Shown here: positions 1-64,000 of the stretch, one piece after another | How positions within the stretch are numbered: the stretch's first letter is position 1 | Layout: each line of letters begins with the position of its first letter | From: Candidatus Nealsonbacteria bacterium | GTDB taxonomy: Bacteria > Patescibacteriota > Minisyncoccia > Minisyncoccales > RBG-13-42-11 | Reading direction: 5' to 3' | Length of the DNA stretch: 64,000 bases | Assembly: GCA_019923655.1 (NCBI GenBank) | Contig: JAHXGL010000002.1 | Span: forward strand, 2,933-66,932 | Notes under the pieces: model-generated | What the model was told of the DNA's origin: nothing | What the model saw: the letters and a program-made list of their open reading frames with translations, nothing else | Databases searched by the model: none | Position numbers and translations under genes: made by a program

Positions 1-16
1 AACTTATTTTTTTATT

Positions 17-1204
17 TTAGCAGATTATTCCTCCGCCTAAAAGCTCCTTTTTCTGATAAAAAACTACTGATTGGCCAGGGGTAATTGCTCTCTGGGGTCT
101 GCTGAATTTTAGGGTATAGGTTTTAGTTTTTAGGCCTGTCCCGTAGGAAGCCGAAAGCTTTCCTTCGGGGTTTTTAGTGATTATGGCGGGAACTGACTTA
201 TGCCCGTATCTGATTTGGGCTTTTATCTTTAAGGGTAATTTAGGTTCCTTGGCTGAAAGCCAATTAACATTTCTGGCAATTAAATTTTTATTATAAAGCG
301 CTTTATCTCTACTAAATGGAGTAACTATTAAAGTATTTTTTTTCAAATCTTTGGCTGCCACATAAAAAGGTCCTCCGGACAATTCAATCCCCTTTCTTTG
401 GCCAATAGTATAAAATGGCAAGCCTTGATGTTGGCCAATTTTCTTGCCTTCAGTAGTTAAAATCTGCCCTATCTTTGATTTAATATAAAGAGCTAAAAAA
501 TCATTTAGAGTGGTTCCAATAAAACAAATTTCCTGGGATTCGGGAATGTCAAGAACAGGCAGATTAAACTTTTTTGCTAACGCCCTAACTTTATCTTTAG
601 TATAATCTCCGATCGGAAACAAAATATGTTTTAGTTGTTTTTGATTTAATTGCCAAAGAAAATACGACTGGTCTTTTACCTTATCTTTCCCCCTAAATAA
701 TTCATACTTATAGTTTCGGATTTCGGATTTCGGATTTCGGATTTCCCGGCGAAGCCGGGCATAGTGTCCGGTAGCAATATAATCAGCATCTAGAGCCAAA
801 ACTTTTTCCAGCAATAACCCAAACTTAATCTCTTTATTGCAAACCACGCAAGGATTCGGCGTCTTCCCTCTTTTGTATTCCCTTAAAAAATAATCAACAA
901 TTCTTTTTTTAAATTCTCTTTCAAAATTAAAAACATAAAAAGGAATACCGAGAATTTTTGCTACTTTTCGCGCCCTTGCTTCAGCTTCTGAACTACAACA
1001 TCGGTTCTCAAATCTGCGAGTATCTACGCTTCTATCCGCGTGAATCAGCTGGGAAGAGCCGGTTCGCGGCTCTGACCAAAACTTCATAAAAACTCCGATT
1101 AAATTATAACCCTGTTGTTTTAGTAAAACAGCCGCCACACTTGAATCCACACCGCCCGACATTGCCACAACTACTTTCTTGTTTTTTACTTTTTCTTGTT
1201 TCAT
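17..1204 (-). CDS. mnmA: tRNA-specific 2-thiouridylase MnmA
   Basis: N-terminal PP-loop motif VAMSGGVDSSVAA and overall MnmA architecture; adjacent to iscU/iscS sulfur donor genes; carries an in-frame heptamer tandem repeat insertion. Confidence 0.85.
   Translation of the reverse strand: MKQEKVKNKKVVVAMSGGVDSSVAAVLLKQQGYNLIGVFMKFWSEPRTGSSQLIHADRSVDTRRFENRCCSSEAEARARKVAKILGIPFYVFNFEREFKKRIVDYFLREYKRGKTPNPCVVCNKEIKFGLLLEKVLALDADYIATGHYARLRREIRNPKSEIRNYKYELFRGKDKVKDQSYFLWQLNQKQLKHILFPIGDYTKDKVRALAKKFNLPVLDIPESQEICFIGTTLNDFLALYIKSKIGQILTTEGKKIGQHQGLPFYTIGQRKGIELSGGPFYVAAKDLKKNTLIVTPFSRDKALYNKNLIARNVNWLSAKEPKLPLKIKAQIRYGHKSVPAIITKNPEGKLSASYGTGLKTKTYTLKFSRPQRAITPGQSVVFYQKKELLGGGIIC
714..741. repeat. 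tandem heptanucleotide repeat TTTCGGA x4 inside mnmA coding sequence, followed by a short GC hairpin (cccggcgaagccggg)
   Basis: direct reading of sequence 714-760; encodes the extra EIRNPKSEIRN segment of MnmA. Confidence 0.8.
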
Positions 1205-1580
1205 AATCTTTAATCGCTGCTTTTAATCCCTGTTCAGCTAAAAGCGAACAATGAATTTTTATTGGCGGCAAATAATCCAATCCGGCAACAATATCTTTAT
1301 GTTTAATCTTAAGCGCTCGTTCTAATGTCTTGCCCTTAACTAAATCACAAATAATGTCAGATGTGGCAATAGCCGCGGCGCACCCCAATGTTTGAAATTT
1401 TATATTTTTAATAATTTCTTTTCCAGCGCTTTTATCTACTTTAATATACAAAGTTAAAACATCGCCACAAGCCGGGTTGCCAACCCTGCCGATTCCGTCA
1501 GGATTTTTTATTTCGCCGAAATTCTTCGGATTAGTAAAATGCTTAATTACTTTTTTTGAATAATAAGGCCTTTTATTCAT
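1104..1580 (-). CDS. iscU: Fe-S cluster assembly scaffold protein (NifU/IscU family)
   Basis: conserved cysteine motifs (NPACGDV, LGCAAAIATSD) typical of IscU/NifU N-domain; between iscS and mnmA. Confidence 0.8.
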   Translation of the reverse strand: MNKRPYYSKKVIKHFTNPKNFGEIKNPDGIGRVGNPACGDVLTLYIKVDKSAGKEIIKNIKFQTLGCAAAIATSDIICDLVKGKTLERALKIKHKDIVAGLDYLPPIKIHCSLLAEQGLKAAIKDYETRKSKKQESSCGNVGRCGFKCGGCFTKTTGL

Positions 1581-2811
1581 AACTGCCGGCTATTTTTCTT
1601 AATCTTTTTATTACTTTTGGTAAAACTTTTAAAAGGTAATCAATCTCTTTTTCAGTTGTCCACCTTCCCAAAGTAAGCCGCAAAGAACCATGAGCTTGTT
1701 CCGGTTTTATGCCAATTGCCAAAAGAACATGACTCGGCTCTAATTTTATTGAAGAACAGGCAGAGCCGGTTGAAGCGGCCACTCCCAGCAAATCAAGTTG
1801 AATAACTATTGACTCCCCCTCAACAAACTCAAACCAAAAATTAGCGTTATTTGGCAATCTTTTTTTTGGATGGCCGTTAAGCCGGCTGCCAATTATTTTT
1901 CCAAGAACTCCTTTTATCAGCTTATCTCTTAATTTTGCCTGCTTTATGTTCTCTTTCTCCATTTCTCTTTTACAAATCTTCACTGCTTTGGCAAAACCAA
2001 CAATAGCCGGAATGTTTACAGTAGAAGACCTTAATCCAAATTCCTGGCCGCCGCCGTGTAAAATCGGCTCAATTCTTGTCCCCTCTCTGATAAACAAACA
2101 AGCAACTCCTTTTGGCCCATACATTTTATGGGCAGAAGCTGACAATAAATCAATGTTCATTTTCTGGACATCAATAGGAATTTTTCCAAAACTTTGAACA
2201 GCGTCAGTATGAACGCAAACTCTTTTTTCTTTGCAAATCCTGCCAATTTCCGCAATCGGCTGAATAGTCCCGATTTCGTTTGAAGCGTGAATTATTGAAA
2301 CTAAAATAGTATTTTTCCTTATCGCTTTTTTAACATCTTTTGGATTAACCAAGCCATATCTATCAACCGACAACCGGGTTATTCTAAATCCTTGCCCTTC
2401 CAGCCACTTAGCCGACTCTATAATACAAGGATGTTCAATTTGAGAAATAATGATATGATTGCCTATTTTTTTATTGCCCAGAGCAATTCCTTTCAAAGCT
2501 AAATTATTGCTTTCTGTAGCGGAGCTGGTAAAAATTATTTCATTCGGCTTAGCTCCTATTAAATCAGCTATTACTCCCCTGCTTTCTTCTAAGGCTTGCT
2601 TAGCTTCCTGGCCAAAGCTATGGAGAGACATTGTGTTGCCGAATTTCTCTTCAAAATAAGGCAGTATCGCTTTATTTACTTGTGGATCAACAGGGGTAGT
2701 AGCAGCATAATCCAGGTAAATTCTTTTTTTGGCTCTATTCATTTTCATGCCTAATATTTGCTTTGCTTTTTCATAATTACCTCCATTTCTTGATCTACAA
2801 ATTTTCGCCAT
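1573..2811 (-). CDS. iscS: cysteine desulfurase (class V aminotransferase, IscS/NifS)
   Basis: PLP-lysine region SASAHKMYGPKG and C-terminal active-site cysteine loop (STGSACSS). Confidence 0.85.
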   Translation of the reverse strand: MAKICRSRNGGNYEKAKQILGMKMNRAKKRIYLDYAATTPVDPQVNKAILPYFEEKFGNTMSLHSFGQEAKQALEESRGVIADLIGAKPNEIIFTSSATESNNLALKGIALGNKKIGNHIIISQIEHPCIIESAKWLEGQGFRITRLSVDRYGLVNPKDVKKAIRKNTILVSIIHASNEIGTIQPIAEIGRICKEKRVCVHTDAVQSFGKIPIDVQKMNIDLLSASAHKMYGPKGVACLFIREGTRIEPILHGGGQEFGLRSSTVNIPAIVGFAKAVKICKREMEKENIKQAKLRDKLIKGVLGKIIGSRLNGHPKKRLPNNANFWFEFVEGESIVIQLDLLGVAASTGSACSSIKLEPSHVLLAIGIKPEQAHGSLRLTLGRWTTEKEIDYLLKVLPKVIKRLRKIAGSYE

Positions 2812-3530
2812 TTATCTTCTCCAAGAAATAAAGGATAGGGATATTCTTTATATGAATATTTTAATAATTCAAGGGCTAATCGCCGTTTTTCTAAAATTTC
2901 CACGCTAAATATTAAATTTTTATATGAGTCAACTAAATTAATTTTGGGAGCATATTGACGCATCCACTCAATTGATTTTCCAATTCTCTCGCTTTTGTAT
3001 TTAAGTATAACTGGCCACTTTTTAACTATATTCCCAATTTCTTCTTCGACTAAATAGTTTTTTAGGTTTTCCAAACGGTCATTAATTAGTTTAGAACTAT
3101 AGCTTATAATTCTTGGTTCGCTTATAACTAAACATTTGAACTCCTCTTCGGAAAAATTATACTTGTCTTTTAAGTTTTTTTCTAATCTCTCAAGATAATT
3201 ATTAAATGTCTCTGGTCTATACTTCAAAGTCTTTGGGTATTTTTCAACTATCTTTTTAATCTCTTTATTGGAAAAACGAGCTTTTAAGTTTTCCAAGCGG
3301 TCGCTTATTTTTTTTAGATCTTTTGGCGTCTTTCTTTCTTCAATATTTTTTTCAATAAATCCATTTTTAAGTCCATATTTTTTAACTATGGTTTTTATTG
3401 TTTCTATTTCGTTCAATTTTAATTCTAATGGACTTATCCTTGATTCTTTTCCATGTTTTGATTCTATTATTGGTTCTGATATTTCGAAGTCTTTATTTTC
3501 AAATGGATTTTCAGGTGACTTAAATGACAT
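2751..3530 (-). CDS. hypothetical protein with internal ~35-aa helical repeats
   Basis: ORF with repeated motif (e.g. IVEKYPKTLKY / IVKKWPVILKY, DRLENLK x2); no confident family assignment. Confidence 0.4.
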   Translation of the reverse strand: MSFKSPENPFENKDFEISEPIIESKHGKESRISPLELKLNEIETIKTIVKKYGLKNGFIEKNIEERKTPKDLKKISDRLENLKARFSNKEIKKIVEKYPKTLKYRPETFNNYLERLEKNLKDKYNFSEEEFKCLVISEPRIISYSSKLINDRLENLKNYLVEEEIGNIVKKWPVILKYKSERIGKSIEWMRQYAPKINLVDSYKNLIFSVEILEKRRLALELLKYSYKEYPYPLFLGEDKWRKFVDQEMEVIMKKQSKY

Positions 3531-3578
3531 AAATCTTTTAAATTCCCTTAGAATTTAGAAATTTCAAAATTATAAAAA

Positions 3579-4157
3579 TTAAATTTTTGCAAAATCATAT
3601 TTTCTAAGCTCGCCTGTCGTAATTTCCAAATTAATTATTTCTTGGTTTGATATTTTTTCAATATGTTTTATTATTGCCCTTAAAGAATTATGGCTGGCAA
3701 CCACTAAAACATTTAGTCCCTGCTTTAAGTCTTTTTCAATGTGTTTTTTATAAAAAGGGACGGCTCTATTGAAAACATCTTTCAAGCTTTCCCCTTTTGG
3801 CGGCGCTTCTTCCCAGCTTCTTCTCCACAATCTAACTTGCTCTTCGCCATATTTTGCTTTGACTTGGTCTTTATTCAGCCCCTGTAATTTCCCATAATTT
3901 CTCTCGTCCAACGCTTTATCAATAACAATCGGCAAATGTTCCTTGCCAAGATTTTCTAAAATTAAAGAAACGGTTTCTTTGTTTCTAATTAGCGGCGAAG
4001 TATAAACTTTATCAATCTCAAAGCCGGCAAGTTTCCCGGCAACTTCTTTGGCGCTTTCAATTCCCTGCTTGCTTAAAGGAATATCTGTCCAACCGGTAAA
4101 TCTATTTTCCAGATTCCACTGAGATTGAAGATGTCTTAATAAAATTAATTTTGCCAT
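3579..4157 (-). CDS. gpmA: 2,3-bisphosphoglycerate-dependent phosphoglycerate mutase (histidine phosphatase family)
   Basis: LLRHLQSQWN...RFTGWTD catalytic His motif, QGLNK, WRRS, ASHNSLRA motifs matching GpmA; adjacent to eno. Confidence 0.75.
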   Translation of the reverse strand: MAKLILLRHLQSQWNLENRFTGWTDIPLSKQGIESAKEVAGKLAGFEIDKVYTSPLIRNKETVSLILENLGKEHLPIVIDKALDERNYGKLQGLNKDQVKAKYGEEQVRLWRRSWEEAPPKGESLKDVFNRAVPFYKKHIEKDLKQGLNVLVVASHNSLRAIIKHIEKISNQEIINLEITTGELRKYDFAKI

Positions 4158-4206
4158 AGTTTTTTTGCTCTGTTAAATAATTTTGCTTTGCAAAATTAGG
4201 CAAAGC

Positions 4207-5460
4207 CTATTTAATAGGATGAATTTCTTCCTCAATTTTCAATAGCCGATTATATTTTGCCACTCTTTCACCGCGAGCCGGCGGCCCGGCTTTAATATAT
4301 TCAGCGTTAATGCCTACCGCTAAATCAGCGATAAAATCATCATTAGTTTCGCCAGAACGGTGAGAAACCATTATTTTCCAATTATACAATTTAGCTATCT
4401 TAGCCGCTTCAATTGCTTCTGTTATCACGCCTATTTGATTAATTTTTAACAATAACCCATTGCAAGCCCTTTTTTCTTGCGCCTGCTTTATTCTTTCAAT
4501 ATTAGTTACCAGCAAATCATCGCCAATAATATTAATTTTGTCCCCGCATCTATCCATTAAAATACTAAATCCCTTAAAATCATCTTCATTAAAAGGATCT
4601 TCAATTGAAATTATTGGATATTTAGTTATTAATTCTAAATAATAATCAATCATCTCATCGCGAGTTTTAACGCCATATTTTTTGTTTTCGTAAAACTCAG
4701 ATGCCGCTACATCAAGAGCAATCTTTGCGTTGTTTTCATAACCAGCCCTTTCTACTGCTTTCATTATTAAATCCAATGCCTGCTCGGTTGTTGATAAATT
4801 AGGCGCAAACCCGCCTTCATCACCCACATTAATAGCTGTTTTTCCAAAATCTCTTTTCAAAATTTCTTTTAAGGTATGATAAATCTCTGAACCAGCTTGC
4901 AAGTTCAATGAAAAAGTCTCAAGCTGCGGCATAATCATAAATTCCTGAAAATCCAAATCATTACCAGCATGCGCTCCGCCGTTAATAATATTAAAACACG
5001 GCCTTGGCATTTTCCCATAATTTCCATAAGTTTCACCTATGGATTTTTCAATATATCTGTGCAAAGATAAATTTTGGACAGCAGCGCCAGCTCTACAAAC
5101 AGCCATTGAGACAGGCAAAATAGCATTCGCGCCTAAATTAGATTTATCTTTTGTGCCATCTAAAGAAATTAAAATCTCATCAATCTCTTTTTGATTGTTA
5201 ATTTCTACGCCTATTAATTTTGGAGCAATTATTTCTTCAATATTTTTAATCGCTTTCAAAGCTCCCTTGCCCTTGTATCTCTCTCCCCCATCTCGTAATT
5301 CTTTTGCCTCATATTTACCAACTGAAGCGCCAGATGGCGCTGAAGCTAAAAAATTACCCAGATTAGTAAGTAATTCCACTTCAACAGTTGGATTCCCCCT
5401 AGAATCCAAAATCTCTCTTGCTTTTATCTCTTTAATTTTGGAATTTTTCCAGATATTCAT
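4207..5460 (-). CDS. eno: enolase (phosphopyruvate hydratase)
   Basis: full-length enolase with SHRSGETNDDFIADLAV signature. Confidence 0.95.
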   Translation of the reverse strand: MNIWKNSKIKEIKAREILDSRGNPTVEVELLTNLGNFLASAPSGASVGKYEAKELRDGGERYKGKGALKAIKNIEEIIAPKLIGVEINNQKEIDEILISLDGTKDKSNLGANAILPVSMAVCRAGAAVQNLSLHRYIEKSIGETYGNYGKMPRPCFNIINGGAHAGNDLDFQEFMIMPQLETFSLNLQAGSEIYHTLKEILKRDFGKTAINVGDEGGFAPNLSTTEQALDLIMKAVERAGYENNAKIALDVAASEFYENKKYGVKTRDEMIDYYLELITKYPIISIEDPFNEDDFKGFSILMDRCGDKINIIGDDLLVTNIERIKQAQEKRACNGLLLKINQIGVITEAIEAAKIAKLYNWKIMVSHRSGETNDDFIADLAVGINAEYIKAGPPARGERVAKYNRLLKIEEEIHPIK

Positions 5461-6436
5461 AAGCGCTTAAAGCGGCTTTGGCGCCTTGGCCAGCGGCAAT
5501 AATAATTTGTTTATCTTTTATCTCGCTTACATCGCCAGCAGCGAAAATGCCAGCAGTTTTAGTCATACAAGTTTTTGAATTAATTTTAATCTCGCCCTTT
5601 TTATTAAGACCCACTAAATCCCTTATAAAATTGGTCGCAGGAATAGAGCCGATTTCAACAAAAACCCCTTCAACATAAAGGGTTATGTTTTTTTTAGTTT
5701 TTCTATCCTGATAAATTATTGAATTGACAAATTGATTGCCTTTAATTTGTTTTAGAACAGCATTTGCTATTATTTCAACTTTGTTGATTTTTTTTACTCT
5801 TTCTTGATTTTCCTTATCAGCAATAACTTCTGAAGCATATTCTAAAATATAAATTTTTTTAACCAATTTACTCAAAGAAATAGCTGTCTCAAAACCGGCA
5901 TTTCCACTGCCAAGTACAGCCACGGTTTTATTTGAAAATAAGGGCCCATCGCACTGAACACAATAAGAAACTCCCCTGCCTATGAATTTTTTTTCTCCGG
6001 GAACTTCCAATGGTTTAGGGTCAGCTCCGGAAGCGATAATTACTGCTTTTGCCTGAAATTTTTGCCTGCTTTTGGTCAAAACTAAAAATCCTTGTTTAAG
6101 TTTTTTTAATTTTACTACCTCGTCTCTTTCTATGTCAATTTTATGGCCATCACTGCGCGCTATCACGCGCCTCAAGTGCTTTTCAAATCTTTTTATCAGC
6201 TCCATTCCGGAAATTTTCTCAAAACCAGGATAATTCTCAATAGCAACCGCTTTCCTGGCGACCTGTCCGCCAAAGCTTTTAGTAATTACCAAGGTATTTA
6301 ATCTTTGTCTTGCCCCGTAAATTCCCGCAGTAATACCCGCTGGGCCCCCACCAATTATGATTAAATCGTATGTCTTGTTGTCTATCATAAAAATTATATG
6401 GGATGTCGGGGTTTGACCCCTTATACAGCGAGTCAA
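5432..6436 (-). CDS. trxB: thioredoxin-disulfide reductase
   Basis: FAD motif DLIIIGGGPAG, redox-active CVQC, second NAD(P) GxGxxG; true start probably the Met at ~6387. Confidence 0.85.
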   Translation of the reverse strand: MTRCIRGQTPTSHIIFMIDNKTYDLIIIGGGPAGITAGIYGARQRLNTLVITKSFGGQVARKAVAIENYPGFEKISGMELIKRFEKHLRRVIARSDGHKIDIERDEVVKLKKLKQGFLVLTKSRQKFQAKAVIIASGADPKPLEVPGEKKFIGRGVSYCVQCDGPLFSNKTVAVLGSGNAGFETAISLSKLVKKIYILEYASEVIADKENQERVKKINKVEIIANAVLKQIKGNQFVNSIIYQDRKTKKNITLYVEGVFVEIGSIPATNFIRDLVGLNKKGEIKINSKTCMTKTAGIFAAGDVSEIKDKQIIIAAGQGAKAALSAYEYLEKFQN

Positions 6437-7467
6437 TAGACAGAATTAATGTGTCTTCCTTCAAGAAAACTTGAAATATTAGCAATCGTTGTATCTAAAA
6501 TCCTTTTCAGAGCTTCCTCGGAATAAAAAGCAATATGAGGAGTAATAATAACCTTTGGATGTTCGCGCAAAAAATGATTTTGAAGAATTGTTTTTAAGTT
6601 ATATTTTTGCTGAAATTGCTTAGTTAAAAGTTCTTTTTCTTCTTTAAGAAAAGCTTCTTCTTCCAAAACATCTAATCCAACCCCTGCCAAGATTTCTTTT
6701 TTTAGCGCTAAAACTAAAGCCTCGGTCTTTATTAACCCTCCTCTGGCAGTATTAATTAATAGCGCTCCTTTTTTAATTTTTCTAATATTATTTTCATTAA
6801 TTAAATGATGAGTTTTAGGATTGAGTACCGTATGAAGACTGATAATATCGGAATGGCCAAGAAGATAATCCAAGTTAACATATTTCAGTTTTAATTTTAA
6901 TTTTCTAATCGTCTTAAAATCTTTTCTGATGTCATAAACTAAAACTTTCATTCCAAAGCCATTGGCGATTCTAACTACCCGAGAACCAATTCGGCCCATT
7001 CCAATAATGCCGATTGTTTTTCCTTCCAAGTCAAATCCTTTTAGATTTTCAAGAGTAAAATCCGCTCTTCTTATTTTTTCTATTGCCAGGGGCAGATTTC
7101 TAGCCAAAGCCAAGATTAAAGCAAAAGTATGCTCGGCAACAGTATTATCCCCGTATGTTGGCACATTAGAAACCCTTATTTTTTGTTTGACGCAAGCCTC
7201 CAAATCAATATGGTCAAATCCAGTAGACATTGTGGTTATAAACTCAAGCTTTGGCAGTCTCTTTAGAATTTCCTTGTCAATTTTAGAATAGATAAAACCA
7301 GCCAGGATTTTTGTCCCCTGGATTTGACTTGCTGTTTTCAAAGTAATGGGTTTTGCAAAAAACTTCAAATCAATTTTTTTAGATAATTTCTGGCAAATTT
7401 CTTCTATCTTTGCTTGAAGGTATTTTTTTTCCAGAGATTTTATTTCAAAAAAAGCGATTTTAATCAT
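6433..7467 (-). CDS. D-isomer-specific 2-hydroxyacid dehydrogenase (D-lactate/phosphoglycerate dehydrogenase-like)
   Basis: NAD-binding GIIGMGRIGSRV, catalytic His/Arg/Glu pattern of the D-2-hydroxyacid dehydrogenase family. Confidence 0.75.
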   Translation of the reverse strand: MIKIAFFEIKSLEKKYLQAKIEEICQKLSKKIDLKFFAKPITLKTASQIQGTKILAGFIYSKIDKEILKRLPKLEFITTMSTGFDHIDLEACVKQKIRVSNVPTYGDNTVAEHTFALILALARNLPLAIEKIRRADFTLENLKGFDLEGKTIGIIGMGRIGSRVVRIANGFGMKVLVYDIRKDFKTIRKLKLKLKYVNLDYLLGHSDIISLHTVLNPKTHHLINENNIRKIKKGALLINTARGGLIKTEALVLALKKEILAGVGLDVLEEEAFLKEEKELLTKQFQQKYNLKTILQNHFLREHPKVIITPHIAFYSEEALKRILDTTIANISSFLEGRHINSVY

Positions 7468-8279
7468 AAAAAATATTTTATTAACCAGCCTCCGTCAACT
7501 ACCAAAGTATGGCCGGTAATATGGTTTGCTTCATCAGATACCAGATAAAGACAGGCAAAAGCAGTGTCCTTTGGCAAGCCGAATTTAGCCAAAGGAATTT
7601 CAGCTAACATTTTTTGCTTTTTTCCTTTATTGGCTTCTAAACGAGATTCAAGCATTTTGGTTTCGGTTTTTCCCGGAGCAATGGCATTAACATTAATTCT
7701 ATAAGGCGCTAAATCCAAAGCCATCTGCCTGGTAAAATCTATCAAGGCTCCTTTGGTGGCAGAATAGACCGCGCTCAAAGGAGATTCGCTCGCAAAACCG
7801 GCCGTAGAAGCAATATTAATAATCCGACCTTGTTTTCTTTTTTTCAAATGAGGAAGAATTGCCCGGCATCCGTAAACAGCGCCGTAAAAATTTACCTTTA
7901 TTATTTTGTCAATTTCTTCCAAAGTCATCTTGGTTAGGTCTTTTTGGATGTAAATACCGGCATTGTTAACCAAAATATCTAATCTCCCCTGCTCTTTTAT
8001 TGTTTCCTGAACCCTTTTTTCAAATTCCTGATAATTGGTAACATCTAATTTTTTAGCATTTGCTTTTCCTTTGGCTTTTTTTATTTCTGCGGCTACTTTT
8101 TCACACTCCCCCTTATCAATATCAGTAACTACTACTCTTGCGCCAGCCCTAGCCAAAACAAGAGCAATTTCTCTGCCAATTCCTTGTTGGCTGCCAGTAA
8201 TTAAAGCAATTTTATTTTTTAATTCAAACATTAAAACTTCTAAATCTTTTTTCGCCGTAAAAAGGCTGGTGTTTCCCAA
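7464..8279 (-). CDS. short-chain dehydrogenase/reductase (FabG-like)
   Basis: TGSQQGIGREIA Rossmann motif, NNAG, YSATKGA catalytic motif. Confidence 0.75.
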   Translation of the reverse strand: MGNTSLFTAKKDLEVLMFELKNKIALITGSQQGIGREIALVLARAGARVVVTDIDKGECEKVAAEIKKAKGKANAKKLDVTNYQEFEKRVQETIKEQGRLDILVNNAGIYIQKDLTKMTLEEIDKIIKVNFYGAVYGCRAILPHLKKRKQGRIINIASTAGFASESPLSAVYSATKGALIDFTRQMALDLAPYRINVNAIAPGKTETKMLESRLEANKGKKQKMLAEIPLAKFGLPKDTAFACLYLVSDEANHITGHTLVVDGGWLIKYFL

Positions 8280-8503
8280 AATTTTTCTTTTTCCAGCATT
8301 TCTCCTTCAATGTCTTGGGCTTCTTTTTTAATCTGAAGCCCGCTCTTTCTTAGTTTTTCTTTTCTGTTTTTAGTCTTAACTTTAGTCTTCCAAACCGAGC
8401 GCTCAACACTTTGAGTGCTTGGTTTGGAAACTTTAAGCGACTCGTTTGGTTTAATTTCAATTTTCGTTTCCAAATTCACATTCGTTTCCAAATCCGTTTC
8501 CAA
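8240..8503 (-). other. out-of-frame continuation of ftsZ carrying the conserved FtsZ C-terminal peptide (ETPAFLRRKK)
   Basis: 87-aa ORF overlapping the ftsZ 3' end in a different frame; ends with the FtsA/ZipA-binding consensus (D/E)-x-P-x-F-L-R-R/K. Confidence 0.45.
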
Positions 8504-8790
8504 ACCACGAAGGGGTTTGGAAACGCGGAGTCTTCCAAATCCATCGCGGATTTAGAAACTTTAGTCTTCCGAATCCCTTTGGGAGTGTTCCAAATCCCTT
8601 TGGGATTTGGAAACGAATTCGGAAACGCAGTCTTCTTTTTTTGCTTTATTGTTCCAAATCTGACAAGATTTGGAAAATTTATTTTTTCTCTTTTTCTCTT
8701 TTTCTTTTTTTGGTGCCCATCTTCCCTGTTTTCCAAGTCTTGAAGGGATTTTGAAACGGACTTGGAAACGGACTTGGAAATGGACTTTTC
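8385..8790. repeat. dense block of palindromic hairpin repeats (stem TTCCAAAYC / GRTTTGGAA), at least 8 tandem or nested copies
   Basis: direct sequence inspection; same unit recurs at 9745, 13906, 18851, 30004, 31210, 34801, 51397, 56403, 58645. Confidence 0.85.
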
Positions 8791-9804
8791 TAAACAACCA
8801 ATTGCTAATAAAAATACCTTGATACCCTTAGAAGGTTTCCGTTTCTGGGAAATTCCGAAAATAATTTTAGCTTCCGGATTAACTAATTCAGAAATGGCTT
8901 TTGATATCTGATTAACATCGGCAAGATAAAGATTTTTTTCTCCGGCAATATTAAACAAAACTCCTTTTGCTCCCTTAATTTTGTAGGAGTATAAAGGAGA
9001 ACTTAAAAGCCTTGCTATTAAATCTTTATCCGTTTGCGTTTTTGAACTTTCAACAGTATTCAAATAAACAAGCCTTCCCTGTCCTTCAAAAATCGTCTGA
9101 ATATCGGCAAAATCAATGTTAATTAAACCCGGATTATAGATAATTTCAATTAATCCCTTCAAATTTTCCGCTAAATTTTTATTAATAAAAGAGAAAGATT
9201 GTTTCAAAGACGTTTCTTTGTCAATGACCTGAAAAACTCTCTCGTTCGGAATAATAGTCATCGCGTTTAGATGTTTTTTTGCGTTAGATAAGGCATCTCG
9301 GCTAATTTCCATTTTTTTCTCCCCTTCAAACTTAAAGGGCAGGGTGAAAATGCCATAAGTAAGATTGCCTAAATTTTTAGAAATTTTGGCAAAAACCGGA
9401 GCGGCGCCGGAACCGACCCCGCCGCCCAAACAAGCGACAATAATACAAATATCCTGGCCAAGGCAAAGTTTTTTTATTCTCTCTTTTTCATTTTGAGCCG
9501 CCTCTCTTCCCTTTTCAGGATTCATACCTGTTCCTAGTCCGTTGGTAATGGCCTGTCCAAATTGAAAACAGCTTACCTTTTTAGAAATTGTTTTCAGAGC
9601 TTGAGCATCAGTATTAGCCGCCACAAAACAACTTTGTTTGATTTCAGAAGCAATTTCTGAAACAATCATTCCCGCTCCTCCGCCAATACCAATGACTTTA
9701 ATTTTAATTTTTTTAACCTTATCAATAGAACTTCCTTTTCCAGAGTCTTCCAAATTCGTTTCCGAATTCGTTTTCAAATTCGTTATGATTCTTTTTTTAC
9801 TCAT
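8476..9804 (-). CDS. ftsZ: cell division GTPase FtsZ (core domain; C-terminal tail replaced by repeat-derived sequence, apparently frameshifted)
   Basis: tubulin/FtsZ signatures NGLGTGMNPEKG and GGGVGSGAAPVFAKISK; N- and C-terminal extensions encoded by the palindromic repeat family. Confidence 0.85.
   Translation of the reverse strand: MSKKRIITNLKTNSETNLEDSGKGSSIDKVKKIKIKVIGIGGGAGMIVSEIASEIKQSCFVAANTDAQALKTISKKVSCFQFGQAITNGLGTGMNPEKGREAAQNEKERIKKLCLGQDICIIVACLGGGVGSGAAPVFAKISKNLGNLTYGIFTLPFKFEGEKKMEISRDALSNAKKHLNAMTIIPNERVFQVIDKETSLKQSFSFINKNLAENLKGLIEIIYNPGLINIDFADIQTIFEGQGRLVYLNTVESSKTQTDKDLIARLLSSPLYSYKIKGAKGVLFNIAGEKNLYLADVNQISKAISELVNPEAKIIFGISQKRKPSKGIKVFLLAIGCLEKSISKSVSKSVSKSLQDLENREDGHQKKKKRKREKINFPNLVRFGTIKQKKKTAFPNSFPNPKGIWNTPKGIRKTKVSKSAMDLEDSAFPNPFVVWKRIWKRM
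9745..9784. repeat. degenerate tandem half-sites of the hairpin repeat (TTCCAAATTCG x3) encoding the N-terminal extension of FtsZ
   Basis: sequence gtcttccaaattcgtttccgaattcgttttcaaattcgtt. Confidence 0.6.
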
Positions 9805-9878
9805 TAGTATAGTTTAATACTTTAAAGTTTTTAGTCAACTATCAGTTTTTCTTTTTCCATAGTTTTTGGAAAACACTC

Positions 9879-10970
9879 CTAGCCTTGGCTGGCTTTTTTG
9901 AGCCGGTGCATAATGGCAAAACCGATTCCTTTCTCGGGCACTCCTTCAGCTAAAATAATATCCACTTTTTGTTTGTCAAATTCTCGAAGAATTTTAAATA
10001 AGTTTTGAGCTATTTGTTCTAAATTTTTCCTTGAGCCAGAAATCAAAACCAAATCAGCTTGTTGATAAAATCTTTTTGTTTCAAATGAAGATAATACCCC
10101 CACTTTTTTATTTTGTTTTTGATATTTTTTAATTAAGTTTTGAATTCTTAATACTTGCTCCTTCCCTTCAACCCCGTTAGAGATACGCCCTTTTTGTACT
10201 TTGTCCCATTTTTTAGAATCTCTAATAGGGTTAACTAAAATTAAAGAAGCTTTTGGGGCATAATGACGATATTTCATTCCCGGGCTTTTGCTTTTTCCTT
10301 TGAATGTTCCGTCCAACAAACTGGGGTGAAGCCGAAGATCAGGTAAAACTTTCTTTAATTCTTCAAAAGAAATTCCGCCTGGCCTTAAAATTTGAAAAGG
10401 TTTGACCGTTAAATCCACTACTGTTGATTCTACTCCAATTTTAGTTCTGCCACCATCTAAAATTAAGTCAATTTTACTTCCAAAATCTTCAAAAACATGC
10501 CGGGCAAAAGTTGGACTGGGCCTACCGGCTAAATTAGCTGAAGGAGCGGCAATTGGAAAGCCTGCTTTTTTTATCATTTCCAAAGCAATTTTGTTTTTAG
10601 GCATTCTGATAGCGACCACTTTTAGTCCGGCTGTTACTTCATCCGGCACTGCGTTCTTTTTAAAAAGAACAAAAGTTAAGGGGCCTGGCCAGAATTTTTG
10701 AACTAAAATTTTTACATCTTTTGGAATATTTCTCGCCAGTAAATTTAAATCTTCAATCTTGGCTATGTGTACTATTATCGGATTATCCAGGGGTCGTCCT
10801 TTGACTTTGAAAATTTTCCTGACCGCGTTTTTATCTAAAGCATTGGCGCCCAAACCATAAACAGTTTCAGTCGGAAAAGCGACCAAGCCTCCTTTTTTTA
10901 TAATTTTGACCGCTTTTTGAATGAAACACTTTTCTGGCCTTTGAGAATTAATTTTCAATATTTCAAACAT
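9879..10970 (-). CDS. tsaC: L-threonylcarbamoyladenylate synthase (Sua5/YrdC/TsaC family, with Sua5 C-domain)
   Basis: YrdC motif AFPTETVYGLGANA; 363 aa consistent with YrdC plus Sua5 domain. Confidence 0.85.
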   Translation of the reverse strand: MFEILKINSQRPEKCFIQKAVKIIKKGGLVAFPTETVYGLGANALDKNAVRKIFKVKGRPLDNPIIVHIAKIEDLNLLARNIPKDVKILVQKFWPGPLTFVLFKKNAVPDEVTAGLKVVAIRMPKNKIALEMIKKAGFPIAAPSANLAGRPSPTFARHVFEDFGSKIDLILDGGRTKIGVESTVVDLTVKPFQILRPGGISFEELKKVLPDLRLHPSLLDGTFKGKSKSPGMKYRHYAPKASLILVNPIRDSKKWDKVQKGRISNGVEGKEQVLRIQNLIKKYQKQNKKVGVLSSFETKRFYQQADLVLISGSRKNLEQIAQNLFKILREFDKQKVDIILAEGVPEKGIGFAIMHRLKKASQG

Positions 10971-11011
10971 TTTCCTTGACTTGACGCAGAAATTTTGTAA
11001 TACTATGAAAG

Positions 11012-12238
11012 ATGGTTATTGGAAATATTATTATCTATTCCTCAATTTTCTTTTTTCTTTATATAAGCATATTGTCTCTTTTAGTATTGTGGGAATGCAA
11101 AAACCGAATTTATAAACCGAAATTAAGAAAAAATCATCCTAATGTCTGCATTATTGTTCCTTGCTTTAACGAGGAAAAAACAATTGTTAAAACTGTCCAT
11201 TCTTTGCTTAAATTAGATTACCCAAGAGACAGATTAGAAATACTTGTTATTGATGACGGTTCATCTGATAAGACTCTTGAAAGAGCAAAGACATTAGAAA
11301 AATATACACAGGTCAAGGTTTTTCATAAACCAAATAAAGGTAAATACACTGCCTTAAATTACGGCTTATCAAAAACCAAAGCTGAATTTGTCGGCTGTTT
11401 AGACGCTGATTCTTTTGTAATCCCTCAAGCATTAGGGCTTATTATGCCATATTTTAACAATCCCAAAATTATGGCATGCACTTCCTCTGTCAAAATTCAC
11501 CAGGCAAAAGGCGCGCTTCAGCGAATTCAAAAAATAGAATATATTTTTGGCATTTTCCTGCGAAAAGTCTTTGCCTTGCTCAACAGCATCACGGTCGCCC
11601 CTGGTCCTTTTACCATTTTCAGAAAAAGGGCCTTTGACAAATTAGGGCCATTTCGCCACGGACACAACACCGAAGATTTAGAAATAGCTTTCCGAATCCA
11701 GAGTAAAAACTATGAAATTGCCAATGCTCCGAATGCCTGTGTTTATACTGTTGGCCCGTCATCATTCAAAAAATTATTTCAACAGAGAAAAAGATGGTAT
11801 TCTGGATTATCCAGAAATGCCTGGGATTACCGTTCTCTAATGTTCAACAGAACATATGGAGATTTAGGGTTCTTTGTTTTTCCAAGCATATTTTTATCTG
11901 TCTTGATTTTTCTATTTGTTAGTTTTTATACTATTTTTCAATTTACCCAATACGCAATTCATAGATTTATTGCCTGGCAGGCAGTTGGGTTTAGTCTTAA
12001 CCAATTTGTTTTTAGGTTTGACTGGTTTTTTATTAATACTCAATTATATGTCCTTCTTTCTATTCTGCTTTTTGGAATGTTTTTCGGTATTGTTTTGCTT
12101 GGAAAAAAATTATCGTTTACCAAATCTAGAACCGGAAAAGATTTCCTGTTCTTTGTTCTATTTTATAGTCCGCTCTATTTTATCTGGTGGTTAAGCGCCA
12201 TTCAAGATATTGTCTTTAATAAAAAAAATAAATGGTAA
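11012..12238 (+). CDS. family 2 glycosyltransferase, processive (membrane-embedded, QxxRW motif)
   Basis: CFNEE...DDGSSD (DxD), QQRKRWYSG processivity motif, multiple C-terminal TM helices. Confidence 0.8.
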   Translation: MVIGNIIIYSSIFFFLYISILSLLVLWECKNRIYKPKLRKNHPNVCIIVPCFNEEKTIVKTVHSLLKLDYPRDRLEILVIDDGSSDKTLERAKTLEKYTQVKVFHKPNKGKYTALNYGLSKTKAEFVGCLDADSFVIPQALGLIMPYFNNPKIMACTSSVKIHQAKGALQRIQKIEYIFGIFLRKVFALLNSITVAPGPFTIFRKRAFDKLGPFRHGHNTEDLEIAFRIQSKNYEIANAPNACVYTVGPSSFKKLFQQRKRWYSGLSRNAWDYRSLMFNRTYGDLGFFVFPSIFLSVLIFLFVSFYTIFQFTQYAIHRFIAWQAVGFSLNQFVFRFDWFFINTQLYVLLSILLFGMFFGIVLLGKKLSFTKSRTGKDFLFFVLFYSPLYFIWWLSAIQDIVFNKKNKW

Positions 12239-12963
12239 ACAGAAAACCAATCAATACTCAAAAATACATTTTAACTTTTTGTTTCACGGCAATAATTTTT
12301 AGTCTTGGTTTTTTTGTAAGCGACTATCTTAATAATAAAAGATTTTCAGAAATAAACACTATGAAACAAAAATTTCAAATACAAGTTTTAGCTATGGAAA
12401 CCCAGCTTGATCATTTTAAGGATATTCTCTGCGCTGATATTGGCGACGATATTTTAACTCACGAACTTCATCTTATTGGCGAAAAGCTGGAATTTATGGC
12501 AAATAATTTAGGCCATAATCATCCTGAAGTGCTTCATCTAAAAAAATACTATTCTCTTCTTCAAATTAGGCACCACCATTTTTCGCAGCAACTTTGTGAG
12601 AGGTGCAATCTTGGGTTAGTTCATATTCTTTATTTTTTCGCGAATACTAAATATTGCCCTGATTGTGAAAAACAGAGCGCGGTTTTGTCTTTTTTGCGAG
12701 AACAATATCCTTTATTAAGGATATATTCTTTTGATTACAATCTTGATCTTATGGCTTTGGCTGCTATTAAGCCATTGCCTCCCAAATCCGCTCTTGAGCT
12801 TAACGGTCTTCCAAATTCTGAACAAGAATCTGAACTTAAATCTGACACAAAACCTTTAATTCAAGAATATGGCTTGCCTATTATTGTTGTTGAAGGCAAG
12901 CCCTTCTGGGGATTTAAAGATATTCAGGAAATGAAAAAAATCCTGCCGTTGACAAGGTTTTAA
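12232..12963 (+). CDS. hypothetical membrane-anchored protein with two CxxC pairs (CERC, CPDC)
   Basis: ORF overlapping the GT2 stop (likely co-transcribed); N-terminal TM helix; no confident homolog recognised. Confidence 0.4.
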   Translation: MVNRKPINTQKYILTFCFTAIIFSLGFFVSDYLNNKRFSEINTMKQKFQIQVLAMETQLDHFKDILCADIGDDILTHELHLIGEKLEFMANNLGHNHPEVLHLKKYYSLLQIRHHHFSQQLCERCNLGLVHILYFFANTKYCPDCEKQSAVLSFLREQYPLLRIYSFDYNLDLMALAAIKPLPPKSALELNGLPNSEQESELKSDTKPLIQEYGLPIIVVEGKPFWGFKDIQEMKKILPLTRF

Positions 12964-13646
12964 CGACTAATTTTTATTTTCTCCTTGCAATCCTCCCAGG
13001 GAACTTCTCCTTCCCCAACCAAAGAACAAATTTCTTTAAATTGGCAATATCGGCATTGCCAATTATCTACTAAATCCAAAATTTTGTCTGGCACAATATT
13101 GGAATCAATTTTAATTTTAAGTTGATTTAAATTATCTAAAAGGACTTGGGCTCGGCTTTTGTCATAAGGTATTATAAACTCTTTTAATTCCTGAGTGTCT
13201 TTATTAACATAAAGAAGAATGCCTTTGGAAATTTTAAAATAATGCAGGTAGAGCTGAATCTGGTCAATATTTTCTTCTTTTGCCTGTTCTAAGCTCTTAA
13301 AAATCATACTGTTCATACTCTTAATGTCAAGAAGGTACATTTCTTTGCTGTCGCTTACTATGGCGTCTGCCCTCCCAGAAATCAATTCCTGGGGCGGAAT
13401 AGCTATTTCTGAGGCAACAATATGAATTCCCCTGATACTCAGTAAAGGTCTCATAATCAACTGGTGGATATAATCACCATGTTCAAACATTCTTAAAATC
13501 CTCGCCTCCATTTCTTTCCTGGGGACATTTTTAAACTTGAAAAATATCGCCCGAGGACATTTACCGGCGTCAGTAATATAAAAATGTTGTTGCTCTTTAT
13601 CTTTTTGCCTGTCTAAATAAAATTTATCAATAAGTTCTTTTAGCAT
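12960..13646 (-). CDS. Cas4-like PD-(D/E)xK nuclease with Fe-S cluster cysteines (DUF83/RecB-family)
   Basis: one N-terminal Cys (CPRAIF), motif II D (DAIVSD), motif III DIK, QxxxY (QIQLYLHY), C-terminal CRYCQFKEIC (Cx2Cx5C). The ORF track's start at 13805 runs over a non-coding element, so the Met at 13646 is preferred. Confidence 0.7.
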   Translation of the reverse strand: MLKELIDKFYLDRQKDKEQQHFYITDAGKCPRAIFFKFKNVPRKEMEARILRMFEHGDYIHQLIMRPLLSIRGIHIVASEIAIPPQELISGRADAIVSDSKEMYLLDIKSMNSMIFKSLEQAKEENIDQIQLYLHYFKISKGILLYVNKDTQELKEFIIPYDKSRAQVLLDNLNQLKIKIDSNIVPDKILDLVDNWQCRYCQFKEICSLVGEGEVPWEDCKEKIKISR

Positions 13647-13658
13647 AGCTTCCTTATA

Positions 13659-13961
13659 GGAGTGTGAGATTCGAACCCACATTAGTTGAGCGGGAACAAT
13701 TTGAGTCATATTCAAGGCACGAGGAGTGAAGTGTGCCTTTAGGCACATAAGCGACGAGTAACGAAGAAGATGGCTCAAATTGACCCGCCCCAAGGGGAAG
13801 CTCAAAAATGGATGATTTCTTTGTTGCTCCTCCTCAAGGTGCTTGTCAGCACGATTTCGTTGTCGCGCCTTGAAATCATCTCATTTTTGAGCTTCTCAAT
13901 CTAAAGTTTCCAAATCCCTTTGGGATTTGGAAGACTGATGTGGGTTCGGATCTCACACTCC
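13659..13961. mobile_element. 303-bp element bounded by 24-bp terminal inverted repeats (GGAGTGTGAGATYCGAACCCACAT) that mimic a tRNA T-arm/acceptor; contains one hairpin-repeat copy
   Basis: left TIR 13659-13682 and right TIR 13938-13961 differ at one base (T/C, 23/24 identical when reverse-complemented); element lies exactly between the rpsI stop and the Cas4-like start. Confidence 0.45.
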
Positions 13962-13962
13962 T

Positions 13963-14397
13963 TTATCTTTTTGACCACTGGGGCGCTCGCCGAGCGCGCT
14001 TTAGACCAAATTTTTTCCTTTCTCTCATTCTGGGGTCTCTGGTTAGATAGCCGGCTTTTTTTAATGTTTTTCTGAAATCAAGATTAAAAATAGTCAAAGC
14101 CTTAGCCAATCCATGTCTTACTGCTTCAGCTTGAGCATTCAAACCGCCCCCTTTCGCCTTAACGAGAATATAAAATTTATCCAAACAATTTATTTTCTCA
14201 AGAGAAGAAAGGGCTGTTTGCTGAAGCTCAAAACAAGGGAAATAACTTTTCAAGGGCTTATCATTGACCAAATTTTCAAAACCAAGACCTTCAAAGAGTC
14301 GGACTCTGGCAACCGCTGTTTTTCTTCTGCCTACTGCTTCAAAATACTTTGTTGGTTTTTTTTTATCCTTGGTTTTTAAAATCCCCTTTTTTTTCAT
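13963..14397 (-). CDS. rpsI: 30S ribosomal protein S9
   Basis: C-terminal RRAPQWSKR and overall S9 similarity. Confidence 0.9.
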   Translation of the reverse strand: MKKKGILKTKDKKKPTKYFEAVGRRKTAVARVRLFEGLGFENLVNDKPLKSYFPCFELQQTALSSLEKINCLDKFYILVKAKGGGLNAQAEAVRHGLAKALTIFNLDFRKTLKKAGYLTRDPRMRERKKFGLKRARRAPQWSKR

Positions 14398-14398
14398 A

Positions 14399-14749
14399 CT
14401 ATCTTTCTATTTTTAATCTTTTAATTTGTTTTGCTCTTAATTTATTTTTAGGCAGCATTCCAAAAACCGCTTTTTTAAGAACCTCTGCCGGATTTTTCTC
14501 GTGCAGAATTTTAAGGGGTATCTCTTTTGAGCTGCCAAGATAACCCGAGTGCCTGAAGTATTTTTTTTGCTCTATTTTTTTGCCTGTGATTATTATCTTG
14601 GTAATGTTTTTTATAATCACATAATCAGCCATATCTTTATTGGGCGCAAAATCAGGCCGAAGCTTGCCTCGCAAAAGGACAGCAATCTCAGCAGCCAATC
14701 TACCCAACACTTTTTTGGTCGCATCAATTGTATGTGTATTTCTTTGCAT
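14399..14749 (-). CDS. rplM: 50S ribosomal protein L13
   Basis: IDATKKVLGRLAAEIAVLLRGK L13 signature. Confidence 0.9.
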   Translation of the reverse strand: MQRNTHTIDATKKVLGRLAAEIAVLLRGKLRPDFAPNKDMADYVIIKNITKIIITGKKIEQKKYFRHSGYLGSSKEIPLKILHEKNPAEVLKKAVFGMLPKNKLRAKQIKRLKIER

Positions 14750-14761
14750 AATTTAATTTAG

Positions 14762-15112
14762 TTATTGAACCAACTCTATCATCGCCATCTTGGCTCCGTC
14801 AGACTTCCTGGGCCCTAATTTAATAATTCTGGTGTATCCTCCTTTTCTCTCTTTATACCTCGGCGCAATTTCTTCTATTAATTTTTTTACTGTTTTTTTA
14901 GGAAAAAATTTTGCTAAAAATCTCCTAGAAAAAATGCTGTTGTTTTTAGCCCGAGTGATTTGTTTTTCAACAAACCCGGCAACGACCCTTGCCTTAGTTT
15001 CAGTGGTTTTAATTTTCTCTTTTATCAAAAGAGAAAAAGCAAGAGTTCTTAAAAGCGCTTTTCTTTGGTCTTTTTCCCTACTTAGTTTTCGTCCTTTTTT
15101 TCTTTTTTTCAT
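14762..15112 (-). CDS. rplQ: 50S ribosomal protein L17
   Basis: GGYTRIIKLGPRKSDGAKMAMIELV signature. Confidence 0.9.
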   Translation of the reverse strand: MKKRKKGRKLSREKDQRKALLRTLAFSLLIKEKIKTTETKARVVAGFVEKQITRAKNNSIFSRRFLAKFFPKKTVKKLIEEIAPRYKERKGGYTRIIKLGPRKSDGAKMAMIELVQ

Positions 15113-15890
15113 GTTCTGTTTTCTTGCGTTTCGTTTTTTTTGTTGGCGCCGGTTCTTTCGTTGTTATTTTTTTGGGAACCGGAGTTTCCAGGTGAAAAGC
15201 ATCGGCAATTAATGAAAAATGGTTTATTAAAATCTCTGTTGCCTGACTAAAAGCTTGTTCCGGAGAAATAATTCCGTCTGTTTCAATTTCTAAAAATAAC
15301 CTGTCATAATCAGTCCTTTCTCCCACCCTCATATTTTCAACCTGATAACTAACACTTTTTATTGGGGTAAAGATAGCGTCAACCGGAATAACTCCTGCTT
15401 CTAATTTTTCCCGTCTCTGAATAAAAGATTTTTTTCTTACTTCTCTGGAAAAATAACCTATTCCCTTTTCAATTTGAATCTCAATTTCCAATTCCGCTGA
15501 CTTGTCAGTTAGGCTCGCAATATAGCAGTCCTTATTTACTAATTCTGTTTGGCTGGAAAAAACAAAATCAGAGCCCTTCACCTCTCTCTCGCCTTTTACT
15601 TTTAAAAATGCTTTCTGTGGTTCATCAGTAAAGAGCTTAAACCGTAATTGTTTCAAATTTAAGACAATTAAAATAACATCCTCTAAAACCCCTGGAATAG
15701 TTGAAAACTCATGAGAAACTCCTTTAATTTTCGCCTGGGTTATTGCAAATCCTGACAGAGAAGAAAGTAAAACTCGACGCAAACTATTACCGATAGTTAC
15801 GCCATATCCCGGATACAGGGCTTCAATCTCAAAAATAGCCTTATTTCCTTGTTTTTTAATAATTTTTGGCTGTTTGGGTAAAGAAATCAT
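15078..15890 (-). CDS. rpoA: DNA-directed RNA polymerase alpha subunit (N-terminal domain only; C-terminal domain replaced by a Lys-rich tail)
   Basis: alpha-NTD motifs GYGVTIGNSLRRVLLSSL; the protein ends after ~235 aa of NTD with a KKTKRKK tail, and there is no room for an alpha-CTD before rplQ. Confidence 0.85.
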   Translation of the reverse strand: MISLPKQPKIIKKQGNKAIFEIEALYPGYGVTIGNSLRRVLLSSLSGFAITQAKIKGVSHEFSTIPGVLEDVILIVLNLKQLRFKLFTDEPQKAFLKVKGEREVKGSDFVFSSQTELVNKDCYIASLTDKSAELEIEIQIEKGIGYFSREVRKKSFIQRREKLEAGVIPVDAIFTPIKSVSYQVENMRVGERTDYDRLFLEIETDGIISPEQAFSQATEILINHFSLIADAFHLETPVPKKITTKEPAPTKKTKRKKTEHEKKKKRTKTK

Positions 15891-15905
15891 ATAAAAGGTG
15901 TCGCG

Positions 15906-16538
15906 CTAACGTGAATAATGCTCAAATATCAAAGAAATTTCGACTGGCGGCAAAGCTTCTGCTAAATCCGGTTCGCCAATTACCTTGCCTGCCATTTTCT
16001 TAATATCTAATTTAAGCCATGATGGAGTCTTATGTTTTTTTAACGCAGAAGTTAGATTTTGAGAAGATCTTAATTTAAGACTAATTCTGTCTTCTTTTTT
16101 TACTAAATAACTAGAAATATTAATCAGCCTATCGTTTACTGAAATATGACGATGGGAAATAATCTGTCGGGCAAGAGGTCTTGAAGAGGCAAACCCCATT
16201 CTAAAAACTACATTATCCAAACGACTTTCCAGAATTTTAATCAACATAGCATCGGCATTTTCAACCTTTCCCTTGCGGTTTAAAACTTTTTCTACATAAT
16301 TCCGAAACTGTTTTTCTTTTAAGTTATACCAATTCTTTAATTTTTGTTTTTCTTTTAATCCTCTGCCATATTCAGAGAGAGTCTTGGCCCGTCTTTTTCT
16401 CTTCTGCCCGGGCGGATAAGGTTTTTTGTTCATTAAACATTTCGGCAAAAGACATTTGGTGCCTTTCAAAAAAAGTTTTGCGTTAAGCCGACGACAAATC
16501 TTACATTTAGCCCCGTTAGAAGTTGTTTTTTTCGACAT
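15906..16538 (-). CDS. rpsD: 30S ribosomal protein S4
   Basis: N-terminal Cys4 zinc finger (CKICRR...CLLPKC) and S4 domain. Confidence 0.9.
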   Translation of the reverse strand: MSKKTTSNGAKCKICRRLNAKLFLKGTKCLLPKCLMNKKPYPPGQKRKRRAKTLSEYGRGLKEKQKLKNWYNLKEKQFRNYVEKVLNRKGKVENADAMLIKILESRLDNVVFRMGFASSRPLARQIISHRHISVNDRLINISSYLVKKEDRISLKLRSSQNLTSALKKHKTPSWLKLDIKKMAGKVIGEPDLAEALPPVEISLIFEHYSR

Positions 16539-16550
16539 ATAGTTATTTTT

Positions 16551-17033
16551 TTATACCCTTCTCGCTTTGACCGGCCGACATCCATTATGGGGAATAGGGG
16601 TAATGTCTTTAATTGAAATGATGTCTATTCCTCGAGCCACCAAAGACCTGATAGCTGATTCCCGACCACTGCCAATTCCTTTTACTAAAATAACTACTTT
16701 AGTAATTCCAATTTTCTTAATTGTTTGCGATATCGCCTCGGCTACCTTAGAAGCAGCGAACGGAGTGGCTTTTTTGGCTCCCTTAAAACCAACACTGCCA
16801 GCGCTCATCCAAGCCAAAACATTTCCCTGAACATCAGTTAAACTAATAATAGTATTATTATAAGAAGAAGAAATGCAAACCCTTGCCTTTTTAACTTTTT
16901 TAGCGGCTTGTTCGGCTTCTCCTTTAATCTTTGCCTCTACTTTTCCAAGTTCGTTTGGGGATTGGAGGGCTTCCCTGCCTCTTTCTTTTAACAATTCTTC
17001 TTCGGTTTGAGCGATAATTCGTTTTTTACCCAT
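16551..17033 (-). CDS. rpsK: 30S ribosomal protein S11 (with ~40-aa N-terminal extension)
   Basis: ISSSYNNTIISLTD...MSAGSVGFKGAKKATPFAA S11 core. Confidence 0.9.
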   Translation of the reverse strand: MGKKRIIAQTEEELLKERGREALQSPNELGKVEAKIKGEAEQAAKKVKKARVCISSSYNNTIISLTDVQGNVLAWMSAGSVGFKGAKKATPFAASKVAEAISQTIKKIGITKVVILVKGIGSGRESAIRSLVARGIDIISIKDITPIPHNGCRPVKARRV

Positions 17034-17034
17034 A

Positions 17035-17424
17035 TTATTTCGGAGCCGGCGCAGCTCTCTTTCCCGACCCGATAGTTCTTCTAATATTTCCTCTTATTGT
17101 TCTACTATTGGTCTTTGTTCTTTGTCCTCTTGCAGGCAATCTTTTAATGTGACGAATTCCCCGCCAAGCGCTTATATCTTTTAATCTTTTAATATCCTTT
17201 ATCCGTTCCCGCCGCAATTCTCCTTCAATCTTACATTTCTTTTCAATAACTTCTTTAAGTTGGGAAATTTGTTGCGGAGTTAATTCTATTGCCTTAAGGG
17301 AAAAATCAATCTTTGCCTCGTCTAAAATTTTCCTGCTCAAAGAACGACCAATGCCATAAATATAAGTCAATGCAATAATTATTTGTTTATTTTCAGGGAT
17401 ATTTGTCCCGGCAATTCTCGGCAT
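17035..17424 (-). CDS. rpsM: 30S ribosomal protein S13
   Basis: MPRIAGTNIPENKQIIIALTYIYGIG N-terminus. Confidence 0.9.
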   Translation of the reverse strand: MPRIAGTNIPENKQIIIALTYIYGIGRSLSRKILDEAKIDFSLKAIELTPQQISQLKEVIEKKCKIEGELRRERIKDIKRLKDISAWRGIRHIKRLPARGQRTKTNSRTIRGNIRRTIGSGKRAAPAPK

Positions 17425-17462
17425 AAATTTTCCAAATCTTGTCAGATTTGGAACAATAATCT

Positions 17463-17576
17463 TTATCCTTGTCTTTGTTTATGTTTAGGATTTTTGCATA
17501 TTACAAAAACGCGGCCCTTGCGCCGGACAGTTTTGCAATCTTTACAAATTTTTTTTATTGATGACCGGACTTTCAT
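17463..17576 (-). CDS. rpmJ: 50S ribosomal protein L36 (37 aa; below the ORF-track length cutoff)
   Basis: manual translation [37 protein letters not shown] with the Cx2C...Cx zinc ribbon; positioned between rpsM and infA. Confidence 0.8.
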
Positions 17577-17600
17577 TTTAGAGATACATTAAGGGGCGCG

Positions 17601-17822
17601 TTATTTCCCGCGATAAACAATCCTGCCTCTTTTTTTGTCATAAGGAGTTGTTTCTATTGTCACTTTATCTCCGGGCAAAATTTTAATCCGATATATTCTT
17701 AATTTGCCAGCCAAATAACAGAGAAGCTCTTCTCCGTCTTCTGTCTTTACCCGAAAATGAGTACTGGGCAATGCCTCTAAAACAATTCCAGATTTTCTTA
17801 TTTTTTCTTTGCGTAAATTCAT
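17601..17822 (-). CDS. infA: translation initiation factor IF-1
   Basis: S1-like fold sequence GIVLEALPSTHFRVKTEDGEELLCYLAGKLR. Confidence 0.9.
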   Translation of the reverse strand: MNLRKEKIRKSGIVLEALPSTHFRVKTEDGEELLCYLAGKLRIYRIKILPGDKVTIETTPYDKKRGRIVYRGK

Positions 17823-17859
17823 CTAGGAGTATCTTTAATAGAATAACAGAAATTATAAA

Positions 17860-19278
17860 TTAGTCAAGTTCAAACCTTAATTTAATTTCAATTTTGTCTA
17901 AATCTTCAGGCGCTCTATCCACCCAGAATGGCCAAAACTTTGGACTGGCTCTAATAATATCTGGCTTTGCTTCCAAAAAATCTTTAGTTTCATACAACGA
18001 CTTTCCCTTAACCGTATTTTCTAAAATCAGAATATTAATGTAGGGATAAATTTTTGCGGCAGCTTCCAAGGCAAGACTCATTTTACCCTGGTCCAAATCA
18101 AAGTCTGTTAAAGAATAATCTATTCTTAAACTCGGCTGATGAATTTGTTTGGTTTCAGGAATTTGGGTCTTAATAAATTCTATGGCAAAATCTTTTAAGT
18201 TTTGTTCTTTGAAAATTAAAGTTTTTGACTCAACTTTAACCTGAAAATTAAAATTTTCCATTTCCATTCCCGGCTTAGCCAAAGAAAAGGTTTCAATAAT
18301 TTCGGTCTGAATTGCCTGGTCAAAGAAAACAAACCCCATTTGCTCTTTGGTTTTTATTTTATTTTCAAAAAAAGCTCGGCTTTCTTTTTTCGCTCTTTCG
18401 CTCAAAATGTTTTTTGCTTTCTCTAAATCTTGTTCCGTCACCTGAATCATTTCTCTGGAAAAACCGCCTGTCATTGATTCAAAAGATTCAGCGTAAAAAT
18501 TAACAAAAAGCGGGGTTCCGACTAATCCCGGAATAGAGAAAGTAGAAGTCCCAATATTATGCCCCTCTCCCGGGACATCGGCAACTACCCTAACATCAAT
18601 ATGTCCGGGTATTATTTTTCCTCTTTCACGACTTTTGCCCGGAATAGTTATTCTGGTCGGCGTTCGGAACACTTTCCCTTCAGCTGATATAAAACGAGTT
18701 CTAGGGATAAAAGATTGAGAAGAAAATGAGTGTTTGTTAAAAACCCTTATTGTTCCTTCAGCTTTTCCCTGTTTTAGAACCTTGGCAGAAGCAGGAAAGA
18801 CATCAGCAACCGTTCTTTTTTCTCTAAAAATTTGGCCGGGAATAACCTTAGTCTTCCAAACCACGAAGGGGTTTGGAAACGAAGTCTTCCAAACCACGAA
18901 GGGATTTGGAAACGAAGTCTTCCAAACCTCTTCAGGTTTGGAAACTTTATTTTCAAAATCAAGTCCTTCTATGCCAATATCAATTTTTAATTCTGTGTTA
19001 AAAGTCTGAATTTCTGTTTTTGGCCAAACTTCTATTACTGCCTTAGGCAGAGTAAAAAAAGCAAGGGCTCCAAGCAAAACTAAAACTGATAATCCTAAAA
19101 TTAGCCATTTTTTATTAAACCCCTGCCTTGGTTTAGCTGTTTTTTTTTCTAAATCTTCTAAGATATTGGCTTCTTTGAAGGGTTTCAAACCCTTTTTGCG
19201 ATCTCGGACACCGGGTTCTAAAATTTGTTCGCGATTTGACGCACAAGGGGGAAAAATGTCAATTACTTTTTTAGTCAT
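17860..19278 (-). CDS. hypothetical membrane-anchored protein (single N-terminal TM) containing three in-frame hairpin-repeat units
   Basis: TM segment WLILGLSVLVLLGALAFF; WKTSFPNPFVV repeated (33-bp period = 11 codons); no family recognised. Confidence 0.5.
   Translation of the reverse strand: MTKKVIDIFPPCASNREQILEPGVRDRKKGLKPFKEANILEDLEKKTAKPRQGFNKKWLILGLSVLVLLGALAFFTLPKAVIEVWPKTEIQTFNTELKIDIGIEGLDFENKVSKPEEVWKTSFPNPFVVWKTSFPNPFVVWKTKVIPGQIFREKRTVADVFPASAKVLKQGKAEGTIRVFNKHSFSSQSFIPRTRFISAEGKVFRTPTRITIPGKSRERGKIIPGHIDVRVVADVPGEGHNIGTSTFSIPGLVGTPLFVNFYAESFESMTGGFSREMIQVTEQDLEKAKNILSERAKKESRAFFENKIKTKEQMGFVFFDQAIQTEIIETFSLAKPGMEMENFNFQVKVESKTLIFKEQNLKDFAIEFIKTQIPETKQIHQPSLRIDYSLTDFDLDQGKMSLALEAAAKIYPYINILILENTVKGKSLYETKDFLEAKPDIIRASPKFWPFWVDRAPEDLDKIEIKLRFELD
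18851..18945. repeat. three tandem hairpin-repeat units (33-bp period) inside a coding sequence
   Basis: gtcttccaaaccacgaaggggtttggaaacgaa x2 plus a variant copy. Confidence 0.85.
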
Positions 19279-21092
19279 ATTAAAATTGCTTTTATTCTTC
19301 TTATGCCTGCGCTAGAAGACTGTTCTTTAATAATTTTGAAACAACCCAATTCAGAAGTCCTTTTTACATGAGGTCCGGCGCAAATCTCTTTTGATACCCA
19401 ATCTTTATTTTTTTTATCTCTTATAGTATAAACAAATACTCTTTCCGGATACTTTTCTCTAAAAAAAGCTAAAGCGCCTGATTTTATCGCCTCTCCGCAT
19501 TCCATCTCTTGTTTTTCAACCTCTAAATCCTGTTTAATTCTTTGATTAACTATCTGCTCAACCTTTTTGATTTCATCTTGTGTCAGTTTAACAGAATGAG
19601 AAAAATCAAATCTTAATCTCTCTGAATTAATATCACACCCCATTTGCCTTACATTATCTTTAAGCGCTTCTCGCAAGGCATAATAAAGCAAATGCGTGGC
19701 AGTATGCAATTTAATAACCGCTATTTTTTGTTCCTCGTCTTTTATTTGTTCTGCTCCGGTCCCGCCAAATTTTTTGGTTGCTCCTATCCGGGAGATTTCC
19801 TGATGTTTTATAAAAGCTTGTTCAAAACTTTTTTTATCAACTTTTAATTTTTTTTCTACTGCCATTTCTTCTGTCATCTCCAAAGGAAAGCCATAAGTAT
19901 TATAAAGATGAAAAGCCATTGAGCCGTCAATCTCTCCCTTGCAGGCAAGCTTTTCAAATTCTTTTAATCCTTGTTCTAATGTCTTTTCAAATTTGGTTTC
20001 TTCTTTTTGGATTATAGACAAAATATCGGCTTGTTTTGTTTTGTGTTCCGGATAAAATTCCTGATAAATTTTAATGGTTTCTTGAGACAAAGGAATTAAA
20101 AAATTTCTTGGCAGGTTTATTAATTTTCCAATTCTCATTGCCCTCCTTAAAATTCTTCGCAAAATATAGCCCTGGTTTGTATTGGAAGGAAAAATTCCTT
20201 CAGCGGCTAGGAAAACCGCTCCTCTGATATGGTCAGAGATAATCCGAAAATTTGGTTTTTGGCTGTTGTAATTTTTAGCGCTTAAGACTTCAATTTTTTG
20301 AATAACAGGCAAAAATAAATCTGTCTCATAAGCCGATGGTTTGTTTTCTAAAACTGCTAATAACCTTTCAAAGCCAATACCTGTATCAACATTGCTCTGC
20401 GGCAACTTACTAAAACAACCATCTTTTTTTTTATTATACTCCATAAAGACCAAATTCCAAAGCTCAACAAACCGCTTGCATCTTTCGCAGTTTGGCCCGC
20501 AGTCCTGATTTCCGCACCCATATTGAGGACCCCGGTCGTAATGGATTTCAGAACAAGGGCCGCAAGGTCCTGTATCAGCTGTTGGGCCCCAAAAATTATC
20601 TTTTATTCCAAATTCAATAATTCTTTCTTGAGAAATCCCCTGTTCCTGCCAAATTTCCAAAGATTCTTTGTCTTTAGGAATGCCTGCTTCTCCTTTGAAA
20701 ATCGTGAACCAAAACTTATTTTTTTCCAAACCAAGGATGTTGCCCAAAAAATCAAGGGCTATTTCTATGGCGCCTTGCTTAAAATAACCCTTATCTTGGT
20801 CAAGACCAATTGACCAATTTCCAAGCATTTCAAAAAAAGTATGATGAGTATCATCTCCCACTTCTTCAATATCAAGAGTTCTAAAACATTTCTGAATTGA
20901 CGTTAAATGTCTGGTCCCAAAATCTTCTAAAACATTTTTGGTATTGGAAAGATAGGGAGTAAATTGCTGCATTCCGGCTGTTGTTAGCAAAACGCTCGTA
21001 TCAAGGGGCAAAAGCGAACTTGACGGAACAACTTTGTGCCCCTTTTTCTCAAAAAAATCTAAGAATTCCCGACGAAGTACTCTGGAAATCAT
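19275..21092 (-). CDS. alaS: alanine--tRNA ligase (catalytic, tRNA-binding and editing domains; lacks C-Ala domain)
   Basis: N-terminus FLDFFEKKGHKVVPSSSLLP, WNLVFMEYN, editing-site HTATHLL and CAGPHV motifs; 605 aa, shorter than canonical AlaRS. Confidence 0.85.
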   Translation of the reverse strand: MISRVLRREFLDFFEKKGHKVVPSSSLLPLDTSVLLTTAGMQQFTPYLSNTKNVLEDFGTRHLTSIQKCFRTLDIEEVGDDTHHTFFEMLGNWSIGLDQDKGYFKQGAIEIALDFLGNILGLEKNKFWFTIFKGEAGIPKDKESLEIWQEQGISQERIIEFGIKDNFWGPTADTGPCGPCSEIHYDRGPQYGCGNQDCGPNCERCKRFVELWNLVFMEYNKKKDGCFSKLPQSNVDTGIGFERLLAVLENKPSAYETDLFLPVIQKIEVLSAKNYNSQKPNFRIISDHIRGAVFLAAEGIFPSNTNQGYILRRILRRAMRIGKLINLPRNFLIPLSQETIKIYQEFYPEHKTKQADILSIIQKEETKFEKTLEQGLKEFEKLACKGEIDGSMAFHLYNTYGFPLEMTEEMAVEKKLKVDKKSFEQAFIKHQEISRIGATKKFGGTGAEQIKDEEQKIAVIKLHTATHLLYYALREALKDNVRQMGCDINSERLRFDFSHSVKLTQDEIKKVEQIVNQRIKQDLEVEKQEMECGEAIKSGALAFFREKYPERVFVYTIRDKKNKDWVSKEICAGPHVKRTSELGCFKIIKEQSSSAGIRRIKAILI

Positions 21093-21144
21093 ATTGTTTT
21101 ATAATATCATAACTCCTTGCTTTTTGCAAATATGGCTATTGCTC

Positions 21145-21173
21145 TTGACAGATATATTTAATTAACATATCAT
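21145..21173 (+). promoter_or_regulatory. sigma70-like promoter TTGACA-17 bp-TATCAT upstream of the TetR gene
   Basis: ttgaca at 21145-21150, 17-bp spacer, tatcat at 21168-21173. Confidence 0.45.
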
Positions 21174-21180
21174 AAACCAA

Positions 21181-21203
21181 GACTTACTGAACGGTAAGTA
21201 AAT
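21181..21203 (+). promoter_or_regulatory. candidate TetR operator: inverted repeat ACTTAC-N6-GTAAGT immediately upstream of the tetR-like start codon
   Basis: palindrome at 21182-21199, 5 nt before the ATG at 21205. Confidence 0.4.
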
Positions 21204-21204
21204 T

Positions 21205-21867
21205 ATGACTAAATCAAAACAAAGAATTTTAAAAGTTGCTTCTGATCTTTTTTCTGAGTTTGGATTTTTGGGCGTCTCAATGGAAGATATTGCTAAAAGA
21301 TTGAACATTACCAAAGCTGCCTTGTATTATCATTTTAGGAACAAAAAGCAACTTTATTTAGAAGTTCTTGAAAAATCATTTCAGAGCCTAATTGAAATTA
21401 TAAATAGACAAACATTCAATGCCAAATCCCCGGAACAAACTATTTCTCAATTAGTTAAGAGCTATCTTAAATTCGGAACAAAAGAAAAGAATCTGATCAA
21501 CTATTTAGTCTTAAAAACACCGAAACAGGATTCAGAAATTGCAAACTATATTGTCAAATTGAGGACCAAAATTGATTATCAATTTCAAACTTTTCTTAGG
21601 GGAATATTTGCCAAAAATAACCTGAAAATTACCACATCTTTTCTTTTGGGAACAATGGACAGGTTAATACTTGAAGCCGCTCTATTGAATAAAAGATTGA
21701 ATATAAAAAAGAGCTCTTTGCAAATTCTGCGGATAATTAAGCCCCTTTTTAGGGGAATAACAACAATGAAAATCAGAAATTCTCTCAAAAAAATTGGAAA
21801 GAGAAATAAAAGGTCGAAACCAGATAATTTTAATTCGCTAAAAAAACCATGGAACCTATTCACATAG
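21205..21867 (+). CDS. TetR/AcrR family transcriptional regulator
   Basis: N-terminal HTH LGVSMEDIAKRLNITKAALYYHF. Confidence 0.8.
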   Translation: MTKSKQRILKVASDLFSEFGFLGVSMEDIAKRLNITKAALYYHFRNKKQLYLEVLEKSFQSLIEIINRQTFNAKSPEQTISQLVKSYLKFGTKEKNLINYLVLKTPKQDSEIANYIVKLRTKIDYQFQTFLRGIFAKNNLKITTSFLLGTMDRLILEAALLNKRLNIKKSSLQILRIIKPLFRGITTMKIRNSLKKIGKRNKRSKPDNFNSLKKPWNLFT

Positions 21868-21960
21868 GGATAATAGTAATAATAATTGGTGTTGTTGGCT
21901 ATCTTGTCTACGCTAAGATGAATAAAAAATTCCCGTTTTAGTTATTTCTATTACCCATTA

Positions 21961-21998
21961 AAACAACGCACGACTCATTGATGGGTCGTGCGTTGTTT
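21961..21998. terminator. bidirectional intrinsic-terminator hairpin between the convergent tetR-like and DUF458 genes
   Basis: near-perfect 14-bp inverted repeat aaacaacgcacgac...gtcgtgcgttgttt flanked by A/T runs on both sides. Confidence 0.55.
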
Positions 21999-22015
21999 AT
22001 GAAACTACTAGACTT

Positions 22016-22522
22016 CTAAGCAAAGCGGTCTGCCACGGTTGAAGCCGCATAAGCTTCTGGTTTTATTTTTGGCTCAAAACCATTGCCCCGAATCAGACCG
22101 ACTACTTCCCTGATCATATCTTTTGTCTGGCCATTTTCGCCAACATCAGCATGAATATAGCGAAATTGATAACAAGAATTAGGCAGTTTCTGAATTCTTT
22201 TCCCTAAATTTTCCTTCAAAAACAGGGCTGTCTTACAAGAGAGAAAAACTTCTTCCAAGACCCTGGTTTTCCAATTGTAAAATTTTCTGTCCTTATAGTT
22301 AATTTTTTTAAGAAAAAATCGGCCACCCTCTTGTTTTCTTAAAATAACTATTGCCACCGGAAAATGAGGCTCTTCGCCAGAAGATGAATCGCAGCCAACA
22401 ATAATATCATAAAATTTCTCTGGTTTTTCAGACATATAATTGAACAATTCCTCAAGGACTTGGTCAATTTTCAAATTTCCCTTGGTTGGATTATAAAAAT
22501 ATCCTTGAAAAAGTTTTTCCAT
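22016..22522 (-). CDS. DUF458 (YkuK-like, RNase H-like fold) protein
   Basis: alignable with B. subtilis YkuK: FYNPTxGxL, VGCDSS, KIKPEAYAAS, ADRFA. Confidence 0.6.
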   Translation of the reverse strand: MEKLFQGYFYNPTKGNLKIDQVLEELFNYMSEKPEKFYDIIVGCDSSSGEEPHFPVAIVILRKQEGGRFFLKKINYKDRKFYNWKTRVLEEVFLSCKTALFLKENLGKRIQKLPNSCYQFRYIHADVGENGQTKDMIREVVGLIRGNGFEPKIKPEAYAASTVADRFA

Positions 22523-23190
22523 TAGATTGCGACATTTTTGATTATTCTTAGAAATTCTTTGGAATTTAACGAAGCGCCGCCGATTAAAAGCCCTTGAAAT
22601 CCAGCTTTTTCAATATAATCTTTAGCATTTTGAGAATTAACACTGCCGCCGTATAAAACAAAATTATTATCTGCGTTCTTTCTCATCTTCTTGGACCTTT
22701 CAACGCTACAGGGTTTACCAGTCCCTATGGCAAAAACAGGTTCATAAGCCAAGATATAATTTCCTTGAATGTCTTTAGGAATTTGAGAAAGTTTATCAAT
22801 GCACAAAATCGGTTTTAGCCCAACCTTCAATACTGCTTTTATTTTTTTATTTATCATTTCAAAGGTTTCTCCCCTTGCTCTTCTCTCAGAATGGCCAATA
22901 AGGACATATTTCACCCCAATATCTTTGAGCATTAAAGGAGAAATTTCGCCGGTATAAGCGCCCTTGTTCTCCCAAAAACAATCCTGCGCCCCATTAGCTT
23001 TTAGCGCGGACAGATAGACAAAGGGCGGACAAATAACTACTTCTACCCTATTAGAAAATCTTTGATTTCTATTGGGGCGGGTATTTCTTATTTTTTTAAT
23101 TCCCTGTTTTACTGAATTAAAAAGGAGCTTGGCTTGAGTCAATCTTTCAGGGTTCATCTTCCAATTGGCAACGATTAATAGTTTTTTCAT
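22522..23190 (-). CDS. tpiA: triosephosphate isomerase
   Basis: IVANWKMN, IGHSERR, AYEPVFAIGTG, YGGSV motifs. Confidence 0.9.
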   Translation of the reverse strand: MKKLLIVANWKMNPERLTQAKLLFNSVKQGIKKIRNTRPNRNQRFSNRVEVVICPPFVYLSALKANGAQDCFWENKGAYTGEISPLMLKDIGVKYVLIGHSERRARGETFEMINKKIKAVLKVGLKPILCIDKLSQIPKDIQGNYILAYEPVFAIGTGKPCSVERSKKMRKNADNNFVLYGGSVNSQNAKDYIEKAGFQGLLIGGASLNSKEFLRIIKNVAI

Positions 23191-23937
23191 TTATATCATT
23201 GTTAGGATTTTTGCCCCATCTTGAGTTACGGCTATCGTGTGTTCAAAGTGGGCTGCCAAACATTCATCAGCAGTAGTAAAACCATAACCATCCTTGCTTT
23301 TTTTTATCTTTCCATTTCCCGTTGTTATCATTGGCTCTAAACAAAAAACCATACCCTCTTTAATTTCCGAACCAGTCCTTCTTTTGCCATAATTCAAAAT
23401 TTGCGGCTCTTCATGAATTTTTTTCCCAATACCATGTCCACAAAGATCCTTAATAACATTAAACCCTTGCGATTCTACATATCTCTGAATAGTATTTCCA
23501 ATATCGCCAAAAGTATTTCCTGGGCTAATTTTTTTAATTCCTCTTTTTAGCGCTTTTTTTGTCACCCGAATTAATCTTTGAATTTCAGGAGCAATTATTC
23601 CCACCAGGACTGTAACCGCCATATCAGTGTGAAAACCCTTATAGAGTATTCCCAAATCAAGAGAGATTATATCCCCTTGTTCTAATTTCCTTTCAGAGGG
23701 CGCAATATGAACAATCTCCTCATTTATTGAAACGCAAAGACAAGCTGGAAATCCTTGATAGTTCCTAAAAGAACTTTTTGCCTTAGATTCAAAAACAAGG
23801 TTCTGGGCAATTTTGTCTAATTCTTTGGTGGCAATTCCCGGCTTAACTTTTTTCTCTAATTCCTTCATAATTCCAGCCAGAATCTTGCCGCCCTCTCGCA
23901 TTATTTTAATTTCCTCCGGAGTTTTGATTGTAATCAT
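23191..23937 (-). CDS. map: type I methionine aminopeptidase
   Basis: metal-binding pattern D..D..H..E..E, HGIGKKIHEEP. Confidence 0.9.
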   Translation of the reverse strand: MITIKTPEEIKIMREGGKILAGIMKELEKKVKPGIATKELDKIAQNLVFESKAKSSFRNYQGFPACLCVSINEEIVHIAPSERKLEQGDIISLDLGILYKGFHTDMAVTVLVGIIAPEIQRLIRVTKKALKRGIKKISPGNTFGDIGNTIQRYVESQGFNVIKDLCGHGIGKKIHEEPQILNYGKRRTGSEIKEGMVFCLEPMITTGNGKIKKSKDGYGFTTADECLAAHFEHTIAVTQDGAKILTMI

Positions 23938-23945
23938 ATGAAAGT

Positions 23946-24626
23946 TTAAAGTTTTATCTTTTCAAGAATATCCTTAAATATCTTCTCTATTGGCTGTTCT
24001 CCGTTAATCTTTATTAATTCTCCTCTTTTTTTATAATAATTAATTGTTGGCCGAACCTCTGTTTCAAACCACTCTAATCTCTTTTTTATCCCCTCTATTG
24101 TATCATCTGCTCTATTAAATAAATCTCCTTTGCATTTGTTACATTTTAGTAGTTTTCTAAATTCTCCAATAAAAGGAATGTTTTGGCCGCATCGTCTACA
24201 AACCCTTCTTTTGGTTAATCGCCAAATAGATTCTTTTGGAGAGATATTAATAAAGATAATTTTTTTATCTTTCCCGTATTCATACCAATCTAACGCTTGT
24301 TCTAACATTTCCGCCTCAAGTATAGTTCTGGGACTACCATCTATAATAAATCCGTTAAGTTTTGATTTTTTCTTAAACTCTTCTAATTTATCCATCCATA
24401 TCTTAAAGATAACCGGGGTAGCAACCCTTCCTCCCGCAGTCATAACCCTGCTGATCTTCAAACCGGTAAAATCTTTTTTCTTTTTTCTTGCTCGCAACAA
24501 ATCCCCGCTGCCGATATATTCTAAATTAAACTTTTTTGCCAAAAGTTCAGCTTGCGTCCCTTTCCCCGACCCCTGCGGACCCAAAACAATAATTACCAAT
24601 GATTTTTTTAACTTAGAATGTCTCAT
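23946..24626 (-). CDS. adk: adenylate kinase (with zinc-binding LID)
   Basis: P-loop GPQGSGKGTQA, LID cysteines CRRCGQ...CNKCKG. Confidence 0.9.
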   Translation of the reverse strand: MRHSKLKKSLVIIVLGPQGSGKGTQAELLAKKFNLEYIGSGDLLRARKKKKDFTGLKISRVMTAGGRVATPVIFKIWMDKLEEFKKKSKLNGFIIDGSPRTILEAEMLEQALDWYEYGKDKKIIFINISPKESIWRLTKRRVCRRCGQNIPFIGEFRKLLKCNKCKGDLFNRADDTIEGIKKRLEWFETEVRPTINYYKKRGELIKINGEQPIEKIFKDILEKIKL

Positions 24627-25893
24627 ATTCCCGCATTTGGAGCTGGGCTTTAATTTGCCTCATTGTCTCCAAAACAACGCTCACTACAATTATCAAACCG
24701 GCTCCGCCGACTAAAAATTGAAAAACCATTACCCCTGTTATCCCGGCAATAACAGCCGGTATCACTGCTATCGTTCCTAAAAACAAAGCGCCAACCAATA
24801 AAACCCGATTTAAAATAAAATACATAAAATCAGCTGTTGATTGCCCTGGCCTGACCCCTGGAATAAAACCACCTATTTTTTGCAAATTTGAAGCAATAGA
24901 TTTGGGATCAAAAGTAACCGCTGTATAAAAATAAGTAAAAACAACTACTAAAATAAAAAGTAAGCTGCCGTGAACCCAGGGAGATCTAAGGGCAATTTCA
25001 ACACTTTGAGCCATTGCGCCAACTATTCCCCCAACACCAGCTAAAACAGTAGCGATCATACTTGGAAAAAGCAAAAGCGAAAAAGCAAAAATAATAGGAA
25101 TCACTCCGGCTGGATTAATATTCAAAGGCAGATAAGTGGAAACGCCTCCGTACATTTTCATTCCCCTTACCCGCTTCGCGTAAGAAATCGGGATATTGCG
25201 CCGGCCCTCATTAATTAAAACCACGCCTGCAATGATAACCAAAGCCATAGCGAAAAAAAGCAGATAAGCCGGGAGCATTGCCGGGTCCCAAACAGCAAGA
25301 ACATGCCCAATTTCCATTGGCACTATGGCAATAATTCCGGCAAAAATCAAAAGCGAAACTCCGTTTCCGATTCCTTTTTCAGAAATAAGTTCCCCTAACC
25401 ACATTAAAAAAACAGACCCGGCAGCTACCGTTAAAAGCCAAACCAAAACCATAAACGGAGAAAGCGCTCCGACTACAGGATCTGGCCCGGCTTGCAAAAG
25501 AGATAACATTCCAAAACCCTGAAGCATTGCCAAAGGTACGGTCGCTATTCTTCCATATTGATTAAATTTTTGACGACCCGCTTCGCCTTCCTCTTTATAC
25601 ATTTGCTGCAATTTAGGGAAAATCATTGTTAAAAGCTGGAGAATAATCGTCGCAGTAATATAGGGACCTAATCCTAACATAACAATAGAAAGAGTGTCTA
25701 AGGCGCCGCCAGTAAATAGGTTTAAAAAGCCGAAAATCTCAGCTTCTCCAAAAAATCTCTGCAGGGCTTGAGAATCAACTCCAAGTATGGGAATATTAGC
25801 CATTATTCTAAAGACAACAAAAATCCCCAAAACAAACAGGATTTTTTTACGGAGATCAGGAATTTTAAATATTTGAATAATTTTATCTAACAT
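24613..25893 (-). CDS. secY: preprotein translocase subunit SecY
   Basis: 10-TM SecY architecture and conserved order rplO-secY-adk-map. Confidence 0.9.
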   Translation of the reverse strand: MLDKIIQIFKIPDLRKKILFVLGIFVVFRIMANIPILGVDSQALQRFFGEAEIFGFLNLFTGGALDTLSIVMLGLGPYITATIILQLLTMIFPKLQQMYKEEGEAGRQKFNQYGRIATVPLAMLQGFGMLSLLQAGPDPVVGALSPFMVLVWLLTVAAGSVFLMWLGELISEKGIGNGVSLLIFAGIIAIVPMEIGHVLAVWDPAMLPAYLLFFAMALVIIAGVVLINEGRRNIPISYAKRVRGMKMYGGVSTYLPLNINPAGVIPIIFAFSLLLFPSMIATVLAGVGGIVGAMAQSVEIALRSPWVHGSLLFILVVVFTYFYTAVTFDPKSIASNLQKIGGFIPGVRPGQSTADFMYFILNRVLLVGALFLGTIAVIPAVIAGITGVMVFQFLVGGAGLIIVVSVVLETMRQIKAQLQMREYETF

Positions 25894-25909
25894 TTTCTTT
25901 TTTTATTTT

Positions 25910-26146
25910 TTATATTTTTTGCTTTTCGCTTTTGCTTTTCGCTTTACGGCACACACTCCTATTCCTATATCCTCTTAATTTAGGGTATCTTTTTATTAAT
26001 CCGCGGATAATTGGTTCAAACCTTGCTCCGGCTCGAGATTTCTGGCCCTTCATTCCGCGACCGGAATAAGTACCACGTTTACCGCCCCGGCCAAGCCGTT
26101 TTCTTTTTTTTCTTTTATGAATTGGTTTTAATTGGTGTAATTGCAT
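25910..26146 (-). CDS. rplO: 50S ribosomal protein L15 (only N-terminal ~75 aa; C-terminal globular domain absent)
   Basis: KRKKRKRLGRGGKRGTYSGRGMKGQKSRAG and PKLRGYRN align to the L15 N-terminus; stop 17 bp before secY. Confidence 0.7.
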   Translation of the reverse strand: MQLHQLKPIHKRKKRKRLGRGGKRGTYSGRGMKGQKSRAGARFEPIIRGLIKRYPKLRGYRNRSVCRKAKSKSEKQKI

Positions 26147-26182
26147 AATAATAATTCAAAGGGTCAGACTCCTAAGCACTTG

Positions 26183-26683
26183 CTACCCTCTACTCTCTAC
26201 TTTACTTTCTACTTTAGTTTTTAATTTTTCTAAAGCTGCGATGGTTGCTCGGGCATTATTTAATTTATTCCCGGTCTTGCCAATAATTTTTGAAGAAATA
26301 TTTTTAATGCCGACTAAACTGCAAATTACCCTTACTATTCCTCCAGCTACTAATCCCTTGCCTTTTCTTTGAGGCTTTAAAAGAATTTTAGCCGCGCCAA
26401 ATTTAGCATCAACTTCATAAAGAATAGTATCTTCAAAAATCGGCACTTCAATCAGTTTTTTCTTGGCTATTTTGGTTGCTTTCTCTATTGCCAAAGCAAC
26501 ATCTTTTCCTTTGGCTGTTCCTATTCCTATTTTCCCTTTTTTATTCCCGCAAATCATTACCGCCCTGAACCTTATCTTTCTTCCGCCGGTTCTCGTATGA
26601 GCAACTCTGGCTAAGTCCAAAAGCTTTGATTCAAAATCATCTCTTGGTTTTTGTTCTCTGTGTTTTCGAAAATCTCTTTTCAT
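26183..26683 (-). CDS. rpsE: 30S ribosomal protein S5
   Basis: RFRAVMICGNKKGKIGIGTAKGKDVALAIEKA S5 core. Confidence 0.9.
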   Translation of the reverse strand: MKRDFRKHREQKPRDDFESKLLDLARVAHTRTGGRKIRFRAVMICGNKKGKIGIGTAKGKDVALAIEKATKIAKKKLIEVPIFEDTILYEVDAKFGAAKILLKPQRKGKGLVAGGIVRVICSLVGIKNISSKIIGKTGNKLNNARATIAALEKLKTKVESKVESRG

Positions 26684-26687
26684 TATT

Positions 26688-27047
26688 TTAGAATTTTAGT
26701 CCTCCTTCTCTCGCTCCTTCAGCCACTGCCTTTACTCTTCCATGATATTTATACCATCCCCTGTCAAAAACTACTTTCTTAATTTTCTTTTCAAGCGCCT
26801 TTTCAGCTATTAATTTTCCAACTTCTTTGGCGATAGTTATTTTTCCTTGTTTTTTTTCTTTTTTTAATTCTTGACTGCTAACCATTGACAAGGTTTTCCC
26901 TTTCTCATTGTCAACAATGAGTTGAGCATAAATATGTTTTGCTGACCTAAAAACACAAAGCCGCGGCCGAGCAGACGTTCCAGATATTTTCGCCCTGACA
27001 CATTTATGGCGTCGAAATCTTTTCTCGTGTTTTATTTTAATATCCAT
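26688..27047 (-). CDS. rplR: 50S ribosomal protein L18
   Basis: position between rplF and rpsE and L18 C-terminal motif. Confidence 0.85.
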
Positions 27048-27077
27048 AATAGCCTAAATACAAATTGATTTCTGAAT

Positions 27078-27623
27078 TTACGTTGTGACGCTTATTGCTT
27101 TCTTGCCGGCCTTTCTTCTAACTACCTCGCCCACATATCTAATCCCTTTGCCCTTGTATGGTTCGGGCGGCTTTACTTTTCTTATGTTGGCGCTGAACTG
27201 TCCGACTGTTTCTTTATCAATTCCTGAAACACTGATTATATTTTTCTCTATTACTATATTAATCCCTGACGGAATTCTTAATTTTACTGAATGGCTTAAT
27301 CCAACATCTAACGCAAGTTCTTCCCCTTCAATTGCTGCCTTAAAACCAATGCCCTGGATTTCTAACTTTTTCTCAAATCCAGAAAGGACTCCTTCAACCA
27401 TATTAGCCAATAAAGCTCGCGTCAAGCCCCAAAGGGCTTTGGTTTGCCTGGTTTCAATCTGTGGAAAAACAAAAATCTGATTGTCTTTAATTTCAATCTT
27501 AATTTCAGAAGGAGTTTCCCGAGAGAGCTCGCCTTTTGGCCCTTTTACAATCACTTTCCGTTCTTGTGTTTTTATTTCTACGCCTTCCGGTATTAAAATT
27601 GGTTTTTTACCTATACGCGACAT
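27078..27623 (-). CDS. rplF: 50S ribosomal protein L6
   Basis: two-domain L6 with MSRIGKKPI N-terminus. Confidence 0.9.
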   Translation of the reverse strand: MSRIGKKPILIPEGVEIKTQERKVIVKGPKGELSRETPSEIKIEIKDNQIFVFPQIETRQTKALWGLTRALLANMVEGVLSGFEKKLEIQGIGFKAAIEGEELALDVGLSHSVKLRIPSGINIVIEKNIISVSGIDKETVGQFSANIRKVKPPEPYKGKGIRYVGEVVRRKAGKKAISVTT

Positions 27624-27686
27624 AAAATTAATAAATTCTAAATTCTAATTTCGTGCTTCGGATTTCCTTTTGCGAAACAAAAGGCA

Positions 27687-28076
27687 TTACCATATTTCAC
27701 ATATCACTTCTCCGCCCAATTTGTTTTTTCTCGCTTCTTTGTCAGCCATTAATCCTTTTGAAGTTGAAATTATAGACATTCCGTAACCGCCCTTGATTTT
27801 TTTTATTTTTTGGGCAGAAAGGTAAATCCTTTGGCCCGGCTTGGAAATTCTTTTTATTCCTGAAATAACAGGTGTCTTATTATCATACTTTAAAGTAATT
27901 TCAATAAATCTTTTTGTTTTTTTACCTTTTTTCTCTATTTGTTCAATAAACCCTTGTTTTGCTAAAATTTTAGCAATCTTGTATTTTAAGTTAGAAAAAG
28001 GAATATCAACTGTTTGATGTAAAACAGCTTGAGCGTTTCTAATAGATGTTAACATATTTGAAATTGGATCAGTCAT
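27687..28076 (-). CDS. rpsH: 30S ribosomal protein S8
   Basis: MTDPISNMLTSIRNA N-terminus. Confidence 0.9.
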   Translation of the reverse strand: MTDPISNMLTSIRNAQAVLHQTVDIPFSNLKYKIAKILAKQGFIEQIEKKGKKTKRFIEITLKYDNKTPVISGIKRISKPGQRIYLSAQKIKKIKGGYGMSIISTSKGLMADKEARKNKLGGEVICEIW

Positions 28077-28085
28077 GAAAATTAT

Positions 28086-28271
28086 TCACCAGCTACTCTT
28101 TTTTATTCCCGGTATTAACCCTTGATTTGCCATTTCTCGAAAACATATCCTGCAAAGGCCAAACCTTCTCATATAGCCTCTTTTTCTGCCGCAACGAAAA
28201 CAGCGCCTAACAATTCGTGAACTAAATTTGGGTTTCTTTTTTGATTTTTCTATTTGCGCTTTTGTAGCCAT
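28086..28271 (-). CDS. rpsZ: 30S ribosomal protein S14 type Z (zinc-binding)
   Basis: [23 protein letters not shown]. Confidence 0.9.
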
Positions 28272-28282
28272 ATTCGCTATTG

Positions 28283-28852
28283 CTAAGCCTTAGGAGTGTC
28301 CTTAATCGGAAATCCTAATAATCTCAACAATTCCTTTCCTTCTTCTCTGTTTTTGGTCGTAGTCACTACTGTTACCTCAAAACTGAAAATAAATTTTGCT
28401 TTTTCCGGCAGGATTTCTGGAAACGCAATATGCTCTTTAACGGCTGTTGTTAAATTCCCGGCCTTATCAATTGATTTTAACTCAATTCCTTGAAAATCCC
28501 TAGTCCTGGGCAATGCAATTTGAATTAACCTGTCTAAAAAATCAGACATCTTTTTCTTTCGCAAAACAACAATTGCCCCAACCGGCGTGCCTTGACGAAG
28601 CTTAAAACCAGCGATTGACTTTTTCGCCCTGGTTAAAATCGCTCTCTGACCGGCAATTAGCGTTAAATCATTTAAAACAGCTTCCTGAATTTTTTTTCGC
28701 TCATCAGCGGTTTTTTCTTTAATCATCCCGCCAAAACCAGTATTAAGGACTACTTTAGTAATCTTTGGCACAGCCATAACATTCTTATAGTCGAACTTTT
28801 CCCGCATAACTGGTAGGACTTCTTTTATATACTTTTCTTGTAATCTGGGCAT
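28283..28852 (-). CDS. rplE: 50S ribosomal protein L5
   Basis: L5 core and operon position. Confidence 0.9.
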
Positions 28853-28884
28853 AATAATTCAAGGGGTCCGACCCCATATTAAAT

Positions 28885-29190
28885 CTATATCTCTTCTCTG
28901 CACTTTTTACAGATTCGGTATTTTTTCTTTTCTTCAATTTTATATCCCACTTTAACCGGTTTTCCGCATTTACGACAAATTATTTTAACATTGGAAATTG
29001 AAATACTTCCTGGTTTTAATATAATTTGTCCTTTTTGACCTTGTTTTTTAGGTTTTTGATGCTTTTTCCTTAAATTAACACCCTCAACCAAAACCTGATT
29101 ATTTTTTCTAAGGACTTGAATAATCTTGCCTTGCTTGCCGCGATCCTTTCCTGAAATTATTAAAACTGTATCACCTTTACGAATTTTCAT
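28885..29190 (-). CDS. rplX: 50S ribosomal protein L24 (KOW domain plus C-terminal Cx2C...Cx2C ribbon)
   Basis: MKIRKGDTVLIISGKDRGKQGKI KOW motif. Confidence 0.9.
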   Translation of the reverse strand: MKIRKGDTVLIISGKDRGKQGKIIQVLRKNNQVLVEGVNLRKKHQKPKKQGQKGQIILKPGSISISNVKIICRKCGKPVKVGYKIEEKKKYRICKKCREEI

Positions 29191-29199
29191 TTTTGATAT

Positions 29200-29571
29200 T
29201 TAAACAATCTCTCTCGCTAAAGAAGCTATTTTTTCAAAACCTTTTTCTTTTAATTCCCTGGGCACAGGACCTAAAATCCTTCCGCCTTTTGGTTCTCGCG
29301 ATTTTTCTTCTAAAATTATAGCCGCGTTATCGTCAAACTTGATATAACTGCCGTCTCTTCTCCGAAAATTCTTTTTCTGACGAACCACTACCGCTCTTAC
29401 AATATCATGTTTTTTGACCATTCTCCTTGGTTCCGCCTCTTTAACCGCAGCCACAATTATATCGCCAATTTGGGCGTAACGATGACGAGTACCGCCCAAA
29501 ATATTAAAACACTGGATAATTTTCGCTCCTGTATTATCAATCACTTTTAATTTTGTTCGCGGTTGAATCAT
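29200..29571 (-). CDS. rplN: 50S ribosomal protein L14
   Basis: [18 protein letters not shown]-terminus. Confidence 0.9.
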
Positions 29572-29801
29572 ATTTTTTTAATTACTCTCCATCTTTTATC
29601 TTTACTCAATGGCCGGCATTCCTCAATAATAACTTTATCCCCAACTTTATATTCTCCCTTCTCGTCATGGGCTTTATACTTTTTGTGGATTTTATATCTT
29701 CTTTTGTATTTCGGATGCTCCTTAATTCGTTCAACTTTAACGACTTTTGTCTTCTGCATTTTATCCGAAACAATGATTCCGATTAATTGTTTTTTGGGCA
29801 T
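29568..29801 (-). CDS. rpsQ: 30S ribosomal protein S17
   Basis: OB-fold S17 sequence [11 protein letters not shown]...[13 protein letters not shown]. Confidence 0.9.
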
Positions 29802-29804
29802 ATT

Positions 29805-29996
29805 TTATTTAACCAGGTATGTTAATATTCTGGCTGCGTCTTTTTTAATTTTTCTGATTTCTCTAATATTTTTCACTTTACCGCCGGCTAAATCAAAACG
29901 AAGCTGTCTTAATTTCTCCCGATTGTCGGATAAAATTTTTTCTAATTCTTTTCTTGATTTTTGCTGTAGTTCTTTAATTTTCATCTTGCTCTTCAA
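29805..29996 (-). CDS. rpmC: 50S ribosomal protein L29
   Basis: 63-aa helical protein in the canonical position. Confidence 0.8.
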   Translation of the reverse strand: MKSKMKIKELQQKSRKELEKILSDNREKLRQLRFDLAGGKVKNIREIRKIKKDAARILTYLVK

Positions 29997-30003
29997 AATT
30001 CGT

Positions 30004-30036
30004 AGTCTTCCAAATCCATTCGGATTTGGAAACGTA
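30004..30036. repeat. hairpin-repeat copy in the rplP-rpmC intergenic spacer
   Basis: gtcttccaaatccattcggatttggaaacg. Confidence 0.8.
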
Positions 30037-30049
30037 GAGTTTTGAAAGT

Positions 30050-30463
30050 TTACGAACGTTTTACAAATTTAGTTTTAATCGGCAGTTTGTCTGCCGCTTG
30101 CCTTAACGCTTGTTTGGCTATTTCTTCTTTTACGCCACCTAACTCAAAAAGGATTCTGCCCGGTTTTAGGGCAAAAACATAATGGTCAACACTTCCTTTT
30201 CCTCCGCCCATCCCAACTTCAGCTCCTTTCTTAGTTACCGGCTTACTTGGAAAAATCCTAATCCAAAGCTTTCCTCCTTTTCTTAAATATCTGATAATCG
30301 CTCTTCTGGAAGCTTCAATTTGTCTGGCAGTAATCCATTTTGCCTCTAATGATTTCAGACCAAAAGAACCAAAACTAATCTCGGTTCCCCGAGTTTCATT
30401 CCCTTTGCTCCGACCTTTCATACATTTTCGATGTTTTGTTTTTCTCGGTATCAACGCAGCCAT
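30050..30463 (-). CDS. rplP: 50S ribosomal protein L16
   Basis: L16 core and position. Confidence 0.9.
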
Positions 30464-30465
30464 AA

Positions 30466-31098
30466 TTAGAATTTCTCACCCTTATATATCCAGACCTTTA
30501 TTCCAATTGTTCCATAACTGCAATAAGCTTGCGCCTTGGCATAATCAATATCAGCCCGAATGGTTTGACAGGGCAATTTTCCCTTTTTTAACCATTCTGA
30601 TCTAGCAATGGTTGTCCCGTCCAATCTGCCTGCCACTTCCACCCTGGCTCCTTTGCTTATTCTTGAAATCATAATTTTTTCCAGAGCCTGCTTTAAAACT
30701 CTTCGGTACTGAATTCTTTTTTCAATCTGTTGAGCCATCCATTGAGCAGACAAGCTAGCCGAAGACCAAGGATCCCTTACTTCCTTAATTTCAAGTTTTA
30801 ACGGCATAGTCAAACATAAATTTCTTTCTGCGTCTCTTTTTAGCTCCTCAACCCCTTCTCCTTTACGGCCGATAATAAGCCCTGGTCTGGAAGTAAAAAT
30901 TATTACTGTTGTTTTTCCGAAAAGCCTCTCAATTTCAATTTTCTCCACTCCGAGTTTTCCAATTTTATTATTAAGAAATTCTCTAATTCTAAAATCTTCC
31001 TCTAAATATTGGGAAAATTTCTTTTTATCCAACCAACGGGAAGTCCAATCAGTCAATTTTTGTAATCTATATATTTTAGGATGAACCTTATGAGTCAT
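30466..31098 (-). CDS. rpsC: 30S ribosomal protein S3
   Basis: KH domain plus S3 C-domain. Confidence 0.9.
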
Positions 31099-31103
31099 AT
31101 TCC

Positions 31104-31667
31104 TTAAAATGCTTTTCTTCTAAAAACTTTTTTGGTTCCTCTTTTGGTTTTTTTAATCCTCGGATCAAAGAATATTCTCTTTGCTCTTAATCCAGGCTTC
31201 TTTTCCTCAGTCTTCAAAATCCCTTCGGGGGATTTTGAAACTTTAAATGAGCTTTGTTTTTTCTCTGCTTCTTTTGCTTTTTTAATTTTTATTGCTTTCC
31301 TTGTTTTTCTTGGTTTTTCTCCTTGTATCGTATCAAGAACCAAACTTATATGGGAGGTCTTTTTCTGAATTTCAGCAGCCCTGCCTCTTGCTCGAGCCCG
31401 CCATCTTTTATGTTTTGGCCCTTCGTCAGTTAAAATTTTAGAAATATAAAGACCTGCTTCTTCTATCTGAAAATTATTTTTAGCGTTAGCTAAAGCGGAT
31501 TTCAAAAGCTTAATAAAAGGTTCAGCCGCTCTCTTAGAAATAAAAGTTAAAATAGTTTGAGCTTGACGGGCTGTTTTCCCTTTAATTAAATCTGCAACCA
31601 TTCTTACTTTTCTGGGAGCAATTCTCAAATATCGTAGTTTTGCTGTAATAGGCATAATAGGATTCAA
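31104..31667 (-). CDS. rplV: 50S ribosomal protein L22 with ~75-aa C-terminal basic extension containing an in-frame hairpin-repeat variant
   Basis: L22 core (AKLRYLRIAPRKVRMVADLIKGK); tail includes the FKVSKSPEGILKTE segment encoded by the palindrome at 31210-31241. Confidence 0.9.
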   Translation of the reverse strand: MNPIMPITAKLRYLRIAPRKVRMVADLIKGKTARQAQTILTFISKRAAEPFIKLLKSALANAKNNFQIEEAGLYISKILTDEGPKHKRWRARARGRAAEIQKKTSHISLVLDTIQGEKPRKTRKAIKIKKAKEAEKKQSSFKVSKSPEGILKTEEKKPGLRAKRIFFDPRIKKTKRGTKKVFRRKAF

Positions 31668-31681
31668 AATTATTTAATAGA

Positions 31682-31969
31682 TTACTTTGCTTTCTTGTCT
31701 ACTTCTTTCTGCATTTTTCCGCCATGCTTGCCAAATTTAGTTGTTGGCGAAAATTCACCAAGTTTATGGCCAACCATATCTTCGGTCACCCTTACTGATA
31801 TAAATTCTTTACCATTATGAACACCGAAGACAAAGCCAACCATTTCCGGGGAAATCGTACAGGACCGACACCATGTCTTAATAATATCCCTGGTATCAGG
31901 ATTCAATCCTTTAATCTTTCGTAATAGCTTCTCTGAAATATATGGACCTTTTTTAAGGCTTCTTGACAT
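31682..31969 (-). CDS. rpsS: 30S ribosomal protein S19
   Basis: [11 protein letters not shown]-terminus. Confidence 0.9.
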
Positions 31970-32010
31970 AATGATTTAAAAGTTTGCTCAAACACAATGT
32001 CCAAGCGCTA

Positions 32011-32838
32011 TTATTTTTTTCTTCTTCGCTGAATTATATATTTATCCGTATTTAGTCGCCTTCTAGTCTTCACCCCTAAAGCTGGTTTGCCACAGGGAGT
32101 TTTAGGATGCTTCATTCCCCTGCCAGTTCTTCCTTCTCCTCCGCCATGAGGATGGTCGCAAGGATTCATTGCTGTGCCCCTTACTGTCGGCCTTATTCCT
32201 TTCCTTCTTTTTACTCCTGCTTTTCCTAAATTAATAAACCTATGCTCTGGAAAAGAGACCTGTCCTATTGAGGCAAAGTTTTCTCCTAAAATTCTTCTCT
32301 TCTCTTTAGACGGCATTACTATATTAACATATTTGGTTTCTTTGTCTAAAATAATTGCATTAGTACCAGCGCCTCTGACCATTTTTCCTCCCCTGCCCGG
32401 TTCAAGCTCAATATTATAAATCATAGTTCCTTCGGGAATATTCATTATTTTCATTCTATTGCCCGGTTTAATTTCCGCTTTCTCGGCGCAGATTATCTTA
32501 TCTCCATTTTCCAAGCCAGAAGGGGCAATTTGATATCTTTTTTCTCCATCTTCATACTCCAAAAGCATAATAAAAGCGGTTCTATAAGGGTCATATTCAA
32601 GAGCGATTACTTTACTCGCTATATCTATTTTGGTCTGGCCAAAATCAATAATCCGATAACGTTTCTTAACGCCTCCGCCCTTGTGCCGAACAGTAATCCT
32701 GTTGCCTGACCCATGACCAGCTTTTCTTTTCAAAGTCAAAAGCAATCTTTTCTCTGGTTTTTTTTTGGTTAATAACCTGGCTTTTTTTGCCGCCTCTTTT
32801 TTTGTCGCCTGTTTTTTTAACATATTACAATACTTCAA
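32011..32838 (-). CDS. rplB: 50S ribosomal protein L2
   Basis: GTAMNPCDHPHGGGEGR signature. Confidence 0.95.
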   Translation of the reverse strand: MKYCNMLKKQATKKEAAKKARLLTKKKPEKRLLLTLKRKAGHGSGNRITVRHKGGGVKKRYRIIDFGQTKIDIASKVIALEYDPYRTAFIMLLEYEDGEKRYQIAPSGLENGDKIICAEKAEIKPGNRMKIMNIPEGTMIYNIELEPGRGGKMVRGAGTNAIILDKETKYVNIVMPSKEKRRILGENFASIGQVSFPEHRFINLGKAGVKRRKGIRPTVRGTAMNPCDHPHGGGEGRTGRGMKHPKTPCGKPALGVKTRRRLNTDKYIIQRRRKK

Positions 32839-33253
32839 TCTTTTGGTCCTTTTTTATTCTAATGATTGCCTTTTTATATCCTTTTCTGAAACCCTTTATC
32901 CTTCCCATTCTTCTCTTCTTTTTAGGAACATTAATAATTTTAACTCCCAAAACATTAACCTTAAAAACATCTTCTATTGCTTTCTTGACTTCTGCCTTAT
33001 TTGCTCGCGGGAAAATCTTAAAAACATACTGATTTTTTTTATTTAAATCAGACGCCTTTTCAGTAACATGAGGTGTTTTCAAAGCCCGATAAGCTAAACC
33101 GGAAATTTTTACTTTGGTTGGCTCTGGTTTCAGCTTTGCCTTATTTTGATTTGTCAACTTCTTAATCTCCGGCTTATCTTTTGTCGGTTTATCTTTTGTC
33201 AGCTTATCTTTTGTTGGTCTTTTCTTTTTTTTAAAAATGTCAAATATAGCCAT
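32825..33253 (-). CDS. rplW: 50S ribosomal protein L23 (with Lys/Pro-rich N-terminal extension)
   Basis: L23 core preceded by a KDKPTKDK repeat tail. Confidence 0.85.
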   Translation of the reverse strand: MAIFDIFKKKKRPTKDKLTKDKPTKDKPEIKKLTNQNKAKLKPEPTKVKISGLAYRALKTPHVTEKASDLNKKNQYVFKIFPRANKAEVKKAIEDVFKVNVLGVKIINVPKKKRRMGRIKGFRKGYKKAIIRIKKDQKIEVL

Positions 33254-33293
33254 AAAATTTTATCAGACCCTCAGGGGTCTGACCCCAGGAATC

Positions 33294-33342
33294 CTACTCT
33301 CTACTCCCTACTCCCTACTCCCTACTCCCTACTCTCTACTCT
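33294..33342. repeat. seven tandem heptamers CTACTCY (GGAGTAG/AGAGTAG on the mRNA strand) immediately 3' of the rplD stop and 5' of rplW
   Basis: direct sequence reading. Confidence 0.85.
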
Positions 33343-33972
33343 CTACTTATTAAATGTTTCCTCTATTACTTTTATTGATTCTTTTGGCATTATTAAATAC
33401 TTAAACGAAAGCAAATCTAAGCAATTTAAGTTTCTGGCTTCAATGGTTTGAATTTTAGGAAGATTGTTAACAGCCCTAATAATATCTTTCTCAACCCGGG
33501 GCAAAGCAATTAAACAAGGACCTTTAGTCGCCAATAATTTTAGTATAATTTCCGCCATCTTTTTTGTTTTGGCTTTTTCAAGAACAATCTTATCTAAAAT
33601 CAAAAGTAAATTATTTTTTGCTTTGGCTGATAAAACCATCATTAAGGCCTTTCTTTGCATTTTCTTGGGAATTTCTTTTTTGAAAACTCTTTGCTTGGTT
33701 GGCCCAAATGTTATTCCGCCGCCGCGCCAAATAGGAGAACGACGCGAACCATGCCTTGCCCTGCCCGTTCCTTTTTGCCTCCAGGGTTTTCTGCCACCGC
33801 CCCTTACTTCTCCCCTGTCTTTTGTATGAGCAATTACTTTTCTTTGATTTGACATCTGGCTGACCACTACCTGATGAACTAAATCAGAATTCATTTTCAC
33901 ATCAAAAATCTCTTTGGGTAATTCTATCTCTTCTATTTTGGTTTTTTCTTGATTATAAACAATTGTTTTCAT
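33343..33972 (-). CDS. rplD: 50S ribosomal protein L4
   Basis: L4 core (GTGRARHGSRRSPIWRGGG). Confidence 0.9.
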   Translation of the reverse strand: MKTIVYNQEKTKIEEIELPKEIFDVKMNSDLVHQVVVSQMSNQRKVIAHTKDRGEVRGGGRKPWRQKGTGRARHGSRRSPIWRGGGITFGPTKQRVFKKEIPKKMQRKALMMVLSAKAKNNLLLILDKIVLEKAKTKKMAEIILKLLATKGPCLIALPRVEKDIIRAVNNLPKIQTIEARNLNCLDLLSFKYLIMPKESIKVIEETFNK

Positions 33973-33973
33973 A

Positions 33974-34579
33974 TTATCCCCTAATTTCTAATAAAGTTCC
34001 TGGTTTCCCGGGCACCGCGCCTTTGACTGCTATTATATTGCGTTCTTTGTCAATCTTAACTATTTTTAGATTTTGGACTGTTACTCTATTACTGCCCATT
34101 CTGCCTGGCATTTTCTTGCCCTTAATCACTCTTTCCGGAAAAGAACTGCCCACTGAACCCAAGGTTCTGGCTTCATGTTTTACTCCATGGCTAGCTCCTC
34201 TACCTTTGAATCCCCATCTTTTCACTCCTCCCTGAAAACCCTTTCCCTTAGAAATACCGGAAACTTTAACAATATCCCCTTCTTGAAAAATTGAAACATT
34301 AATTATTGAATCTTTGTGTTCTTCTTTGTTTTCTTGTTTGTTTTCTTCAACTCTAAACTCTCGCAAAAAATAAAAGGGCTTTCCCTTCATCGGCTTCTTA
34401 ATTTTTCGGTCTTTTAATTTTTGGTATCCAATCTGAACTGCCTGATAACCATGTTTTTCTTTGGTTTTTTTTTCGGTAACATAACATGGTCCGGCCTCAA
34501 CCAAAGTTATTGGAATAACATTTCCTTTAGTATCAAAAATTTGGCTCATTTCTAATTTTTTTCCTAATATAAATTTCAT
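33974..34579 (-). CDS. rplC: 50S ribosomal protein L3
   Basis: L3 core and position; no rpsJ upstream. Confidence 0.9.
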   Translation of the reverse strand: MKFILGKKLEMSQIFDTKGNVIPITLVEAGPCYVTEKKTKEKHGYQAVQIGYQKLKDRKIKKPMKGKPFYFLREFRVEENKQENKEEHKDSIINVSIFQEGDIVKVSGISKGKGFQGGVKRWGFKGRGASHGVKHEARTLGSVGSSFPERVIKGKKMPGRMGSNRVTVQNLKIVKIDKERNIIAVKGAVPGKPGTLLEIRG

Positions 34580-34695
34580 AAGATGTATTATAATTCATAA
34601 ATACAAAAAAAACAAGCCCTTTCATATCGGCTGTCTATCACAATGAACGGGGTCAGATCCCTTTAAGCACAAAAAATTGCGGGGTCAGACCCCTT

Positions 34696-35376
34696 TTAAC
34701 TTTTCGTGGTTTTCTTATTTTGCTCATTTGCTTGTTTTTCCTGCCCTTGTATTTTGGTTTTCATTTTTTCTTGTTTTTCGTCTCCAAGCTCCTTTACTTC
34801 GTTTCCAAACCCCTTCGTGGTTTGGAAGACTTCCAAAGGAATTGCTGAAGCAACACTCTCTTCTGGATCTTTAAGAATTTTAACATCGTTAGGAATAACT
34901 AAATCTTTAATCAAAATACTATCTTCAAAAGTTTTTATTTTTTCTATATCTACTTTAATTTCATAAGGAAGATTTTGAGGCAGAGCTTTGACTTCTACTT
35001 CATAGATATTCTTAACCAAGGTTCCGCCTAAATTTTTACAAACTAACGCCTCACCCTCAAAAACCAAAGGAACAACAGCAGTAATCTCTTTATCAAGTTT
35101 TGGCTGGTAAAAATCAATATGAATTATTGCTCCGGTAATAGGGTCTTTTTTTGTTTCATAAATTAGAACCAAAAACTTTTGGTCCTGTACTTCAAGAGAA
35201 ATTAAAGAAGACTCTCCGGCTTGTTTATAAACATTTTCAAATTCTTTTAAGTTTACTTCCAAAGCTTGATTTTTGATTTTTGGTCCATACAAAACCGCTG
35301 GCAAAATTTCTTTTTCCCTTAAAATCTGTGTTTTCTTGCCCATATCTTTTCGTGTTTTAGCTGATAAACTAATCAT
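34696..35376 (-). CDS. rplY: 50S ribosomal protein L25 / general stress protein Ctc, with in-frame hairpin-repeat insertion in the C-terminal tail
   Basis: N-terminal L25 motif ILPAVLYG; C-terminal EVFQTTKGFGNEV encoded by the palindrome at 34801-34830. Confidence 0.8.
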   Translation of the reverse strand: MISLSAKTRKDMGKKTQILREKEILPAVLYGPKIKNQALEVNLKEFENVYKQAGESSLISLEVQDQKFLVLIYETKKDPITGAIIHIDFYQPKLDKEITAVVPLVFEGEALVCKNLGGTLVKNIYEVEVKALPQNLPYEIKVDIEKIKTFEDSILIKDLVIPNDVKILKDPEESVASAIPLEVFQTTKGFGNEVKELGDEKQEKMKTKIQGQEKQANEQNKKTTKS

Positions 35377-35397
35377 AAAACTTATCTGTACCCCAGT

Positions 35398-36501
35398 CTA
35401 TTTCTTGAGAATAAATCTTTTTTCTAATGCTTTTAAGGTTTCAACTATTCCGCCATATTCAAGCTCTGAATAAGGCAACATTGCCGGTCCTAAGAATCCC
35501 TGCTCTCTTATTGCAACTGCTTTTTCTGATGCTTTTGTTCTTATATAATCCCAAAATGGCTGGTCAAAAGCGTCTACTGCTTCGGTTAATTTGCCATTTT
35601 TAACGCAAAAACCTGAACAGCTAACTACTGGCGGACCATCAAAAAAAGAAATAGAAGCATTCTCTTTAACAGGCATTAAAGGCCCGTTATGAGAACCCCT
35701 CATAAACCCGGCAACATAAGGAGTTAAAGCGTAAGGAGAAAGAATTTCTCCGGCAGCCGGAAAATTCTTTTGAAGCCGAACCAACATTACCGGATCATCC
35801 TTGCCAACATATTTCCCGGCAATATTATGAAGCCGCGTAGTGCTTACAACTGCTACTTGCTCGCCTGATGCCCGGGACCAAATTGACTCTACCACAAATC
35901 GTTCAGGGTCTCTTAATAATGCGGCAATATCATATGTTTCTTCAGGCGCGTTCAGTTCAATTATCTTATCCGCATCAGTATAAGAAACATCCATAATAAT
36001 AAATTTATAACCTTTTTTCACTTCAGGGACAAGTATTAAGCCGGAATTATGCATTGGGTCGGTAAAAGACAGATATAAAGGCAGATTATAAGCGCCTGGG
36101 TCTGTCTTGTCAGCAGCAAAAAAGAAAAATGGTTCAGCCGGCCTCTCCTCAATTTCCATTTCAGCAACAGCTGGTCCCATTCCCTTAACATTGCCGGAAA
36201 AAGTATCTTTTAATAAGTCCTGACCAGCCCCATAAAGCCCTTGGTCTTTTGCTGTTTGCGTCCCTTTAAGAAGGGCTTCCCAGCATAATTTATGAATTGG
36301 CTCTGCTAAAACACCTTTTTTATGGGTGGACAAGATTGCAACATCATCACCTGTATGGCTGATATAATAATCAATAATCAAGCCCTTTCCTTTGACAGAC
36401 ACATAATTTTTAACTGCCTCAATTAATTTTTTGCTTGGCTTTATATGTCCGGCAATTGAGCCAATATCCGCTTTAATAATACTTAAAGTAATTTTTGCCA
36501 T
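35398..36501 (-). CDS. fbp: bifunctional fructose-1,6-bisphosphate aldolase/phosphatase (class V, archaeal type)
   Basis: N-terminal signature ITLSIIKADIGSIAGH and ~367-aa length typical of the FBP aldolase/phosphatase family. Confidence 0.7.
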   Translation of the reverse strand: MAKITLSIIKADIGSIAGHIKPSKKLIEAVKNYVSVKGKGLIIDYYISHTGDDVAILSTHKKGVLAEPIHKLCWEALLKGTQTAKDQGLYGAGQDLLKDTFSGNVKGMGPAVAEMEIEERPAEPFFFFAADKTDPGAYNLPLYLSFTDPMHNSGLILVPEVKKGYKFIIMDVSYTDADKIIELNAPEETYDIAALLRDPERFVVESIWSRASGEQVAVVSTTRLHNIAGKYVGKDDPVMLVRLQKNFPAAGEILSPYALTPYVAGFMRGSHNGPLMPVKENASISFFDGPPVVSCSGFCVKNGKLTEAVDAFDQPFWDYIRTKASEKAVAIREQGFLGPAMLPYSELEYGGIVETLKALEKRFILKK

Positions 36502-36520
36502 AATATTTATTGTTCATTAT

Positions 36521-36625
36521 AATTTGTAAGAAATCCTAGCGTTATTTACACTTTGCTCGGCAACGAAATCTTCAAACTACCGGCTGTTCTTTGTCCCAGC
36601 GGACAAAGCCAGCCTGCGTTCTCGG
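36521..36625. repeat. degenerate partial copy of the 233-bp MITE (core ACCGGCTGTT-hairpin-AGCCTGCGTTCTCGG) in the ppsA-fbp spacer
   Basis: alignable to MITE positions ~60-140; the hairpin stem differs (ctttgtcc/ggacaaag versus aaaatc/gatttt) but pairing is retained. Confidence 0.6.
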
Positions 36626-36640
36626 ATTTTTATTTTCTTT

Positions 36641-36680
36641 TTCCCTTTTTTTTAAAGAAAAAAGGAAAAAGAAAAACCAT
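36641..36680. terminator. AT-rich inverted-repeat hairpin (ctttttccttttttt/aaaaaaggaaaaag) downstream of the ppsA stop
   Basis: near-perfect palindrome followed by T-runs on the transcribed strand. Confidence 0.45.
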
Positions 36681-36807
36681 GCTAAAAATCCTCCGAAAGC
36701 TATTTTGAAGATTTGTTGCCTCGCTTAAAATTAAAACCTGTAAACAACACTGCTGATTCTTACATATAATTATAACAAACTAAATAATCCTGTCAAATCC
36801 GTTGTGC

Positions 36808-39252
36808 CTAAGCATCAAGTTTGCGGGAAAGCATTTTTATTGTTTTAATAATTGTATCAGGATTCAAAGAAATTGTTTCAATTCCTTGTTTGACTAAAAA
36901 TTCGGCAAAGTCTGGAAAATCGCTTGGACCCTGGCCGCAAATTCCGCAATATTTATTTTTTTGACGGCAGATTTTTATAACTTTTGCAATCATTCTTTTT
37001 ACCGCTTCATTTTTTTCATTTCCAATATGGGCAATTCTGGCATTATCACGGTCAAGAGCCAAAACCATTTGCGTTAAATCATTACTGCCAATTGACATCC
37101 CATCAAAAATTTCTAAAAACTCTTCAGCTAAAATTACATTTGACGGAACTTCACACATCACAATCACTTTCAAACCATCTTTGCCTTTTTCAAGTCCCTG
37201 TTCTTTCATTAAAGCCAATACTTTTTTACCCTCTTCTACTGTTCGGCAAATAGGAATCATGGCCCAAATATTTTTTAAACCAAAGACCTCTCTTGTTCTT
37301 TTTAGCGCTTGACACTCCATCTCAAAAGCCGGCTTGAATTCTTTATCATAATATCTTGAAGCGCCCCGCCAGCCAAGCATTGGATTTTCCTCTTCTGGCT
37401 CAAAAAGTTTGCCGCCAACTAAATTGCGATATTCATTTGTCTTAAAATCAGATAAACGGACAATAACTGGTTTCGGATAAAACGCGGCCGCAATTTGGGC
37501 AATACCTTCAGCTAATTCTCTAATAAAAAACTCTTTCTTGTCCTGATGCTCAATCGTAATCTCATCAATTTGCTTCTTCAGCTTTTTGTCTTTTAGTTTT
37601 TCGTAATAACAAAGCGCTAATGGATGAACTCTGATTTTTTCAGTCAAAATAAATTCTATTCGCGCCAACCCCACTCCATCATTTGGTAAAAACGATGTCT
37701 TAAAAGCAATATCAGGAGCGCCAAGATTAATCATAATCTTTGTCTTTAATTTTGGCACTTTTTTTAAATTATGCCTTTTAACTTCAAAAGGGATTTCGCC
37801 TACCAAAATTCTGCCCTTTGATCCCTGAGTGCAATCAACAGTTACTATTTGATTATTTTTTAAAATTTTACACGCTTCTCGGACTCCAACAATACAAGGA
37901 ATTCCCAATTCCCGGGAAACAATAGCGGCATGAGCTGTCCTGCCTCCTTCATCGGTAATAATAGCGGAAGCAATCCGCATTGCCGGCAGCCAGTCAGGGT
38001 CTGTCATTTTTGTTACCAAAACTTCTCCTTTTTGAAATTGAACAATTTTTGAAACATCAGAAATTATTCTTACCCTGCCTTTGCCAATTTTATCTCCAAT
38101 AGCAATTCCTGTTAAAATCGGTTTTTTAGTTGTCTTTATATTATATTCTTCGTAAAAATTTCCTTTCTTAGAGCTATGAACTGTTTCAGGCCGGGATTGA
38201 ACAATAAATAATTGGCCTGTTTTGCCGTCTTTTGCCCATTCAATGTCCTGAGGCGCTTTATAATGTTCTTCAATCAAGCAAGACCATTTAGCTAATAATA
38301 AAACCTCTTCATCAGTCAAAGAAAATTTTAGTTGTTTTTTAGGAGATACTAATACTTGTTTTAATCCGTGTTTTTTATCATAAACATATTTCTTTGTCTT
38401 TCTACCTAAGTTTTTAATAATTATTGCTTGATATCCTTGTTTTAGGGTTGGTTTGAATACATAAAAATTATCAGGAGTAATCAATCCTTTAACAATCATC
38501 TCGCCTACCCCCCAAACAGAATTAATAACTACTGTGTCTGAAAAACCGCTTTCAGTATCTATGGTAAAAATTACTCCCGAGCAAGCTAAATCACTTCTAA
38601 CCATTTTTTGAACTCCAATAGAAAGAGCAAATTCTAAATGAGAAAATCCTTTGGTCTCCCGATAAGCAATCACTCTATCGGTAAAAGTAGAGGCAAGACA
38701 CTTTTTAACTGCTTTTAATAATTCATTTTCTCCTCTAATATTTAAAAATGTTTCAAACTGGCCGGCAAAGGAATCAGTGGGCGCGTCTTCAGCCACGCCA
38801 GAAGACCTTATTGCGACATCGGTATTTTGTTGATTATATTTTTTACTCAAAATTTGATATGCCTCAATTATTTCTCTCTTTAGGTCTTCAGGAAATTCAG
38901 CTTTTAAGATTGTCTGCCGCGCTTTTCTGCCGGTTTCCTGTAAATTCTTAATGCTCTCCGGGTCAAATCCATTAAATATCTCTTTTAATTTCTGGCCGAG
39001 ATTATTTTCTTTTAGAAAATACCAGTAAGCATCGGTCGTTAAAGCAAAACCATCAGGGACATTTATTTCATACTCATTGCGCCCTATTTTTGAGTCCTGC
39101 TTGGTCTTACCGGGAATAGGGGCGGGAAGAATTCTCTGATTAGTAAGCTTAACAAACATTTCCCCAAGCGAAGCATTCTTCCCTCCAACCAAAGGAACAT
39201 CTTTTTTAGAAATTTCTTTAAACTCAAGAATATATTTTTGTTTTTTATTCAT
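36808..39252 (-). CDS. ppsA: phosphoenolpyruvate synthase (pyruvate, water dikinase)
   Basis: N-terminal ATP-grasp, phosphohistidine domain GGRTAHAAIVSRELGIPCIVG, C-terminal PEP-utilising TIM barrel; 814 aa. Confidence 0.85.
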   Translation of the reverse strand: MNKKQKYILEFKEISKKDVPLVGGKNASLGEMFVKLTNQRILPAPIPGKTKQDSKIGRNEYEINVPDGFALTTDAYWYFLKENNLGQKLKEIFNGFDPESIKNLQETGRKARQTILKAEFPEDLKREIIEAYQILSKKYNQQNTDVAIRSSGVAEDAPTDSFAGQFETFLNIRGENELLKAVKKCLASTFTDRVIAYRETKGFSHLEFALSIGVQKMVRSDLACSGVIFTIDTESGFSDTVVINSVWGVGEMIVKGLITPDNFYVFKPTLKQGYQAIIIKNLGRKTKKYVYDKKHGLKQVLVSPKKQLKFSLTDEEVLLLAKWSCLIEEHYKAPQDIEWAKDGKTGQLFIVQSRPETVHSSKKGNFYEEYNIKTTKKPILTGIAIGDKIGKGRVRIISDVSKIVQFQKGEVLVTKMTDPDWLPAMRIASAIITDEGGRTAHAAIVSRELGIPCIVGVREACKILKNNQIVTVDCTQGSKGRILVGEIPFEVKRHNLKKVPKLKTKIMINLGAPDIAFKTSFLPNDGVGLARIEFILTEKIRVHPLALCYYEKLKDKKLKKQIDEITIEHQDKKEFFIRELAEGIAQIAAAFYPKPVIVRLSDFKTNEYRNLVGGKLFEPEEENPMLGWRGASRYYDKEFKPAFEMECQALKRTREVFGLKNIWAMIPICRTVEEGKKVLALMKEQGLEKGKDGLKVIVMCEVPSNVILAEEFLEIFDGMSIGSNDLTQMVLALDRDNARIAHIGNEKNEAVKRMIAKVIKICRQKNKYCGICGQGPSDFPDFAEFLVKQGIETISLNPDTIIKTIKMLSRKLDA

Positions 39253-39263
39253 AGTTATGATAT

Positions 39264-40493
39264 TTATACAATATATTTCTGAAGAATGTTTGGAATTTTA
39301 ATACTTCCATCTTTTTGCTGATAGTTTTCAATAATAGCGATTAAAGACCTGGGAATGGCAAAAACGGTTCCGTTTAAGGTGTGAACAAATTCTAATTTTT
39401 TGGTTTTAGAATCGCGATAGCGAATGCTTAAACGTCTTGCCTGAAAATCAGTGCAATTTGAAGTAGAGTGGGTCTCTCGATAAATGCCTTGTCCGGGCAT
39501 CCAGGTTTCAATATCATAAGTGCTGGCAGAGGGCCTTCCAATATCTCCGGTACAAAGATGAACCACTCTATATGGAAGCTCTAAGTCATTCATTAATTTT
39601 TTCTCTATGTCCAATAAATGCTTGTGCTCTTTTTTTGAATCTTCTGGTTTGCAAAAAACAAACATTTCTATTTTATCAAACTGATGAACCCTTAAAATGC
39701 CCTTGGTGTCTTTGCCAGAAGCGCCTGCTTCCCGCCGAAAACAAGTGGAGAAGCCAACATATCTTTTAGGTAATTCTTTCTCTTTGAAAATTTCATCAGC
39801 ATGCAGAACTCCTATTGACTGCTCGGAAGTGCCAACTAAATATAAATCATCTTGCGGTAAATAATATGCCTCTTCTTTATCTGCTTGTTCCAAATAACCC
39901 ATTCCTTTAGCTGCGTCCGCTTTCAGCATTACCGGTGGAATTATTGGTATAAATCCCTGTTTTGACAAAGTATCAAAGGCAAAGTTTATTAAAGCGAATT
40001 CTATTAGGACAGCATCATTTTTCAAATAACCAAACCGGGTACCAGAAACTTTAGCCGCTCTTTTAACATCTATTAAATCCAATTTAGTCGCGATTTCCAA
40101 ATAATCTTTTGGCTTGAAATCAAATTTTGGTTTTACGCCTATCTCCTCTAAAATTAGATTGTCTTTTTCATCTTTTCCAGCCGGCACTTCATCCAAAGGC
40201 AAATTAGGAATCTGAAGCATTAAAGCGTTAAAATCTTTTTTAGTTTTTTCTAATTTTGGTTCTATTTTTTTAATCTCTTTTTTTATTTTTTTTGCCTCCT
40301 GAATCTCGTCTTTTCCTAATTTGCGTTGTTTTGCTTTCAAACTTTCTACTCTTTGCAGATATTCTTTTTTCTTTTTATCAAAATCCAAAAGCTTGTCAAT
40401 ATCAACTTCAACCTGCTTTTTTTTACAACCCTGTTTCACCTTATCCGGATAATTTCTTATGAATTTTATATCAAGCATAGAACAAGGCAACAA
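39264..40493 (-). CDS. serS: serine--tRNA ligase
   Basis: class II motifs FRREAGASGKDTKGILRVHQF, GSGLAVGR-type; likely start at the internal Met (MLDIKFIRNYP). Confidence 0.9.
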   Translation of the reverse strand: MLPCSMLDIKFIRNYPDKVKQGCKKKQVEVDIDKLLDFDKKKKEYLQRVESLKAKQRKLGKDEIQEAKKIKKEIKKIEPKLEKTKKDFNALMLQIPNLPLDEVPAGKDEKDNLILEEIGVKPKFDFKPKDYLEIATKLDLIDVKRAAKVSGTRFGYLKNDAVLIEFALINFAFDTLSKQGFIPIIPPVMLKADAAKGMGYLEQADKEEAYYLPQDDLYLVGTSEQSIGVLHADEIFKEKELPKRYVGFSTCFRREAGASGKDTKGILRVHQFDKIEMFVFCKPEDSKKEHKHLLDIEKKLMNDLELPYRVVHLCTGDIGRPSASTYDIETWMPGQGIYRETHSTSNCTDFQARRLSIRYRDSKTKKLEFVHTLNGTVFAIPRSLIAIIENYQQKDGSIKIPNILQKYIV

Positions 40494-40513
40494 GGAGACT
40501 TCGTTGCCGAGCG

Positions 40514-41977
40514 TTATTTTTCTTTTGGCCGCATTGTTGGAAATAATATTACTTCTCTTAAGCTGTGAGAATCAGTCAATAAGGCTACCAATCTATCTAT
40601 TCCCATGCCGAAACCGGTAGCCGGCGGCATACCATATTCTAAGGCTTCTAAAAAGTCTTCATCCATTCTTTGAGCTTCTTCTAATCCTGATTTAAAAAAT
40701 TTCTCTTGTTCCTTAAATCTTTTTCTTTGTTCAATTGGATCATTAAGCTCTGAAAAAGCATTGCCCAGCTCGCAGCCAGCAACCACTAATTGAAAGTTAG
40801 CTAATTTCCCGGGATTGCGTTCAAGCTGTTTGGCTAATGGCTGAAAACCTATTGGATGATGAATTATAAAAGTAGGTTCCCAAATTTTTGGACGACAAAA
40901 TTTTTTATAAATCTCGTCAGCAATTTCTGTTTTTCCTTCTCCTTTTTTAATCTTCACGCCCATTTGGCGCGCCTCTTTTTTAAGGGCAGTTAAATGAATC
41001 TCTTCAAAATTAATTTTTGTATATTTTTTAAGTCCTTGCGTAAATTCAATTCTTTGCCAGGGAGTTTTGAAATCAATCTCTTTTCCTTGATATTCAATCT
41101 TTAAGCCGCCAAACACTTTCTTTAATAAATTTTCAAACATCTGTTCCGCTAATCTCATCATATCTTTGTAGTCGGCAAAAGCCCAATAAAAATCAAGCAT
41201 TGTAAACTCTGGGTTGTGAAATCTGTCCATACCTTCGTTTCTAAACATTCTGCCGATTTCATAAACTTTTTCAAAACCGCCAACTAAAAGCCGTTTTAAG
41301 TAAAGCTCGTGAGCAATTCTAAGATATAAATTAATGTTAAGAGTGTTTAACCGGGTTTTGAATGGCTTGGCTTTTGTCCCTCCGTAAATTGGCTGTAAAA
41401 CAGGAGTTTCCACCTCTAAAAATCCTTGGTCTTTCAAAAAAGCTCCTATTTCTTGAATAATTTTTGAACGAATTTCAAATTTCTTTTTTGCGTCTTTGTT
41501 AAAAATTAAATCCAGATATCGCTTCCGATACCTTTCTTCAATATCTTTTAAGCCATGCCATTTGGTCGGCAAAGGCAAAAGGGCTTTTGCCAGCATTTTA
41601 TAATCTGCCGCTTCAATTGTCTTTTCTCCTTTTTTGGTCTTAAACAAAATTCCTCTTATTTCAATAAAATCGCCGATATCAAAATTACCTAAGAAAAAAT
41701 TATAATTCTTTTCTCCCAATCTATTCTTTCTAAAATAGGCCTGAATTAATCCTTTGCCATCTTCAATGTCCAAAAAAACTGAACCGCCGTGTTCTCTTAA
41801 AGACCTAATTCTACCGACTAAAACTATTTCTTTTTTCGCCGAGGCTAATTTATTAAAATTTTTAAGGGCTTCTATTATCTTGTGAGTCCTTTTAGTTTCC
41901 TCGGGATAGGGTAAAACCCCGGCTCTCTTAATCGCTTCTAATTTTTTAAGCCGTATTTTTCTTAATTCGCTGGTCAT
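40514..41977 (-). CDS. lysS: lysine--tRNA ligase (class II)
   Basis: MFRNEGMDRFHNPEFTMLDFYWAF motif 2 region and anticodon-binding OB fold. Confidence 0.9.
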   Translation of the reverse strand: MTSELRKIRLKKLEAIKRAGVLPYPEETKRTHKIIEALKNFNKLASAKKEIVLVGRIRSLREHGGSVFLDIEDGKGLIQAYFRKNRLGEKNYNFFLGNFDIGDFIEIRGILFKTKKGEKTIEAADYKMLAKALLPLPTKWHGLKDIEERYRKRYLDLIFNKDAKKKFEIRSKIIQEIGAFLKDQGFLEVETPVLQPIYGGTKAKPFKTRLNTLNINLYLRIAHELYLKRLLVGGFEKVYEIGRMFRNEGMDRFHNPEFTMLDFYWAFADYKDMMRLAEQMFENLLKKVFGGLKIEYQGKEIDFKTPWQRIEFTQGLKKYTKINFEEIHLTALKKEARQMGVKIKKGEGKTEIADEIYKKFCRPKIWEPTFIIHHPIGFQPLAKQLERNPGKLANFQLVVAGCELGNAFSELNDPIEQRKRFKEQEKFFKSGLEEAQRMDEDFLEALEYGMPPATGFGMGIDRLVALLTDSHSLREVILFPTMRPKEK

Positions 41978-42038
41978 AATCTTATTTTAGCTTATTTTTC
42001 TTCTAAAGTATAGTTGCCGTAGCGAAACAAATGTTTTT

Positions 42039-43982
42039 TTATTGATTGTCTTGAAAGAAATCTTTCAAAACATTTTTAGCAACAATGTTGGTTGGAGCCT
42101 GAAATCCTTTTAAATTTTCAATAAGAACAGTAAGAACAATTTGAGGGTCGTCATAAGGGGCAAAAACAGTAATCCAATTGTGATAAAATCCTGTTCGCGG
42201 TGTTTCCGCGGTGCCGGTTTTGGCTGCTGCTTTAACCGGAAGACGATTCAATATAGTTGCTGTTCCGTCAACTACTGTTTGCCTCATTCCCTGTCTGACA
42301 ACTTCAAGGTTTTCCAAAGAGATAAAATCTTCCCTAATAATCTCTGGGTCTTTGATTATGATTTCTTCAAGGTTGTTTGGGTTTTTGATAATTTTCTGAA
42401 CAACCTTTGGCCTTAAAAGTTTTCCTCTGTTGGCAATCGGCGCAAAAGAAGCAGCTACCTGAAGGGGGGTAATTTGAATATATCCCTGGCCAATAGACAA
42501 ATGATAAGTATTGCCAAGATGCCAGGGCTCTTTGATTGTTCTTTTTTTCCATTCCGGACAGGGAATTAAGCCGGCTGTTTCACCAACAAGATCAATCCGG
42601 GTTTCTTGCCCCCAGCCAAACCGTTCAAGATATTCTTTAATCCTTTTCACGCCCAAACCTTCCAGTTCTCTATATCCTCCGCCTAATTTATAGAAAAAAA
42701 CATTTACTGAATCAGCAATCGCTTTTCTAATATCTGTCCAGCCATGGAATTTCCAGTCCCGATATTGAAAAGTAATCTCTGGTCTGTATCTGTGTCTAAT
42801 TTCAATATATTTAGGAGCAAAAATTTCCTTTTCCGGAGAAATTAAACCCTGTTCCAAAAAGGCCGCTGCCAACAAAGGCTTAACAATAGAACCAACCGGA
42901 TATGTTCCGGAGATTGGCCGATTTAACAAGGGGGCTAAAGGATCATTTTTAATCGTTTCCCATTCAGCCCGAGAAATATCCCCGGCAAAAAGATTATTGT
43001 CAAATTTAGGAATACTTACCAGGGCTAAAACTCCGCCGGTGTTCGGGTCAAGAGCAACAGCGCTCGCTTTCTGAACCCCTCGCTCTTTAAGGATAGTTTC
43101 TAATTCTTCTGTAATCTTTCTCTGAAGACGACTGTCAAGATGAAGAACTAAACTTCTGCCTTGTTCCGGCGCTAAAATTTTAGTTTCTGATTTTTTAATT
43201 CCAAAAACATCTCTTTTAATCTGTTTTTTTCCGGGCTGACCGCGTAAAATTTCTTCATAAAATCCTTCCAACCCCTTTCGTCCAATACGATCATCTATTG
43301 CGTATGAATAATTCTTTAAGCCAATCAAATCTTCCCTGGTTATTCTTCCCATATGACCAATCAAATGGCTAAAAATCGGTCCGTCTAAATAGTATCTCTT
43401 GGTATTTTCTTCAACTTGAAAACCAGGAAGTTCTCTGATTTTGGCTTTTAATAAAACTAATGTTTGACGGTCAATGTCTCTTTTAATCAAAATCCTAATC
43501 AAATCCTGGTCTTGGGCAATTCTGTTTTTCAAAGCTCCTGACTCTTCTCCGATAATTTGAGAAATCTCTTTTACAACCTTCATTTGTTCTTTTTCTGTCA
43601 AAGGAAAATTACGACGGTCAAGAATTAAGTCAAAACTGGCCTTGTTCCAAACTAATTGGTTCAGCGATTGGTCATAAATTACTCCCCGCTCCGGCCGAAT
43701 AACCAAAGTTTTTATTCGGTTCTGCTCTGCCAATATTAAAAAATTATCCCCCTCAATAACCTGTAAATAAAAAGTTTTACCAAAAAGGAATAAAATTAAA
43801 ACCGCTAAAATTAGATAAAAACCCTTGAAAATTTTTTTTGACAATGGAACTTCAAATTTATTCTCCGAACTGCCTGTTTCTTGTTCTTTTTTCTGGGCAA
43901 GTTTGTCCAAAAAAACTTCTTCAAGCTGAATGTCGCTCTTAAAAAAAAGTTCTACCTTTTTATTTCTAAGATATCTGTCCAT
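42039..43982 (-). CDS. mrdA: penicillin-binding protein 2 (elongation-specific transpeptidase)
   Basis: SIVK (SxxK), SxN and KTGTA motifs; adjacent to mreCD. Confidence 0.8.
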   Translation of the reverse strand: MDRYLRNKKVELFFKSDIQLEEVFLDKLAQKKEQETGSSENKFEVPLSKKIFKGFYLILAVLILFLFGKTFYLQVIEGDNFLILAEQNRIKTLVIRPERGVIYDQSLNQLVWNKASFDLILDRRNFPLTEKEQMKVVKEISQIIGEESGALKNRIAQDQDLIRILIKRDIDRQTLVLLKAKIRELPGFQVEENTKRYYLDGPIFSHLIGHMGRITREDLIGLKNYSYAIDDRIGRKGLEGFYEEILRGQPGKKQIKRDVFGIKKSETKILAPEQGRSLVLHLDSRLQRKITEELETILKERGVQKASAVALDPNTGGVLALVSIPKFDNNLFAGDISRAEWETIKNDPLAPLLNRPISGTYPVGSIVKPLLAAAFLEQGLISPEKEIFAPKYIEIRHRYRPEITFQYRDWKFHGWTDIRKAIADSVNVFFYKLGGGYRELEGLGVKRIKEYLERFGWGQETRIDLVGETAGLIPCPEWKKRTIKEPWHLGNTYHLSIGQGYIQITPLQVAASFAPIANRGKLLRPKVVQKIIKNPNNLEEIIIKDPEIIREDFISLENLEVVRQGMRQTVVDGTATILNRLPVKAAAKTGTAETPRTGFYHNWITVFAPYDDPQIVLTVLIENLKGFQAPTNIVAKNVLKDFFQDNQ

Positions 43983-44012
43983 TGATAATTATCTAATTAA
44001 TTTTAGCAATTT

Positions 44013-44345
44013 TTAATTTAGAATCAAGTTTATTGCGCTCTTTCGCAGTCCAAAAACGGGACGAAGATATTTTTTTAAGATTTTAACAGCAATTACTATT
44101 CCGATTAAAATCAAGATATTCCAGCCAATAAAATTCTGAGAAAAAACATCTAAGAAAAACCCGGCGATAAAAGCGCTAAAAAAGCCTAAATTATCTTTTG
44201 CCTTTTCTTTGATAACAATGACCACTACTGAAATCAGGACAAAATTTGGAATTAAATTAAATATATTAAAATGGACTAAAAAACTATTCTGAAATAAAGT
44301 TAGAAAATAGAAAAAAAGGCAGAGAATTAAAATTTTTTTGAACAT
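44013..44345 (-). CDS. mreD: rod shape-determining protein MreD-like small membrane protein
   Basis: 110-aa polytopic membrane protein directly downstream of mreC. Confidence 0.5.
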   Translation of the reverse strand: MFKKILILCLFFYFLTLFQNSFLVHFNIFNLIPNFVLISVVVIVIKEKAKDNLGFFSAFIAGFFLDVFSQNFIGWNILILIGIVIAVKILKKYLRPVFGLRKSAINLILN

Positions 44346-44348
44346 TTT

Positions 44349-45137
44349 CTATTGCGAAATAACAAAAACTGCTTTTATTTTTTCCAGGTTAAAAATCGGC
44401 TTAACTCTAATTTGCTGGAAATGGCCAATGCCCGGTTCAATTTCAATAACCTGGCCAACTAAAAGTCCTTTGGGAAAAACCCGATCAAGAACAGTAGTCA
44501 CTATTAAATCGCCTTGATTAACTTGTTCCTGATGGGGAATAAAACCAAGCGCCATCTGAAGATTTCCCCTGCCTTCAATAGTTCCTAAAATATCTTTTTC
44601 GGAAATTTTGGCTGGAAAAACTTTGTCTTTATTAGAAATTAAAATTACTCTTGAAAAATTTCTATAAACCTGGCTGATTTTCCCGACAAGAACTTTTTCT
44701 TGAGTAATTACCGACATCCCCTTCTCTAATCCATGTTTAAATCCTTTGTTAATTAAAATAGAATCTTGAAATATGTCTTTGCTTACCACCCAGGCAAAAA
44801 TTAATTCAAATTCTTGTTGAAGTCCAATATTCAAAGCCTCTCGTAAAATCTCATTCTCTTTTTTTAGTTCTCTTAAAAGAGCGATCCTGGCTAACAATTC
44901 CTGTCTTCCGAGTTCAAGTTCTCTGTTCTTTTGTTCCAATTCTCTTATTTCAGCAATAGTTTCAAAAAAATCCGCAACATTAATTCCGGCCTGCCATAAA
45001 GTTTTCTGTATTGGCGCGGAAATGAAATAAAAGAAATTTTTAACTTCATTGGCAAAATTAGATAAATTTAAAACCGTAAAAAACGCAATTATCAAAACAA
45101 TGATTATGCTAATTTTAATTTTAGACGGCGCTTTCAT
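44349..45137 (-). CDS. mreC: rod shape-determining protein MreC
   Basis: N-terminal TM, coiled coil (ELLARIALLRELKKENEILREAL), C-terminal beta domain. Confidence 0.7.
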   Translation of the reverse strand: MKAPSKIKISIIIVLIIAFFTVLNLSNFANEVKNFFYFISAPIQKTLWQAGINVADFFETIAEIRELEQKNRELELGRQELLARIALLRELKKENEILREALNIGLQQEFELIFAWVVSKDIFQDSILINKGFKHGLEKGMSVITQEKVLVGKISQVYRNFSRVILISNKDKVFPAKISEKDILGTIEGRGNLQMALGFIPHQEQVNQGDLIVTTVLDRVFPKGLLVGQVIEIEPGIGHFQQIRVKPIFNLEKIKAVFVISQ

Positions 45138-45981
45138 ATCTTATGATTCTTTTTTCTATTATAAAAATAATAAGAAACCCAAAGCCAGCCGAAATTAAAA
45201 CAAGTAAAATCTGGCTATTGGCATTGATTATTTCTTGATACGAAAGCCGCAAAGCGCCTAACATCATTCCAATAAGGAAATAGATAGTTGGCGCTCGGTA
45301 TTTATTCAACAGATAATTTATCGCTCTGGAAAAAAACAAAACGGATATTAGTCCGCCGATGCAAAATATAAAAATTTCCAAGAATCGCAGTTCTCTCAAT
45401 ACTCCGAGCAGATATTCATATTGATTTAACAAAAGCAGAACAAAGGCGCCGGAAATTCCAGGCAATATCGTTGCGCAAACAGCCACGACCCCGGAGAGGA
45501 AAACAATAAATAAAGAATGTCCAAACCGCAACTCAGGCATTCCGACAAATAAAAAAGCAAGCAAGAATCCAATAATTGAAAACAGAATATTTTTAGCCAA
45601 AACGCAGCGCTCTTTTATATATAGTAGAATCGCTGAAGCAAGAATTAAGCCAAAAAAGAACCCGTGTGTAAGGGCGGTAAAATTTTGCAGAAAAAAATAG
45701 ATTACATCAGCCATAACTAAAATCGCCAAGCCAATGCCTAAAAACAGAGGGATAAATAATTCAAAATCTATATTTTTAAAATTTTTACATCCTTTTTTGA
45801 AATCGCCTTTCAGAAAATAAAAAACAAACTTAAAATCTATCCTGCTTAGAGAATCAATTATCCTTTTATAAATGCCGAGAATTAAAGCCATTGTGCCGGC
45901 AGAAACACCGGGAATTACACCGGCAATCCCCATAATCAGTCCTTTTAAGAATATGGTAAAATTCTTTTTTAGCGGCGCCAT
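45121..45981 (-). CDS. DUF368 family membrane protein
   Basis: duplicated IPGVSAGTMALILGIY / ILPGISGAFVLLLLNQY motifs characteristic of DUF368. Confidence 0.6.
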   Translation of the reverse strand: MAPLKKNFTIFLKGLIMGIAGVIPGVSAGTMALILGIYKRIIDSLSRIDFKFVFYFLKGDFKKGCKNFKNIDFELFIPLFLGIGLAILVMADVIYFFLQNFTALTHGFFFGLILASAILLYIKERCVLAKNILFSIIGFLLAFLFVGMPELRFGHSLFIVFLSGVVAVCATILPGISGAFVLLLLNQYEYLLGVLRELRFLEIFIFCIGGLISVLFFSRAINYLLNKYRAPTIYFLIGMMLGALRLSYQEIINANSQILLVLISAGFGFLIIFIIEKRIIRYESAV

Positions 45982-46050
45982 ATTGTTTTTATTTTAACAG
46001 TTACTGAATAAAAATAAACCCCGCGTCAACGGAGTGTGAGATTATAAACA

Positions 46051-46167
46051 CTGTAGGGGGGCTATCTACTTTCGCGCAAAATAGCACTATCATCAACCTC
46101 GGGAGATTTCACTTCTGTGTTCGGTATGGAAACAGGTGGAGCACTCCCAGTATAACCCCCTTACAGT
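46051..46167 (-). rRNA. rrf: 5S ribosomal RNA
   Basis: reverse complement contains CCACCTGTTTCCATACCGAACACAGAAGTGAAA (loop C/helix III consensus), and the terminal helix CTGTAAGGGGG/CCCCCCTACAG closes it. Confidence 0.8.
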
Positions 46168-46352
46168 ATCTATAATCTTTATGATTTTTGTTTTGACGCG
46201 GGATATAAAGCTTTTAACGATTATTAATTGCTAGCCAAAAAATTGCTGATGATTTATTAGTACTGCTCGGCTTAACCCATTACTGAGCTTACACCTACAG
46301 CCTATCAAGGTCGTCATCTTCGACCAATCTAAGAGTCCTAATCTTGGAGCCT

Positions 46353-46383
<31 letters not shown>

Positions 46384-46572
46384 AGTTCCCGACTTAGCTA
46401 CCCAGCAATGCTCCTGGCGGAACAGCTGGTACACCAGAGGTCGATTCAGCCTGATCCTCTCGTACAAAGGCCAACCCTCCTCAAGACTCAAACGCCTGCG
46501 GTAGATAGAGACCAACCTGTCTCACGACGGTTTGAACCCAGCTCACGTACCACTTTAATTGGCGAACAGCCA

Positions 46573-46615
<43 letters not shown>

Positions 46616-46622
46616 CACTAAA

Positions 46623-47518
46623 TTTCTATTATTACTAATAGCGTAGACTATACCTTTATCTAGAACATCCATTCTAGACACCAACGTTTTATAGTACTTA
46701 ACGCACTATCTTCATCCCGCGTAATGCGGAAATCTAGTCGTTACGGGGTCGCGAAAACCTATTTTATACATCATCGAAGGGATGATGTATGGACGTATGA
46801 CATTGGTTAATTTTTTCGTTTCTTCTTGGTTACAATACATCCTGTATCCTTTATCGCGATCGCGATAATATCGGATCTGAATGTTGAAAATGTTCTCGAA
46901 ACATTTTTGCAGAAAAATTATTTCTGGCAAAGAAAAAGAATAAGTGCTTATGTCAATTTTGCCTTTGGAATATGAACCGTCGTCCATAATCCAGACGGCT
47001 AAAGCGAAAGGGGTTAATTCTTTTCCGATTTCAAATGGAATAATCTTCCTTCCATTTTTATAACCTTCTCTCTTGTAGAATTTTTTGTAGATTTCAGTAA
47101 ACAACGGGTGTCTTATCGTTCTGAACCACCATGATTTTTCATATTTATTGCCTTTTTCATCATATCTGTAACTCATTTTAGGCTCAGTAAATACAAACGG
47201 TTTTAGTATTTGATATTTCCAATCAACATACTTTTTTTGAACTAACCCGTGATCTACTTTGAAATTGACATTTTGAGCTCCTTTGCCCAAACGCATCGTT
47301 CCATCGCCAAGAAGAGATCCAATGATTAATGATCTCTGTTTCGAATTTAACCTCAGAGATTTTTTAATCAGAATCCACTTTTTGTGCCAATGTTTATTTT
47401 CGCAACTTCCCACGGTGTTGACCATATATTTAGCTAATTATAGCAAATTTACTGGGTCTTTATAAATATATGGCTTTCTCCGTTATGAGTTGGTTTATCC
47501 TCGACATTCGGCTACTTT
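46623..47518 (-). mobile_element. group I intron (inferred) in 23S domain V, between CACCTCGAT and GTCGGCTC (E. coli ~2500 region), carrying a LAGLIDADG ORF
   Basis: exon sequence is contiguous with E. coli 23S when 46623-47518 is removed. Confidence 0.65.
46712..47425 (-). CDS. LAGLIDADG homing endonuclease (double-motif)
   Basis: motifs LIIGSLLGDGTM and LAVWIMDDGS. Confidence 0.85.
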   Translation of the reverse strand: MVNTVGSCENKHWHKKWILIKKSLRLNSKQRSLIIGSLLGDGTMRLGKGAQNVNFKVDHGLVQKKYVDWKYQILKPFVFTEPKMSYRYDEKGNKYEKSWWFRTIRHPLFTEIYKKFYKREGYKNGRKIIPFEIGKELTPFALAVWIMDDGSYSKGKIDISTYSFSLPEIIFLQKCFENIFNIQIRYYRDRDKGYRMYCNQEETKKLTNVIRPYIIPSMMYKIGFRDPVTTRFPHYAG

Positions 47519-47749
47519 ATCGAGGTGCCGAACAGGGCCGTTAATGTGAACTTGCAGGCCCTACCAGCCTGTTATCCCCGGGGTAGCTTTTATCTGATGA
47601 TCCTCCCCATTTCTATAAATAAGGGTCGGTTCACTAAGTTCTGGTTTCCCATCTGCGCGGCATATCCGCCTTGCAGTTAAGCCGGCTTATCCCTTTACAG
47701 GACCGCTCCGATTTCCATCCGGAGCTAGCCGACCTTATAAACGCCTCCA

Positions 47750-48406
47750 CTACTCTTTAGGCAATTCTGTTAACCTTAAAACTCTTGGAATTTTATATTT
47801 CATCGAAGAAATTATGTGTGGTTTTATCAATGCGATAAACTTTTCTCCAGATTTTCCTCCTAAATAAATTTGTTTTCCATTTTTCTCTTTTCTTGTTGTA
47901 CTGCTAATTCCGAATTTAACCTTCAATACCTCTTGAAGTCTTTTCACATCATCCTCTCTAAATCCTTGGGTGTTTAAAAATAAACCCTTGTGTTTTCTCG
48001 ATTTAATTGATCCGTCATCCATATACCAAATCGCTAATCCTAAAGGAGTAATATCCTTTTCTAAGTCATTCGGTATAATTTTCTTTCTTTTTCTGTAAAA
48101 TTTTTCTTGGAATTCTCCTAACAATCTATGACCATAAGTAATGAATCCATAATTCAGGTAAGTTTTATTCCAAACTTTCTTTCTCTTTGATTTTGGTTTA
48201 CTCCTTATCCAATTCCGAAATTCCTCATAAATCCAGTCAACATATTCTTTCTGTTTGTAGCTGTGTTCTACTTTTAATCTTCCTAGTATCGGTGTATACA
48301 ATCTTTCTAAATGACCATCTCCTAAAATCAAACCAATTAAGATTTCTTTTTGTCTTTGACTTAGAGAGAGTTTACTTTTATATTCTTCGATTTCTTTACT
48401 TCGCAT
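47750..48406 (-). CDS. LAGLIDADG homing endonuclease (double-motif)
   Basis: motifs LIGLILGDGHL and LAIWYMDDGS. Confidence 0.85.
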   Translation of the reverse strand: MRSKEIEEYKSKLSLSQRQKEILIGLILGDGHLERLYTPILGRLKVEHSYKQKEYVDWIYEEFRNWIRSKPKSKRKKVWNKTYLNYGFITYGHRLLGEFQEKFYRKRKKIIPNDLEKDITPLGLAIWYMDDGSIKSRKHKGLFLNTQGFREDDVKRLQEVLKVKFGISSTTRKEKNGKQIYLGGKSGEKFIALIKPHIISSMKYKIPRVLRLTELPKE

Positions 48407-48690
48407 AATTTCAGAGTTTAAGTTTCGGATTAGTTAGCGGGCACTAAAACTAACCTTGCCGAATCTTTAGGTCGCCCTAAAGTTCAGACTGTATCACTAC
48501 CCCTTGAAATAATTCTATATCTCAAAGGGACTCGACATACAGTCGTTGAGGGCATCCGCCTTTGGCGGGTTTCCCTGCTGATTGTCCGCACCAAAGAATT
48601 ATTACTTAATTTTATCAAAATTAAGTATCTTTGGATACTCGGATGTTCCAGCATATTAGTCGAGTTTGCTCTAAAGATTACTCTTTAGAG
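47751..48690 (-). mobile_element. second group I intron (inferred) in 23S, upstream of the CCTAAAGAGTA block, carrying a LAGLIDADG ORF
   Basis: exon blocks ...GTAGTTTAAGTGGGGC and GCCTAAAGAGTAGTGGAGG are separated by ~940 bp; boundaries approximate. Confidence 0.55.
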
Positions 48691-51396
48691 GCCCCATAAA
48701 TTAAGGCAAGTGCCCCACTTAAACTACCTACCAGACACTGTTTTTCGCCAATTAAGGCAAAGTTAGAACAAAGACCTTGAAAGACGGGTGTTTCATTGGC
48801 GTCCTGCTCTCAAAGAACAGAACTCCCCGCTACACTACACATTCAAAGCCAAAATTCAATATCTGGCTATAGTAAAGCTCCCGGGGTCTTTTCGTCTAGC
48901 CGCAGGTAACCGGCATCTTTACCGGTATTGCATTTTCACCGAGCTCCTCGTTGAGACAGTTCCCAAGTCGTTAAGCCTTTCATGCGGGCCGGAACTTACC
49001 CGGCAAGGGATTACGCTACTTTAAGACGGTTATAGTTACCGCCGACGTTCACTGGCGCTTCATTCAGTCAGCGCCAAACACATAAACTATGCGCTTGACA
49101 CCGCCAAATTTAACGTTCCAGCACTGGTCAGGCCTCAGCCCCTATACATCCTCTTACGAGTTAAGCAGGGACCTGTGTTTTTGATAAACAGTCGCCTGGG
49201 ATACTTTTGTTGCAGCCCAGCCTTGTGCAAAGCACAAGGTCAGGCAGTCCTTATTGCGAACTTACGGACACTTTTTTGCCGAGTTCCTTAACGAGGTTTC
49301 ACTCGTTCACCTTGGCACATTTACGCCTACCCACCTGTGTCGGTTTACGGTACGGACTAAACGCATAACTAACTCCTAAGAAGTTTTTCTGGGAAGCTTG
49401 CTCATTTGAGTTCATCCCACCGTAGCAGGACTTCCTGTTAGCCCTTGAAAAATCTCAAGCTAACAACAGAAATCCAATAATCTGCTCAAATTACTAAACT
49501 CCGTCACTCCTTAGAATTATGCGCTCAGGGGCCGGAATATTAACCGGCTGTCCATCATCCAGGCCATTCGGCCAAAGACTAAGGACCGCCTAACCCTTGG
49601 TTGATTGTCATTGCCAAGGAAACCTTAGGTTTTCGGTGTCCCGGGCTCTCACCGGGATTGCGGTTACTCATGCCAACATTCTCACTCCTTAGCGCTCCAC
49701 CAAACCTCACGGTTTGACTTCGCAGCACTAAAGACGCTCCCCTACCACCCATGAAATAAAAATATCTCACGGGTCCTTATCTTCGGTACTAAGCTTAGTC
49801 CCGGTAATCTTCGGCGCGAAATTCCTTAATTAGTAAGCTATTACGCACTTTTTAAAGGATAGCTGCTTCTAAGCTAACCTCCTAACTATCTTTGGAAATT
49901 CACTTCCTTAAAAACACTTAGCTCTTCGCAACCCTTTTAATAAAAGAGTTGGAACCTGCCTTTCAGCAGTAGTTTAGGGACCTTAGATAAAGATCTGGGC
50001 TGTTTCCCTTTTGACTATGGAGCTTAGCCCCCACAGTCTAACTCCCCGCCAAAATTTTTTCGCCATTCGGAGTTTGATTGGAAAGACTAGGCAAAGCCCA
50101 CGTAATTCCATTCAGTGCTCTACCTGCGAAAATTTAGGCGAAGGCTAGCCCTAAAGCTATTTCGGGGAGAACCAGCTATTACCAAGCTCGATTAGCTTTT
50201 CACTTCTTACCACAGCTCATCCCAGAGTATTGCACGGCTCACGGGTTCGGGCCTCCTCTCGACTTTCGTCGAGATTCACCCTGGCCATGGCAAGCTCGCT
50301 TGGCTTCGGGTTCTCTATTTCCAGTCTTCCTGATAAATCAGGGGTCGCGCTATTAACACTTGCTTTCGCTTTGCCTTCGCCCCAGAAGGGCTTAGACAAA
50401 CTGAAAATAAAGACTCGTTGGCTCGTTCTGCAAAAAGCACGTCATCACCCCGCCGAAGCGGAGCTCTGACTCTTTGTAGGCGTGATGGTTTCAGGTTCTA
50501 TTTCACCGCCCTTCCGGGCTACTTTTCACCTTTCCCTCACGGTACTGGTTCACTATCGGTGAGATTAAGTATTTAGCCTTGGCTGATAGTTCAGCCTGCT
50601 TCCTTCAAGGTTTTCATTCCTTGAAGTACTCAAGTATAACAGTTAGGAGCATGAAATCGTTTTCGCTTACAGGACTATTACCTTCTTTGGTCAGGCTTTC
50701 CATCCTTGTTTAGCTAACGAAATTTCATTTTGATAGACTCCTTTTGAAGCAAAAGCTCCAAAACACCATTAACTTACAACCCCCAGCCACACCTCGCTAC
50801 GCTCGGTATTCACTTAAACGTAAAGCGTAAAACGTAAAATGCAAAACAACAGTTCAAAATTCAAAACAAAATGTTTTAAGTTTTAGGTTGTTATTTTACG
50901 CTTTTCGCTTTTAGTTTTTCATTTAAGTTCGTACCAAGCGCAAAGAGGTATGGCTAGGTTTGGGCTATTCCCTTTTCGCTCGCCGCTACTAAGGGAATAT
51001 CCTTGTGCGGAGCACAAGGCTTGTTTTCTTTTCCTCCGCTTACTGAGATGTTTCACTTCAGCGGGTTCGCCGCCGCGCAGAGCGCGGCTTGCCGTGGTTT
51101 ACACGGCAGGGTTTCCCCATTCGGAAATCCCCGGATCAAAGGTTGGTAGCCACCTCCCCGAGGCTTATCGCAAGCACCCTACGTCCTTCATCGCCTTAAT
51201 CTCCCAAGGCATCCTCCATCCGCCCTTAAAATGCAATTTGGCATACCAATTTTGTAAAACAAAATTGATAAGTTTGGCTAGCAATTAATAATCGCTATGT
51301 TTACCCTGTTAAATAATTTGCTTCGCAAATTAAAAATCAAAGATTTTTATTTAATAGGGTGAATCCTGTTAAATAATTTTGCCTTCGGCAAAATTG

Positions 51397-51520
51397 CTCG
51401 GTTTGGAATACTTCGTTTCCAAACCAAGCATTCAAAGTGTTGAGTGCTCGGTTTGGAATACTTCGTTTCCAAACCAAGCATTCAAAGTGTTGAGTGCTCG
51501 GTTTGGAATACTGCGGAACA
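51397..51520. repeat. about 2.3 tandem copies of a 57-bp unit in the 23S leader, each containing a long-loop variant of the hairpin repeat
   Basis: gctcggtttggaatacttcgtttccaaaccaagcattcaaagtgttgagt repeated. Confidence 0.8.
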
Positions 51521-51770
51521 GCATTTAACAGGGTGAATTTTTAATGTTCTTTCCTTTCTCTGCTAATTATCAATTAATTGGTAATTAGCAGAAAAAAGAA
51601 AAATCGCTTTTAGAAAGCGATTTTTCAGAACATAAACAAAAATTCTGGAATTTAACCGCTTTCCTTCTTTAGAATGGTTTTATTTTTTCTCATGCTTAAT
51701 TTAGAAACGCGGGATTCAAACCAACATATCAGTCCAAACTCGCATTCTTAATATTAACAGAATAAAAATC

Positions 51771-51795
51771 CTTGTCAAGCCCTCCCTGACAAGCC
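51771..51795 (-). terminator. intrinsic terminator hairpin (CTTGTCAGGGAGGGCTTGACAAG plus T-run) after the membrane-protein gene
   Basis: inverted repeat followed by TTTTTATT on the transcribed strand. Confidence 0.5.
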
Positions 51796-51807
51796 CTTGT
51801 CTTCTGC

Positions 51808-52509
51808 TTATCTTTTCAACTTTTTTCTTAAATCCTGCAAAAGTTCTGCGGCAACATCTTTTCCGCCCAATCCAAAAGCAATTCCAAAAGATATCACTAA
51901 TATCGCTACCAAACCAGCAAATAGAGTTTCCATAAATGGTCGAGCGACTCCAAGTTGGTATAAGATAGCTAAGATAGCAAAAGTCCAAATTGCCCACCTG
52001 ACCACTTCGCCTATTAAATGACCGTAGCCAACTTTAATACTCTCTACTCCTGCCCGAACTACCTTTGACGCAATGTCAGTCACAATTACCGCTACTACAA
52101 AAATCAAAGTAGCTACAAGAACATTAGGAAGATACCCTACAATAGCGGCTATAAAATAATCAAATGCTTCTATTCCTAAAATTCTTATTGCCGCTGAAAG
52201 GAAAACAATAATTAAAACCCATTTTACAATTGCGCCCACAAAACCGGCTGCATCCATTTTAACTTCTGCCTTTTCCAGGGCTGCTTTCCAGCTTCCTTTT
52301 TCAAAAACTCGATTAAACTTTATTCTTTTTAAGATTTCAGTAATTATCTTTCCCGCCCAAATTGAAATAAACCAACCAACAGCAAAAACAATAACTGCCC
52401 CGAGAAGAACTGGAATAAGCACGACAAATCCCTGCCAAAGCCCTTGCAAAGCGCCAATTGTAACATCAATCCAAGTTTGAATCATAATAAACTTATTATA
52501 ATCTAACAA
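51808..52509 (-). CDS. polytopic membrane protein (conserved TM-helix repeat family), function unknown
   Basis: at least 5 predicted TM helices, basic C-terminal tail. Confidence 0.5.
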   Translation of the reverse strand: MLDYNKFIMIQTWIDVTIGALQGLWQGFVVLIPVLLGAVIVFAVGWFISIWAGKIITEILKRIKFNRVFEKGSWKAALEKAEVKMDAAGFVGAIVKWVLIIVFLSAAIRILGIEAFDYFIAAIVGYLPNVLVATLIFVVAVIVTDIASKVVRAGVESIKVGYGHLIGEVVRWAIWTFAILAILYQLGVARPFMETLFAGLVAILVISFGIAFGLGGKDVAAELLQDLRKKLKR

Positions 52510-52623
52510 TTTCGACCTTTTACCTTGTCAGTAATTTTAACAGCAACCTCTTTGTTTTCGCAAAGAACAAAATTATTTTATTATAGCAAATTAAAAAGAA
52601 TAGCCCCTGTGGAAAACTATTAT

Positions 52624-52700
52624 TGGCTGCGGGGCCTGGACTCGAACCAAGATCGCGAGAGCCAGAATCTCGAGTGCTACCAAAATTACACCACCCCGCA
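52624..52700 (-). tRNA. tRNA-Gln (anticodon CTG), CCA encoded
   Basis: manual fold: acceptor UGCGGGG/CCCCGCA with U1-A72, D-stem GUGU/GCAC, anticodon stem CGAGA/UCUCG, loop UUCUGGC, T-arm CUUGG-UUCGAGU-CCAGG, G73, CCA. Confidence 0.8.
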
Positions 52701-52723
52701 AAATGATTATGTCCTTTTTTGCG

Positions 52724-53650
52724 TTATACTTTTAGATAACTCCTGGTTGCCAAAAAACTGGAAATCATTCCCAGTCCTATGCCAATGGATATTTGAATCA
52801 AAAAAATAAGCCAAATATTTTTAATAAAGAAACTAAATATATTCAAGCCAGGAAGTAAAAGCTCTAATCTTGGACTAATTAGCCAAGAACCCAAAGCAAA
52901 AAACGAGAGGCAGATTAAAGCGGCAAAAACACCAATCATCATTCCCTGAACTAAAAAGGGTCCCCGAATAAACCAGTTTGTCGCTCCAACCAATCTCTGA
53001 ATTTTTATTTCTTCCCGGGAACTGTAAATAGCTAATCTAATAGTGTTAAAAACAATCAAAACTGCCATAATCGCCAAAATTGCTACTAAACCAATCCCCA
53101 CTCTATTTAAATTGGCAGTAAGGGCAAAAATCCTTTCAATGGCCGGCTTTGTTTCCTTATAATCAACTTTTTCAATAAATTCTTTTATAGGTTCGGTTTC
53201 TAAAAATTTTGCTATTGCCTGATAATAAACAGGTCCGGCTGCCCTGATATTTAAAGAGGATAAAAAAGGATTAAACCCCAAAACATTCAAAGACTCCATT
53301 AAAACCGGGTCGTCTTGGTGTCTCTTGATAAAATCCTTAAGGGCTTGCTCTTGAGAAACATATTCAACATCTTCTACGCCGTCCATATTGGCAATTTTTT
53401 CTTTAATCTCCCGAATATCTTGTTCCAATGTTTCAAATCTAAAATGAGCCGAGATATCAACTCTTGCCTGAATGCTTAAAATCAGGAACTGGCTAATATG
53501 ATTAAAGAAAAAAAGCGAAGTAATAACCGAAAGCATCATTACCATAATAAAAATATTAACTATTGCCAAGCCCTTGTTCCGACCAAAACTTCTCCCGCTC
53601 GCTTTTATAATTCGTTTAAATGAAATAAACATAGAAGCCATAATTCTCAT
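52724..53650 (-). CDS. ftsX: cell division ABC transporter permease FtsX
   Basis: 4-TM FtsX topology with large periplasmic loop, follows ftsE. Confidence 0.85.
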   Translation of the reverse strand: MRIMASMFISFKRIIKASGRSFGRNKGLAIVNIFIMVMMLSVITSLFFFNHISQFLILSIQARVDISAHFRFETLEQDIREIKEKIANMDGVEDVEYVSQEQALKDFIKRHQDDPVLMESLNVLGFNPFLSSLNIRAAGPVYYQAIAKFLETEPIKEFIEKVDYKETKPAIERIFALTANLNRVGIGLVAILAIMAVLIVFNTIRLAIYSSREEIKIQRLVGATNWFIRGPFLVQGMMIGVFAALICLSFFALGSWLISPRLELLLPGLNIFSFFIKNIWLIFLIQISIGIGLGMISSFLATRSYLKV

Positions 53651-54327
53651 AGAATAAATCTTCCGTTTTGTTCATCCCGAATCACTTTTCCATCCTGAAG
53701 GGTAATTACCCTTTTTCCCAATGAATTAATTATATTTTTATTATGGGTAACTAAAATTACCGTAGTGCCCAAAGTGTTAATTTTTAATAAAAGCCGTGTA
53801 ATGTCCAAAGCATGATAAGGATCAAGGTTGCCAAGCGGTTCGTCGGCCAAAATAACCTCGGGCCGATGAATCAATGCCCGGGCAATAGCCACTCTCTGCC
53901 TTTCGCCTCCGGAAAGTTCAGCCGGGAAACTATTAGCTCGTTCAGTAAGGCCGACTATTTCCAGAACTCCTGCTACGTCTCTGGTAATCTCAAAATCTGA
54001 AACTCCAATCACTTCCATTATATAAGCAATGTTTTCATATGTTGTTTTAGACGGAATCAATTTATAATCTTGAAAAACAGCTCCAATTTTTCGACGCAAC
54101 TCCGACACTTTTGTTGATTTGAAACGGCAAATATCCTGATCGTTTAAAAAAATTCGGCCTTGGTTTGGTTTTTCTTCAGCCAAAAGAAGTTTTAATAAAG
54201 TGGTCTTGCCTGCTCCCGACCTTCCGATTATAGAAACAAATTCTTTTGACCCAACCTCAAAAGAAACATTGTCTACCGCTTTTATGTCAGGAGGATAAAT
54301 TTTAGAAACATTCTGAAATTTTATCAT
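53647..54327 (-). CDS. ftsE: cell division ATP-binding protein FtsE
   Basis: Walker A GRSGAGKTT, ABC signature LSGGERQRVAIARAL, Walker B ILADEP. Confidence 0.9.
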   Translation of the reverse strand: MIKFQNVSKIYPPDIKAVDNVSFEVGSKEFVSIIGRSGAGKTTLLKLLLAEEKPNQGRIFLNDQDICRFKSTKVSELRRKIGAVFQDYKLIPSKTTYENIAYIMEVIGVSDFEITRDVAGVLEIVGLTERANSFPAELSGGERQRVAIARALIHRPEVILADEPLGNLDPYHALDITRLLLKINTLGTTVILVTHNKNIINSLGKRVITLQDGKVIRDEQNGRFIL

Positions 54328-54337
54328 TTATATTATT

Positions 54338-54570
54338 GGGTAAAGTCTGAAAAACGGACCTATTTGTTCGTAATTTAGCTTAAAGCATCAGAAGCTCAGC
54401 AATCAAGTTTCAAGTCACCGGCTGTTAAAATCCCAGCGAGATTTTACAGCCTGCGTTCTCGGCTTGTTGTCCCTCACTTTGTTCGGGAACCATGCCAACA
54501 AGCCTGCGAAAGCTGCCTTGAAACTTATTGCCTCACTTCTGAAATCGGTCCGGGAAATCGAACTTTACCC
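54338..54570. mobile_element. 233-bp MITE-like element with terminal inverted repeats GGGTAAAGT...ACTTTACCC, flanked by 7-bp direct repeat TATTATT
   Basis: near-identical to 56154-56387; inserted precisely between the prfB stop (54573) and the ftsE start (54327). Confidence 0.8.
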
Positions 54571-54572
54571 TA

Positions 54573-55670
54573 TTATTTGTTGGCTTGGCGAATTTCAGCC
54601 TCAATAAATTCATCTAAGTTTCCGTCTAATACTTTTTCAACATCTGATTTCTCAATCCCTGTTCTTAAATCTTTGACTAATTTATAGGGATGTAAAACAT
54701 AAGACCTTGTTTGATTTCCCCAGCCAACAGAAACATTTTTCCCCTTAAATTGCTTTATTTCTTTTTCAGCTTTCTCTTTTTCTTTCTGAAAAAGACGGCT
54801 AATCAGAACCTTCATCGCCTTATTTTTGTTTAACCCCTGAAGTCTTTCTTTTTGACAGGAAACCTTGACCCCGGAAGGTAAATGAGTTATTCTAACCGCT
54901 GTTTCCCGTTTGTTGACATACTGACCGCCCGGACCAGAAGCGCGATAATAATCAATTTTTAAGTCCTCGGGCTTAATGTTAATTTCCGCCTGTTTAATTT
55001 CAGAAATCTCCGGCAGGACTTCAACTAAAGCAAAAGAAGTATGACGAAGAGACCTTGAAGAAAAAGGAGAAATACGCACTAAACGATGGACTCCGGTTTC
55101 TTTTTTCAAAAAACCAAAAGCATATTTCCCTTTAATTTCTAATATGGCTGTTTTTGTTCCGATTCTTCCTTCTGGTCCGCCGGCCTCGCCAAAAGATTGG
55201 TCCAAAATTGCGGTTTTAAGTCCCTTAAAATGACAATATCTCTCATACATTCGCAAAAGCATTGTCGCCCAATCTTGGGCGTCTATACCTCCGGCTCCAG
55301 CATAAATTGACAAAATAGCATTGTCTTTATCGCGCTCAAAGGAAAACCAAACTTGAAATTCTTTGTTTTTAACTCGGCTTTCTAAAATCTGAAGTTTTTC
55401 TTCTATTTGTTTTTCTTTTTGGTCTTCTTTTTCTCTGCTTAGCCCTTCTAAATCATTTAATTCTTTTTTAAGTTCAATAAAATCTCTTATTTCTTTTTTC
55501 AAATCTGCCAGCTCCTGACTAATTTTGATTGCTTGCTCTTGCTTGCGCCAAAAATCCTGTCTCTGAATCTGTTTTTCAATTTCTTCAATTCTTTTTTCTT
55601 TTCTCTTTATGTCAAAGACAGTCCTCAAGATTGAGGATTTTCTTATTGAGGTCTTTAAGGTTTTGAACAA
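54573..55670 (-). CDS. prfB: peptide chain release factor 2 (single frame, no programmed frameshift)
   Basis: SPF tripeptide motif and GGQ motif (SGPGGQYVN). Confidence 0.85.
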   Translation of the reverse strand: MFKTLKTSIRKSSILRTVFDIKRKEKRIEEIEKQIQRQDFWRKQEQAIKISQELADLKKEIRDFIELKKELNDLEGLSREKEDQKEKQIEEKLQILESRVKNKEFQVWFSFERDKDNAILSIYAGAGGIDAQDWATMLLRMYERYCHFKGLKTAILDQSFGEAGGPEGRIGTKTAILEIKGKYAFGFLKKETGVHRLVRISPFSSRSLRHTSFALVEVLPEISEIKQAEINIKPEDLKIDYYRASGPGGQYVNKRETAVRITHLPSGVKVSCQKERLQGLNKNKAMKVLISRLFQKEKEKAEKEIKQFKGKNVSVGWGNQTRSYVLHPYKLVKDLRTGIEKSDVEKVLDGNLDEFIEAEIRQANK

Positions 55671-55685
55671 ATTTGGTCATCATTA

Positions 55686-56147
55686 TCAACGAGCAAAATG
55701 AGCAAAAGCTCTGTTCGCTTCAGCCATCCGACGAATATCTTCTTTCTTTTTGACAGCCGCTCCGCTGTTATTCGCGGCATTAATCAATTCTTGAGATAAT
55801 TTTTCCTTCATTGACTTTCCTTTTCTCGCTTTTGCCGAAAGGATTATCCAGCGAGCCGCTAAAGCCATCCTTCTTTTATCTTTTACCTCTCTTGGCACCT
55901 GATATGTTGCCCCGCCCACTCTTTTAGGCTTTACCTCTAAAACAGGCGCGGCATTTTCAAGCGCTCTTTCAAAAACCCCCAGAGGATCTTTCTTGGTTTC
56001 TTCTTTAATAATATCAAAAGCATTATAAACTATTTTCCTAGCTAGGGCTTTTTTTCCTCGCCGCATTATGTAATTAATAAATTTAGCCACTGCAATATTA
56101 TTATAAACAGGGTCTGGCAAAGTTTGATATTTTGTCTTTTTTTTCAT
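55686..56147 (-). CDS. rpsG: 30S ribosomal protein S7
   Basis: S7 core, position after rpsL. Confidence 0.9.
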
Positions 56148-56153
56148 ATATTT

Positions 56154-56387
56154 GGGTAAAGTCTGAAAAACGGACCTATTTGTTCGTAATTTAGCTTAAA
56201 GCATCAGAAGCTCAGCAATCAAGTTTCAAGTCACCGGCTGTTAAAATCCCAGCGAGATTTTACAGCCTGCGTTCTCGGCTTGTTGTCCCTCACTTTGTTC
56301 GGGAACCATGCCAACAAGCCTGCGAAAGCTGCCTTGAAACCTATTGCCTCGCTTCTGAAATCGGTCCGGGAAATCGAACTTTACCCT
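56154..56387. mobile_element. 234-bp MITE-like element (second copy), flanked by 7-bp direct repeat TATATTT
   Basis: about 98% identical to the 54338-54570 copy; lies between rpsL and rpsG, ending 6 nt from the rpsG start codon. Confidence 0.8.
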
Positions 56388-56402
56388 ATATTTCCAAATG
56401 AA

Positions 56403-56430
56403 GTTTCCAAATCCGTAGGATTTGGAAGAC
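56403..56430. repeat. hairpin-repeat copy in the rpsL-rpsG spacer
   Basis: gtttccaaatccgtaggatttggaagac. Confidence 0.8.
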
Positions 56431-56437
56431 TAAAATT

Positions 56438-56860
56438 TCAAGATGCTGTTTTCTTCTCTCGTTTAGTTCCATACTTGCTTCTTTCCTGTTTTCTCCCTTC
56501 AACACCGCCAGCATCCAACACCCCCCTTACAATATGATACCTTACTCCCGGCAGATCTTTCACTCTTCCTCCCCTGATTAAAACCACAGAGTGCTCCTGA
56601 AGATTATGGCCTTCGCCGGGAATATAAGCCGTCACTTCCATTCCATTAGTCAAACGAAGTCGGGCTACTTTTCTAATGGCGGAATTCGGTTTCTTGGGAG
56701 TAACAGTAAAAACTTTCAGACAAACTCCTTTTTTGAACGAAGACGGATAATTTTTTGGCCTGTTTTTCTTAACATTAAAACCAAAAGCCAAAGCTGGCGT
56801 TTTTGTTTTCTTTTTTGTCCTTTTTCTCTTTTTTTTAATTAATTGTTGAATTGTCGGCAT
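56438..56860 (-). CDS. rpsL: 30S ribosomal protein S12 (with basic N-terminal insertion)
   Basis: [16 protein letters not shown]...[17 protein letters not shown]. Confidence 0.9.
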
Positions 56861-56945
56861 AGTAAAAAATCAAAAATTAAAAATCAAAAATATAATCACT
56901 TAGCGCTTAAATTAAATTCTAACAAATAAATTTAAAATTGTCAAT

Positions 56946-57677
56946 TTAAATCAGTAATAATCCTGTAATTAAAGAAAAAATTTCTAAAATTAATGGAAAA
57001 ATTAAACGAAAACCGCCCAAAAAAATAAAAGCGATTAAAATAAAAAAACCGTATTGGTTTAAAAGTATTTTCAAATTTTCCATTGAATCTGGTAAAAAAG
57101 TAAAGAGAATATGAGAGCCGTCTAAGGGAGGAATGGGCAGTAAATTAAAAATAGCAAGGAGAATATTTATAAAAATAACAAAACTAAAAATTAGAAAAAT
57201 TTGAGCAAAAGGATCTCCTTGTAGTAAATAAGATAGGGTTTCCATATCCCTCTCTAAAAAAGCCTTAATAATATTAAATCTAACACCTTCCCCTAAAGGC
57301 AAAAATCGACTAAAAAATCCAATAATTATTGCTACTAAAAGATTTGCCCCTGGGCCAGCCATAGCCACTTTAGCCGAACCATATTTCTGGTCGCTAAAAT
57401 TATAAGGATTAACCGGCACCGGCCTTGCCCAGCCAAATAAAAAAGGGCTTTGCATAATAATCAAAAACAAAGGCACTAAAACTGAACCAACAGGGTCCAA
57501 GTGCTTTATCGGATTTAGAGTAAGCCGTCCGGCATATTTGGCGGTCGGATCGCCTAAATGATTTGCCATTGCTCCGTGGGCAACCTCGTGAATAACAATG
57601 GAAAAAATCAAAATAATAACCAGAAATATCATCTCCATATGATATATGATATTGTTTAGTATATCAGAAATTTGCAA
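56946..57677 (-). CDS. M50 family (site-2 protease-like) membrane metalloprotease
   Basis: HEVAH zinc motif inside a TM helix and downstream LDG motif (LLPIPPLDGSHI). Confidence 0.7.
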   Translation of the reverse strand: MQISDILNNIIYHMEMIFLVIILIFSIVIHEVAHGAMANHLGDPTAKYAGRLTLNPIKHLDPVGSVLVPLFLIIMQSPFLFGWARPVPVNPYNFSDQKYGSAKVAMAGPGANLLVAIIIGFFSRFLPLGEGVRFNIIKAFLERDMETLSYLLQGDPFAQIFLIFSFVIFINILLAIFNLLPIPPLDGSHILFTFLPDSMENLKILLNQYGFFILIAFIFLGGFRLIFPLILEIFSLITGLLLI

Positions 57678-57705
57678 AAATTAAAAACTATGATAGAATT
57701 TAATA

Positions 57706-57894
57706 ATGGCTAAAGAATGCGCAATTTGCGGAAAAAAATCAATAATGGCCGGGCAACGAAAAAAACTAATGAGCAGATACAATCCAACGCCCAAAAAAAG
57801 AAAATACCCCAACCTTCAATGGGTCTCTTTATTGTCAAACAAAAGAGTCAAGGCCTGTACTAAATGCAGAAGGACAATGACAAAGAGAACATAG
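57706..57894 (+). CDS. rpmB: 50S ribosomal protein L28 (zinc-ribbon type)
   Basis: MAKECAICGKKS...PNLQ...CTKCRR pattern consistent with L28. Confidence 0.6.
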   Translation: MAKECAICGKKSIMAGQRKKLMSRYNPTPKKRKYPNLQWVSLLSNKRVKACTKCRRTMTKRT

Positions 57895-57945
57895 CCTGTT
57901 TGAGTAAAAAAATCGCGACTGGTCGCGGTTTTTTCATAATGGCTC

Positions 57946-58851
57946 CTAGAGAAACCAATTAAAAATATCTCTGCCTAAAAACATTGCAATAAAAGTACCG
58001 GTAACCAAAAAAGGGGCAAAAGGTATTTCGCTTTTTAAGGTTTTTTTGCGCAGAATAATCAATCCCAAGCCAACCAGGGCGCCAATTAAAAAAGCTAAAA
58101 ATAGAGCAACTAAAATATCAGGCCAGCCAAGAATTAAACCCATTAAGATTGCTAGCTTAAAATCGCCAAACCCCATCCACTGACCGCGAGAATGCAAAAT
58201 TATTGCCAGAAAAAATAAAGAGGGCAAAATCCCAAATCCTAAATCCTGAACAAGCCCAAAATCCATTCCCTTTCCATTTTCATTGAGCTGAATCAAAAAT
58301 TTCAATAATTGATAAAAAAGACTTAGCCCAATGGCTGGATAAATAATTTTATCCGGAATAATATAGTGCTTAAGGTCATAAACAAACACAACAATTAAAA
58401 AACAAGAGATGATTAAATAGTAGCTAAAAGACAGCATAGGGCTGGGCTGAAAATAGAAAACCAATAAAAATAGCAATCCGGTTGCCGCTTCTACAAGAGG
58501 ATATTGCCAGGAGATTTTTTTAGAACAATAACGGCATTTTCCTTTAAGAAACCAAAAGCTTAAAATTGGGATTAAATCTATCCAGGATAAAATATGTTTG
58601 CAATCAGGACAATAAGAATGGCCACGCAAAAAACTTCGTCCCTTGTCTTCCACCCCCCCTTCTCTCCTCTGGAGAAGGGGGGATTTGGAAACGTATGTTT
58701 GCGGGACGAATTTGGTTGTCTTAATATGACGTTTTATATAATCAATTTCCAAACGGTAAATCAGACAATTCAAAAAAGAACCAATAATTATTCCAATTAG
58801 AAACAAAATCAAAACCAGAAACATACATTGACTAACTCCTATTAAGGACAA
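57946..58851 (-). CDS. pilD: type IV prepilin peptidase (A24 family) carrying a palindromic insertion in the N-terminal zinc-binding region
   Basis: CPDC...CRYC tetracysteine, catalytic Asp-containing TM core; insertion QRREGGVEDKGRSFL encoded by the palindromic repeat at 58645-58695. Confidence 0.8.
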   Translation of the reverse strand: MSLIGVSQCMFLVLILFLIGIIIGSFLNCLIYRLEIDYIKRHIKTTKFVPQTYVSKSPLLQRREGGVEDKGRSFLRGHSYCPDCKHILSWIDLIPILSFWFLKGKCRYCSKKISWQYPLVEAATGLLFLLVFYFQPSPMLSFSYYLIISCFLIVVFVYDLKHYIIPDKIIYPAIGLSLFYQLLKFLIQLNENGKGMDFGLVQDLGFGILPSLFFLAIILHSRGQWMGFGDFKLAILMGLILGWPDILVALFLAFLIGALVGLGLIILRKKTLKSEIPFAPFLVTGTFIAMFLGRDIFNWFL

Positions 58852-59324
58852 GCAATTAAACTAGCTGGCGCTGCCGCCATATCTCTCACTCCTCTTTCGC
58901 TTGCGGCAACAACTGCTCCTGCTGTTCCAGGAGCAATACCTTCCATTCGCGCCCAAATACAAAATTCTGTAGAACCAACAGGGCTAGCAAAAGCCCGATA
59001 TATGAAGTCGCCAGTATTAGAAGGGTCTAATGGTATAGGATTTAAAATTTCCCCAATTGCAATAGTAGTAAGTCTGTTTCCGGGAGTGGGAGGCGCCGGA
59101 GTTATCGGAGCCGACGTAATCGCCATATATCCCACACCTCTTCGTATATTTATCCTATACATTTCCATAGCGAGGTGAATTGTTCTCATATCAGACCTTC
59201 TACGGGAATTTCTGGCATCTCTTGGAATATCGCCTATAGTAACAAAAACTATTCCCGCTAAAATTCCAATCACCACCACAACAACTAAAAGTTCAATAAG
59301 GGTAAAACCTCTATTTTTATTCAT
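58842..59324 (-). CDS. type IV pilin / pseudopilin
   Basis: class III signal peptide NRGFTLIELLVVVVVIGILA (cleavage G|F, conserved E5). Confidence 0.8.
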   Translation of the reverse strand: MNKNRGFTLIELLVVVVVIGILAGIVFVTIGDIPRDARNSRRRSDMRTIHLAMEMYRINIRRGVGYMAITSAPITPAPPTPGNRLTTIAIGEILNPIPLDPSNTGDFIYRAFASPVGSTEFCIWARMEGIAPGTAGAVVAASERGVRDMAAAPASLIACP

Positions 59325-59377
59325 AAAACTATTTGGTAAAATTATAGTTTATTTGCGTTTCTAATCGACCTTTATAA

Positions 59378-60583
59378 TTAAATTGCGGCCATCTGATAAA
59401 TGGGAATTAAAACCGAAGCCACTAAACCCCCAACCATTACTCCTAAAAAAATAATTAAAATCGGCTCAATCAAGCTTAAAAGAGTGTCTATATTCCTTTC
59501 TACTTCCTTTTGATAAAATTCTACCATATTCATTAAACATCTGTCAACCGTACCGGTCTTTTCTCCAACTGAAACCATCTGGCTAAAAAGGGGAGAAAAA
59601 AGCCCAGGGCTTTTTCTTAAAACAACATTTAACGGCTCCCCTTTTTTTACCGCTTCCTGGATATCTAAGATAGCTTTTTTATAAATCGTGTTGTCAATTA
59701 CATCTCCTGAAATTTCCAATGCCTTGGAAATAGGAATGCCTCCGGAAATTAAAGTTGAAAGATTTTCGCCAAAACGAATAAGATGAATTTTTTTGGTAAG
59801 CTCGCCAATTATTGGAAACCCCAACACAATTCTATCAAAAATTTCTTTTCCTTTTTGGGTTTTATGGCTGCGATACGCAAAAATTATTAAACCGATTAAA
59901 CCTAAAACTAAAAGCCAGCCCCATTTTTTTAAAAAATCCGACAGGCCTATCACCATCATCGTGATCGCTGGTATTTCTCCGCCACCAGCTTCTAAAAGCT
60001 TGGTCAATTCAGGAAGAACGAACAAAATTATTGCCAAAAAAGCAGTAACCATAACCATAATGACAAAAATAGGATAAATCATCGCCCCTTTTATTTTAGA
60101 ACGGAGATGGTGTTCTTTTTCCAAATGTTCGGCTAAATAATTCAAGGAGTGGGAAAGATTACCCGAGGCCTCGCCGGACTTAACCATATTTACATAAAAA
60201 ACCGAAAAAAGACCGGGATGAGAGCTTAAAGCTTTAGAAAAAGAAGTGCCAGCTTCTACATCTTCAAACAATTCTAAGATTTTTTCCTTAAAACCTATGT
60301 TTTTAGTTTGATCGGCTATGGAATGCAAGGCCTCGGAAAGGGGAATCTTGGACTTAAACATAATGGAAAGCTGACGAGAAAATAAAACAAGCTGTTGAGA
60401 AGGGACTCTATCAAAAATTTTTATCCTCTTAGTATAAAATGGCTTTTCTTTAATTTCTTCTATAGAAGTAACATAGCGGCCAGCTCTTTGAATAAAACTA
60501 AGAGCCGCGTCCTGCGAAGAGGACTCAATTACTCCGGTCTGAATTTCTCCTTCTTTAGTTCTAACTTGATAAGCAAATTTCAT
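59378..60583 (-). CDS. pilC: type IV pilus platform protein PilC (GspF family)
   Basis: two T2SS-F domains, 3 TM segments, ~400 aa. Confidence 0.8.
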   Translation of the reverse strand: MKFAYQVRTKEGEIQTGVIESSSQDAALSFIQRAGRYVTSIEEIKEKPFYTKRIKIFDRVPSQQLVLFSRQLSIMFKSKIPLSEALHSIADQTKNIGFKEKILELFEDVEAGTSFSKALSSHPGLFSVFYVNMVKSGEASGNLSHSLNYLAEHLEKEHHLRSKIKGAMIYPIFVIMVMVTAFLAIILFVLPELTKLLEAGGGEIPAITMMVIGLSDFLKKWGWLLVLGLIGLIIFAYRSHKTQKGKEIFDRIVLGFPIIGELTKKIHLIRFGENLSTLISGGIPISKALEISGDVIDNTIYKKAILDIQEAVKKGEPLNVVLRKSPGLFSPLFSQMVSVGEKTGTVDRCLMNMVEFYQKEVERNIDTLLSLIEPILIIFLGVMVGGLVASVLIPIYQMAAI

Positions 60584-61659
60584 TATCTACCTCTACTCAA
60601 TAACATTTTTAATTCGGTTTGGCTTGAAGAATAATTTAAGGCGTCTATTAAAGAAATTTCTTTTCCCTTAACCAGATTAGCCAAAGCTCTATTGAAAGAA
60701 ATCATTCCATATTCAGCTGAAGTTCCAATAACTAAAGGCAGTTCGTGGATTTTGTTTTCGCGAATCAGATTGGCTGTTGCCGGCGTTGAAACCATTATCT
60801 CACAAGCCGGAACCAATCCTCCTTTGATTCTGGGAATAAGCCGCTGGGAAATTACGCCCAACAAAGACCCTGCTAACTGCGCTCTAATTTGCTGCTGCTG
60901 GTCAGACGGAAAAGAATCAACAATCCGATGGATGGTCTGACTAGCAGAATTAGTATGCAGAGTGGCAAAAACCAAATGACCGGTTTCAGCCGCAGTAATA
61001 GCAATGGATATGGTTTCCAAATCTCTCATTTCGCCGACCATAATAATATCCGGGTCCTGGCGAAAGGTTGACCGAAGAGCCCTGGCAAACGACAAGGTAT
61101 CCTGATGAACTTCTCTTTGGTTAATAATTGACTTATCGTTCTTAAAAATATATTCAATCGGATCTTCAATAGTAATAATATGCTCTGTTCTGGTATGGTT
61201 TATTTCATCAATTAAAGCGGCTAAAGTAGCTGATTTACCTTGTCCTGAAGAGCCGGTAATCAAAACAAATCCCTGGGTTACTTTGGTAAACTGATGTAAG
61301 TGCGGCGGAAGATTTAATTCTTCAATTGTTTTGATTTTTGGAGAAATAAAACGAAGAGAGGCAGAGGGATTTCCTTTCTGAAAAAAAACATTTACCCTAA
61401 ATCTTGCCTGGTTTTCAAAACAATAAGAAAAATCAATTTCTTTTTCCTGAATAAATCTCTGCTTTTGAAAATCATCCATCAAAACATTGACCAGGCCCCT
61501 TACATCTTCGGAAGATATTTTTCTTTCCTTGATCAAAGAAACCAATTTGCCGCTTATTCTTAAAACAGGCGGATGGCCGACTGAAATATGCAAATCAGAA
61601 GCCAAAGACTCAATTGTTAATAACAATAATTTTTTTAAATACGTTTGATATGTATCCAT
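60583..61659 (-). CDS. pilT: PilT-family retraction ATPase
   Basis: about 358 aa, Walker A GSSGQGKSAT, Asp box, His box, no N-terminal GSPII domain. Confidence 0.75.
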   Translation of the reverse strand: MDTYQTYLKKLLLLTIESLASDLHISVGHPPVLRISGKLVSLIKERKISSEDVRGLVNVLMDDFQKQRFIQEKEIDFSYCFENQARFRVNVFFQKGNPSASLRFISPKIKTIEELNLPPHLHQFTKVTQGFVLITGSSGQGKSATLAALIDEINHTRTEHIITIEDPIEYIFKNDKSIINQREVHQDTLSFARALRSTFRQDPDIIMVGEMRDLETISIAITAAETGHLVFATLHTNSASQTIHRIVDSFPSDQQQQIRAQLAGSLLGVISQRLIPRIKGGLVPACEIMVSTPATANLIRENKIHELPLVIGTSAEYGMISFNRALANLVKGKEISLIDALNYSSSQTELKMLLSRGR

Positions 61660-61671
61660 TTTTCTATTTCT

Positions 61672-63408
61672 CTATTTTTCTTCCGCCACCCTCAACACTT
61701 CTTCAATCGTAGTCTTTCCTTCCAAAACCTTTAATATCCCGTCCTGTTTCATGGTTATCATTCCTTGGTTCCGGGCTTGCTGAAAAATGGCTGATTCCGA
61801 TGTCTTTTGTAAAATTATCTCTTCAAGCTGATCTGTCATAGCTAAAACTTCAAAAATACCGAGTCTGCCAGAAAAACCTTTGGTATCGCATTTTTTACAT
61901 TGTCCGGGCTCATAAATATAAAAATCTTTAGGAACTTCAATTGAGTAATCGCGCCTGATTGACTCTGGTATTGATTTAACTTCTCTGATAATCATCTCTT
62001 CTGTTTCTTTTGGTGGCTTTACTTTCCTTTTACAGAATGGACAAAGAGTCCTTAATAATCGTTGGGCAATAATAATACTTAAAGTTGAAGGAAGTAAAAA
62101 AGCGTCTACTTTCATATCAATTAATCTGGGAATAGCGCCAACAGCATGAGAGGTATGCAGGGTGGCTAAAACTAAATGACCGGTAAGCGCGGCGTGGATA
62201 GCCAAACCAGCGGTTTCTTCATCTCTGATTTCGCCAACCATAATAATATCCGGGTCCTGCCTTACAATATGACGAAGTCCTGTTGCAAAAGTATAGCCAA
62301 TTTCCGGCTTTACTTGCGACTGATTAACGCCGTCTATAAAATATTCTACAGGGTCTTCTAATGTTATAATATTCACTCCTTCTTTATTTAAAATTTCTAA
62401 AATAGCGTACAAAGTAGTTGATTTCCCGCAGCCGGTAGGGCCGGTCGCCAAAATTAAACCATAAGGTTTTTTAGTCGTCTTCTTAACTATCTCCAGGTTT
62501 TTTCTTTCCAGTCCTAATTCCTTAAAACTTTTCAAGCCAGTGGTTGAGTCAAGAATTCTGATAACCACTTTTTCTCCCAGGGTAGTCGGAAAAGTGGAAG
62601 TCCTGAAATCAATATCTTTCTCATTAATCTTGGCGGAAAAACGGCCATCTTGAGGAATCCTGGTTTCATCAATCTTTAAACTAGCCAGAATTTTGATTCG
62701 GGCAACTATTGGGGCAAGGTTTTTTAGCGGCAACCAAAAACTGGAGCGCAAAATCCCCATTTGTCTAATCCTTACTCTTAATCTTCCCTTAACCGGCTCA
62801 ATATGAATATCAGAAGCCTCTTTCTCTACGGCCTGCCTCAAAAGAACCGCCACCACTCTGATAATTGGCGCTTTTTCAACCAATCTTTCCAAATCAACTT
62901 TTTCCGTAATTTTTGCTTCGGTTTTATCAACCTTTAATTCTGTTTCTAATTGTTGAAGGGCTTGGTCAACATTCTTTCTAATATCCTGATACCGTTTTAT
63001 AAGTTCACTAAAAACAGTGAGGGTAATTAGAAAAACTTGAGGAGTAAATTTTTCCTGACGGCTTAAAAATTTCAGCGCTTCTTGAGCACTTAAGTCTTCA
63101 GGATAAACCATTCCCACATCTAAAATATCCTTTTTTTTAGACAGGGAAATCATTTTATAATACCTTGCCGACTCTTCAGGAATTATTTCAAAAACTTTTT
63201 GGGCAATTTTCTCTTTATCTACTTCTCTTTTCAAAGGTATTTTTAAGATTTCGCTTTTTAGATTAAACAAAAAATCCTCTGAGACAATCTTTTCCCTTAT
63301 AAGCACTTCCTCTTCTTTTTTGACTGAATTCTTAATCTCGGTTTCCAGAGAAAGAGCTTTTTCTTTTTTTAATACTCCCCTTTTAACTAATTGCTCAATT
63401 AATATCAT
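61672..63408 (-). CDS. pilB: type IV pilus assembly ATPase PilB (GspE family)
   Basis: Walker A GPTGCGKST, tetracysteine CPFC...CKKC, N-terminal GSPII domain. Confidence 0.85.
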   Translation of the reverse strand: MILIEQLVKRGVLKKEKALSLETEIKNSVKKEEEVLIREKIVSEDFLFNLKSEILKIPLKREVDKEKIAQKVFEIIPEESARYYKMISLSKKKDILDVGMVYPEDLSAQEALKFLSRQEKFTPQVFLITLTVFSELIKRYQDIRKNVDQALQQLETELKVDKTEAKITEKVDLERLVEKAPIIRVVAVLLRQAVEKEASDIHIEPVKGRLRVRIRQMGILRSSFWLPLKNLAPIVARIKILASLKIDETRIPQDGRFSAKINEKDIDFRTSTFPTTLGEKVVIRILDSTTGLKSFKELGLERKNLEIVKKTTKKPYGLILATGPTGCGKSTTLYAILEILNKEGVNIITLEDPVEYFIDGVNQSQVKPEIGYTFATGLRHIVRQDPDIIMVGEIRDEETAGLAIHAALTGHLVLATLHTSHAVGAIPRLIDMKVDAFLLPSTLSIIIAQRLLRTLCPFCKRKVKPPKETEEMIIREVKSIPESIRRDYSIEVPKDFYIYEPGQCKKCDTKGFSGRLGIFEVLAMTDQLEEIILQKTSESAIFQQARNQGMITMKQDGILKVLEGKTTIEEVLRVAEEK

Positions 63409-63409
63409 T

Positions 63410-63715
63410 TTAAGGTTCTAAAATCCGAGGTGAAAGAAAAGGATTTTTTCTTCCTGTCTCTTCTGGGGGCTTGATTTGCTCAAAAGCAATAAGAGCCCTT
63501 AAAATTGGGCTTATTAAGGTTTTGTCAAAATGCTTTTCTATTTTGCTTACCATTGGGTCTTTTAGTTTTTCCGGGTCTGGTTCAACCGCTAAATCTGGTT
63601 TAACTACTAAAAATCCCTGCCAGATAATAATGGCCGCAATTAAAACAATAATAATTATCAATGCCGGGATTAAATAAATTTGAATTTTCTTTTCTTTGAT
63701 AAAGGTAATCGCCAT
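63410..63715 (-). CDS. small single-pass membrane protein, possibly a pilus alignment component
   Basis: N-terminal TM helix; located between pilO-like and pilB. Confidence 0.35.
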   Translation of the reverse strand: MAITFIKEKKIQIYLIPALIIIIVLIAAIIIWQGFLVVKPDLAVEPDPEKLKDPMVSKIEKHFDKTLISPILRALIAFEQIKPPEETGRKNPFLSPRILEP

Positions 63716-63719
63716 ATAA

Positions 63720-64000
63720 TTATTGAGAATAAGTTCTCATTATTAAATTAAAAGAAAAAATATCGCCTTGTTCCGGAGCCGAAAAAGAAATATTTTCGGT
63801 TCTGATAAAACGAGCGCTCTTCTCTAATATAGAAAGGAATCTCCTGAAAGAAGGATAGGGACCGGAAAGAACTAAATTAATATGAATCTTTTTGATTTGA
63901 ACAACTTCTTCTGCCCCTGCTTCTGCCCCTGCTTCTACTTCTACCCCTGCTCCTACTCCTGCTTCTACTTCTGCTTCTGCAACAGGCGCGGGAGTTGCGC
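63720..64000 (-). CDS. partial CDS (C-terminal part; gene continues beyond the window): PilO-like pilus assembly protein with Ala/Glu/Val/Gly-rich low-complexity segment
   Basis: manual translation ends ...INLVLSGPYPSFRRFLSILEKSARFIRTENISFSAPEQGDIFSFNLIMRTYSQ*, matching the PilO C-terminal pattern (SGxY...F...LE...R...TY); upstream encoded by tandem GCTTCTGCCCCT-type repeats. Confidence 0.45.
   Translation of the reverse strand, partial: ATPAPVAEAEVEAGVGAGVEVEAGAEAGAEEVVQIKKIHINLVLSGPYPSFRRFLSILEKSARFIRTENISFSAPEQGDIFSFNLIMRTYSQ

Follow-up and report, generated by a model that had tools for sequence, protein, structure and literature searches.

Two nearly identical 233-bp repeats lie at two gene junctions of the str/ftsEX operon of a Candidatus Nealsonbacteria genome, just upstream of start codons. 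This arrangement raises the question of whether they are mobile elements that were inserted recently or a structured leader belonging to the operon. A first-pass annotation of the 64,000-nucleotide stretch analysed here (the window) had favoured recent transposition into AT-rich gene junctions, and had added that the operon mRNA may have co-opted the element as a leader or processing structure.

Two copies of a 233-bp element with target-site duplications

Comparison of the two copies, hereafter A and B, confirmed in the window sequence a 233-bp repeat with inverted termini and perfect 7-bp flanks (Table 1). The near-identity of the copies held up, although the actual figure is 231 of 233 positions (99.1%) and not about 98% as first given. 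For copy B, the left end had been placed correctly, but the right end (56387) and the flank beyond it (56388-94) had been set one base too high. The termini are GGGTAAAGT/ACTTTACCC, reading GGGTAAAGTCTG...CGAACTTTACCC on the plus strand, with subterminal CGGACC/GGTCCG. The gene context was as originally described, with all genes on the minus strand: copy A occupies the entire gap between prfB and ftsE, with its duplication overlapping the prfB TAA, and copy B lies immediately ahead of rpsG. On the minus strand, the arms of element A extend 32 nt 5' and 56 nt 3' of a central core, and the predicted fold has a free energy of -97 kcal/mol (z = -7.5). Both differences between A and B preserve pairing on the minus strand only (U.G to C-G and A-U to G.U).

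Table 1. Coordinates of the elements, their duplications and core modules, and neighbouring features in the window.
Feature	Position	Strand	Details
Element A	54338..54570	-	233 bp; prfB stop to ftsE start
A target-site duplication, left	54331..54337		TATTATT on plus strand, AATAATA on gene strand
A target-site duplication, right	54571..54577		TATTATT; overlaps prfB stop codon 54573-54575
Core module of A	54392..54540	-	CM R1, 154.3 bits
Element B	56154..56386	-	233 bp; rpsL-rpsG spacer, 6 nt upstream of rpsG ATG
B target-site duplication	56147..56153		TATATTT on plus strand; takes in A of rpsG ATG
B target-site duplication, second copy	56387..56393		TATATTT
Core module of B	56208..56356	-	CM R1, 153.8 bits
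Element C	36525..36764	-	240 bp; between ppsA and fbp; nhmmer E = 2.3e-9
C target-site duplication	36518..36524		TATAATT on plus strand, AATTATA on gene strand
C target-site duplication, second copy	36765..36771		overlaps -10 box of fbp promoter
Core module of C	36553..36728	-	CM R1, 127.1 bits; longer P2 hairpin
Sigma-70 promoter	36769..36796	-	consensus TTGACA-16-TGnTATAAT, 12/12; ends 5 nt before element C
P1-only core remnant	40482..40513	+	AAGGCAACAAG-GAGA-CTTCGTTGCCGAGCG; covariance model 18.3 bits
rpsL	56438-56860	-	Pfam label
rpsG	55686-56147	-	Pfam label
prfB	54573-55670	-	Pfam label
ftsE	53647-54327	-	Pfam label
ftsX	52724-53650	-	Pfam label

Element C and a core remnant

Element C (36525-36764) and the remnant at 40482-40513 had been overlooked in the first-pass annotation, as had the conserved interior of the elements and the wide occurrence of this module in Patescibacteria. 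Element C has the core module in common with A and B, with different arms, and folds with a predicted -107 kcal/mol (z = -10.7). Its termini, TGTAAGAATC...GATTTCTTACA (also given as TGTAAGAA), are unlike those of A and B; what the ends of the two types have in common is limited to a short GTAA(A)G motif close to the tips. Neither the 233-bp nor the 240-bp elements have coding capacity, being crossed by short spurious ORFs only. The consensus promoter next to element C is identical in the empty allele, where it stands directly ahead of fbp, and element C is the present 5' leader of the fbp transcript. The P1-only remnant, which lies against the stop codon of the 40514-41977 gene, has an antisense orientation relative to the genes; its sequence is also present in L184. 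No further copies were detected in the window by blastn, nhmmer, motif search or an unfiltered covariance-model scan.

Empty sites and recent movement

In two loci that are 99.5-100% identical to the window (L178 and L179), the rpsL-rpsG junction is unoccupied and reads TTTGGAAATATATGAAAAAAAAG, with a single AAATATA; the two breaks in the alignment are separated by exactly 233 bp, and the aligned parts overlap by 7 bp. Likewise, element C has a clean empty site in four assemblies (L184, L186, L187 and L188), and was found within different flanks in L159. The empty-site check covers B and C; for A, the duplication is supported by its flanks and by contigs L192 and L193, which break exactly at 54331..54337. 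The right end of element A was found also upstream of ftsE in L179 and L191. The 7-mers flanking A and B are true target-site duplications and not chance repeats, and B and C were inserted very recently, being absent from strains 99.5-100% identical. Since otherwise identical strains differ in occupancy, such elements are still mobile.

These results bear out recent transposition into AT-rich gene junctions. The first-pass annotation had reserved an ancestral leader for the case of two copies only and no empty sites; empty-site alleles for copy B and element C answer this the other way, and further copies exist in L164 and L159. Its suggestion that the operon may have co-opted the element as a leader or for processing is contradicted by the lack of copy B in near-identical strains. 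In total, A-type copies were found at three loci (the two in the window and L164) and C-type copies in the window and L159. When the full 233-bp element was searched in the other loci, matches were limited to the core, except for arm matches in L164 and L179 (A-type) and in L159, L181 and L184 (C-type). On the folding strand, the duplications are A/T-rich (AATAATA, AAATATA, AATTATA and TTCTATA). In protein look-ups, the window S7 protein had no exact record, and those of S12, FBPase and FtsE succeeded.

A covarying three-way-junction module

The elements are composite, with short arms bearing inverted repeats around a central three-way-junction module of ~145 nt, and the conserved part is this interior, not the termini. 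P1 is a stem with tandem G.A pairs, the P2 arm is marked by internal loops that are invariant (AGCUUUCGnAGG / CCGAGAACGCAGG, with GCAUGGU as a bulge), and P3 forms a hairpin whose loop reads CGCUGGG. An alignment of 55 rows had 96.7% of its cells paired, with compensatory changes in 39 of 44 pairs; none of 500 shuffles reached this level, and slid controls gave 23-47%. This strength of covariation is on par with that of well-established RNA families. A search of Rfam 15, with the whole window at the gathering threshold and the region at E up to 10, returned only chance-level hits and no match to the element.

One strand, termed S (the minus strand in the window), is selected to fold. It was the more stable of the two strands in 51/51 sequences under RNA parameters and in 50/51 under DNA parameters, and its non-Watson-Crick stem cells comprised 43 G.U and 40 G.A, against 17 and 3 for the other-strand equivalents. 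The compensatory changes fit a folded single-stranded DNA equally well as a structured functional RNA.

A repeat family in Patescibacteria

The module was found at 57 places in total, counting the window together with the loci examined from metagenomes and from Patescibacteria genomes. The covariance model gave 55 matches in 382 kb, and all 42 metagenome pattern matches were confirmed by nhmmer. True genome matches were confined to records with a Patescibacteria, Nealsonbacteria or Saccharibacteria label and to two short contigs binned in a 'Psychracetigena' MAG; one complete genome of 640 kb holds three module copies within 20.5 kb. Viral contigs were also considered as carriers, but since none of 105 matches to the core 16-mer was confirmed by nhmmer, we regard these as chance matches. 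We found no paper describing such an element in Patescibacteria or CPR. The module core is part of a large, undescribed, tightly folded repeat family located between essential genes of Patescibacteria.

Outside the window, copies sit directly after stop codons and 1-50 nt ahead of the next start, at junctions of housekeeping operons (dnaK|dnaJ, groES|groEL, S8|L6, L3|L4, L14|L24, infA|S13 and rnc|S16), and many are separated from the adjacent start and stop codons by less than 10 nt. One orientation relative to the genes, with the folding strand antisense, predominates (about 39 of 43 loci). In addition, mnmA carries an in-frame module at two different sites, at residues 165-222 in L106 and 289-342 in L114, both of which match the model. 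At the S8|L6 junction of relatives the module may be present, absent or have a different interior, and the corresponding spacer of the window (27624-27686) gave no model match. Different interiors at one site have the termini GCTCGGCA...TGCCTCGCT in common. Copies at the same junction were no more similar (75.3%) than copies at different junctions (75.0%), so vertical inheritance with compensation in place is unsupported. This result, the in-frame copies in mnmA and the variable occupancy of S8|L6 speak for mobility of the wider family. For armless copies outside the window no duplication was detectable, the best direct repeat being 5.2 nt against 5.6 nt in a null of shuffled pairs, and an empty junction in L196 agrees with this absence. 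A search for sigma-70-like promoters before either strand at 30 loci revealed no enrichment, with 1/30 upstream of S compared with 2% in controls.

Comparison with known elements

Bacterial MITE features were taken as reviewed in PMC10969869. Like bacterial MITEs, the elements are small and non-coding, have terminal inverted repeats, multiple copies, direct repeats in young copies and insertion polymorphism, favour AT-rich intergenic targets and would give stable stem-loop transcripts (PMC10969869). Unlike them, they have a covarying conserved interior rather than conserved ends, a 7-bp duplication and no known parent IS. In comparison with a classical MITE, it is also unusual that A- and C-type elements have the interior but not the terminal inverted repeats in common.

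Insertion of IS630/Tc1 elements duplicates TA, and that of IS200/IS605 elements leaves no duplication; the 7-bp duplication fits neither of these origins, which the first-pass annotation had named as examples to look for. Accordingly, we rejected an IS630/Tc1-mariner-derived MITE of the Correia or RUP type, which needs a TA duplication, and an IS200/IS605-derived palindromic element, which lacks terminal inverted repeats and duplications and inserts 3' of a fixed tetra- or pentanucleotide. REP/BIME repeats mobilised by RAYT, together with IS200/IS605-derived palindromes, resemble the elements in their folded single strand, orientation bias and intergenic location within operons, but theirs are 20-40-nt or subterminal hairpins without terminal inverted repeats or target duplications.

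The Correia elements of Neisseria and ERIC of enterobacteria are likewise 100-200-bp repeats at gene junctions; transcribed together with their neighbours, they fold into long hairpins, fall into subfamilies that differ by internal insertions or deletions, and can influence how mRNA is processed. Correia elements have a TA duplication and long conserved terminal inverted repeats, and ERIC is a simple imperfect palindrome; neither is known to have a conserved core that is multi-branched and covaries this strongly. Rickettsia palindromic elements (RPE), likened here by features and not by sequence, are structured repeats of ~150 bp in the reduced genome of a host-dependent bacterium that are found in intergenic positions as well as in frame within genes (here the mnmA copies of the family, not those of the window), and likewise have no known mobilising enzyme. 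However, they belong to a different phylum and are defined by a conserved encoded peptide, whereas here a three-way-junction fold with invariant loops is conserved and insertions are mostly intergenic. Group I/II introns and hammerhead, HDV and twister ribozymes, as well as 6S RNA, retron ncRNA, TnpB/IscB guide RNA, IS110 bridge RNA and integron attC, were dropped on size, lack of an Rfam match or the 7-bp duplication.

Origin and possible function of the elements

We consider it probable (about 0.8) that A, B and C are MITE-like mobile elements, non-autonomous and composite in structure, that are moved in trans. They are shorter than ~600 bp, have no coding capacity, carry terminal inverted repeats, occur as several dispersed copies and, for B and C, show a 7-bp duplication relative to an empty site. 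A Pfam scan of 34 window ORFs detected no transposase, all being housekeeping genes except for two LAGLIDADG intron ORFs, and neither a cognate transposase nor an autonomous element whose ends match was found. An enzyme making 7-bp staggered cuts at A/T-rich sites, supplied in trans, would drive movement, and the conserved fold would serve the propagation or persistence of the element as a single-stranded intermediate rather than the operon. Insertions may be tolerated because the whole element would close on itself as a rod and leave its flanks adjacent, because the duplication would restore an A/U-rich stretch ahead of the start codon, and because the organism probably makes little use of Shine-Dalgarno sites; SD-like motifs precede only 13 of 65 window genes. 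Against this reading, since A- and C-type ends are alike only in GTAA(A)G, a single end-recognising transposase is not demonstrated. The lack of duplication at armless copies also means that the 7-bp mechanism may be a property of the arms alone, in which case the module would spread by another route, and the very low decay of pairing together with the strict orientation bias of resident copies could reflect a function in the host instead of selfish spread.

Such a function would make the module a useful intercistronic element that stabilises, processes or insulates cistrons or holds stop and start codons near each other, with the elements of the window as mobilised versions of it. In favour of this are the position just after stop codons in housekeeping operons, the common orientation, the nearly undecayed pairing, the density of copies in the 640-kb genome and the fact that RNase III and RNase E are known to target MITE transcripts (PMC10969869). 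We nevertheless judge it unlikely, as the strand selected for folding, with its G.U and tandem G.A pairs and GAA triloops, is usually the antisense of the mRNA, the module is missing at the same junctions of close relatives (L196) and from the S8|L6 spacer of the window, B and C are polymorphic between near-identical strains, insertions occur in frame in mnmA and same-junction copies do not cluster. A leader or cis-regulatory RNA ancestral to the str/ftsEX operon, with the 7-bp identity due to chance, would account for the strong predicted structure and the location just upstream of start codons, but it is hardly credible given single-7-mer empty sites in strains 99.5-100% identical, which already refute it for B and C, the same element beside unrelated genes and the lack of an Rfam match. 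Only marginally better is the case for an independent small-RNA gene with its own promoter: the fold covaries and element C begins 5 nt past a perfect promoter, yet this is the pre-existing fbp promoter, found in the empty allele too, no promoters are enriched upstream of either strand, and many copies have fewer than 10 nt to the adjacent start and stop codons.

A further alternative is that the module spreads via a single-stranded intermediate, S cDNA or ssDNA derived from operon transcripts or replication forks, the arms being a separate MITE shell with a captured module. Consistent with this, S is selected for folding and has no promoter of its own, G.U is not commoner than G.A in stems (G.T 43, G.A 40, A.C 17), c(GAA)g triloops occur, armless copies have no duplication, different interiors have the same termini at one site, and the A arm is similar to the P1 strand of another subfamily, a likeness suggestive of nesting. 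The mechanism is, however, wholly inferred, and the resident orientation would put S on the presumed leading-strand template and not on the fork-exposed strand, so that we hold it rather improbable. It is somewhat easier to entertain, though still only tentatively, that the module represents a new structure-dependent class, mobile or domesticated, whose selected form would be a folded ssDNA or cDNA strand antisense to operons, and which would insert after stops without duplication, exchange interiors via conserved termini and be able to ride in 7-bp MITE shells.

Patescibacteria genomes are among the smallest and most gene-dense of bacteria. Despite this gene density, the repeat is present three times in 20.5 kb of one complete genome. 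The essential genes that it separates include those for ribosomal proteins, chaperones and glycolysis; in the window, one copy stands 6 nt ahead of the ribosomal protein S7 gene, and another parts a consensus promoter from its gene. The module combines strong covariation and no match in the RNA databases searched with a folding strand that is usually not the transcribed one. It thus offers a lead on what allows mobile elements to survive in streamlined genomes, by what means they move when no transposase is encoded nearby, and whether hosts have made use of the fold.

Elements A and B and their empty sites

The pair of near-identical repeats described in the first-pass annotation, with their termini and perfect 7-bp flanks, was confirmed, each copy (elements A and B) being 233 bp long. 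The positions proposed for A were right, whereas the right-hand figures for B were one base too high (corrected in the table). The two copies differ at two positions across 233 bp, and on the plus strand both start with GGGTAAAGTCTG and end with CGAACTTTACCC. Their G+C content is 46%, as compared with 36% for the window, and they fold into a long rod, more stably as the minus strand (-97 kcal/mol, z = -7.5) than as the plus strand (-84 kcal/mol). According to Pfam labels, the minus-strand order is rpsL, B, rpsG, prfB, A, ftsE, ftsX.

Empty sites for B were sought in contigs of two other assemblies that encode the S12 protein of the window, L178 (BBPF01000019.1) and L179 (BBPG01000263.1), which are 99.5-100% identical to the window. 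The rpsL-rpsG junction reads TTTGGAAATATATGAAAAAAAAG in both. The alignment to the window skips exactly 233 bp there, and its two segments overlap by 7 bp in the empty allele; B is therefore an insertion accompanied by duplication of a 7-bp target site. The prfB-ftsE junction is a polymorphic hot spot. Element A is present there in L179 and L191, the contig ends of L192 and L193 coincide exactly with the duplication boundary, and L178 has a group of ~27-nt hairpin repeats (TCTTCCAAATCCGTAGGATTTGGAAAC) that alters the RF2 C-terminus.

Element C and the fbp promoter

Element C (termini TGTAAGAATC...GATTTCTTACA), which lies between ppsA and fbp with AATTATA on either side, was found as a diverged relative in an nhmmer search with element A. 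Four independent assemblies encoding an identical FBPase (L184, L186, L187, L188) lack C and have a single AATTATA. All structural features of a MITE are found in the window elements, verified empty sites included; the MITE interpretation initially put forward is supported, and proven for B and C by the unoccupied alleles. On the folding strand, the known targets are AATAATA, AAATATA, AATTATA and TTCTATA, plus TTTTAAC/ATTTAAC. No transposase was found among the 34 window ORFs scanned.

Element C lies in the -10/+1 region of the fbp promoter, 5 nt downstream of a 12/12 match to the extended -10 consensus, and the promoter now transcribes C as the fbp leader. Alleles of the L184 type contain two copies of the fbp promoter region, between which lies an 80-nt insert that includes a terminator-like hairpin. 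Element C is also present amid unrelated flanks in L159 (QLTW01000397.1), and in L164 (QLTW01000246.1) another gene adjoins an arm that matches the A-type 3' arm at 100% identity. Both are short contigs binned as Ca. Psychracetigena formicireducens (phylum Lithacetigenota). The arms in L159 are likewise 100% identical to those of C. Both contigs probably belong to the organism of the window and were binned wrongly.

Coordinates of elements and associated features (window positions unless a contig is named)
Feature	Position	Strand	Remarks
Element A	54338-54570		233 bp; between prfB and ftsE
Flanks of A	54331-54337; 54571-54577		TATTATT
Element B	56154-56386		233 bp; between rpsL and rpsG
Flanks of B	56147-56153; 56387-56393		TATATTT
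Element C	36525-36764		240 bp
fbp promoter	36769-36796	minus	TTGACA-16-TGnTATAAT, perfect
Fructose-1,6-bisphosphate aldolase/phosphatase	35398-36501		archaeal-type, bifunctional (PF01950); adjoins PEP synthase; notable for a genome this small
TTCCAAAYC hairpins	8384-8675; 13908-13932; 17430-17453; 18920-18943; 30008-31; 34798-34843; 51395-51544; 56405-56427		50-nt tandem units at 51395-51544
23S rRNA gene	46250-51225		Rfam matches in three pieces
LAGLIDADG homing-endonuclease ORFs	46712-47425; 47750-48406		in 23S rRNA gene
Back-to-back or inverted module pairs	L133 11468-11800; L139 7703-8007; L147 536-672, 4624-4769		different subfamilies
Enlarged S8	L199 10001-10510		P0096

A covarying module inside the elements

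A, B and C have ~145 nt in common, with identical loops and compensatory stem differences. Two search patterns were based on the conserved loops. With the first, 42 metagenome loci were found, and nhmmer confirmed all of them (42/42); the second gave 30 genome loci. True genome hits came from records labelled Patescibacteria, Nealsonbacteria or Saccharibacteria, in addition to the two 'Psychracetigena' MAG contigs. The complete Nealsonbacteria genome CP179888.1 (639,534 bp) has three copies within 20.5 kb, at L3-L4, L14-L24 and galT-tpiA. The pattern-retrieved loci match the core only, and no match to the arms was found among them. In viral contigs, 105 matches to a core 16-mer were discarded as chance.

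A covariance model of the module (147 positions, 44 pairs) gave 55 matches in 382 kb. Pairing was found in 96.7% of alignment cells (23-47% in slid controls), and 39 of the 44 pairs had changed on both sides, a level reached by 0 of 500 shuffles. The fold is a three-way junction. Tandem G.A pairs (GCGAGG/CCGAGC) occur in P1; P2 combines a variable hairpin with internal loops that are invariant (AGCUUUCGnAGG facing CCGAGAACGCAGG, and a GCAUGGU bulge); and P3 bears a CGCUGGG loop. Rfam 15 gave no match to the elements.

Several observations concern the strand that folds (S, the window minus strand). Non-Watson-Crick stem cells on S comprise 43 G.U and 40 G.A, versus 17 and 3 for the complement equivalents; S is the more stable of the two strands for 51/51 sequences under RNA parameters (mean 9.3 kcal/mol) and for 50/51 under DNA parameters; both A/B differences preserve pairing on S only; and c(GAA)g triloops are frequent at the P2 end. 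Together, these results show that it is the folded form of one strand, with the S sequence, that is under selection. As wobble pairs are scarce in the stems (about 2%) and G.U is no commoner than G.A, single-stranded DNA is as open a possibility as RNA.

Context and probable turnover of the module

Outside the window, modules are usually armless and fill very tight gene junctions, the upstream stop codon lying 2-9 nt from one end and the next start 1-50 nt from the other. Occupied junctions include dnaK-dnaJ, groES-groEL, S8-L6, infA-S13, S21-yqeY-like, rnc-S16, pgk, glyA-folD and sensor kinase-response regulator. Direct repeats flanking armless copies were not above the null, and sigma-70-like promoters preceded either strand in 1/30 and 0/30 cases, versus 2% in controls. 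A module also lies inside mnmA in L106/L124 and in L114, at different sites and in different orientations, and is read through in frame in both.

Among relatives with 83-100% identical S8, four distinct states of the S8-L6 junction were seen. L135 carries a module of subfamily 1, L194 one of another subfamily (56.6 bits), and L195 a third interior that has the same termini, GCTCGGCA...TGCCTCGCT; in L196 the junction is empty. Comparison with L196 places the module directly after the stop codon, without visible duplication. Between genomes, modules at the same junction are 75.3% similar and those at different junctions 75.0%, which argues for turnover or exchange of modules rather than vertical descent. 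Modules of different subfamilies also occur back to back or as inverted pairs, and half-modules (AAGCGAGG..GATTTTnGGGACCATC) adjoin full ones, suggesting that family members nest in or recombine with one another.

ATTCGTA/TACGAAT heptamer repeats (e.g. TTATTCGTATATTCGTAAAAATTCGTAATTCGTAGGG) stand directly upstream of start codons, between module and next gene (L113, L145, L131, L112, L135, L127, L195, L196), and are also found at the empty S8-L6 junction of L196; in these genomes they may act as a signal in promoters or leaders. In some Nealsonbacteria, low-complexity inserts, PSRAIAKGKEE repeats among them, stand in frame within two ribosomal proteins: S8, which is 169 or 153 aa long versus 129 (P0096, P0111), and L6 (L136). 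Essential genes may also be landing sites for small repeats.

Other features of the window

A second repeat family consists of ~24-27-nt REP-like hairpins (TTCCAAAYC-loop-GRTTTGGAA), some in tandem and one just after rpsL. In L178, the site of element A is taken by such a cluster, which changes the RF2 C-terminus from NK* to NSLPNP*. The three-piece 23S rRNA gene and its two LAGLIDADG ORFs indicate rRNA introns, which are common in Patescibacteria. Of the window ORFs of at least 90 aa, 68/72 are on the minus strand.

Origin and tolerance of the elements

Three points are unusual: A and C have the module in common, yet their tips are alike only in a GTAA(A)G motif; the lone module elsewhere is duplication-free; and the A arm (GATTTCCCGGACC) is similar to a P1 strand found in another subfamily (GATTTTnGGGACC). 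A/B and C are accordingly interpreted as composites, in which a 7-bp-duplicating shell encloses a module with its own history.

The idea that the window copies are a co-opted leader in the operon mRNA was rejected. More generally, resident modules might serve the host, as their density in essential operons and pairing without decay would suggest, but we consider this unlikely, given that the folding strand is antisense to genes, that copies vary in presence and absence, and that some are inserted in frame within genes. S is antisense in about 39/43 loci outside the window, and in the A- and C-type copies of L164 and L159, but sense in all three window copies. Young polymorphic copies comprise 3 sense and 2 antisense, versus about 90% antisense among established ones, a contrast that would be expected if insertion were random and sense-oriented copies were later lost. 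Insertions are probably tolerated because the rod is self-closing, the duplication regenerates the A/U-rich sequence before the start codon, and SD motifs are few (even a loose SD-like motif precedes only 13/65 window genes). Literature searches gave no account of such elements in Patescibacteria, and the larger finding is that the phylum has a high-copy, undescribed repeat family with strong covariation.
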